The notes below the pieces were generated by a model. The model had not been told where the DNA came from. It did no database searches and worked only from the letters and a program-made list of their open reading frames with translations. Positions 1 through 32,000 of a DNA stretch of 32,000 nt are shown piece after piece. The translations under genes were made by a program, and so were the position numbers. Origin of the DNA: Candidatus Hermodarchaeota archaeon (GTDB lineage: Archaea > Asgardarchaeota > Heimdallarchaeia > Hodarchaeales > Hodarchaeaceae); assembly GCA_048886185.1 (NCBI GenBank), contig JBHLKY010000019.1, positions 1 through 32,000 of the forward strand, in the 5' to 3' direction. Positions within the stretch are counted from its first letter, which is position 1; every line of letters starts with the position of its first letter.

Positions 1-779
1 TCGGTATCGATGATGACTTTGGTCCCAGAATTATAAAAAGTAAGACGAGTGAGAGTGGGGGTCTGACATAAAGACGCAAGAGATACATATGAAAAATGAA
101 GATGATTATCATGATTTTCATCATGAAAACGAGTCCAGAGCGGAGGATGGATGAAAAAACGGTCTAGTAAGGAATAAGGAAGGAAAGTTTGAGAAGGGTC
201 ATCTGTTCGCAGTACAGGAAAATCCGTAAATGTTCTCGACAGGGTAGCTCGAGCCACAAAATCATCAAATGAGGGAAAATCATTAACGGACTCCTCAAGG
301 GTGGTTAAATCCAGAAGAAGGTTATTTATTTTGAAGTGAAAAAGAATCCCATCACGAACAAAAGTGCCCCCAGGGGGATACTCAAAGAAATAACGGTATA
401 AATCAATAGGAAGAAGAGAAGAACTCGAACGATAATAATATTTAGGGATAATAAGCGACAACTCTTGGAGTAAAGATTGTAAGGTGCGATTGATCTGCTG
501 TTTGTCAAGCGTGGTAAAGGGGATGATTCGGATCTTAAAAGGCTCTTGGTGGAACAATAACTCGGGATAAAGGAACTGAAAAGGAGAACCGAGGTCGACT
601 CCCAACTCTTGGGCGAGAAGACGGGGAATAATAGGATCTGAATCTGTAAAATCGTAGGAATCAGCACACAGAGACTCTACAAGACGAGAAAGTCGCTGAT
701 GAACCATCTCTACAGATAGTTGGGTCTGGTCAAGAATCCGTTGGATGATTTGGTCAGCGTCAAGAGGCAATTCCTTCAT
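1..779 (-). CDS. Partial hypothetical protein that runs off the window start; N-terminus resembles the helical DUF2240/archaeal RPA N-terminal domain
   Basis: Manual translation gives a stop-free minus-strand frame from about 915 to 1. ATGs at 818, 803 and 779; from 779: MKELPLDADQIIQRILDQTQLSVEMVHQRLSRLVESL...IIPRLLAQELGVDL...TKVIIDT (259 full codons). Absent from the ORF track, presumably because its stop lies outside the window. Confidence 0.7.
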   Translation of the reverse strand, partial: MKELPLDADQIIQRILDQTQLSVEMVHQRLSRLVESLCADSYDFTDSDPIIPRLLAQELGVDLGSPFQFLYPELLFHQEPFKIRIIPFTTLDKQQINRTLQSLLQELSLIIPKYYYRSSSSLLPIDLYRYFFEYPPGGTFVRDGILFHFKINNLLLDLTTLEESVNDFPSFDDFVARATLSRTFTDFPVLRTDDPSQTFLPYSLLDRFFIHPPLWTRFHDENHDNHLHFSYVSLASLCQTPTLTRLTFYNSGTKVIIDT

Positions 780-1408
780 CCCGGACGAATTATGAGGAAC
801 CATATTGAGAAAACCCATGTATAAAAGGAAGAACGCTTTAATAAAGGTTTCGATTTTAAAAGACGGAAAAAAGAACATGGAAAAGGAAGAAAGGAGAAAG
901 AAGGAAATATTTTATGGCTTCACAGAAAAACACGAGGACTGTCGGGAGATAGGGTTACACATGCATTTGTAAGATCTGTGAAAATGAGTCTGTGGATTTT
1001 AAACAGTAAAATACCTATCAATGCATTGTAAATTATAGAGAATCATATCAATTTGCATTTCTTCCCTCCTAGCCTGATTAAATGTCTAACATCACTAATT
1101 TTATCCTATAAATTAAGCCAGTCAACTCATTCTGAGTATGAAACTGCAGGATATAACTTTAAGAGGATCTGTTGGTAAATTCATCAGGATAGTGATGAAA
1201 ACATATATTCCAAAGAATGAAAGTGAATCCATACTCCTATGATAGTTCGCGAATTTCACGCATTATTACATCGGTTGCAGCTTGAGGAGCATAAGGATGA
1301 ATTCACAATAAATTAAGATTACTCTGATTTCTTTTGTGTAAATAGCTTTTTGACATCTTGTAGATTTAAACCCGCTGTTTGCTTAAAAGATAACTAGAAT
1401 GAAACTTC

Positions 1409-1426
1409 TGTTCTAAAGTTAGTACA
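1409..1426. promoter_or_regulatory. 18-bp palindromic operator, copy 1
   Basis: TGTTCTAA-AG-TTAGTACA upstream of the SBP-wHTH operon; near-identical copies at 4320 and 4351. Confidence 0.7.
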
Positions 1427-1541
1427 GGCTGAAACAATATTAAAACAGCGGAAATGGGTAGAAAAATTTAAATCACATAAATTCTTGAATGAAATCTGTT
1501 CTGATTCCAAACAACAGATGAAAATTGGCAAGGATAAAGCT

Positions 1542-3710
1542 ATGAATCGCAAATCCCTACTAGTAATTTACATACAATTATTTCTATTATTAGCTATTTC
1601 AATTAATACATTTAAAGTATCTATGGTCTACAAAGAAACAATTCATGATGTGATGGCTGAAAATGAACAACTTGAACAACCTCCTAAGTCTATTACAATA
1701 ATTAATGGTATTCACGGACCGATGATACCAACCTTTCATCCAATGTATGATTCTCATTCATTACTTTCGCTCCCTTTTGATACACTTGTGGAAATAGATC
1801 CCATCACGAATGATGTCATTCCATCTTTAGCTAAACAATGGGTTGTAACTAATGACAGTAGACAATGGACCTTTTATATAAGAGAAAATGTTACATGCCA
1901 TGATGGTTCTAAATTCAATGCATCTGCTGTAGCTGCTGCATTTGACATGATTCTCGATCCAAGTAAAGTAAAGGGATATAATCCAGAGGAACCGTTTGAG
2001 GCAATACATGCCTATTATACAATGCCTCTTGAGTCTATACATATTATAGATGAATATATGATTCGTATTACATTTTCAATTCCCTATTCATCTTTTATAC
2101 GGATTCAAGCGTCTAGGATACGAATACCTTCATTGACAAGTTATCCTGCGATTAATATTGAGGATTTTAACTTGCCCATAGGCAGTGGCCCTTATATGCT
2201 TCAGAAAATCACCAATGAAGCTAACTACAACAATTATACATTCACAAAATTCAGCAACTATTTTCGTGGTGAGCCTCCTTTTGAAACAATCCATTATCTA
2301 CTTTATTGGAACTTAGAAGATGCTAATGAGGCCGTTCTAAATCAAAAAGGAGAGGTTGGTCCTTTGTATTCCGGTGAAATAGTGAATAATTCAGATATTA
2401 ACCTAGATTACTGGAGAATAAGCAAATATCAACAATTTGCAAATGGTTTAGATATTGGTTTCATTAATCATCAAAGGACTGCTGCCCTCACTAATAGGGA
2501 CGTTCGTCTCGCATTAAATTATGCTATCAATAAACAAGAATATATCGAGAGGACAACACTTGGATACCCACTTGATTCCTACATTCCAAAATCCCTCATT
2601 GTAGATAAATCTTTATGGAATGATTCTATTTTAAGCATTCCTTTCGATCCTGAACTTGCAAATACACTTTTAGATAAAGCAGGATATCCAAGAAAGAGTG
2701 AACTGGAAGGGTATCGTTTTACTCTAACAGTAGATGGAATTCCGATCATGAAAGACGAAATTATAGAAATTATGAAATCTCTTGACAAGATCGGTGTTAA
2801 ATGCGTTAGTACGATTCCCGATAATACTGGTGATATTGATTGGTTTAATGAGTTCTACCGGGGTGATTATGACATTTTTTTTCTAGGATTCGCTTTTACT
2901 AACGATTGGAGTTACAATGCATATGCACTTCTCAATTCCAAAGGAGCGCAAAACATTGGAACTCATGTCTTTGATCCTATTCTCGAAACTTTTACCTCTT
3001 TGGCCATTCAAACCCCAGTAAAGCAAGAGAAACACTTCTACCTCTCCAGGGTAGTTAACAGATTAGTTGAATATGTACCCCATATATTATTAGCAGAGAT
3101 GGAGTGTGGATATCTCAAAACAGCGTCAGTAGAGTCTCATATTTGGGTGGATCCTATTCCTCAAGGAGGAATATATTTTAATTTCGACAATAATCAAAGA
3201 ACAATTCCAAAAATAATCGAGAATGTCGAGATCACAAATCAATCGATTTATTTTCCATTTACTGATGGAATCATCACTACAAAGAAAAAATTCACGGTAA
3301 CTTCTGAAATGAGTTATAATTTACACACATTCAATCAAAAGGAAAAAGGAAAATATTTCAAAACAACTGTCGATGACCAAAAAACAGAATATTTTTTCCG
3401 TTGTTATTATGATCCTTATGAAATTGTTACTCCTGTAGATGAGGGGATTCCTGTATTTCTATGGGATGACCAATCTCAAGAATGGAAAGAAATTAAATCA
3501 GTGGTCAGAAATTCAAGCCTTAATTATGTTGAGATCAAAGTAGAAGGCGATATCCTCGTACGGGTTGGAGAAGGAATTATTGAACTTACTTTCAAATACT
3601 TTCCTGGAGTTACAATAGCTTTGGGGGTTTTTGTAACAATTGCTGCAGTCACTATTTACTACAATTATAGGCAAACAAATTATTTAAGGAGAGAGTATGA
3701 ACTGAAATGA
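1542..3710 (+). CDS. Family 5 (OppA/DppA-like) extracellular solute-binding protein with an extra C-terminal domain and TM anchor
   Basis: Canonical motif order DTLVEIDP..IPSLAKQW..WTFYIRENVTCHDG, PIGSGPY, DVRLALNYAINK; hydrophobic N-terminus; about 130-aa beta-rich extension, then a TM and short basic tail. ATG 1542 (MNRKSLLVIY) preferred over the track start at 1485. Confidence 0.85.
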   Translation: MNRKSLLVIYIQLFLLLAISINTFKVSMVYKETIHDVMAENEQLEQPPKSITIINGIHGPMIPTFHPMYDSHSLLSLPFDTLVEIDPITNDVIPSLAKQWVVTNDSRQWTFYIRENVTCHDGSKFNASAVAAAFDMILDPSKVKGYNPEEPFEAIHAYYTMPLESIHIIDEYMIRITFSIPYSSFIRIQASRIRIPSLTSYPAINIEDFNLPIGSGPYMLQKITNEANYNNYTFTKFSNYFRGEPPFETIHYLLYWNLEDANEAVLNQKGEVGPLYSGEIVNNSDINLDYWRISKYQQFANGLDIGFINHQRTAALTNRDVRLALNYAINKQEYIERTTLGYPLDSYIPKSLIVDKSLWNDSILSIPFDPELANTLLDKAGYPRKSELEGYRFTLTVDGIPIMKDEIIEIMKSLDKIGVKCVSTIPDNTGDIDWFNEFYRGDYDIFFLGFAFTNDWSYNAYALLNSKGAQNIGTHVFDPILETFTSLAIQTPVKQEKHFYLSRVVNRLVEYVPHILLAEMECGYLKTASVESHIWVDPIPQGGIYFNFDNNQRTIPKIIENVEITNQSIYFPFTDGIITTKKKFTVTSEMSYNLHTFNQKEKGKYFKTTVDDQKTEYFFRCYYDPYEIVTPVDEGIPVFLWDDQSQEWKEIKSVVRNSSLNYVEIKVEGDILVRVGEGIIELTFKYFPGVTIALGVFVTIAAVTIYYNYRQTNYLRREYELK

Positions 3711-4282
3711 AATCTCTTGATGATAAAAAAGATTTGTCACCAATAGAAGAAGATGATGTTTTAACTTATTCTCCGATTTTTTCCTTTATCCAACGAATTC
3801 TCCCCTTAGGGTTTCAAAAAATGCCAGACGATGAAGAATCAACGCAACGTAAAGAAGTCCTAAAGGGTAAACCTCTTCAAGTATATTGGTACCTTTTGAC
3901 GCATGGTGCTGCTGGGGTACGGGAAATTCAAAAATCTCTAAACTTCTCTTCACCCGGGGTAGTTTCGTATCAACTCAATAAGCTTTCTGAATTGGGAATC
4001 ATTTCACAACATGAGGATTCAGATAAATATTACATAAAAGAGGAAGTTAAATCAGGAATTCTTGGATTTTATGTGCGGGTTGGATATCGAATGATTCCCC
4101 GCTTTTCCATTTACTTAAGTTTGTTTATTTGTGGGTTTCTTGCCTTTTTTGTATTCTCCTTCACCATGGGTGATGGTTTCATTACTCATCCTGGAAGCAT
4201 TTTACTTTTTTTGTTTCTAACAATTGGGACACTAGTTTTTGTCTTTGAATCGCGAAAAATCTGGAAGATTCGGCCAGATTGA
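3707..4282 (+). CDS. Membrane-tethered winged-helix transcription regulator (wHTH plus 2 C-terminal TM)
   Basis: VYWYLLTHGAAGVREIQKSLNFSSPGVVSYQLNKLSELGII helix-turn-helix/wing pattern, two hydrophobic helices at the C-terminus; ATGA overlap with the upstream stop. Confidence 0.8.
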   Translation: MKSLDDKKDLSPIEEDDVLTYSPIFSFIQRILPLGFQKMPDDEESTQRKEVLKGKPLQVYWYLLTHGAAGVREIQKSLNFSSPGVVSYQLNKLSELGIISQHEDSDKYYIKEEVKSGILGFYVRVGYRMIPRFSIYLSLFICGFLAFFVFSFTMGDGFITHPGSILLFLFLTIGTLVFVFESRKIWKIRPD

Positions 4283-4319
4283 GATGTTCAATCAAAAAAA
4301 TGTGATCTTTCAAAACTAG

Positions 4320-4368
4320 TGTTCTAACTTTGGTACAATAAATAATTCATTGTATTAAAGTTAGGACA
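4320..4368. promoter_or_regulatory. 18-bp palindromic operator, copies 2 and 3
   Basis: TGTTCTAA-CT-TTGGTACA (4320-4337) and TGTATTAA-AG-TTAGGACA (4351-4368), 31 bp apart, about 20 bp upstream of a TTTATATA box at 4388. Confidence 0.7.
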
Positions 4369-4485
4369 GTAAAAACCCGTGTAAAACTTTATATAGGAGT
4401 TTTGGTGATATCTACAAGTATTGTTTTATACAAATTCTGTAAATAAATAGTTTTTAGAATAAAAAAAAACAAGGATGTGTTGTGT

Positions 4486-6237
4486 ATGATGAAGAAAGAA
4501 TGGTTACTGGCTATTGGTTTTATAATTTTAATAGCTCTAATAGGACAAGGAATAAATCCTATTACTTCTGAAAAACTAGATTTAGATGATTTGGGGTATT
4601 CCACTCTCTTTGGGGGATCAGCGATTGATATTGGAACCGCAGTAACTCAAGATAGTCAGGGAAATATAATTATTGTAGGGCTTACCTATTCAACGGATTT
4701 TCCCGTAACTCCTGGAGCTTTCGACGAGACTCATAATGGAGGTGCAGATGTTTTTGTGAGTAAATTTTCCCCAGATGGGTCTTCATTAATATTCTCAACT
4801 TATATTGGCGGGAGTGCTGATGAACTACATTACTACTCAATAGATCATTGGGATTCGAAGATTGCCGTTGCGGTTGATTCTGCAGATAATATCATAGTTC
4901 ATGGTCCAACCCATTCGACTGATTTTCCCGTGACCCCTGGGGCATATGATGAAACATATAATGGAGCACTCGTTGATGGAGAGAATCATACGGGAGATAT
5001 GTTTGTTCTTAAATTAGCGAAAGATGGGTCTGATCTCTTGTTTTCTACTTATCTCGGTGGATCTGATGCAGAAGGGAATGCTCATAGTTTAGCAGTAGAT
5101 AAGTCAGACAATATCTACTTATCAGGATGGACTCGATCAATTGACTTTCCCACAACATCAGATGCATTGAATACAACGCATAATGGGAAATGGGATGCTT
5201 TTATTTCAATATTAGCGGCGAATGGCTCCTTACTTCTTTATTCCACTTATTTTGGGGGATCGAACTTTGAAGTCTACATGAACATCTTATTGGACAGTGA
5301 AAATAATATCTATATTTGTGGGGAGACCTACTCTCTAGATCTCCCAATTACACCCAACGCCTTTGATTCTGTGGGTAAATCAGTTGGGGATTATAATTGT
5401 GATGGATTTATCGCAAAGATATCAATGGATGGATCCGAACTCTTGTATTCGTCGTATATAAGCGGTTCTGACCCCGATACTATTTTTGATATGGCTGTTG
5501 ATGATTCTGGAAAAATGTATTTGGCGGGTTTTACACTTTCTTCAGATCTAGAAATCACCTCTAATGCATATGATATGACCTTCAATTCTTTGGGAGAAAC
5601 CGATGATGGCATTCTTATGAAAATCGCCCCAAGTGGAGACCTACTCTATTCCACCTTTCTTGGAGGTTCAGATATAGATGTAATTGAAAAAATCCTTCTG
5701 GACAACGAGGGTAATATCTATCTTATGGGTGTTTCTCAATCTACTAATTTTCCAACAACCTCAAATGCCTATTCAACAACACACAGGGGAAATTTCGATT
5801 TCATTATCACGAAAATGCCTTCAGATGGTTCATGTATTTTATATTCCACATATATAGGAGGAAGTGGATATGAGCCCACTTTATGGCAGGGTAGAGGTTG
5901 GCGGAATATACCTGATCTTCTACTTCTTAGCGAGAATTCTGTGGTTATTGTAGGTACCACTGATTCCACAGATTATCCCGTAACAAACAATGCGTTGAAT
6001 AAGACATTGAATGGCCAATCAGATGTCTGTATATCTCAATTGGAGCTTACCGATCTCCCAATACCCACATCAACAGAGGAAACTTCTACCAGTACGATTT
6101 CTCTACCAACAACCACTAGAGTAGAGGGGATATCAACCAGTGATTCAAAAACAACAAATCAAGTGAATTCATCATTTCTATTTCCTTTTCTGCTAACAAT
6201 AGGAATGATAATTATTGTACAACGAAAAAGAAAGTAA
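4486..6237 (+). CDS. SBBP beta-propeller repeat surface protein with Thr/Ser linker and C-terminal TM anchor
   Basis: Repeated STY(I/L/F)GGS..D...AVD..DNIY(L/I).G.T.S.DFP.T..A(F/Y)D units; signal peptide; C-terminal TM plus QRKRK. Confidence 0.88.
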   Translation: MMKKEWLLAIGFIILIALIGQGINPITSEKLDLDDLGYSTLFGGSAIDIGTAVTQDSQGNIIIVGLTYSTDFPVTPGAFDETHNGGADVFVSKFSPDGSSLIFSTYIGGSADELHYYSIDHWDSKIAVAVDSADNIIVHGPTHSTDFPVTPGAYDETYNGALVDGENHTGDMFVLKLAKDGSDLLFSTYLGGSDAEGNAHSLAVDKSDNIYLSGWTRSIDFPTTSDALNTTHNGKWDAFISILAANGSLLLYSTYFGGSNFEVYMNILLDSENNIYICGETYSLDLPITPNAFDSVGKSVGDYNCDGFIAKISMDGSELLYSSYISGSDPDTIFDMAVDDSGKMYLAGFTLSSDLEITSNAYDMTFNSLGETDDGILMKIAPSGDLLYSTFLGGSDIDVIEKILLDNEGNIYLMGVSQSTNFPTTSNAYSTTHRGNFDFIITKMPSDGSCILYSTYIGGSGYEPTLWQGRGWRNIPDLLLLSENSVVIVGTTDSTDYPVTNNALNKTLNGQSDVCISQLELTDLPIPTSTEETSTSTISLPTTTRVEGISTSDSKTTNQVNSSFLFPFLLTIGMIIIVQRKRK

Positions 6238-6240
6238 CTT

Positions 6241-6260
6241 CACTTTCTCCCTTTTTTTCA
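6241..6260 (+). terminator. Possible archaeal oligo-T terminator
   Basis: Pyrimidine tract ending in T7 immediately after the SBBP stop. Confidence 0.35.
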
Positions 6261-6462
6261 TTATCCATCATCTCGATACAGGCGAAATTGAATGTAATCT
6301 CCTTGAGTTTTCAGAAAAGATTGATTTTTGTCATTTAATTAGTCTATTCCATTAAAGATTATTTCTCGAGTTTCAACATGATATTTTCGATTGACGGATT
6401 GACTTCAGAAGTAATTACAATTGGATCTGCTCCTGTTTAGGATAGAACTACCCGAATTACTC

Positions 6463-9400
6463 TTACTCATCATTCGATCCTGATCGGTTACTCTTTGTTT
6501 CTTCCTGTATCACAATAGACTTGGCTTCGAGAAGATATTCTTGGACTATTTGGGTTTGTATATCCTGTGGAAGAGGTTTTCCTTCTTTTGTAAGAGAATA
6601 GATTTTATTTTTGTGTTTTTCAAAGACTTCAGTTTCCTTTTGAACAATATCCTGATAATAGGTAATTTGATGTTTCTCTGCAGTTTTGATACAGTCATTG
6701 AACCAATCTTCTGCATCGTCAAACTCCATAGCAGCTAGAGTAATTCGAGCATGAGTGAGATAAGCCCAACACAAACTACCATAGATTTTATTTTTTCTAC
6801 AAAATTCCTGCCATTCATTTACCTGAAATATCAAATTTTCATAATCAGGAGGAAAAGGATTACTAAGCCAAGTTCTGAATTCAAGATTTACTAGTGATCC
6901 TTGACAAATGGCACAATATTCAATTTTTAAATCTTTAAAATCCAATGCATCGTTCCAAGCTTTATTTGCTACCCCCCAGTTTTTCTCCTCTTCTGCTAGT
7001 ACTGCTTCTACCATATCATAAAAAGCTTTTACAGTTAATCCTGATTCCGAAGGTTGAGGAAATTTTTCAAGAATAGGGTTAACAATACGTAAATCTCCCC
7101 TATCTTTTTCGATCCATACGATATTAAAAATAGTTTCAGCTACTAAAGGCTTATTCCCTAGACGTTCTGAGATTATTTGGGCTTGTTCAAAATGCTCAAT
7201 TGCATTTTTATATTTATTTTGAAGAATTAAAGTCTTTCCTTTATTCAACAATGTTTTTGCGTGCGTTCCAGCTCTTAAGAAATCGGTATAACTAGTAAAA
7301 CCTGTTTTGTGAACTTTTTGTGCTGTCTCATAGTCAGGTGCTTTAAGACGAGCGACTAGTGCTTCATGGTTCCTTTGTTTGATATAATATAATGAAATAA
7401 CACTAAAACCAATAATGATCAGAAAGGAAATTACTAGTACATGTGGAGCACTAAGACTTATTAGGGGTACACTCCAAAAATCTAGGGGATTACTGTTCCC
7501 TCTGATTTCATCCACATTTCTGACCCAATCTCCGTCTGAATCATAATAAGCATCATTACTGTCTCTTGGATGGAAATTGTAAGTGAATTCCCATAAATTA
7601 GTCATGCCATCTCCATCTGGATCACCATTAGCGTCATTAAAGTTTGGATCTAACCTCATTAGCAGCTCCCAACCATCTACCATGCCATCTGCATCAGAAT
7701 CATGATTATTAGGCTTTGTTCCTAAAAAAAACTCCATACTATTCATAAGTCCATCATTATCATTATCATCGAACTTATCCCAGAAATTACTAGAATCTAA
7801 TCCATATCGACGTTCCCAGATGTCTTGTAGACCGTCATAATCGAGATCCATTGGTATCGGAGAGATATTCCATTGGGAGATTAGTCCCTCACTCTCACCA
7901 ATGACTAAATTTCCTCCATCAGGAGAAAAAGCAATTGTAGTAAAATATGAATCTTTACTATGTATGATTAAGATATCCTTTGAAAGATCTTCCCCACTCG
8001 TTAGGTTCCAAAATGTTATTCTTTCATTGTCACAACTAGCAAGAAAATTACCCTCAGGTGAAAATAATACAGAATTCACACCTCTATCGTTTTTAAGTGT
8101 TTTAATTTCTTTTCCATTAAATACATCCCAGATTTTAATGGTTCCATCAATGCAACCTGACACTAATAAGGAGCCATCAGGGGAAAAAGTAACAGAGGAA
8201 ACCTTTTTTGTGTGATTATCGAATATTTTTGCTATATCCCAATAATTAGAATAATTTTCATTAACAAGCCAAATAATTACATTATTTTCCTGGCAAGCAG
8301 CCAATAATTCTCCATTGGGAGAGAATACCAAAGAAGAGAATTCTCCTTCTAAATATCCTAAGTCATAGTTTGTATGTTTTTCCTTTTGAGTTATGTTCCA
8401 GGGTTTTATCTTACCATCATGGCCTGTTACCAGCAATTTTCCATTTGGAGAAAAAGCAACACAAGAAGTGGGTTCATAAGTTTCAAAATAATGAATTGGA
8501 ATTATATTTGAAAAATTGGATATGTTATAGAGAAAAATTCCGTTAGAATATTTATAACCAAAGGCTAAAATTGGATGTTGTGAAATTGCGACAGAGGAAA
8601 TTTCGTCATCAAAACGCTGATAGCTCAATATAGGATCTTTTGCATCAGTCATGTTCCAAATGCATATGAGTTTGTCTTTACTCCCTGATATTAAGAGTTG
8701 ACCGTCAGGGGAAAACATTAAAGAATTTATTTTTTCTATATGGCGGTTTAATGGCCTTAGTTTAGGATCTGGTTTATCTGCGATATTCCAAAGTTTTATC
8801 AACTCCCCATCGCTTGAAGCTAAAGTGGTTCCATCCGGAGAAAAAACTACCCGATAAACCTCGTTCGAAAACTCAGTTAAGTTGGAAAACTCAGTTAATT
8901 TCCCATTGCTTATCTTCCATAGTTTAATAGAACGATCTTTGCTACCAGACGCTAAGAGGGTTCCCCTTGGTGAAAAATCTACAGACATCACAGATACGCT
9001 GTGGGTTATATTGACAAAATTCTTGCCATCAGTTAAGTTCCATAGTTTTATTTTACCGTCTTCACTACTAGAGGCAAGTATTGATCCATCTGGTGAAAAA
9101 GTTACGTGACTAATAACAGTTTCATGTCCGTTTAGTGGTGAGATGGGTAATTGTTCCCAAGTAGAGGTGTTCCATAATTTTATTGAATTATTATACCCAA
9201 ACTGCCCTGCAGCTAAAATCTTGCCATTCGGAGAAAAGTTAAGATTCAGCGCCCCTGACGGTAGAGACAAGTTTTGGATATTCTCATATGTAGTCAAATC
9301 CCAAATCCTGACATATTCTGTATGTCCACATGAAGCTAATAGGTTTCCATATGGCGAAATCTCGACATCTCCTATAGAACCACCTATAGTAGTAGGATAT

Positions 9401-9876
9401 ACGGTGAAATTACATAATTCCCGTCCCCTCAAGTCCCAGATTCGTATAGTTTTGTCATCACCCCCAGAAGCTAATATCGATCCGTCAGGGGAAAAAGCTA
9501 TCGATCTTATAAAACCTTTATGTCCCCTTAAGGTTAAAAATTCTTGATCATCTCTGTAAAAGTCCCTCATTCTCCAGATTTTAATATCATTACCATTTCC
9601 AGAGGCAAGCAACAGTCCATCAAATGAGAAAGCTAAAGCTTTTCGTGTTCCAGCATTAAATGAATGGTACAGTTCATTGAAAGGTGGATTCACCTTTTGG
9701 GATTCTAAAACCTTATTCTTAACCGAGGCACTAGAATAAAGATCGGATGATATATTATGACTTTCATGATGTTGATTCTCAAGTACAGGATAGAAATTTA
9801 AAGAGAAGGCTAAACAATTGACTAGAATAATAGCTATGATCAAAAAGTAAGAGGAAAAGAGATCATACTTTCCCAT
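6463..9876 (-). CDS. Receptor-like membrane protein: signal/TM, 14 WD40 repeats, 5 DxDxD(G) Ca-binding (TSP3-like) repeats, TM, TPR-like cytoplasmic domain
   Basis: 14 counted FSPDG..LASG..D..I.(L/I)W units; DLDYDGL, DNDNDGL, DSDADGM, DPDGDGM, DSDGDWV; TM HVLVISFLIIIGFSVISLYYI followed by KQR; all-helical tail of about 290 aa. Confidence 0.88.
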   Translation of the reverse strand: MGKYDLFSSYFLIIAIILVNCLAFSLNFYPVLENQHHESHNISSDLYSSASVKNKVLESQKVNPPFNELYHSFNAGTRKALAFSFDGLLLASGNGNDIKIWRMRDFYRDDQEFLTLRGHKGFIRSIAFSPDGSILASGGDDKTIRIWDLRGRELCNFTVYPTTIGGSIGDVEISPYGNLLASCGHTEYVRIWDLTTYENIQNLSLPSGALNLNFSPNGKILAAGQFGYNNSIKLWNTSTWEQLPISPLNGHETVISHVTFSPDGSILASSSEDGKIKLWNLTDGKNFVNITHSVSVMSVDFSPRGTLLASGSKDRSIKLWKISNGKLTEFSNLTEFSNEVYRVVFSPDGTTLASSDGELIKLWNIADKPDPKLRPLNRHIEKINSLMFSPDGQLLISGSKDKLICIWNMTDAKDPILSYQRFDDEISSVAISQHPILAFGYKYSNGIFLYNISNFSNIIPIHYFETYEPTSCVAFSPNGKLLVTGHDGKIKPWNITQKEKHTNYDLGYLEGEFSSLVFSPNGELLAACQENNVIIWLVNENYSNYWDIAKIFDNHTKKVSSVTFSPDGSLLVSGCIDGTIKIWDVFNGKEIKTLKNDRGVNSVLFSPEGNFLASCDNERITFWNLTSGEDLSKDILIIHSKDSYFTTIAFSPDGGNLVIGESEGLISQWNISPIPMDLDYDGLQDIWERRYGLDSSNFWDKFDDNDNDGLMNSMEFFLGTKPNNHDSDADGMVDGWELLMRLDPNFNDANGDPDGDGMTNLWEFTYNFHPRDSNDAYYDSDGDWVRNVDEIRGNSNPLDFWSVPLISLSAPHVLVISFLIIIGFSVISLYYIKQRNHEALVARLKAPDYETAQKVHKTGFTSYTDFLRAGTHAKTLLNKGKTLILQNKYKNAIEHFEQAQIISERLGNKPLVAETIFNIVWIEKDRGDLRIVNPILEKFPQPSESGLTVKAFYDMVEAVLAEEEKNWGVANKAWNDALDFKDLKIEYCAICQGSLVNLEFRTWLSNPFPPDYENLIFQVNEWQEFCRKNKIYGSLCWAYLTHARITLAAMEFDDAEDWFNDCIKTAEKHQITYYQDIVQKETEVFEKHKNKIYSLTKEGKPLPQDIQTQIVQEYLLEAKSIVIQEETKSNRSGSNDE

Positions 9877-9909
9877 GAATGTCCCTTCGATTAATATAGA
9901 ACAGTTATT

Positions 9910-11838
9910 TTAATTTATGTCTTTTCTCTTACGTATGATATAAATAGTAGCCCCAAATAGTGAAATGACCATAAAAATATCAAAACCAGGAATACGATCC
10001 GAGGAAGAAGTTGTGGCGGAAGTAAGAGGAATGTTAAGAGATGTTTCTGGTAGCCTAGTTGATTGTGTAGTTGCTGTTAAAGGTACATCACGAATATCCC
10101 AATGCCAATCTTCATGCCGAATAAGGCTGATGTATTCTCCCCAAAGTGAGCTATTCCATTTATAAGGTCCAGAACCAGTCATTTCCGCCCGTGTTATGGG
10201 CATCCACCCAGTGAGATTATTTGAATGAGGTTCCCAGATGTGTTTGGGTAGAATAAAATGGCTCGTTGCCAATTTCCACTCAAAGTACCCCGTTTTATTT
10301 ACATACATTATAACAGTATGATCATCTGGGGTGTCTATGCGATAGATATCATTGATTTCTTTTTGTTTTACTGGATTAAACTCTGTGGCGTTTGGCCAGA
10401 GAGTTTCAAACGAGTATTTAACATCTTCTGAGGTGACAGGGTGGCCATCGTGCCATGTAGCATCCTCATATAAATAAAAAGTGTATTTTTCTCCTGTTTG
10501 GATATTACTAACTGGATCGTTACTGGTTGGTTCAACGATCCAGTTATAAGCTAATCCCGGAATAGGATCCCATGTTAACGGATCGACATTCCACAATCTT
10601 TCATATATATAATTTAAGTAATGATTACTATATGGTCGAAGGTCGAGAATGTTATCAGGTGCACAGTAAGCCGTTGTACCATAACGAAACGTACCACCAT
10701 AAGGACCACCTTTTGATTCCTGTAATCGAACTTTTGTACCAACATATGGATTATTACGATCAACAATTCCATGCCCATTGAAAGGTATTAACCCCTCAAA
10801 GTTATCTACACGATAACCATTGACATCTAGATCATTATAACAAGCAATCATTGGCTGTTCATAAACTAATAAATTCATGACTTCAGCAGAAGCAGCTTTT
10901 GCATCTGATACATTTTTAGCATTCATCAGATTATCAAGAGCTGTGTCGATAGAGTCATTACTGAAATAAAAAAAATTATCTGCATCATATTCTCCGGTTC
11001 GGAAGGATCCATATATATCTGTTGGAAGAGCGAAGATACTAGGTAACAAATTGAGACAGCCAGCCCAATAATTTCCACTATACATCTCATTGAGTATCGC
11101 AATGATATGTGGCATTTCAACAACTTCAGCCCGTATTCCCATTGCCTGTAATCCCTCTGTTGTTCTGATAGAAGTAACAAAGGCTGAATACCAAGCCTCT
11201 GAATAAAGAATTTGGATAGAGCATTCTAAATCATCCAAATCGGTGCCTTCGTCCCATATCTCATTGTGGTTCACATCATATTCACGCCAACCATCATGGT
11301 CCAAATCCAAAAAACCAGCAGCAGCTAGAGATGCGTTACCAGAGACATAATCGGCATCGTAGAAGTGCATATTCATTTGACTCTCGACTTCCCAGTCCTT
11401 AGCCGCTATTGGAATATAACTGTCCAGGGGGTCTCCACCATTCCCTGCTTGCATGTTAATCAAATGTTTATCCATACCAAAGGCCATTGCACGACGGAAA
11501 CCAGTTATATTTGTTGGGAAACGGCCAGAGTTTAGAACAATAGCTCGATGCCCTAAACTTAGTGAAAAATCCACGGCAGTATTTGGATCATTAATCAATG
11601 CTCCAATGTATTGAGGGAAAACATCTTCACCATAGGCATCGATATCATTACTCAGTAAAGCATTACCACCATCTCCAGTGCCAATAAACAGTATTTCATA
11701 AATATATCCACCATATGGGCGGAAATCAGATGACCAGTTGTTAGCTATTGTAATCAATGGTGATGAAATAGCAGCGCTGCATAAAACCATAAGAGAGACA
11801 ATTAGTCCTCCCATGTTGAGTATATCTACTTTTCGCAT
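9910..11838 (-). CDS. Circularly permuted family 5 solute-binding protein with PGF-CTERM-like tail
   Basis: FRRAMAFGMDK block near residue 113 precedes the GGTF / IYERL / PGLAYNW / WHDG / GSGPY block (residues about 377-560); ends in a Thr linker, IPGF, TM and RKRK. Confidence 0.82.
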   Translation of the reverse strand: MRKVDILNMGGLIVSLMVLCSAAISSPLITIANNWSSDFRPYGGYIYEILFIGTGDGGNALLSNDIDAYGEDVFPQYIGALINDPNTAVDFSLSLGHRAIVLNSGRFPTNITGFRRAMAFGMDKHLINMQAGNGGDPLDSYIPIAAKDWEVESQMNMHFYDADYVSGNASLAAAGFLDLDHDGWREYDVNHNEIWDEGTDLDDLECSIQILYSEAWYSAFVTSIRTTEGLQAMGIRAEVVEMPHIIAILNEMYSGNYWAGCLNLLPSIFALPTDIYGSFRTGEYDADNFFYFSNDSIDTALDNLMNAKNVSDAKAASAEVMNLLVYEQPMIACYNDLDVNGYRVDNFEGLIPFNGHGIVDRNNPYVGTKVRLQESKGGPYGGTFRYGTTAYCAPDNILDLRPYSNHYLNYIYERLWNVDPLTWDPIPGLAYNWIVEPTSNDPVSNIQTGEKYTFYLYEDATWHDGHPVTSEDVKYSFETLWPNATEFNPVKQKEINDIYRIDTPDDHTVIMYVNKTGYFEWKLATSHFILPKHIWEPHSNNLTGWMPITRAEMTGSGPYKWNSSLWGEYISLIRHEDWHWDIRDVPLTATTQSTRLPETSLNIPLTSATTSSSDRIPGFDIFMVISLFGATIYIIRKRKDIN

Positions 11839-11989
11839 AGATTGAACTCCTATTTGACCAAAAGCAAAAGATAAATTTGACTGGTGTTAAGGCATTTCAA
11901 TCTTTATAAGTAATTCCATCAGAATTGCATTTTTAGTTGATGAAGTTTACACTTAATTCTTTTCAACATACTTACTATGCGAAAAGGAC

Positions 11990-12412
11990 GGCTTTTTCAT
12001 TGAATTGTTTGATAAAGCTATCAATACTGGGTTAAAAGTCTAATAATACGCCAGTAAGTATCAGAATCATAATCTCTCTGTCCAATTCCTCTATAGATTT
12101 TCCCTGCAGCTCAATCTAGGTAGAAACATTTGAGGTGGAGGATTCTTTTCCTTCCAATGTAACGAGGTTCACCCATTTTATCAGTTCTTATTCCGTGTAA
12201 ACGACAACGAAAGTTTACTGAGGCATCCATTATACTCTCTAAATTCAGCTCTAAAGAACGAAATCTATCTACAACACTAACCACTGTTGGCGGATATAAG
12301 GATCATTTACCCTAAATGATCCACCAAACTGAGTGAAAATATCAAATGCAGTAAAAATACTTGTATCTATAAGCTGAACGAACGTTTGCACTATTAATAA
12401 TTTCCATACCAT
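11990..12412 (-). pseudogene. Decayed tandem copy of the adjacent YkgJ-family gene
   Basis: 90 nt from 12293 match the 90 nt from 12991 at 71/90 positions without gaps (FVQLIDTSIFTAFDIFTQFGGSFRVNDPYIRQQ vs LIQLIDTLVFTRFDVFTQFGGSFTVNIPYICQQ); a 2-nt deletion and TAG codons destroy CxxCxxCC. Weaker frameshifted similarity (YIG..NP.P, W...TFNP) toward 11990, so that boundary is approximate. Confidence 0.75.
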
Positions 12413-12444
12413 CAACTTACTTTAATACACTCAAGAGAAACTTA

Positions 12445-13089
12445 TTACAATAATTTCATGACTGGATTGATAGTCTTAAAAATCAATCTTTCATGATATT
12501 TGGGATTAAAAGTAAGAAAAGTCTCCCAAATAGAGACTATCTCATCTTCAGGTGGAGAATAGTAATGAAAAAATGTATGTTCTTCGATATCTCCTAGTTT
12601 AGGGACGGATGGATAGCTTGGATTAGGATTCTGATTCCCAATGAAGATTATTTCACGAATTCCAACACGATACTTTCGATTTTGAAGAATTGCTTGACAC
12701 ATATGATTGTGATGAAAGTAAGCTGGACATTTTGATCTCACCCGAGGAAACCACTCTCTGCATATCAACGGCCTCTGAGAATAAATTGAGCACATATCCT
12801 CTTGTAGAAAGATGCATGGCTTTATTTGACATAATTTCCGCATTATTTCAGAGTGATCTTCACATTTACTATTTTTTAAGAATTGTTTGCTTAGAAGTTG
12901 AAGATCAATCTTAAATGACTTTATTATATTAGCAAAAGATTTTGGATCTGGGAATGAAACCTCCTTACAACATTGTCCACACTGTTGACAGATATAAGGA
13001 ATGTTCACCGTAAAAGATCCCCCAAATTGAGTGAAAACATCAAATCTAGTGAAGACAAGTGTATCGATAAGCTGAATGAGCATCTTCAC
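12445..13089 (-). CDS. YkgJ-family (CxxCxxCC) putative Zn/Fe-S cluster protein
   Basis: CQQCGQCC near the N-terminus and PCIFL...CSIYSQRPLICR.WFP. Confidence 0.85.
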   Translation of the reverse strand: MKMLIQLIDTLVFTRFDVFTQFGGSFTVNIPYICQQCGQCCKEVSFPDPKSFANIIKSFKIDLQLLSKQFLKNSKCEDHSEIMRKLCQIKPCIFLQEDMCSIYSQRPLICREWFPRVRSKCPAYFHHNHMCQAILQNRKYRVGIREIIFIGNQNPNPSYPSVPKLGDIEEHTFFHYYSPPEDEIVSIWETFLTFNPKYHERLIFKTINPVMKLL

Positions 13090-13222
13090 TGTTAATGCTT
13101 CCTTATATTTGAAAATTCTTTTATAATTGCGATCAAAAAAGTGGATTCACTTTTCACGAAAATTGAACAGTGATTTCAATGTTTTAAATGTAATCCGTCC
13201 ATTTATAGTGATCTTAAACAGT

Positions 13223-13906
13223 TTAACCAATTTTGTAGCCTGAATTTTCCCAGGCTTGTTTCATTACTGGATTTCTCTTTAAATAGGAATCTACTACTTC
13301 TTTTGAAACCCTATTTAAAGGACATGAAAAATTAACACATCGTGGACAAATTTTAGCTACCAAATTCCTCCCAAAGACTAATGCTCCTCCAAATGTGAGG
13401 AAGCTTAAACCACTCAATATCAATACAAAGAACAGTTCAGTATTTGTTATATAAAGGGTTATTGATCCCCATGAAATGGTGATGAAGGGAATTCCTAAGA
13501 AAAGACCTAATCCAATAAATAATCCCGCTTTTTCCCATCTATTCATTGGTTCTGGGTTGTAATCCCATATTTTTAATAAACTATGATTTGCTAGACAATG
13601 CAAGATTCTTCCTTCTTCGGAATAATAAGGACAGTGGCGACATAATACAAATATTTCAAAAAATCCGAAGAAAACAACCCAAAAACTGGCATAAATAATC
13701 ACCCCAACCCAACTTCCTGTCCAGAATGTAGTTAAAATTAAGCCGATACCTGCAGGAAGGAAAAATGGCAAGCCATTAATATAAAACCTGATTAAGTGTT
13801 TTCTATCCCATCTACAATCTAAATCAGTACAAATAGTACAATTCTCACATTTTTCTAGTATATCCCAAGTGCAAGAAACTTTTTTATTTGGATTTTTAGT
13901 TGTCAT
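13223..13906 (-). CDS. Cys-rich multi-pass membrane protein of unknown function
   Basis: About 4 TM helices; 11 Cys in three clusters: CTW..KCENCTICTDLDC, LCRHCPYY..HC, ICPRCVNFSCP. Confidence 0.75.
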   Translation of the reverse strand: MTTKNPNKKVSCTWDILEKCENCTICTDLDCRWDRKHLIRFYINGLPFFLPAGIGLILTTFWTGSWVGVIIYASFWVVFFGFFEIFVLCRHCPYYSEEGRILHCLANHSLLKIWDYNPEPMNRWEKAGLFIGLGLFLGIPFITISWGSITLYITNTELFFVLILSGLSFLTFGGALVFGRNLVAKICPRCVNFSCPLNRVSKEVVDSYLKRNPVMKQAWENSGYKIG

Positions 13907-14011
13907 TACTCCTATTCATCCTGAGTGATGTAATTTGTTTTTATATCTGTAAAATAATTTAAAAGTGGCAATTTAGCATTCTTTTGGGAGGATTCTAGTA
14001 CTAATAAAGAT

Positions 14012-14030
14012 TCGTGTACAATGTACACGA
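14012..14030. promoter_or_regulatory. Perfect 19-bp palindrome, putative operator
   Basis: TCGTGTACA-A-TGTACACGA in the divergent intergenic gap, about 20 bp upstream of a TTTTTAAG box preceding the M20 gene. Confidence 0.6.
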
Positions 14031-14075
14031 TGGATTCACTGAAACAGATTTTTAAGGGCCATCATTTCATTCACA

Positions 14076-15260
14076 ATGGGAAAAATTATGACGAAAGAGC
14101 TACTCTCCAGGCTTGAGTTATCATATACACAACGACTCTTGGAGGATATGATTCGCATTAATTCTATTGTAGGTAATGAAGGGGAACTAGCTGAGTATCT
14201 TAAAGATGAATTGGAAACCTTGGGTTTGAAAGGTGATCTAGACCTTGTGGAACCTAGTCGCCCTAATGTCTATGCCCGATTAATTGGTGATAAACCAGGG
14301 AAAAGGCTTAATTTCAATGGTCATATGGATACGGTTCCTGTTGTAGATGGATGGGATACTGATCCCTTTACCCCTGTCATTAAAGACCAGAAATTGTTTG
14401 GTCTTGGTACCTGTGACATGAAGGCAGGCATTGCTTGCATTTTGACTATGTTCCGAGCTTTTATAGAATCTGGATACTCTTTTAATGGAGAGCTTTCTTT
14501 TTCAGGAGTGATTGATGAAGAGGCATATGGCAAAGGAGCTAAGGCGATGCTAAAAACAGATTTCGCTAAAGTTGACGCGATCATTTTAGCTGAACCATAT
14601 CCTGGAGATAAAATCAAACCAATTCCACTTGGAATCACTGGTAAAATTCTCTATAACATCTCTGTAAAAGGAAAAGCTGCTCATGGGTTTCGTCCTCATC
14701 TAGGTATAAACGCAATTGAGGAGTTGGGGAAAATTATTACTAATCTACCTCAACTGAACTTCAAGGATCATCCCGATTTTGGAAGAGGGAACTACTCCAC
14801 TTTGAAAATTGAAGGAGGATATGGAGATGTGTACTCAGTAGTGGTTCCTGCTTCTGCTCGTGTAGAAATAAATCGGTTATTAGTTCCTGGTGAAACAATA
14901 GAAACCGCTATAGAAGATATGAAAAGATTAGTTCAATCACTTGATCTTATCGCTGATGTAGAAATAAGAACAAAACCTCCTCAATATGAAGCTTTCGTGC
15001 TAGATAGAAATGAACCCATTATTCAGATATTTGATTCTGTTTATAGACAGGTAATGGGACGACCAGCTCATTATGAATACACATCGGGGATAACAGACGC
15101 TAATATCTTCGCAGGAGAGGGTGATATTCCCTGTTTACATTTAGGTCCACCCCAAGAAGTAGCTCACCAAAAAAATGAGTATGTGTTGCTAGATGAGTTA
15201 CAACCATTGTCTCAGATGTTCACCCTCATTGCAGCTAGGTTCCTTGAAGATACCTCTTGA
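14076..15260 (+). CDS. M20 family metallo-amidohydrolase (ArgE/DapE-like)
   Basis: Metal ligand motifs NGHMDTV, GTCDMKAG, DEE, AEP, AHQKNE; dimerisation-domain GKAAHG..PHLGINAI. Confidence 0.9.
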   Translation: MGKIMTKELLSRLELSYTQRLLEDMIRINSIVGNEGELAEYLKDELETLGLKGDLDLVEPSRPNVYARLIGDKPGKRLNFNGHMDTVPVVDGWDTDPFTPVIKDQKLFGLGTCDMKAGIACILTMFRAFIESGYSFNGELSFSGVIDEEAYGKGAKAMLKTDFAKVDAIILAEPYPGDKIKPIPLGITGKILYNISVKGKAAHGFRPHLGINAIEELGKIITNLPQLNFKDHPDFGRGNYSTLKIEGGYGDVYSVVVPASARVEINRLLVPGETIETAIEDMKRLVQSLDLIADVEIRTKPPQYEAFVLDRNEPIIQIFDSVYRQVMGRPAHYEYTSGITDANIFAGEGDIPCLHLGPPQEVAHQKNEYVLLDELQPLSQMFTLIAARFLEDTS

Positions 15261-15286
15261 ACAACAATTTGTAAATGGTGAATTGA

Positions 15287-16672
15287 ATGGTTACTCCACC
15301 GTGGCGTATAAATGAAGTACTAGAAAGAGCAGAAACGGGTCCTGTGTGTTTGGAAAGAGATTATGACCTTAAGCTGTTGGTGCCTGCACTCAGGAGAGTC
15401 ATCAAGGAATATGACATTTCTTTTGACCCTGCGATACCCGTTCCAGATGATAATACCTTAGCTGATAATCTTTGGAACGCTGCGTTTGATTTATATCTCG
15501 AGGTTGGCAGTTTACACACTGATACTTATAGGAGGATTTTATTTACAGAAGATGAGATAAAGGAAGCTCTAGGCAATTTTCCTGGTAAGTTTACGTTGGG
15601 ATTTGGGCGTGACTCTAGAGAATTATCATTTCGATGTATTGAAGATCAGAAAACACCTTTTTGTATGTTTACACCAGATATAACCTGTGATGAGGATCTT
15701 TTTCTCCCCATGAGTATGGCTTATTTACAAGAACCTCTAGCTGATGGTGTATGTGCTCCCATTCTTGATGAGATTCAGGGGATGCCCATACGCTCTGGAT
15801 ATCCATCTGAAGTTCTTGGAAGTGTTTCTCATGCGATGATGTTTCGTGAGGCTGCCAGACGAGTTGGACGACCAGGTATCTTCCTTAAAAGTGTTGGAAC
15901 AGCAGAGTCGGATGCTGCACAATTTGCTGCTAGCAATCCTGAATGGGGAGAAAGATTAACAGATGGACGTTTTGTAGCAAGTGTAACTGAACTCAAGATA
16001 AATAACTCGCTCATGAACAAGATGGTACATTTTCATACATATGGATGCTTTATTGGGGCTCTCGCGGGACCAATTCTTGGTGGATATGCTGGTGGGCCAG
16101 AAGGGACTGCTGTGGTTGGAGTTGCTTATCATTTAATGGGATTACTTGTAAATCAGGCACACTTTATGGTCTATTTTCCCTTTCATTTGAAACATACCTG
16201 CAATACAACACGAGAGCTTCTCTGGGTGTTATCAACAACCTATCAAGCGTTGTCTCGAAATAGTAATCTTATCTCTATGTCAGCTAGCTATGCTGCTGCT
16301 GGTCCATGTACACCTATGGTTTTAAAAGAAGCTGCTACACACGCATTGGCCTCTGTTGTTTCTGGTTCCAACCTCTGGATAATGGCTGCAGCAAAGAATA
16401 GACATAAAAATTATGCTACTCCTTTGGAAGCACGAATGGCTGGTGAGGTGGGATTGGGAACAATAAAAAATCGATTGGCAAGAAGTGATGTTAATGAGCT
16501 TGTTCTTCCTCTTCTAAAGACCTACGAAGATAATATTGAAAATGCTCCGTTAGGGAAAAGTTTTCGTGAATGTTATGACATAAAGCGGTGTAAACCTAAA
16601 CCAGAATATTTGGATCTTTATCGAACGACTCGAATGGAGCTCGAAGACCTTGGTATCCCATTTATTTACTGA
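15287..16672 (+). CDS. mtmB: Monomethylamine methyltransferase (MtmB) family homologue without pyrrolysine (Lys201)
   Basis: About 460 aa; GRPG..., ELKIN, GGYAGGPE, AGPCT, EAR..GEV, GKSFRECYD...ELEDLGIPF match Methanosarcina MtmB as I recall it; uninterrupted ORF with no in-frame TAG. Confidence 0.88.
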   Translation: MVTPPWRINEVLERAETGPVCLERDYDLKLLVPALRRVIKEYDISFDPAIPVPDDNTLADNLWNAAFDLYLEVGSLHTDTYRRILFTEDEIKEALGNFPGKFTLGFGRDSRELSFRCIEDQKTPFCMFTPDITCDEDLFLPMSMAYLQEPLADGVCAPILDEIQGMPIRSGYPSEVLGSVSHAMMFREAARRVGRPGIFLKSVGTAESDAAQFAASNPEWGERLTDGRFVASVTELKINNSLMNKMVHFHTYGCFIGALAGPILGGYAGGPEGTAVVGVAYHLMGLLVNQAHFMVYFPFHLKHTCNTTRELLWVLSTTYQALSRNSNLISMSASYAAAGPCTPMVLKEAATHALASVVSGSNLWIMAAAKNRHKNYATPLEARMAGEVGLGTIKNRLARSDVNELVLPLLKTYEDNIENAPLGKSFRECYDIKRCKPKPEYLDLYRTTRMELEDLGIPFIY

Positions 16673-16742
16673 TAATAAATGATGAATTACTTGCTCGAAA
16701 ATCGGCACAATATTTAAAATAATGATCAATGGAGCTATTATC

Positions 16743-17282
16743 ATGAAACTTTCGTATGAAGAAATGATTGCTGCACGAATAAGGCGTGATGCTTCATACG
16801 ATGGAAATTTCTATGTGGGGGTACGGACTATGAAAATTTTCTGTCTACCTTCTTGCAAAGCAAGATTGCCTCTTGAGAAAAACATGGTTTTCTTCTCGAC
16901 ACAGGATGAAGCAATTTCTGCAGGATATCGAAGCTGCAAACGATGTAAACCAGATTTATTTCCCAAAAATTCACCTAATTGGTTAGATAAAGTTTTTACT
17001 TACATGAAAAGGAATGTTTCAGAGAAACTTGATGAAAAGACTTTAGTTCGGATAACAGGTGTTGAGATTTCAACTATTAGGCGAAATTTTAAAACCTATT
17101 ATCAGGAAACTCCGCTAGCATTCCACAGGAGACTTCGTTTAATTTATGCTAAAAGATTACTCCAAAAAGGAGTGAGTTCTAAAGAACTCCCATCTCGATG
17201 CGGTTTTAAATCCTATAGTGGTTTTAAAACAGCCTTTTTAAAGGAATTTGGACATACACCTGGAGAAGTTGATAATGTCTGA
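16743..17282 (+). CDS. adaA: AdaA-like protein: Ada Zn-binding methylphosphotriester-repair domain plus AraC-type HTH
   Basis: RDASYDGNFYVGV..IFCLPSC...AGYRSCKRCKPD (Cx3C and Cx2C); C-terminal CGFKSYSGFKTAFLKEFGHTP AraC signature. ATG 16743 preferred over the track start at 16722. Confidence 0.9.
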   Translation: MKLSYEEMIAARIRRDASYDGNFYVGVRTMKIFCLPSCKARLPLEKNMVFFSTQDEAISAGYRSCKRCKPDLFPKNSPNWLDKVFTYMKRNVSEKLDEKTLVRITGVEISTIRRNFKTYYQETPLAFHRRLRLIYAKRLLQKGVSSKELPSRCGFKSYSGFKTAFLKEFGHTPGEVDNV

Positions 17283-17808
17283 TATTAAAATGGTTTATAA
17301 GTATGTGGAAAGCCCTCTAGGCAATCTAATCATTGGTGCAACTTCCCAGGGTTGTTGTCTTTTGGAATTTAAAGATAGATATAGTGAAGCTGAAATCAAC
17401 TCCCATTACAAAAAATGGTACAATGCTGATAGTGTCGAGGGTTCACATCCGACTCTTGATAACCTTGAAAATGAGCTTAGAGATTATTTTGATAGAAAAC
17501 TTCGTAATTTTTCCATTCCACTTGACTTACGAGGTACTGAGTTCGAGATGTTGGTATGGAAGGAACTACTGAAGATTCCTTATGGAGAAACTAGATCTTA
17601 CAATGATATTGCTAAAGCAATAGGTAATGCATCTGCATCCCGGGCTGTTGGTAGAGCAAATGGTAATAATCCAGTTGCGATTGTCGTTCCTTGCCACAGG
17701 GTAATTGCTAGCAATGGAAAATTACATGGTTATGGTGGAGGATTGTGGCGAAAAGAGAAGCTCCTGGCTTTAGAATCTAAAAAGAAGAGTTTAACCGAGT
17801 TTATGTGA
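17275..17808 (+). CDS. ogt: Methylated-DNA--protein-cysteine methyltransferase (Ogt/AdaB)
   Basis: LLKIPYGETRSY, SRAVGRANGNNP, active-site PCHRV, GYGGGLWRKEKLLALE; start overlaps the adaA stop by 8 nt. Confidence 0.93.
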   Translation: MSDIKMVYKYVESPLGNLIIGATSQGCCLLEFKDRYSEAEINSHYKKWYNADSVEGSHPTLDNLENELRDYFDRKLRNFSIPLDLRGTEFEMLVWKELLKIPYGETRSYNDIAKAIGNASASRAVGRANGNNPVAIVVPCHRVIASNGKLHGYGGGLWRKEKLLALESKKKSLTEFM

Positions 17809-17814
17809 ATATTA

Positions 17815-18339
17815 CTACTTTTTTTCTGATTTTGGGATGCCTATCCATCTCGGAGTAGCTTCCATATAGTTTTCATATTCTTTCTTATGTTTTTTCCTTA
17901 AATGTGGTTCTTCTATAAAATATACTACAAAATGAAAAAGAATAAACGATACAATGCTCCAAATGATTATTATAGGAAATTGAAATAGCACCCCTTCTCC
18001 AAGAATGAGAACTACAACTCCCAAATACATCGGATTCCTTGAGTATCGGTATAAACCGATTTTTACAAGTTTATCGGGCTCCAATCCAAAAATTTTCTCT
18101 AATTTTTTCATAAAGAATATCATGGGTGTTCCTTCCCCCGTTATCAAAAAAGAAATGCCCGAATAACAGTAGAAAACGAATCCAATGCTTATCAGCAAAA
18201 TCCCCAATATATGTGTTGCACCTAAATTAATTTTTTGGGGCCATAAAGAACTTAAGAACCATGGGATGAAAATCACTACGGTCCCAGGTATAAAAATGGT
18301 AAAAATACAAGTTTTGATGATAAGATCAAAGCCTTTCAT
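17815..18339 (-). CDS. Isoprenylcysteine carboxyl-methyltransferase / phospholipid methyltransferase (ICMT/PEMT) family membrane protein
   Basis: GLYRYSRNPMYLG, EE..L...Y..Y...TPRW; multiple TM helices. Confidence 0.85.
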   Translation of the reverse strand: MKGFDLIIKTCIFTIFIPGTVVIFIPWFLSSLWPQKINLGATHILGILLISIGFVFYCYSGISFLITGEGTPMIFFMKKLEKIFGLEPDKLVKIGLYRYSRNPMYLGVVVLILGEGVLFQFPIIIIWSIVSFILFHFVVYFIEEPHLRKKHKKEYENYMEATPRWIGIPKSEKK

Positions 18340-18380
18340 GAATCAATGCCTCTAGGGGTTGTTTGAACTTACTTACTAGT

Positions 18381-19769
18381 TTACACTAAATTAATACCCA
18401 GTTCAGCTAATTCATTTTTGACGTGTTCGTAAATAGTTACATATTCTTTAGAAGGTTTTACTGTATCAAGATCATAACATTCCTGAAACTTATGACCAAG
18501 GGGTGGATTGTCTAAATTCTGCTTGTATTTCTTAACAACTTGGATTAAAAGTTCGTTTGCATCGACTCTTTTCATACCTGTGACTGCATGGCCAACTTCA
18601 CACCCTATTCGTGCTTCCATTCCTGTTTCCCGATCAAGGTACTGACTTTTTGCGGCAGAGGCATTGTTGATGTGAATTCCTGAAACTGTACCAACAATTG
18701 AACTGGCTGCAACCTCATATAAGCACATCTCTGTGCACGGCCCAGCAGCTGTTATTGCTTCAGAAGCACTTAGAAGATGTGTATTTCGACTGAGGGCTTG
18801 GCCCACCATCCCAGCACTCCATAGTGATTCCTGTGCGGTACTGCAGGAATATTTGAGATGTGTAATTGGGAAATCGGAATATGCAACATGGTGAACTAAA
18901 AGTCCCTGCAGATGGTGAGCAAGGGTGACAACTGCGGTTCCTTCAGGGCCGCCCCCATATCCCCCCATTAACGGAACATATACTGCTCCAGGCAGAACAT
19001 TTTTCTGTTCGCAATAATATAGTGCTTTTGTAAGCTGACTATAATCCGTCTTCAGTTCTGCTAGGGAGGCGATAAGGTTTCCATCTACAGTCCTGACACC
19101 GAGTTCTGGTTGAGTTGCTGAAATGTATGCAGCGGATGACAATGCGGTTCCTAGTAGATTATGGAATCCAATTCCAGGGCGACCAGCTCTTTTAGCTCCC
19201 TCTTTTGAATAGATGACATTATATTTTGAAGCTAAGACTTCCACAGGAGTACCTGCTTTTGGAACCATCCCAAAGATAGTGTGTAGCGGACAACCTCCAC
19301 TTACAGTATCAGCTAATGGTTCTTGAGCATAACTTTGCACAACTTGAACATATATATCTTCCGATATTTCTCCTCCACCTGAAGTCAAACATAATGGAGG
19401 TGTTCTATGTTCCACTTGCCTGGGTACCATTTCTCGGGCATCTAAGCCTTCTCCAAATGTGACCTTTGTTGGCGCATTTCTTAATGCTTCTTTAATCTCA
19501 GCCTCTTCAAATTTGATTTGGCGGTGTGTACTCAAGCATAGGGTACCTGTTTCTAGGTAAAGATCCATTGCAGCATTGAACAGGGCATCTGCTAAGCTAT
19601 CATCATTAGGTATTAATATATCGGGATCAAATATGATATCATTGTCTTTGATTACCTCTTTAAGCTTTAATCGTAATATTTTCCTATCAAAGTCTTTTTC
19701 TAGGCAAATTGGGCCTGTTTCTGCCTTTTTTAGAACATCAATCATCGTTGGTTCAGACATCGGTCTCAT
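18381..19769 (-). CDS. mtmB: Second MtmB-family homologue without pyrrolysine (His203)
   Basis: AGRPGIGFH, ELKTD, GGYGGGPE, AGPCTEMCLYE, ETGMEAR, GHKFQECYD...ELAELGI; no in-frame TAG. Confidence 0.88.
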   Translation of the reverse strand: MRPMSEPTMIDVLKKAETGPICLEKDFDRKILRLKLKEVIKDNDIIFDPDILIPNDDSLADALFNAAMDLYLETGTLCLSTHRQIKFEEAEIKEALRNAPTKVTFGEGLDAREMVPRQVEHRTPPLCLTSGGGEISEDIYVQVVQSYAQEPLADTVSGGCPLHTIFGMVPKAGTPVEVLASKYNVIYSKEGAKRAGRPGIGFHNLLGTALSSAAYISATQPELGVRTVDGNLIASLAELKTDYSQLTKALYYCEQKNVLPGAVYVPLMGGYGGGPEGTAVVTLAHHLQGLLVHHVAYSDFPITHLKYSCSTAQESLWSAGMVGQALSRNTHLLSASEAITAAGPCTEMCLYEVAASSIVGTVSGIHINNASAAKSQYLDRETGMEARIGCEVGHAVTGMKRVDANELLIQVVKKYKQNLDNPPLGHKFQECYDLDTVKPSKEYVTIYEHVKNELAELGINLV

Positions 19770-20017
19770 CTTCTAATCATAAGAAAGAAAATATGATCTT
19801 TTCTGATAGTCACACTCATACCAATGTTCATAAAAAACTTCTTAATACATGTTAGAATAACAATTCAATCTTTGATCTTCCTCTATTGATTAAAATAACG
19901 CGATTCACGATAACAATATGCTTTAATGGATCATATAGATGAATACAGTCATTAAAAGAAAAGTAATAGTAAATCGAATATTTAATAAATAGCAGTCAAA
20001 TCACATCAGAGCTACAA

Positions 20018-20545
20018 ATGCTATCGAAATTAATATCTATAAATAAATTACAGAAGATATCAACAGGTATTGTCTTACTTTGTCTTTTTAATTTAAGTGG
20101 ATCCCGTACTGGTTCATCTCCCTATTCTATGATCCCTATTATTGAAACTCCTCAATCAGAAATTAAAGCATTTGTTGGTACTTCATTTATTTTAACTTAT
20201 ATTATAATAGATGACAATCCCTATAATTATTCCTTGAAACGGAATGAAGCCCTTCTCACTTTTGGCCGGATAGAGTCTAGTATATTAAATTTCACAAGAC
20301 AAGAACCTCAAGGTGACTATGTATTTACACTAAAAGTTACTGATTTTTCACATAATGTTGTATCTAAGAATATCAATGTAACAATTGCTACTGGCCCATT
20401 TACAACAAGTACTGGAACTAAAACTATGACTGAAACTAGTTCTCAAAGTGAAGCTGTTAGATTTTCTTTGCTATCTTGCTTTCTTGGAGTTATGTTATAC
20501 ATTACACGCAAATCTCATCACAGAAGATTAGTCAAGAAGGATTAA
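20018..20545 (+). CDS. Small secreted Ig/PKD-like beta-sandwich protein with Thr linker and C-terminal TM
   Basis: Signal peptide, GDYVFTLKVTDFSHNVVSKNINVTI strand pattern, TTSTGTKTMTET linker, TM plus basic tail. Confidence 0.6.
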   Translation: MLSKLISINKLQKISTGIVLLCLFNLSGSRTGSSPYSMIPIIETPQSEIKAFVGTSFILTYIIIDDNPYNYSLKRNEALLTFGRIESSILNFTRQEPQGDYVFTLKVTDFSHNVVSKNINVTIATGPFTTSTGTKTMTETSSQSEAVRFSLLSCFLGVMLYITRKSHHRRLVKKD

Positions 20546-20547
20546 TT

Positions 20548-22317
20548 TTGAATATTAAAAAAGTAATTTTACTCGTATTGGCTTTCTCTGGATTTTTAAT
20601 CCAGGAATTTCCCCCAATAAGTCAATTGAAAGCCATTGAGGCATCTAAACCGCTAGTAACTGATCTTCTTGTTCAGGAAGATGAACCTGTAACAGGGATT
20701 GTTCAAATAGGAAATATGTTTTCTGCAGATGACATGATATTTGTTTTTGGATTTCTTTCACGAATATACGCTTATAATTACATGACCAGTGAGACACTTT
20801 GGATTAAAACGTTTGGATTACAAAGGAATAGTGATGTTTTTATATGGAAAATGATACCCAATTCTCTACAACAAGAAGAAGTATCAGGTGTTTATGTATC
20901 ACTCTCTAACGGAACTATCTTTGAGATTTCACTAAATGGTCAGCTTTTATGGACACAATCTCTTGGAACTTTAGCTATTTCTAGTTTAACTCTAGTAGAA
21001 GTTCCAGCAACTTTAGGAGTTCCATTCTACATAGTCTCAGGGGGGGACAACAGTCAAATCACTTGGTTAACTCCAAATGGGACAATTATGAAAACACATA
21101 ATACTACTTCTGAAATCACCAGAATAGCAACTAACGATGGTTATTCACTTGTTGGTACTCGATCAGGGAATATATATGTATATAATGGTACAAAATACTT
21201 ATGGGGTAGAAGTATAGGAATCGACCAAATTTTAGGTTTATGTCTAAACACTAATCTTGTTATTGGATATAGCTATGAAGGACAACTTACAGTTCTTAAT
21301 TTAAAAGCACAATCAGTCGAATATTCAAAGGATTACGGACTGATGACATACAATTCAATACAGATTATTGAGAAGAATGATGATATAGCCTATTTATTCA
21401 AGAATAATGGAGATCTTGTTGCAATCAGGGCTTCAGATGGTTCAATTGAATGGAATAACCTTGATATCCCAAGTTATGTCTCTAATATTCGAGTAGCAGA
21501 GTTTACAGGTGATTTATATGATGATATTGTTATAAGTACTATATCTGGTCATATTTTCGTACTTAATCAGTCGTCAGGAGTTACAATCTATCATGAACAG
21601 ATTACTCATGAGCAGCTCTCTGAATTATTGATTTCAGATTTAAACGATGACTCTGTTGCTGATATGATCGTAGGTACTTTAAATGGTAAGGTCATTAAAG
21701 TTTTAGGACCAGATCTTACTCCTCCTATTATTCATAAAATAATGAGCAATCAGCTTTTATACAATAGTTATAACATTACTATACTCACAAATGAACCAGT
21801 TCGTGCTGATGTTAGATATGGGATCAAATCTGTAACAGAGAATACAAGAATAAACGGAACTTTTCTTCTTACTCATATAATTAAACTTGATAGTTTACAA
21901 TCAAGCTCTAATTATACTACTCAAGTCGTTGTTTACGATAAAAACAATAACTCTGCTAGGAGTGAGGAATTTCATCTTAGTACAGGATCAGCTCCCCCTT
22001 CTATCAACGATCTTATTGGTCCTACAATAACTTTCGTTTCAATCCTCGGATTACTTATCGCAGCATATATGTTTTACCAGCGTAGAAGTCGTCAATTAGC
22101 CTTTAGATATGGTGAGCAGGCACTAAGGTATAATGACTATACGGGTGCGATAAGATATTTCTATAAAGCAAAAGCTAAGGAACGGGTAATCGAGGTAGTA
22201 AAAATTTTGCTTCTCAACCCTGATTTAACCAGTGAGATGAGTGAAATTGAGAGAATGAAAGAGATAAAAGAGTATATTTCCGAAGCTCAAGAAATGGTTG
22301 AACAATCAAAATCATAA
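20548..22317 (+). CDS. Type I membrane protein: PQQ/FG-GAP-like beta-propeller, FN3-like domain, TM, short TPR-like tail
   Basis: Repeated G..(L/I)W blade motifs, EFTGDLYDDIVIST and DLNDDSVADMIVGT loops, TPP..TNEP..VRYG..L.SL..SNYT FN3-like segment, TM, helical tail. TTG 20548 chosen (2 nt after the upstream stop); the track start at 20476 overlaps the previous gene. Confidence 0.7.
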   Translation: MNIKKVILLVLAFSGFLIQEFPPISQLKAIEASKPLVTDLLVQEDEPVTGIVQIGNMFSADDMIFVFGFLSRIYAYNYMTSETLWIKTFGLQRNSDVFIWKMIPNSLQQEEVSGVYVSLSNGTIFEISLNGQLLWTQSLGTLAISSLTLVEVPATLGVPFYIVSGGDNSQITWLTPNGTIMKTHNTTSEITRIATNDGYSLVGTRSGNIYVYNGTKYLWGRSIGIDQILGLCLNTNLVIGYSYEGQLTVLNLKAQSVEYSKDYGLMTYNSIQIIEKNDDIAYLFKNNGDLVAIRASDGSIEWNNLDIPSYVSNIRVAEFTGDLYDDIVISTISGHIFVLNQSSGVTIYHEQITHEQLSELLISDLNDDSVADMIVGTLNGKVIKVLGPDLTPPIIHKIMSNQLLYNSYNITILTNEPVRADVRYGIKSVTENTRINGTFLLTHIIKLDSLQSSSNYTTQVVVYDKNNNSARSEEFHLSTGSAPPSINDLIGPTITFVSILGLLIAAYMFYQRRSRQLAFRYGEQALRYNDYTGAIRYFYKAKAKERVIEVVKILLLNPDLTSEMSEIERMKEIKEYISEAQEMVEQSKS

Positions 22318-22429
22318 GTTGAAGTAAAGTGAGATAAGTTTTTATATTATCAGAGTACGATTTTGAGAGATTTAATCTTTAATTTAGAGCAAGATTAGCT
22401 TTAATTCTCGAAGTTTGGATGGAAGGCCA

Positions 22430-23479
22430 ATGAGACGTGCTTTATTGAGTTTTTTTACTATTTTTTCATTCATAATAGTTACTGGATATGTAAAATCTTA
22501 TCCACTGGAATTAATGGTAAATGGTACTCCGGATTTTGAACAAACAAGTTTTGTGTTCAATAACACAGAGAATGGCGTATTGAAATTTGAAGCATCAATA
22601 CGTAACAACGGAAGTGCTCCAACACCCAAAGGAACGGTGCTAGGTATTTGGGAGAAGATTGCTTTCTTTATGCCTTTATCCAATGGTGAAGGGGTTATAG
22701 ATGAAAGTACAATAGACTTTGATCTAGATAGTAATGGGAAGAAGACAGACACTTTTGAAGTAAGGTGGTCTCCCAATGTAACTCGTCCCTGGGATGCTAT
22801 AATTGATGGAGATCATGTATATTCCCTTATTGAAGAAGATGGTAATAGTATTAATATATCTTTAAAGGGTAAAACCAAGCTCTTTACGCTAGGCGGTGAA
22901 ATGAGCCACATTCTATATTTTGCTACTCAAGACTATATTGAATTGTTATTCAATGTTTCATTAAATTATATCCCTAATCCAACAATATATTGGGTACTTT
23001 CATCTTGGAATAGAGAAACACTTGAACATGTAACGGTATCTGACTTTTATATCAATGACAAACCTGTTGAAGTGAATTTTACAAATAATAAGATTAATGC
23101 AGATAATACAGGGATATCTGCAGACGAAAAGTGGTATGTTATTCCGAATCAAGCACTTGATTTTGCAGTAGGAGAAGAAGTTAACCTTTCATGCACTCTC
23201 ACCGCGGATACAACAGTAGAAATCGATCTATGGCTTATTGCGGCTTGGTCACAAGATGGTATGAACAAACATTTAAGAAATTTTTCAGATGAAGGATTAA
23301 TTTCTTACACGTTCATAGTAATTCAATTCACAACGGATGCCTCAGCTACTCTTTCAAACACTTCTAGTCCTCATACTCCAAGTTTTTCGTTTATACCTGA
23401 AATTATGATTATTTTGTTAATCACACTCACTCTCTATAAAAGAAAAAAAGATTATGATCAAAATCGATCAGGAAAATGA
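22430..23479 (+). CDS. Secreted beta-rich surface protein with C-terminal sorting-like tail
   Basis: Signal peptide MRRALLSFFTIFSFIIV; FEASIRNNGS (CARDB-like, weak); ends in HTPSF, TM and KRKK. Confidence 0.65.
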   Translation: MRRALLSFFTIFSFIIVTGYVKSYPLELMVNGTPDFEQTSFVFNNTENGVLKFEASIRNNGSAPTPKGTVLGIWEKIAFFMPLSNGEGVIDESTIDFDLDSNGKKTDTFEVRWSPNVTRPWDAIIDGDHVYSLIEEDGNSINISLKGKTKLFTLGGEMSHILYFATQDYIELLFNVSLNYIPNPTIYWVLSSWNRETLEHVTVSDFYINDKPVEVNFTNNKINADNTGISADEKWYVIPNQALDFAVGEEVNLSCTLTADTTVEIDLWLIAAWSQDGMNKHLRNFSDEGLISYTFIVIQFTTDASATLSNTSSPHTPSFSFIPEIMIILLITLTLYKRKKDYDQNRSGK

Positions 23480-23503
23480 AAGAACTAGATGAGTATCTTT
23501 TAG

Positions 23504-23526
23504 TAGTTCAAGAAAATGTTGAACTA
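23504..23526. promoter_or_regulatory. 8-bp inverted repeat upstream of the second WD40 gene
   Basis: TAGTTCAA-N7-TTGAACTA; single copy. Confidence 0.3.
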
Positions 23527-23604
23527 TCAAAAATATTAGTGATAAACCGTCTAGATTATTCACAATCTTCTGAATAGGGCAATTAGATTGATAAAGGGAA
23601 ATTA

Positions 23605-26600
23605 ATGAAACGTTACTACTTTAATTCGTTGGACTTCATCATTTTCATGATTATTTTGTCGTTTAGTATTATTTTACCTGTTTATTGGCTTAATACAACC
23701 AAAGAAATTCCCAGTCAGGTAACCTATTCCAATAATGATCAGCAAAACCTTAAACAAAGAATCAATATCCTAGATTCAGAAATAAAGAATGAGATGGGAG
23801 ATTTATTGCAGGAGAAAGTTGAAAATAGGGAACGAATAGCCCGCAAAAACCCTGCTTTTGGAAAAGAATTACCGTACTCATACTATCACATAAAACCAAT
23901 AACTACAATCGCTTTCTCCCCTGATGGTTCAATATTGGCTTCAGGAAGCGAGGATAACTTAATCAAACTCTGGGACATCACTCTAGGAGTAGAAATCTTG
24001 AGTTTCAATAGACATATTAGTCCTATAAGGATGATATCATTTTCACCAGATGGTTCAATTGTGGCATCAGCAGGTCAGGATGGTACTATTAACATCTGGA
24101 AAACAGCAACGGGGGAAGTGCTCCAGAATTGGACTCACATCTATAATTTATACTCTCTAGCGTTTTCACCTAATGGTAAGTTTTTGGTTTCAGGCGATCT
24201 GACTGGTCATATCACTATTTGGAATACCACCAATTGGAAAGAAGTCAGAGAGCTAACTGAAAAAGTAAATGAAGGATCGTTCTTTGCTGGATCAGTCAAT
24301 TATATTGATTTTTCTTCAAATGGCAAGTTAATGGCAGCTTGTGGTATGCCAAGTTCAATAAAGATTTGGAATACAACTGATTGGGAGCCAATATTTGACT
24401 CTCAAGAGCACTCTAATACTGTAAATGAAGTTAAGTTTTCTCCTAATGGAAAAATGCTAGCATCCGCTTGCGTTGATAGTAAATTTTGGTTATGGGACTT
24501 GAGTGTTGGAGAAAAAACTGTTGAATATGATAAGCATGAAGATACGTATGAAGGACCTTTATTCGGATTTCATTATTCATCTATCGACTTCTCTCCTTTA
24601 GGTTATTTAGTAGCTTCAGGGGGAGAAGATAAATCCATCAGATTATGGGATACCAAAAAAAATACATTACAAATCTTATCGGGTCATGAAGATTTCGTAA
24701 GCAGAGTTATTTTTTCTCCAGATGGAACTTTACTTGCTTCAAGTAGCCAAGATAAGACCATTAGACTCTGGAATGTTGCACGTGGAGCCAATAACAGAAC
24801 GTTGACTAGCCATGAAGCTGCTATAACATCTGTAGCTTATTCCCCTAATAGTGAATATTTAGCTTCAGGGAGTGAGGATAACACAATCCGTCTTTGGAAT
24901 CTAACAAGTGGTGACCAACAGACTCTGGGGAACCACGAGAAGAGAGTTACTTCTATTGTTTTTGCACCAAATAGTTCTTTATTAGCCTCAGCCAGTTGGG
25001 ATTCGAATATTATTTTGTGGAATCTAACTACTCGTAGTGATGAATTTATGATAACTGATCCCACAGGGAATATAAATTCTTTGGCTTTTTCTTCGGATGG
25101 TACGATGTTAGCTTCAGGAGGGGCAACCTCTGGAGGTGCACCCGAAATTCGAATTTGGAATGTTACAAACGGACTGGAATTAGGATCCTTGGAAATGACT
25201 GAAGGTCATAGTAGCCCTGTAACATGCTTAGCTTTTTCTTCTGATAATAGATTTCTAGTTTCGGGCAGTGAAGATGGGAGTCTAATTATTTGGGATACCA
25301 CATCGTCATGGTCTCGAATCGAAACACGAATCAATTGGTTTGAAGACAATGTGAACTCAATTGTATTTTCACCTCAAGAAAATCTATTAGTCACATGTGG
25401 TAATGACAATTTCATCAAAGTCAAAAATATGACAAATGGAGAAGAACAATCCATCCCAACTGGACATTCTGGTTCCATCTTGAATTTAAACTTCTCACCT
25501 GATGGGAAATTACTAGTATCAGGGGGTGCAGACGGTACATTCAGAACTTGGAATATTTCTAATTGGGAAGAAGTCCAATTATTTTTTCTAGGGCATAAAA
25601 TAAATGTGAAGACCTTATGTTTTTCTCTTGATGGTGAAATAATAGTCTCAGGAGGTTCTGATTCAGCAATCATTCTTTGGAATGTTAATACTATTGCTGA
25701 TTCTGATGAAGATGGCATGCCTGATTCTTGGGAACTCGACCGATATCCTGCACTCGATCCCGCCGACTATTGGGACAAGTTCCATGATGAAGACGAGGAT
25801 CATCTAATGAATTGTTTGGAATATTTCCTTGAGATTGATCCTCTAGATGTAGATTCTGATAATGATTCAATGCCTGATGGTTGGGAATATCTGGGAGGAT
25901 TCGATCCCAAAGTCAATGATACGGATCGGGATAATGACGAGGATGACATACCTGGCTTGTATGAATACCAAATGGGATTGAATCCTTGGATTAATGATGC
26001 AGAAGGAGATCTAGATAATGATACATTAACTAATTTGGATGAATACTATTTTGGAAGCTGGGCCAATCAAAGTGACAGTGATCTTGATGAAATGGATGAC
26101 TGGTGGGAGTTTAAATATACGGATAGTACATACAGTTTTAATCCAAGAAATGGGTCTGATACTTTAGATGATCCCGATGGTGATTGGATCAGCAACCTTG
26201 TTGAATGCAGAGCAGGAAGTAATCCCCGTGATTTCTGGGATGTTCCTCTTCTTGCACCAAGCGTGTTATTTTTTATCAGACTATTGATCCTTCTCATTGT
26301 AGTTGTATTAGGGGTGGTTACGTTTTTCATTTATCGAAAAAACCAGAGAAACAACTTTACAGCTAGCTTGAATGCCCCTGATTATAAAACTGCGCTAGTT
26401 GTGAAGAAAGCTGGATACACGGATCATCCTGCATTCGTTAAGGCTGTTTTGGAAGCAGAAAATTTGGCTGAAAAGGGGATGAAATCTTATTATCAAGGTG
26501 ATCCTGTTGCAGCTATTCAACGATTGGAACAATCTTTGACAATATTTGAACGAGTTGGAAATGAGCCTTTAATTGGCCGTACGATTTTTCAAGTTGCTCT

Positions 26601-27219
26601 GATTCAAAAAGAAAGACAAGAACTAACATCAGATAGTTCCATTCTCAAAATTTTCCCTAAAGAACCTTTTTCTCAACTAACAATTGAGGCAATAAACCAT
26701 ATGCTTCGAGCATTAATAGCGGAAAATGAAAGAAACTGGGGATTGGCTAATAGTGCATGGCAAGCTGCACTAGGATATGAGGAACTGGATATAGATCTAC
26801 ATGTAATTTGTCAAGGGGCACTTGTCGAATCAGAAGTACGAAGTTGGTTAGAACATCCAATTGAGGCAACTTTGACACATCTAGAAGCACAACTAGATGA
26901 ATGGCAAAAAGCCTGTATGACGCACCAGCTTTTTCCAGGGTTGTGTCAGGCATCCCTATTGCGCGCTAGGATCTCATTTGCCTCTGCTCAGTTTGATAAT
27001 GTAACTAAATGGTTAGATAACTGTTCAAAAGTAGCAGAAAAGAATAATTTATTAATATACCAAGAAGCTGCTCGTAGAGAGAAATTTATATTATTAAGGC
27101 ATAAAAAACAAATCGAAGAGGAGATCACAAAACCCATCTCTCCTGAAGAACAGGAAAAGGTCATGCAGGAATATATCAAGCAAGCCCTTGAATCGCTGAA
27201 GAAAGAAAGGCTAATATAA
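23605..27219 (+). CDS. Receptor-like membrane protein, paralogue of 6463-9876: signal/TM, 14 WD40, 7 DxDxD repeats, TM, TPR-like tail
   Basis: 14 counted WD40 units; DSDEDGM, DEDEDHL, DSDNDSM, DNDEDDI, DLDNDTL, DSDLDEM, DPDGDWI; TM followed by YRKNQR; tail colinear with the paralogue. Confidence 0.88.
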   Translation: MKRYYFNSLDFIIFMIILSFSIILPVYWLNTTKEIPSQVTYSNNDQQNLKQRINILDSEIKNEMGDLLQEKVENRERIARKNPAFGKELPYSYYHIKPITTIAFSPDGSILASGSEDNLIKLWDITLGVEILSFNRHISPIRMISFSPDGSIVASAGQDGTINIWKTATGEVLQNWTHIYNLYSLAFSPNGKFLVSGDLTGHITIWNTTNWKEVRELTEKVNEGSFFAGSVNYIDFSSNGKLMAACGMPSSIKIWNTTDWEPIFDSQEHSNTVNEVKFSPNGKMLASACVDSKFWLWDLSVGEKTVEYDKHEDTYEGPLFGFHYSSIDFSPLGYLVASGGEDKSIRLWDTKKNTLQILSGHEDFVSRVIFSPDGTLLASSSQDKTIRLWNVARGANNRTLTSHEAAITSVAYSPNSEYLASGSEDNTIRLWNLTSGDQQTLGNHEKRVTSIVFAPNSSLLASASWDSNIILWNLTTRSDEFMITDPTGNINSLAFSSDGTMLASGGATSGGAPEIRIWNVTNGLELGSLEMTEGHSSPVTCLAFSSDNRFLVSGSEDGSLIIWDTTSSWSRIETRINWFEDNVNSIVFSPQENLLVTCGNDNFIKVKNMTNGEEQSIPTGHSGSILNLNFSPDGKLLVSGGADGTFRTWNISNWEEVQLFFLGHKINVKTLCFSLDGEIIVSGGSDSAIILWNVNTIADSDEDGMPDSWELDRYPALDPADYWDKFHDEDEDHLMNCLEYFLEIDPLDVDSDNDSMPDGWEYLGGFDPKVNDTDRDNDEDDIPGLYEYQMGLNPWINDAEGDLDNDTLTNLDEYYFGSWANQSDSDLDEMDDWWEFKYTDSTYSFNPRNGSDTLDDPDGDWISNLVECRAGSNPRDFWDVPLLAPSVLFFIRLLILLIVVVLGVVTFFIYRKNQRNNFTASLNAPDYKTALVVKKAGYTDHPAFVKAVLEAENLAEKGMKSYYQGDPVAAIQRLEQSLTIFERVGNEPLIGRTIFQVALIQKERQELTSDSSILKIFPKEPFSQLTIEAINHMLRALIAENERNWGLANSAWQAALGYEELDIDLHVICQGALVESEVRSWLEHPIEATLTHLEAQLDEWQKACMTHQLFPGLCQASLLRARISFASAQFDNVTKWLDNCSKVAEKNNLLIYQEAARREKFILLRHKKQIEEEITKPISPEEQEKVMQEYIKQALESLKKERLI

Positions 27220-27292
27220 GTTTATTTTTGGTTCATCTCCAGAAAGATTGACTAAACCCTAAAAATAATGAAATATTCATGAGGATAAATGT

Positions 27293-28321
27293 ATGGTAAA
27301 AATATTCTTCTGTACAGATATTCATGGAGCCGAGAATGTATGGAAGAAGTTTCTTAACGCAGGGAAGTATTTAAAAGCAGATATATTGATTATGGGAGGA
27401 GATCTCACAGGGAAACGAATGATACCAATAATTGAGCAACCTGATGGAACATGGAGAGGGATTAAATGGGAAAAATGGAGTAATCAAGAAGTAATAATGA
27501 AATCTGAGAGAGAAGTTAAGGATTTCGAAGAATATTCCCGGTCTATTGGTTATTATACTTGCCAGATAACCCCAGAAGAGAATGAAATATTATCATCGCC
27601 TGAATCTATCTTTATTGAGGATAAACTGTCAAAACCAGTAAAGGGAGGACCTTTAGATAAGCTATTTAATCATTTAATCCAAGAGAGTCTACATCGATGG
27701 CTAAATATGATCGATGATGTCATGTCTGATGGCACGAGACGTGTACCTGAAGGAACTAAGGTTATTATTTGCACAGGGAATGATGATAGTTTTATTGTAG
27801 ATGAAATCATTGATAAGGATCATCGTGTCACTTTGGGAGATGACCGAAAGATCGATTTAGATAGCAACCATGAAATGATTAGTTATGGGTGGACAACTCC
27901 AACTCCGTGGAATTCTTATAGAGAGACCACCGAGGATGTTATTAAAGAAAGAATCAATAAATTAGCCTCTACTATTAACAACATTGAAAATGCACTATTC
28001 TGTTTTCATTGTCCTCCTTATAACACTTTACTTGATAAGACTCTATTCTTAAAATCTCGGGAACCTTATGTTGGATTTGGTTCATTTTATTCAATCGGAT
28101 CTAAATGTGTTAAACAAGCTATCCAACGATATCAGCCTCTCTTATCTTTTCATGGTCATGTTCATAAGCTCGTTACTGTCTCTCACTCATCAGGATGTAT
28201 CAAGATCGGTAGAACTCATTGTATGAATCCTGGCAGTGAATACTCTTCAAATATACTGAAAGGATTCCTAGTTGAACTCAATGATAGTGAAATAGCAAAG
28301 ATACAGAAATTCCAATATTGA
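27293..28321 (+). CDS. Calcineurin-like metallophosphoesterase (Icc-related)
   Basis: TDIHG, GGDLTG, GNDD, FHCPP, HGHVH, NPGSEY. Confidence 0.88.
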   Translation: MVKIFFCTDIHGAENVWKKFLNAGKYLKADILIMGGDLTGKRMIPIIEQPDGTWRGIKWEKWSNQEVIMKSEREVKDFEEYSRSIGYYTCQITPEENEILSSPESIFIEDKLSKPVKGGPLDKLFNHLIQESLHRWLNMIDDVMSDGTRRVPEGTKVIICTGNDDSFIVDEIIDKDHRVTLGDDRKIDLDSNHEMISYGWTTPTPWNSYRETTEDVIKERINKLASTINNIENALFCFHCPPYNTLLDKTLFLKSREPYVGFGSFYSIGSKCVKQAIQRYQPLLSFHGHVHKLVTVSHSSGCIKIGRTHCMNPGSEYSSNILKGFLVELNDSEIAKIQKFQY

Positions 28322-28530
28322 TTGTACCCTCTATTTCAATAGAAAGAATTCTTCGTATCCGCCTATAGATTTATAAGCTTGAAAAGCGTGGCTTAGAGGA
28401 ATCAAAGTTAAATGATGTCCGTAAACTAGTGTTTATCTACGAGAACTACAGGATTATATGAAAACCGCGCTAGAAATGGTTGATTTGCACGAAGAGGAGG
28501 GCCAAAATTAACCTGGCCCACAAGAACTAT

Positions 28531-29385
28531 TTAATGAACTGCGGTTATCTCTATAATTTGAGTGGATTCAAAAATAGGTTCTTCCTGAAAAACTTGCAGA
28601 ACATCTTTCTCCATTTCATCAAAGCTTGGGACTTCAGAAAAAAGAGCAGATAATTCATTTTGCCATAGTGGTTTTAGGTCATTGATTCTCTGCTTTAATT
28701 CTTCATATGAATATGTGAGACCATCATAGTCGAATTTCTCATGAAGCAATTGCCAATCAATTGAGGTCAGATTCATTAAGAAATTTATGTCAAATAAATC
28801 CTGAGATTTTTTACGGCTGAATAGGGTTCGAACTTTTTCTACTAAAGCTTCTGTGAGGGAGAATACAGTAATTGAGAATGAGGGGATGCCTGGGAAATTG
28901 GAAGTTACTTCTTTGAGAGTAGGAGAAACAATGACTGGCGATGTTGGAAATAAGTCAATGATTATGTGATGGTACAAATAGATAATTCCTTGAATTGTTA
29001 GTTTTACAGTAATATTCCCATCTCCATATTCTCGAACGTCTCCTATGCGAGCTTTGTATCCTTTTTGTTTTAATTTCACCAATAGTTCACTTATTACAGT
29101 TTCAGCAGGCACATTTCCTACGAAATCTAAATCAGCAGAGAAACGTGGCGAGTTCCAAAATTTACGGAGGGTAGTTCCTCCTTTGAAAATTATTCCTGGA
29201 GTATCTGATAAGAGATAGAGAATGAGTTCTTGGAAATATTCCTTTTCGATGAGTGCTAAATCATCAGTTCCTTTCATCTCAGCTAGATTCCGTAGATCCT
29301 CAATATTGATCCTGCAATTTGAACTAGTAGATTCTGTGATTTGCGTTTTCTTTCCGAATAAACTCTTCCTTTTTCCAAAAGCCAT
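28531..29385 (-). CDS. AbiEii/AbiGii-family nucleotidyltransferase (type IV toxin-like)
   Basis: IEKEY, IIFKGGTTL, RFSADLDF, EKVRTLFSR..QDLFDI; AGGTGA Shine-Dalgarno-like element at 29392-29397 (minus strand) supports the start. Confidence 0.87.
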   Translation of the reverse strand: MAFGKRKSLFGKKTQITESTSSNCRINIEDLRNLAEMKGTDDLALIEKEYFQELILYLLSDTPGIIFKGGTTLRKFWNSPRFSADLDFVGNVPAETVISELLVKLKQKGYKARIGDVREYGDGNITVKLTIQGIIYLYHHIIIDLFPTSPVIVSPTLKEVTSNFPGIPSFSITVFSLTEALVEKVRTLFSRKKSQDLFDINFLMNLTSIDWQLLHEKFDYDGLTYSYEELKQRINDLKPLWQNELSALFSEVPSFDEMEKDVLQVFQEEPIFESTQIIEITAVH

Positions 29386-29403
29386 TATTTTTCACCTAAT
29401 CAA

Positions 29404-29438
29404 TGTAATACATTTCTGTATTACATATGTGTATAACA
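29404..29438. promoter_or_regulatory. Three TGTAWWACA boxes at 13-bp period upstream of the AbiEii-like gene
   Basis: TGTAATACA 29404-29412, TGTATTACA 29417-29425, TGTATAACA 29430-29438; they lie between a minus-strand TTTTTAAG (29441-29448) and the SD element. Confidence 0.75.
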
Positions 29439-29757
29439 TACTTAAAAATGTTTGCATAATTTTTATTTCTTTAAAAATTAAAACAAAAGAATTAGGTTAA
29501 ATAATAGCTTCTTTTCAAGAGAAAATACCAATAGATTTACATGATAGAAGAAAAGCAAGGAGAAAAAATAAATTGAATTCTATTTTTAATCATTATTGTT
29601 ATTAAAAACCCTCTAAATTCAACTGGATCCCTATATCCGTCATAGTTCGTTCTTAGCCATGCTTAATAAACCTATTTAATAATACACACCTATTGAAGCA
29701 TATTTCAAGAGTAATTAGTAAAAATAAGTCATTTTGAAAGAGTTTGAACTTTATAAA

Positions 29758-29840
29758 TGTTTAACATTTTAAGTAAGAACTCCGAAATATTGCAAGGAAT
29801 TTAACAAAAAATTTTAATTGTATAACACGAATGTATAACA
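29758..29840. promoter_or_regulatory. TGTWWWACA boxes upstream of the AbrB-LRR-wHTH gene
   Basis: TGTATAACA 29819-29827 and 29832-29840 (13-bp period) directly before TTTATTAATA (29841-29850); isolated TGTTTAACA at 29758-29766. Confidence 0.7.
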
Positions 29841-29885
29841 TTTATTAATATCAGAATATCATATGTTGCTGTAGATGATTTGCAC

Positions 29886-31073
29886 ATGAATACTAGTTTT
29901 GAGCGTTTATCTCGTCAGATAATTAAAGTAGGCAATAGTTATGCTGTAGCAATTACCCCATCTAAAGCTAATAAATTTGGTTTTGAACTTGGGGTCAAAG
30001 TTCAGGTAGGAATCCGTAATGGGTTAATAATTATCAGCCGTGAAAATGATGTAGATGAATTAATGAGATCAGAAACTTTTAGCGGGCATAAACCACTAAT
30101 AAAGGTAAATGAGCAGAATTTGCAAGGGCTTAATGAGCTAGCAAGTGAACTAGGAATAACTTCTGCTGACTTGGTAAATCAACGGATTTATGGTTATAAT
30201 GGCAATCTTAGATTGGGAGAAAAAAGACGCAGAGCTATCATTCGCCGTCAACAAGTAATTGTGTTGAACCTCGATCTCATGAAGATTACTCATTTCCCTG
30301 AAAATATCAATGGTGATCAATTCCCAACACTTAGGGGGTTAAGAATGGCTGGTTGTCAGTTGAGGGATGTTGATCTCTCCTCTCTGAGTTTAATCCCATC
30401 TTTGGAGAAACTAGTGCTCACAAACAATGAAATTGATGAAATTGAGCTTTCAGCATTATCTAATCTCAAAAAATTGAGTGAATTACATATCGATAGTAAT
30501 TTACTTGACCAAATTAACTTAAATCCCTTAAAGGATTTGAAATTGATAGAAACTCTAAATTTAAGTGGCAATGAACTAGAAGAAATTGACTTGAGTCCAT
30601 TAAAAGATTTAAATTCCCTGAAGGAACTTTATCTCGATAATAACTATATTGAAAAGATCGATCTTGATCCTTTGAGTCAAAAAACAGGATTATTCCTATC
30701 ATTGGAAAATAATCCTCTCCAGGATATCGATCTCGAACCACTATTTAATATTGACAATCTACACCTAGGTCTTCCTAGGGAACTTTCTCATAAAACACTA
30801 GAACAAGTGCGAGCTCTCCAAGAAATGGGGGTTCAAATGTCCGTAAAACCACTGAGAAAATTAACTACTGGTGAAATATACAATTTACCATTCGAATTAC
30901 AGGATTTAGCAATAACAATGCTCTCTTTAGTAGAGGGTACAGTAGATGAGATAGCTCAAGCTATCGATGTTCCCATAAACGAAGTGTTACCAAAAATTGA
31001 GACTCTTCAAATGATGGGATATATCGGAAAAATACAAAAAGGAGGAGAAACGGTCTATTTTCGATCACAATAG
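29886..31073 (+). CDS. AbrB/MazE-like DNA-binding domain, leucine-rich repeats and C-terminal winged HTH fusion
   Basis: RQIIKVGNSYAVAITPSKANKFGFELGVKVQVGIRNGLIIISRE (swapped hairpin); about 6-7 LRRs of about 24 aa (LxxLxLxxNxLxxIDLxPL); GTVDEIAQAIDVPINEVLPKIETLQMMGYIGKIQKGGETVYF. ATG 29886 preferred over TTG 29880. Confidence 0.82.
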   Translation: MNTSFERLSRQIIKVGNSYAVAITPSKANKFGFELGVKVQVGIRNGLIIISRENDVDELMRSETFSGHKPLIKVNEQNLQGLNELASELGITSADLVNQRIYGYNGNLRLGEKRRRAIIRRQQVIVLNLDLMKITHFPENINGDQFPTLRGLRMAGCQLRDVDLSSLSLIPSLEKLVLTNNEIDEIELSALSNLKKLSELHIDSNLLDQINLNPLKDLKLIETLNLSGNELEEIDLSPLKDLNSLKELYLDNNYIEKIDLDPLSQKTGLFLSLENNPLQDIDLEPLFNIDNLHLGLPRELSHKTLEQVRALQEMGVQMSVKPLRKLTTGEIYNLPFELQDLAITMLSLVEGTVDEIAQAIDVPINEVLPKIETLQMMGYIGKIQKGGETVYFRSQ

Positions 31074-31168
31074 AACTCCTTTGAATTTTCCTTTAAATGA
31101 ACATTTCACAAAATCAAATCAATAGTATTTTTCAAAAAATTTGTTACGATGAATAAGTCAGAAAGGTC

Positions 31169-32000
31169 ATGAATATGTCTAATAAACCTCTAAAAACATT
31201 ATCCATCATGTCTCACAAAGGAGGCGTGGGAAAAACTTCGATTGCTGTTAATATTGCTGTTTATTTAGCAAAAACAGGAAAAAACGTATGCTTGCTTGAG
31301 AATGATTTTCAAGGTCCTTCTCTGAATACTTGGTGGAAACCTGAAGTTACGTGGATAAACCATTACTTACTAGATAGTGCAAGTATAAATGATTGCCTGC
31401 AAAACATCTCTCCCAAATTGAATCTTCCAGGAAAGCTTCTTGTTGGATTTGCTGATCCTACTCCAGAGTCAATTCAAAGAAATATTCGAATAGATCAGGA
31501 AGATTCTATGAAAATGCTGCAAAATCTTGTAAGAGCTAAAACTACACTTAAAGAAGACCCTTATAAAATTGAATATCTTATCAATGACTGTTCTCCTGGT
31601 ATAGGCTATTCTGCTGTTAATGCAATGATAGCAGCAGATTCTAGTTTGTTTATTGTGAAGTTAAGCAATGCTGATATTATTGGTACTTCTCTAATGATTA
31701 AAGGTTTGTACAAGCAGCTAAAAAAACGAACTCTCGTATTAGCAAACCTAATTCCTAAAGAAGTCGTCAATGATGATGAAAAGAAGAAATTAGCTCAGGA
31801 ATTGGTGGAAAAGGCTTTAGTAGAACCCATTGGGGATTCTACTCACATTTTCCAGTTTACTGGGTGGATACCTACTGATAGCACTTTGATTTCCCTTGAG
31901 TTTGAACAAGCTTTAAAAACACTAAGTGGGGAGGACTCTTCTAGGATTATTTACACACTAGATCAGCCAGAGCATATTTTCTCAACAACACTCATGAAAA
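31169..32000 (+). CDS. MinD/ParA-family ATPase, partial (runs off the window end)
   Basis: Manual translation MNMSNKPLKTLSIMSHKGGVGKTSIAVNIAVYLAKTGKNVCLLENDFQGPSL...YLINDCSPG; deviant Walker A; stop-free to 32000; absent from the ORF track. Confidence 0.88.
   Translation, partial: MNMSNKPLKTLSIMSHKGGVGKTSIAVNIAVYLAKTGKNVCLLENDFQGPSLNTWWKPEVTWINHYLLDSASINDCLQNISPKLNLPGKLLVGFADPTPESIQRNIRIDQEDSMKMLQNLVRAKTTLKEDPYKIEYLINDCSPGIGYSAVNAMIAADSSLFIVKLSNADIIGTSLMIKGLYKQLKKRTLVLANLIPKEVVNDDEKKKLAQELVEKALVEPIGDSTHIFQFTGWIPTDSTLISLEFEQALKTLSGEDSSRIIYTLDQPEHIFSTTLMK

Follow-up and report, generated by a model that had tools for sequence, protein, structure and literature searches.

Two genes of a 32,000-nucleotide window (the whole stretch of DNA analyzed here) from a Candidatus Hermodarchaeota archaeon encode paralogous members of the MtmB methyltransferase family that do without pyrrolysine (Pyl), and we consider it likely that both, a K-type protein (P0001) and an H-type protein (P0002), are functional corrinoid-dependent MT1s with the MtmB fold, which belong to sister Pyl-free subfamilies and act on different or related non-methylamine donors through one carrier. 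The analysis shows to which family and fold the two proteins belong, that the site is homologous and conserved, that purifying selection acts on both genes, and that such genes occur in pairs and linked to a corrinoid gene; catalysis, the shared carrier, and the substrate class are the parts of the explanation that we infer. The two proteins do not constitute a new kind of system: Pyl-free MtmBs have been recognised for years and are also reported in Asgard archaea, and these are additional members.

Family membership and the residue at the pyrrolysine position

Both open reading frames, once read and translated, are intact, with no internal in-frame stop, and their products match the Pfam MtmB profile PF05369 over positions 3-450 of 450, far above the gathering score of 25 bits (P0001: E = 6.9e-98, 328.8 bits; P0002: E = 6e-111, 371.9 bits), so that the initial annotation of two Pyl-free MtmB paralogues lacking an in-frame TAG stands. 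The two proteins are 44% identical to one another, and a search of the NCBIfam profiles returned no match for either. Against their orthologues, dN/dS amounts to 0.05-0.09 for P0001 and to ~0.05 for P0002, and both are under purifying selection along their full length. Their label at NCBI and JGI, "monomethylamine:corrinoid methyltransferase", is a family-level annotation with no test behind it. The database start of P0002 lies three codons later than the one used here, which gives 459 aa. The sequencing runs listed as containing this sequence are all of DNA, from sediment and estuary metagenomes, with no RNA run among them.

Table 1. Location of the two methyltransferase genes, their Pyl-site codons, and candidate system components
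Feature	Location	Strand	Remarks
M20 (ArgE/DapE-family) amidohydrolase	14076-15260	+	PF01546/PF07687; TIGR01910 just above cut-off
K-type Pyl-free MtmB-family methyltransferase, P0001	15287-16672	+	461 aa
AAA codon, Lys201 (Pyl202 homologue)	15887-15889	+	codon read directly; motif GRPGIFL-K
H-type Pyl-free MtmB-family methyltransferase, P0002	18381-19769	-	462 aa
CAT codon, His203 (Pyl202 homologue), then conserved Asn204	19161-19163	-	codon read directly; motif GRPGIGF-H
MtmC-like corrinoid gene	C2:73656-73994		adjoins K-type P0003
MtmC-like corrinoid gene	C7:129505-129846
RamA/RACo-type reductive activase	contig 23		612 aa; RACo linker, middle, and C-terminal domains

Alignment to MtmB structures had been set beforehand as a test of whether Lys201 and His203 occupy the Pyl site. 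In HMMER alignments with Methanosarcina barkeri MtmB (1L2Q/1NTH), both residues fall on the X that represents Pyl202 (E = 1e-71 for P0001 and 1e-74 for P0002; in the match to 1L2Q, 3.7e-71 and 5e-74), and MAFFT likewise places them in the Pyl column when they are aligned with 25 authentic mtmB genes that contain the TAG, collected from methanogen genomes by a TAG-containing DNA pattern. The two codons read exactly as first reported, the Methanosarcina motif GRPGMGV-O given in the initial annotation proves correct in both kinds of alignment, and the suspected one-residue insertion is borne out, P0002 having one additional residue past the Pyl site (HNLL-G vs. KSV-G in P0001). At the structural level, the AlphaFold2 models of P0001 (pLDDT 94.5; TM 0.95 and rmsd 1.4 Å to 1L2Q) and P0002 (pLDDT 89.4; TM 0.92 and rmsd 2.0 Å) both superpose on 1L2Q/1NTH over about 455 columns and predict the MtmB TIM-barrel fold, with Lys201 as the final residue of a predicted strand (199-201) in the P0001 model.

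The genome (96% complete) was searched for PylS, PylD, and tRNA-Pyl. PylS and PylD are absent, the best matches reaching 26 bits against the C-terminal PylS model (cut-off 178) and 23.5 bits against PylD (cut-off 150), and no credible CUA tRNA-Pyl turned up in the genome. Three "tRNA-Pyl(CUA)" calls made by ARAGORN in intron mode were rejected: two correspond, according to Rfam and to the sequences themselves, to a tRNA-Lys(CUU) and a tRNA-Gln(CUG) with canonical 37/38 introns, and the third has no tRNA match.

Two subfamilies with a remodelled site, and the known enzymes

The two proteins belong to distinct subfamilies, each with its own residue at the Pyl site, which the initial annotation had suggested mapping onto a tree. 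For P0001, Lys is invariant in 57 Asgard sequences (identity at least 76%), which form a clade nested among Gln-type relatives, the sister group having Gln at the site; for P0002, His is found in 85 of 94 relatives, down to 45% identity, and Met in 8. Alignment A2 of the H-type shows no variation at His203 and a conservation of at least 90% at Asn204. The K/Q and H clades come out as sisters, moderately supported (SH-aLRT 69) in the better tree and with a value of 96 in FastTree. Pyl-free MtmB homologues are abundant, with 975 clusters (50% identity) matching at E up to 0.001, and the Pyl-site column is hypervariable over the wider Pyl-free family, so the Lys versus His difference is one contrast among many.

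The changes extend to the surroundings of the site. E205, E229, and E259 are, as Hao and colleagues reportedly described in 2002, the glutamates around the Pyl ring. In our alignment, E229 and E259 are invariant in 25/25 Pyl enzymes; the corresponding residues are F229 and L259 in the K-type and L232 and A262 in the H-type, and E205, kept in all Pyl enzymes sampled, is replaced by Gly in both. At several further columns where the Pyl enzymes have an unvarying acidic residue, P0001 and P0002 have a neutral or aromatic one; in the K-type, the residues that stand at acidic columns of the Pyl enzymes include F229, Y296, F297, W364, and Y376. As far as these alignments tell, the active site is remodelled relative to that of the Pyl enzymes, and the loss of their glutamates makes methylamine an unlikely substrate and different specificities plausible. 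The initial annotation had proposed methyl-donor specificities that are both new and different: "different" remains plausible, given this loss and the residue fixed in each subfamily, and "new" is to be taken in a relative sense, since Pyl-free MtmBs are long known and one of them, MtqB, has an established function (PMC13044021).

Compared with M. barkeri MtmB1 (1L2Q, 1NTH, 1TV2-4), the window proteins thus have in common the PF05369 domain, full-length homology at 32-33% identity, a near-identical predicted fold, the GRPG motif, and relatives linked to an MtmC-like corrinoid protein; they differ from it in having Lys201/His203 instead of UAG/Pyl, in the replacement of the invariant acidic residues, in belonging to a host that is not a methanogen and lacks the Pyl machinery, and in that no mtmC adjoins the window genes. 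They likewise resemble the Pyl-free members of the MttB superfamily in that both groups lack Pyl but are related to a methylamine methyltransferase that has it, the MttB ones taking larger N-methylated compounds (glycine betaine for MtgB, carnitine for MtcB, proline betaine for MtpB, and gamma-butyrobetaine for MtyB), but these form another family (PF06253, COG5598) whose structural match is distant (TM about 0.5). The genome has a single MttB-superfamily gene, which lies in another operon, on contig 7.

Within the MtmB family itself, MtqB is to our knowledge the only Pyl-free enzyme with a demonstrated function. The MtqB of Methanococcoides methylutens Q3c, reported in 2026, demethylates tetramethylammonium and choline, works with a dedicated corrinoid protein, MtqC, from which the methyl group passes to coenzyme M via MtbA, and, at 11 nmol per min per mg, shows a low side activity with monomethylamine (PMC13044021). 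Like the window proteins it is a Pyl-free member of the family, and it is an MT1 with a dedicated corrinoid protein and a substrate other than methylamine; unlike them it belongs to a methanogen, falls with the Pyl enzymes in the tree, and has other gene neighbourhoods. In our trees, MtqB was represented by likely orthologues picked by gene order rather than by accession (Methanosarcinaceae genes directly following a corrinoid gene; L063 and L067), which have Ile at the Pyl site and are about 30% identical to the K- and H-type proteins. Both trees separate these orthologues, and the Pyl clade, from K/Q and H.

This precedent bears on two other readings of the pair. P0001 and P0002 could be MtqB-like methyltransferases whose donor is tetramethylammonium, choline, or another small quaternary amine of this sort. 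This would befit the only characterised Pyl-free MtmB (PMC13044021) and the aromatic or neutral K-type residues listed above, with which a quaternary ammonium could be bound through cation-pi contacts; we nevertheless regard this reading as unlikely, because the probable orthologues of MtqB are found in the opposite half of the tree at such low identity, and because relatives of the K/Q and H proteins adjoin Liv-type importers and histidine-utilisation genes rather than choline/betaine transporters. A use of monomethylamine independent of Pyl, which their database names imply and at which the side activity of MtqB might hint (PMC13044021), appears very unlikely: Pyl is absent, all three glutamates are replaced, the names are assigned at the family level, and a single simple substrate would hardly call for two diverged paralogues and yet another copy.

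A conserved gene pair and its probable corrinoid partner

The K/Q-type and H-type genes form a conserved pair. Among the 16 genomes of the host genus that encode MtmB, about 10 have the H and K genes at most 5 kb apart, the closed genomes CP070695 and CP070760 being two of these. In other Asgard genomes, the K-type gene is found downstream and the H-type gene upstream of a corrinoid gene, and one genome (G136) has a compact trio of H-type, corrinoid, and K-type genes. Outside Asgard archaea, clusters of H-type, corrinoid, and Q-type genes occur in at least 12 metagenome loci, 7 of which adjoin hutH-hutU-hutI-FTCD and others Liv-type ABC importers. This linkage is confined to contigs outside Asgard archaea that come from a small number of related studies, and it is found in none of the Asgard loci. 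Many Q-type genes have no H-type neighbour, hence the partnership is not obligatory. Urocanase, considered as a correlate of MtmB, is present in 22/22 genomes of the genus, with or without MtmB, and is thus uninformative.

The window itself lacks genes for a corrinoid protein, an MT2, or a transporter. Elsewhere in the genome are two MtmC-like corrinoid genes, one on contig 2 and one on contig 7, and the former, which encodes B12-binding_2 and B12-binding domains, lies directly upstream of P0003, a third copy of K-type that is 83% identical to P0001. A single corrinoid protein can serve more than one MT1 paralogue, as MtqC of Eubacterium limosum does; the pair probably serves a single vitamin-B12 carrier protein, which for the window enzymes we infer to be the product of the contig-2 gene. 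MT2 candidates in the genome include four stand-alone UroD-family genes, one pterin-binding gene, and one homocysteine S-methyltransferase gene (in the contig-7 operon), none of them linked to any K or H locus examined; the pterin-binding gene, which adjoins cofE and looks biosynthetic, was discarded. The conserved pair, the putative corrinoid partner on another contig, and the third K-type copy beside it go beyond the initial annotation.

That no corrinoid gene adjoins P0001 or P0002 in the window, together with the conserved pairing, could also mean that one or both proteins are non-catalytic and act as a scaffold, a sensor, or a hetero-oligomer subunit with the other paralogue, the more so as M. 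barkeri MtmB is oligomeric, which makes mixed oligomers of paralogues conceivable. This is nonetheless highly improbable in view of the purifying selection along the full length, of the conservation of barrel-mouth residues within each subfamily, and of the orthologues of both types that lie directly beside corrinoid genes elsewhere, as expected of working MT1s.

The other neighbours of the pair are more variable. The M20 amidohydrolase gene ends 26 bp upstream of the K-type gene, and the same order recurs in CP070695 (L007, 82% identity); it is missing from the other orthologous loci examined and is therefore no constant partner, although its product may be an accessory. Both here and in CP070695, the two mtmB genes flank ogt and a gene of the Ada N-terminal/AraC type. 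This could point to a "methyl-stress" island, with an Ada-type regulator and Ogt, that detoxifies or uses methylating agents such as methyl halides, and a Pyl-free member of the MtmB superfamily is indeed the most induced protein of "Ca. Formimonas warabiya" on dichloromethane (PMC9768040). However, the intervening genes vary (an unrelated 346-aa gene in CP070760, only 734 bp in G102, and the corrinoid gene in G136), a PEMT-like gene is restricted to this window among the loci compared, and the known methyl-halide MT1s CmuA and CdmB belong to other families (PMC13222342), so that we give such an island very little credence. Neither Ada/Ogt nor the PEMT-like gene is kept between orthologous pairs, and they were dismissed as functional partners.

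Proposed mechanism and possible substrates

Under the favored explanation, that of two corrinoid-dependent MT1s around one carrier, and by analogy with MtmB and MtqB, each enzyme would bind its methylated donor at the C-terminal mouth of the TIM barrel and offer its methyl group to the Co(I) of a corrinoid protein of the MtmC type, the product of the contig-2 gene beside the third K-type copy. The RamA/RACo-type activase of contig 23 would keep this carrier reduced, and some MT2 would then unload the methyl-corrinoid. The donor would be something other than monomethylamine, and the two substrates would most likely be different but related, or else successive demethylation states of one N-methylated amino-acid-type compound. 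Lys201 and His203(-Asn204) may serve as subfamily-specific substrate-binding or acid-base residues that fill the space taken by pyrrolysine in MtmB.

MttB, MtbB, and MtmB handle tri-, di-, and monomethylamine, respectively. A bolder version of the favored explanation, which is rather unlikely to hold in full, is that the K/Q and H MtmBs and one corrinoid protein form a conserved anaerobic module that takes the N-methyl groups off a methylated amino acid one after another, with one methylation state per paralogue as in those three enzymes, but without pyrrolysine. Our best guess for this compound would be a methylated histidine whose free amino acid enters the Hut pathway; the donor could then be hercynine, N-alpha-methylhistidines, or a methylhistidine freed from a dipeptide by the upstream M20 enzyme.

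If such a methylated-amino-acid module were genuine, His203 and Lys201 would take over the activating role of pyrrolysine. Lys, Gln, and His-Asn offer natural "replacements" of this residue with which to test what pyrrolysine contributes. That the two subfamilies accompany a single corrinoid protein both in Asgard archaea and in other lineages of sediments, at times next to genes of histidine catabolism or amino-acid importers, yields a concrete shortlist of assayable substrates, and it suggests that non-methanogenic archaea near the eukaryotic stem gain methyl groups from N-methylated organic nitrogen in anoxic sediments.

Pyrrolysine-free MtmB paralogues and their fold

The initial annotation had described two MtmB paralogues without pyrrolysine (Pyl), devoid of in-frame TAG and carrying Lys and His, respectively, at the Pyl site, and this observation is confirmed in every detail, since reading frames, codons, Pyl-column alignments, and AlphaFold superpositions all agree. 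The two genes, hereafter K-type (P0001) and H-type (P0002), are convergent, share 44% identity, contain no internal stop, and match PF05369 end to end; no NCBIfam model matches either of them. With HMMER, their sole PDB matches are the structures of Methanosarcina barkeri MtmB (1L2Q/1NTH/1TV2, E about 1e-71 to 1e-74), whose pyrrolysine-202 (X in the PDB sequence) is aligned with K201 and H203. Aligned jointly with P0001 and P0002, 25 genuine Pyl mtmB genes, fetched by a TAG-including DNA pattern and a scan of Methanosarcinaceae genomes, have their TAG codon in the same column. AlphaFold models (pLDDT 94.5 for P0001 and 89.4 for P0002) superpose on 1L2Q with TM-scores of 0.95 and 0.92, placing K201 at the end of strand 199-201 and H203 within strand 201-204, on what is predicted to be the catalytic face of the TIM barrel. 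Both genes show dN/dS ratios of 0.05-0.09 against their orthologues and are therefore under purifying selection.

The closest relatives are labeled as Asgard (Hodarchaeales, Heimdallarchaeota, and Promethearchaeota), and a genome search identified the closed genomes CP070695 and CP070760 as belonging to the same genus. PylS and PylD are both absent from the genome under study (4.84 Mb, 96% complete), and in-frame TAG codons are missing from all 43 MtmB matches in the 201 Asgard genomes sampled. Heimdall-type Asgard archaea have been reported to lack Pyl (PMC9723677). Three "tRNA-Pyl" genes called by ARAGORN in intron mode proved to be artefacts: tRNA-Lys(CUU) and tRNA-Gln(CUG), both with canonical introns, account for two of them, and no tRNA matches the third. 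Comparable miscalls may lie behind the published "remnant tRNA-Pyl" of Asgard genomes.

Coordinates of the MtmB genes, their neighbors, and related features of the same genome
Feature	Location	Strand	Remark
K-type MtmB (P0001), 461 aa	window 15287-16672	+	PF05369, E 6.9e-98
Lys201 codon AAA	window 15887-15889	+	read directly
Ada Zn-binding + AraC HTH gene	window 16722-17282	+	
Ogt-type methyltransferase ORF	window 17248-17808	+	
PEMT/ICMT-family membrane methyltransferase	window 17815-18339	-	41 bp downstream of H-type gene, same strand
H-type MtmB (P0002), 462 aa	window 18381-19769	-	PF05369, E 6e-111
His203 codon CAT	window 19163-19161	-	read directly
Cluster of third MtmB (P0003, K-type)	contig 2, L004:5521-11520	-	
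Second corrinoid operon	contig 7, L005:5925-11664	-	
tRNA-Lys(CUU), intron-containing	C11:98585-98688		miscalled tRNA-Pyl(CUA) by ARAGORN intron mode
tRNA-Gln(CUG), intron-containing	C14:26674-26782		miscalled tRNA-Pyl(CUA) by ARAGORN intron mode

Pyl-site variation, phylogeny, and the active site

A set of 129 full-length sequences, each representing a cluster at 50% identity, is hypervariable in the Pyl-site column: K is found in three and H in four, and the remainder carry L, G, I, V, C, T, S, A, or other residues. Despite this family-wide hypervariability, the residue is fixed inside subfamilies: K occurs in 57/57 Asgard sequences at least 76% identical to P0001, and H followed by N in 85 of 94 P0002 relatives with identities as low as 45%. 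In the next group out from P0001 (61-67% identity; [Eubacterium] cellulosolvens and other bacteria, Bathyarchaeia), K is replaced by Q, and still more distant relatives have V, T, A, or C.

When the residue was mapped on midpoint-rooted trees (FastTree, 218 sequences; IQ-TREE quick, 98 sequences), the K, Q, and H types all fell outside the Pyl clade. In both trees, the K clade (support 100) is nested within a Q grade, and the K/Q/V/T clade (100) is sister to the H clade (91), a relationship supported at 96 by FastTree and at just 69 (SH-aLRT) by IQ-TREE. The other half of the tree is formed by the Pyl clade (100) and non-Pyl Methanosarcinaceae genes, which include likely orthologues of MtqB, the Pyl-free MtmB homologue of Methanococcoides methylutens Q3c (corrinoid gene directly upstream, Ile at the Pyl site). 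One full-length representative with Ile at this site, P0132, nests within the Pyl clade in both trees and may reflect a recent Pyl loss or a gene-calling artefact. Near the Pyl clade also lie Pyl-free MtmBs from five Methanosarcinaceae genomes (L058-L062 in G281, G226, G240, G206, and G306; 500-658 bits on the Pfam model); their Pyl site is occupied by Met (GREGLALMGPG), and none of the five loci has a corrinoid gene immediately upstream.

We compared the positions invariant in the 25 Pyl enzymes with the consistent residues of the K- and H-type subfamilies. In K- and H-type, respectively, E229 is replaced by F229 and L232, E259 by L259 and A262 (Val in most of the H clade), E183 by H and N, D278 by G and T, and D296 by Y and F; E205 and E273 both become Gly in either type, and further K-type residues are F297, W364, and Y376. 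E229 and E259 reportedly flank the Pyl ring (Hao et al. 2002), and their loss, together with that of Pyl, argues against methylamine as substrate.

Gene neighborhoods and corrinoid partners

MtmB genes occur in 16 of the 22 genomes of the genus, and in about 10 of these 16 the H- and K-types lie within 5 kb of each other. CP070695 has the same order as the window (M20, K, AdaN, Ogt, H), CP070760 has K, a 346-aa gene, and H, G102 has H and K separated by 734 bp, and G136 has a compact trio of H, corrinoid, and K; the genes between K and H are thus variable. Ada/Ogt and the PEMT-like gene of the window are probably passengers. The former, a split Ada whose two parts overlap by 35 nt, lies between the MtmB pair in CP070695 as well, but does not occupy this position in other genomes of the genus; the latter is missing from the orthologous loci examined. 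In another Asgard family, less closely related, the K- and H-types are separate, and a corrinoid gene of its own follows the H-type.

The window contains no corrinoid gene. The genome encodes three MtmBs, the third of which (P0003, on contig 2) is 83% identical to P0001, shares its GRPGIFLK motif, and directly follows genes for a 220-aa B12-binding_2/B12-binding protein and a MocA-type oxidoreductase. This cluster comprises the oxidoreductase, corrinoid protein, MtmB, a 331-aa protein with a weak DUF6144 match, an MBL-fold protein, and a SAM methyltransferase; the stretch from corrinoid gene to SAM methyltransferase recurs, minus the MBL-fold gene, in G062 (L010). Further genes in this genome are one for a RamA/RACo activase and four stand-alone ones of the UroD family, and no gene for an MT2 (the enzyme unloading the methyl-corrinoid) is linked to any K or H locus examined. 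In the operon on contig 7, genes for a MocA-type oxidoreductase and an MtmC-like corrinoid protein are accompanied by those for a homocysteine S-methyltransferase (PF02574), a Pyl-free MttB (PF06253, 480 aa, without stop), and an Ldh_2-family dehydrogenase. This set resembles a split methionine-synthase-like system, in which methyl groups of a quaternary amine could be handed to homocysteine or a different thiol.

Outside Asgard, we fetched 78 metagenome loci with an H-type profile, plus others through several identity look-ups; as their contigs stem from few studies and are mutually related, locus counts are not independent. At least 12 such non-independent loci hold H-type, corrinoid, and Q-type genes in one cluster, with three different gene orders, and hutH-hutU-hutI-FTCD adjoins seven of them (related contigs); hutH, hutU, hutI, and FTCD are divergent from H-type MtmB, corrinoid, and Q-type MtmB at L081, L082, L085, L094, L096, L099-L101, and L103. 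Others among these clusters combine three MtmBs (Q, H1, and H2) and one corrinoid gene with genes for aminotransferases, a Liv-type ABC importer, and a protein of the histidine-ammonia-lyase family. Q-type genes often lie apart from H-type genes, in the order AIRS-family gene, corrinoid, Q. AIRS/AIRS_C (PurM-superfamily) and corrinoid genes precede Q-type MtmB at L031, L079, L080, and about 10 loci among L109-L138; the AIRS-family protein, which uses ATP, might assist the corrinoid system, e.g., as an activase.

Functional reading

The window genes are best seen as working substrate:corrinoid methyltransferases (MT1) of two sister Pyl-free subfamilies. Both would probably serve one corrinoid carrier and differ in substrate. 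Judged from gene context, loci in which more than one MT1 gene accompanies one carrier gene, next to amino-acid importers and histidine catabolism, fit a pathway that would remove the methyl groups of an N-methylated amino acid one after another. The M20 hydrolase upstream would suit the liberation of such a compound from peptides or acyl conjugates. The Asgard K/H loci themselves show no link to hut genes, and urocanase occurs in every genome of the genus, which therefore speaks neither for nor against histidine-linked demethylation; a search of the literature library used here turned up no paper that links hercynine to corrinoid demethylation.

The first function of a Pyl-free MtmB was shown in 2026 for MtqB, with tetramethylammonium and choline (PMC13044021), and the most induced protein of dichloromethane-grown "Ca. 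Formimonas warabiya" is a Pyl-free MtmB (PMC9768040). The initial proposal of two enzymes with new and different methyl-donor specificities is upheld in part: residues fixed by subfamily and a remodelled site favor it, but Pyl-free MtmBs were already known, and what is new here are members of two uncharacterised subfamilies among them. With the conserved module of K/Q-type, H-type, and carrier and its neighborhoods, the substrate question becomes directly testable.

Follow-up and report, generated by a model that had tools for sequence, protein, structure and literature searches.

The window, a stretch of 32,000 nucleotides from a Candidatus Hermodarchaeota archaeon (Hodarchaeales; Hodarchaeaceae; assembly GCA_048886185.1, contig JBHLKY010000019.1, positions 1-32,000 of the forward strand), carries a cassette that reads, in order, a metallophosphoesterase (MPE, plus strand), an AbiEii nucleotidyltransferase (minus), a protein with AbrB/MazE, leucine-rich repeat and winged-helix domains (AbrB-LRR-wHTH, plus) and a ParA/MinD-type ATPase (plus). 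The contig is 94 kb long, and the neighbours of the cassette are ordinary chromosomal genes. The locus was spanned or covered without joints by four DNA contig sets of a single study, probably on the source sample, so the assembly is sound there. The MPE (27293-28321, 342 aa) is a divergent calcineurin-like enzyme recognised by Pfam Metallophos (E 1.2e-5), and neither PDB nor NCBIfam searches assigned it more specifically. In related cassettes it is found ahead of AbiEii, as in the window (L001, L006, L008), or behind ParA on the same strand (L063, L065), and it is missing from more distant ones; it is an optional fourth gene.

The minus-strand gene (28531-29385) encodes a 284-aa nucleotidyltransferase of the AbiEii/DUF1814 family, identified by Pfam (PF08843, E 1.3e-23), PADLOC (AbiEii, E 3.7e-39), alignment and PDB, where its best match is 6y56, a 293-aa chain of the DUF1814 type. 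A sequence-only reading of this DNA had held that the enzyme keeps its GGT and R-x-S-x-D-x-D motifs. Indeed, both are intact: among 11 relatives, K68, G69, G70 and R81-F82-S83-x-D85-L86-D87 are invariant, as are E179, E183, K184, R191 and D196, and T71 is retained in at least 90%. Judged from this alignment, the catalytic residues are under purifying selection. The N-terminus bears a conserved, clade-specific basic extension of roughly 25-35 residues. The fold, GG[ST], RxSxDxD and the distal Asp are common to the toxins of the AbiE/MenA-MenT systems of Lactococcus, Streptococcus agalactiae and Mycobacterium tuberculosis, which do not carry this extension. AbiE neutralisation proceeds by toxin autophosphorylation induced by the antitoxin, and the phospho-acceptor of S. 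agalactiae AbiEii is T65 (bioRxiv 10.64898/2026.01.19.700257). T71 would be the equivalent residue here, the acceptor position being shared among these toxins.

AbiEii/MenT toxins are thought to depend on a cognate AbiEi/MenA partner, and the nearest canonical homologue of the window enzyme (G012) still has an AbiEi-like gene upstream, overlapping its own. In contrast, the window genome has no AbiEi/COG5340 gene, adjacent or distant. The earlier statement that about 500 bp upstream of AbiEii hold no AbiEi-like ORF was correct, since free ORFs in the 494-bp gap (29386-29879) do not exceed 31 aa. Nor was a cognate AbiEi found elsewhere: five AbiEi Pfam families gave zero matches in the window's own genome (4.84 Mb, 96% complete), where the window copy is also the sole AbiEii, and tblastn with the AbiEi-like protein of G012 gave no match in this genome or any cassette locus. 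An antitoxin hidden in the spacer was ruled out as well. Orthologous loci share sequence in this gap at its two ends only and have no ORF in common there, and the spacer has no Rfam or tRNA match.

Divergent from AbiEii, a 395-aa protein is encoded at 29886-31073 on the plus strand, its start being ATG 29886, conserved in orthologues, and not TTG 29880. The sequence-only reading had seen AbrB/MazE, LRR and winged-helix parts in it, and profile searches, Pfam and AF2 bore out all three. The AbrB/MazE domain occupies residues 10-52 (29913-30041): the only PDB chains that a family profile of this region matched were AbrB/MazE/SpoVT ones (E 0.013-0.1), Pfam MazE_antitoxin matched 3 of 11 family members (best E 1e-6), and AF2 placed, with low confidence, a b-b-a-b-b order at residues 13-52. 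It is followed by a linker of low AF2 confidence with a conserved two-helix motif (residues 72-102) and by a basic, arginine-rich motif, LRLGEKRRRAVIRR (residues 108-121), invariant in the family alignment. About seven LRRs span residues 126-300 (30261-30785), with matches to Pfam LRR_4 and LRR_8, a pLDDT above 90 and Foldseek matches to internalin and Roco LRRs. The C-terminal winged helix (residues 318-395, 30837-31070) was modelled by AF2 as H-S-H-H-S-S at residues 336-393; TrmB matched it weakly, and an Atlas feature search with this tail returned generic wHTH leads alone, with scores below 0.8.

An LRR within a cytoplasmic DNA-binding protein is unusual for prokaryotes. In STAND/NLR-like receptors the LRR is fused to a STAND NTPase, whereas Pfam and AF2 found no NTPase domain in the window protein, whose neighbouring ATPase is of the SIMIBI/ParA type. 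No other architecture was found to carry the N-terminal AbrB-plus-linker module. Among the order's 24 species genomes, the full-length gene is present only in that of the window itself, and a metagenome scan added only one further cassette locus.

The two divergent genes are joined by a repeated DNA element. As had been claimed, the same periodic boxes lie at both promoters, with the consensus TGTAWWACA and a 13-bp period, at 29404-29438 and 29819-29840; TGTWWWACA starts at 29404, 29417 and 29430, at 29819 and 29832, and as a lone copy at 29758. On the AbiEii side, three near-palindromic 9-bp boxes (TGTAATACA, TGTATTACA and TGTATAACA; 29404-29438) sit between a BRE/TATA-like element (29440-29453, minus strand; AAACATTTTTAAGT in the AbiEii sense, AAGGTTTATAAATA in orthologues), which is a putative promoter by phylogenetic footprinting, and a Shine-Dalgarno-like GGTGA ahead of the AbiEii ATG (29392-29396, minus strand), whose position is kept in 6 of 7 orthologous promoters. 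This order of TATA, three boxes, SD and ATG is fixed in seven lineages. On the other side, two boxes, both TGTATAACA (29819-29840), abut the TATA-like TTTATTAAT at 29841-29850, and the lone box TGTTTAACA (29758-29766) lies 61 nt ahead of this proximal pair, a spacing identical in L001 and L006. Upstream of the proximal boxes, an AAT/CATTTAACAA element (29795-29808, plus strand) is conserved in all orthologous LRR promoters and may be a second TATA/BRE candidate.

The arrays are specific to this locus. Genome-wide (4.84 Mb), TGTWWWACA has 256 copies, and two within 40 nt occur only as three pairs here. The boxes are kept in about ten related loci, where they form conserved islands in an otherwise unconserved spacer, and wherever AbiEii is linked they adjoin its start. 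Furthermore, in paralogue P0010 the boxes at its own promoter and at the AbiEii promoter alike take a 10-bp form of the L003 type, TGTTATAACA, while a second paralogue on the same contig retains the 9-bp box. In L001, a 4.3-kb insertion splits AbiEii from the LRR gene, and the boxes stay with each gene.

The pairing is not confined to one genome, as the sequence-only reading had allowed it might be. At least seven lineages (window, L001, L003, L006-8, L010, L063, L064), with identities of 55-82%, have AbiEii divergent to an AbrB-LRR-wHTH gene, and identities to the window copies of AbiEii, LRR protein and ParA (79/79/84%, 75/79/87%, 75/75/82%, 59/59/70% and 57/55/75%) show that the three diverge in step. 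The flanking genes are reshuffled and differ at every locus while the trio persists. These observations bear on the view that the association is chance or inherited synteny, with AbiEii an orphan, maybe domesticated or inactive, tied to its neighbour only by a bidirectional intergenic region. That all cassette loci belong to one narrow clade, that AbiEii is missing or elsewhere in some members and that defence context was not found would fit such a view. However, arrays that abut AbiEii in each linked locus, co-vary with the paralogue and remain beside AbiEii despite the insertion, a trio that holds together amid changing flanks, and the selection on the catalytic residues all speak against it, and we regard it as very unlikely.

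AbiEii is not an indispensable part of the module. It is missing from L004, L005 and L066, which form one lineage with a membrane-anchored S8 peptidase behind the box promoter, and from L012, which, like L003b, has tandem basic peptides of 30-36 aa in that position; no AbiEii remnants were found in L004 or L012, even at relaxed thresholds. AbiEii is thus the usual but replaceable gene at the box-guarded divergent promoter, and the regulator may simply control whatever gene sits there. Conversely, L013 has an orthologous AbiEii on its own, with no LRR gene, boxes or AbiEi, so either silencing by the LRR protein is not the sole safeguard or the enzyme is not very toxic.

We also considered a two-gene defence pair of the toxin-antitoxin kind, in which AbrB-LRR-wHTH would replace AbiEi as both repressor and direct neutraliser, the LRRs would sense a viral protein, and ParA would be incidental. 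DNA-binding domains of the AbrB/MazE fold are classic in antitoxins, operators are common to both promoters, and the conserved basic extension of AbiEii could be a peptide bound by the LRRs. The swapped-hairpin DNA-binding domain of AbrB/MazE antitoxins is indeed present in the window protein, but type II antitoxins of this kind are small and co-transcribed with their toxin, whereas this protein is a multidomain one of 395 aa whose gene diverges from that of the toxin and shares a transcription unit with ParA. The LRR gene is linked more tightly to ParA, the best conserved of the proteins, than to AbiEii, each of which occurs without the other (AbiEii in L013, the LRR protein in L004 and L012), and the wHTH tail falls in a family of ParA partners. 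Moreover, the concave face of the LRRs is conserved, with no hypervariability or diversification found. This pair is, in our judgement, quite unlikely. The earlier proposal of an LRR-gated repressor thus holds in part: both arrays are at positions suited to repression and co-vary in one paralogue, but it overlooked the ParA partner, and AbiEii is a dispensable gene.

That partner is a 283-aa deviant-Walker-A ATPase of the SIMIBI/ParA type encoded on the plus strand from 31169 to the window's end at 32000 and on to 32017, 17 bases beyond it, where the stop follows. It matches Pfam AAA_31, ParA and CbiA, and its KGGVGKT is invariant. The pairing of two genes in the earlier reading left out this ATPase, which is the invariable operon partner of the LRR gene: it comes after that gene wherever the contig extends far enough, and no other cassette protein is as well conserved. 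Its subfamily is patchy, with 0-3 copies per genome.

The tail of AbrB-LRR-wHTH aligns with the tails of longin-like ParA partners (hhalign probability 99.85, E 1.2e-30), and among 19 loci with an orthologous ParA, most have a partner with a homologous tail beside it; such partners occur across Heimdallarchaeia. A profile search with the tail recovered short, longin-type, V4R and poly-HTH forms, the V4R form (P0126) lying within a ParA-like operon, and partner genes occur in tandem in L023, L024, L026 and L040. The longin-like fold of the partner heads was assigned from the order of secondary-structure elements and a weak match to Fuz_longin_1. No box arrays were found at ParA loci whose partner has no AbrB domain, which points to the AbrB domain as the likely reader of the boxes.

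These features were compared with the archaeal ParA-wHTH system of the ConB2 assemblage, predicted to be immune by Li, Burroughs and Aravind (bioRxiv 10.64898/2026.10.19.760177), which in their published written description consists of a ParA gene and at least one gene for a distinctive wHTH, sometimes fused to a profilin/longin-like or V4R domain. At the level of that description, the cassette core matches: it is an archaeal ParA gene adjoining a wHTH gene with a homologous tail, and the cassette would be a variant of these predicted conflict systems. The window partner differs in its head of AbrB, basic linker and LRRs, none of which is mentioned in the main text of the preprint, nor are Asgard archaea. 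Also different are the partner gene ahead of parA, the locus-specific iteron operators and the divergent AbiEii cargo.

A ParA next to a DNA-binding protein and repeats also recalls a DNA-positioning or partition module, in which AbrB-LRR-wHTH would be a centromere-binding adaptor, the arrays would be centromere-like as well as autoregulatory, and AbiEii would be an addiction-type or co-regulated passenger. Basic peptides of ParA partners stimulate ParA ATPase, and the invariant arginine-rich linker resembles them; a site-specific DNA binder shares an operon with a deviant-Walker-A ATPase, iteron arrays adjoin that operon, and the positions of the MPE are circularly permuted. Comparable plasmid partition systems, with proven roles in segregation, are AspA-ParB-ParA of Sulfolobus pNOB8 and omega/delta/epsilon-zeta of pSM19035, in which omega regulates both delta, a ParA gene, and the toxin system epsilon-zeta. 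Their RHH or wHTH binders act at short-repeat arrays and are encoded with ParA, as in the cassette. However, those systems are plasmid-borne and have no LRRs, whereas the cassette is chromosomal and sporadic. The resemblance to ParABS segrosomes is formal only, in that ParA, a DNA-binding partner and repeats lie by one operon, but the cassette is neither on a replicon it segregates nor lineage-wide. No replication gene, integrase or plasmid hallmark was found near it, the contig holds ordinary chromosomal genes, with the ParA and GTPase stop codons 3 bp apart, and longin-type ParA partners have no iterons. The occurrence of the full-length LRR gene in 1 of 24 genomes, together with the patchy ParA, is unlike a housekeeping segregation system, and we consider a partition module unlikely.

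No known defence genes flank the cassette. A defence-island association had been put forward for checking; in the one genome examined, PADLOC on ten flanking proteins gave no match except a WD40-repeat similarity, the Pfam context was ordinary, and no relatives of the cassette were found on viral contigs. An integrated mobile element was ruled out, there being no integrase, border repeats or viral-contig relatives, and the stops of ParA and the GTPase being just 3 bp apart. We likewise rejected the idea that the convergent genes for a Rab-like GTPase and Roadblock complete a four-gene module, since the orthologous cassettes all lack them as neighbours.

The reading we favour, though we would give it only about an even chance, is that the cassette is a lineage-specific accessory unit of Hodarchaeales built on the archaeal two-gene ParA-wHTH core, in which the regulator represses its own gene and the divergent toxin. 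Most Heimdallarchaeia would have a core of ParA and a partner with a longin-like (or V4R) head and a winged-helix tail; in the window clade this head would have been swapped for AbrB/MazE, the conserved basic linker and about seven LRRs, with the gene placed ahead of parA. A dimeric AbrB-LRR-wHTH, most likely through its AbrB domain, would bind the palindromic 9-bp TGTAWWACA sites 13 bp apart. One array would overlap the regulator's own promoter and the other would lie between the TATA element and the ribosome-binding site of the divergent promoter, and from arrays over both promoters we propose that both genes are repressed. The usual divergent gene would be AbiEii, a toxin of the tRNA-modifying nucleotidyltransferase type that has lost AbiEi, so that transcriptional silencing would be the main thing that keeps it from doing harm. 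Repression would then be lifted, the toxin freed and growth arrested by a signal that the LRRs, the ParA ATP cycle or both detect. The replaceable cargo, the lone AbiEii of L013, the conserved concave face of the LRRs and the failure to find known defence genes beside the cassette or relatives on viral contigs count against this reading, and the immune role of ParA-wHTH systems is itself a prediction.

Known systems would share parts of this scheme. In AbiE/MenA-MenT, repeated operator sites guard the promoter of the toxin, as the putative operators would do here, but the putative repressor of the cassette is divergent and not co-transcribed, has an AbrB domain where AbiEi has a wHTH and a C-terminal domain, and comes with a ParA ATPase. 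ParA-based ternary systems with captured type II toxin-antitoxin pairs comprise a toxin, a DNA-binding repressor-type antitoxin and ParA, and in one subtype the toxin is a Pol-beta nucleotidyltransferase compared with MenT toxins (bioRxiv 10.64898/2026.10.19.760177). The cassette would have the same three kinds of component, but in the ternary systems a sensor (TPR, SAVED, NACHT and others) is fused to ParA, whereas here ParA is plain, the sensor-like LRRs are on the repressor-like protein and the toxin is transcribed divergently. A more elaborate form of the scheme is a four-part immune switch that needs no antitoxin, with silencing by the LRR protein, release by the ParA ATP cycle plus an LRR ligand, reactivation of T71-autophosphorylated AbiEii by the MPE, and interchangeable cargo; this strikes us as decidedly unlikely. 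If true, it would be a modular effector-swapping system whose LRR sensor itself reads the DNA, a constant sensor/regulator pair serving AbiEii, a surface S8 peptidase or tandem basic peptides of 30-36 aa as cargo.

A whole clade thus keeps an intact AbiEii without AbiEi, tied to another regulator through an operator code. The cassette gives the predicted ParA-wHTH systems defined DNA sites, an output gene and natural variants, in which heads (longin, V4R, AbrB-LRR) and cargo are swapped. Even if the unit turns out to be ordinary, it would still be a clean example of transcriptional control replacing an antitoxin. Asgard archaea are the closest archaeal relatives of eukaryotes, and an LRR protein of this kind in them may bear on how LRR sensing and nucleotide switches were combined before eukaryotes arose.

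Four consecutive genes occupy this locus: a divergent metallophosphoesterase (27293-28321, + strand), an AbiEii-family nucleotidyltransferase (28531-29385, - strand), a 395-aa AbrB-LRR-wHTH protein (29886-31073, + strand; the LRR protein) and a ParA/MinD-type ATPase (31169-32017, + strand) that lies 95 bp after the LRR gene and slightly overruns the window end. A 494-bp spacer of 24% G+C separates AbiEii from the LRR gene. Close homologues bear names that assign the organism to the Asgard order Hodarchaeales. The nucleotidyltransferase is a clear AbiEii by both Pfam (E 1.3e-23) and PADLOC (E 3.7e-39). The sequence-only reading had stated that it keeps GGT and R-x-S-x-D-x-D, and these motifs were indeed invariant or nearly so among eleven aligned relatives: K68-G69-G70, R81-F-S83-x-D85-L-D87, E179, E183, K184, R191 and D196 are invariant, and T71, which aligns with the GGT motif, is retained in at least 90% of them. 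In S. agalactiae AbiEii, the GGT threonine, T65, is the autophosphorylation site, and reversible autophosphorylation switches off AbiEii-type toxins (bioRxiv 10.64898/2026.01.19.700257).

The usual antitoxin, AbiEi, had been reported missing upstream, and this absence extends to the whole genome. The spacer contains no free ORF longer than 31 aa, and its conservation between orthologous loci is confined to its two ends. The window's genome (96% complete) encodes a single AbiEii and gave no match to AbiEi_1, _2, _3, _3_N or _4. The nearest canonical AbiEii, the closest outside the cassette clade, belongs to a different species in the genus (G012; 48% identity) and keeps the canonical layout (L020:6182-7640): an AbiEi-like gene of 235 aa, with a weak match to AbiEi_1 (E 5e-4), overlaps it from upstream. 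Neither the window's genome nor any of the related cassettes has a match to this AbiEi-like protein. The loss of the customary antitoxin is thus genuine. The metallophosphoesterase accompanies the cassette and takes up either of two circularly permuted positions, tail-to-tail before AbiEii (as in the window, L001, L006 and L008) or after ParA on the same strand (L063:2178-3194; L065:2342-3358), and a 55% paralogue is present on contig C5 of the window's genome. Because AbiEii-type toxins are silenced by reversible autophosphorylation, the linked phosphoesterase is a candidate re-activator of AbiEii.

Both promoters carry the same periodic boxes, as had been proposed, and these are the only such clusters in the genome. 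The near-palindromic 9-bp TGTWWWACA boxes are spaced 13 bp apart on the AbiEii side (29404, 29417 and 29430) and on the LRR gene side (29819 and 29832), with a single copy at 29758. The 4.84-Mb genome holds 256 of them, and two occur within 40 nt only at the three pairs in this spacer. Orthologous loci share the layout: the toxin promoter has a BRE/TATA-like AAGGTTTATAAATA, followed by the three boxes, GGTGA as ribosome-binding site and ATG; on the LRR gene side, a conserved AAACATTTAACAA, two boxes abutting TTTATTAAT and the start codon. Three observations link the boxes with both AbiEii and the local regulator. At the related locus L003, the AbrB-LRR-wHTH paralogue P0010 has a 10-bp box variant, TGTTATAACA, at its own promoter and the adjoining AbiEii promoter alike (L003:5685-5706 and 5960-5969), whereas the contig's second paralogue, P0007, uses the 9-bp box TGTATAACA (L003:747-768 and 1401-1432), as expected if the paralogues are insulated from cross-talk. 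At L001, the spacer is split by a 4.3-kb insertion, yet each array remains with its gene. Finally, no such arrays were found at ParA loci whose partner protein is AbrB-less. The L001 insertion (L001:1660-5870), between the arrays of an otherwise orthologous cassette, consists of small unannotated ORFs, and the L003 contig carries two tandem ParA genes. Both promoters are very probably under the control of a regulator specific to the locus. The AbrB domain would read the boxes, and binding of the LRR protein would repress; on the toxin side, the bound protein would occupy the place at which the transcription machinery has to form.

The proposed AbrB, LRR and wHTH composition of the regulator was borne out by PDB and Pfam profiles, an AF2 model and LRR matches. 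For the N-domain, the family profile matches only AbrB/MazE/SpoVT chains in the PDB (E 0.013-0.1), Pfam MazE_antitoxin matches 3 of 11 family members (best E 1e-6), and the AF2 model shows b-b-a-b-b at low confidence; the LRR solenoid is confident, and a winged helix forms the C-terminus. Within the low-confidence linker (residues 72-122; window 30099-30251), a two-helix motif, NLQGLNELASELGITSADLVNQRI, is highly conserved; it has a weak Pfam IF2_N match, and we take it to resemble helix-extension-helix motifs. After it, the invariant arginine-rich stretch LRLGEKRRRAVIRR presumably resembles the basic peptides through which ParA partners stimulate the ATPase. The full gene occurs in only one of 24 species genomes of the order, the window's own, and a search with the AbrB-plus-linker module found it in no other architecture. 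Concave LRR positions are no less conserved than the rest of the solenoid (0.80 vs 0.72 for convex and loop positions) so nothing points to a surface shaped by an arms race. A conserved partner, for instance ParA or the N-terminal extension of AbiEii, may be the ligand.

The sequence-only reading had overlooked a further partner: a ParA-type gene follows the LRR gene wherever the contig allows (window, L001, L003, L004/5, L006-8, L009-11, L063, L064 and L065), and ParA is the most conserved cassette protein (63-87% identity vs 54-79% for the LRR protein). Just beyond the window, a Rab/Arf-like small GTPase gene converges on ParA (G000:C19 32021 onward; also L015:3639-4184 and L021:24-1086), with stop codons 3 bp apart; this adjacency looks incidental, because all orthologous cassettes compared lack such a neighbour. 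Alignment of ParA against species genomes yielded 19 further loci in Hodarchaeota and Heimdallarchaeota assemblies (48-65% identity), none with an AbrB-LRR gene or AbiEii. Most have a 165-213-aa gene just 3' of ParA, a few have two, and in three ParA runs on into a long ORF. Such long C-terminal regions, in open frames of 570-906 aa with no separate wHTH partner gene behind them, occur at L027:3992-6700, L028:4007-5746, L029:3919-5301, G007:C227 and G016:C64. The region upstream of ParA in L027-L029 holds a gene whose N-terminus is CARF-like. In seven ParA plus longin-wHTH loci (L022-L026, L034 and L040), a ~750-aa DEAD/DEAH-type helicase gene lies upstream of ParA, and in five of them an SMC/Rad50-like ATPase fragment precedes the helicase gene; the arrangement may simply reflect synteny shared by closely related genomes. 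The C-terminal ~77 residues of the 165-213-aa neighbour are homologous to the LRR protein tail (hhalign probability 99.85, E 1.2e-30); its head follows the order b-b-a-b-b-b-a-a, as in a longin-like fold, and has a weak Fuz_longin_1 match. Against 1.84 billion representatives, the tail profile gave 251 matches: short helix-plus-wHTH proteins, 205-219-aa longin-type proteins, one AbrB-LRR cluster, poly-HTH proteins and one V4R-wHTH protein, whose operon also encodes a ParA-like ATPase and a Roadblock protein. The distribution of the ParA subfamily is patchy: genomes have 0-3 copies, 15 of 21 other species of the genus carry it, and several sister families lack it altogether.

These loci match, point for point by description, the mainly archaeal "ParA-wHTH system" that Li, Burroughs and Aravind defined by comparative genomics, with at least one rapidly evolving wHTH partner gene, sometimes fused to a V4R or profilin/longin-like domain, and a predicted immune role (bioRxiv 10.64898/2026.10.19.760177). 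That preprint also describes some ParA systems as having captured a toxin-antitoxin unit, Pol-beta NTase toxins included. The terms LRR, AbrB and Asgard are all absent from its main text.

AbiEii and the LRR gene are divergently arranged in L003, L006-8, L010, L063 and L064 as well as in the window, and lie 4.3 kb apart in L001. AbiEii, the LRR protein and ParA diverge in step while the flanking genes differ at every locus, which speaks for selection on linkage; mere synteny of AbiEii with the LRR-ParA genes is therefore very unlikely. The combination of AbiEii, AbrB-LRR-wHTH protein and shared boxes is confirmed and far beyond chance. In L004, L005 and L066 (a 54%-identity lineage), the same TATA and three-box promoter, with its SD (L004:4480-4680), heads a membrane-anchored S8 peptidase in place of AbiEii (~1160 aa, N- and C-terminal anchors; L004:1073-4582). 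In L003b, the second cassette on the L003 contig, and in L012, it heads two or three tandem basic peptides of 30-36 aa with the motif KKERxIKAARLIP (minus strand; L003:382-760 and L012:4316-5126); such peptides are not encoded in the window's genome. The L012 genome carries its orthologous AbiEii on another contig (L013), without boxes, LRR gene or AbiEi. This shows that the constant unit is regulator, ParA and two box arrays, with AbiEii as its most frequent cargo.

The sequence-only reading had envisaged a two-gene module in which an LRR-gated repressor keeps the toxin off until it senses a ligand such as a viral protein. This interpretation is partly right, in the control of both promoters and in a toxin without a classical antitoxin, but ParA is a constant companion and AbiEii is replaceable, and we consider the two-gene antitoxin model quite unlikely. 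A ParA pair in a positioning or partition-type role, with AbiEii as passenger, seems unlikely. Rather than a two-gene pair, the unit is a member of the ParA-wHTH family, an AbrB-LRR variant in which AbiEii is exchangeable cargo, and we put the chances that it works as a co-regulated cassette with a silenced toxin at about even. Its AbiEii enzyme would be toxic, the LRR protein or ParA would sense something, and the cassette may defend against viruses. The expected defence-island association did not emerge: ordinary genes surround the cassette, encoding solute-binding proteins, peptidases, WD40 receptors and a small GTPase, with no meaningful PADLOC match among the neighbours in the window's genome, and a viral-contig search found no cassette relatives. 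The AbrB-LRR/ParA/AbiEii cassette is unusually easy to test, since its operator code is defined and natural variants of it are available.
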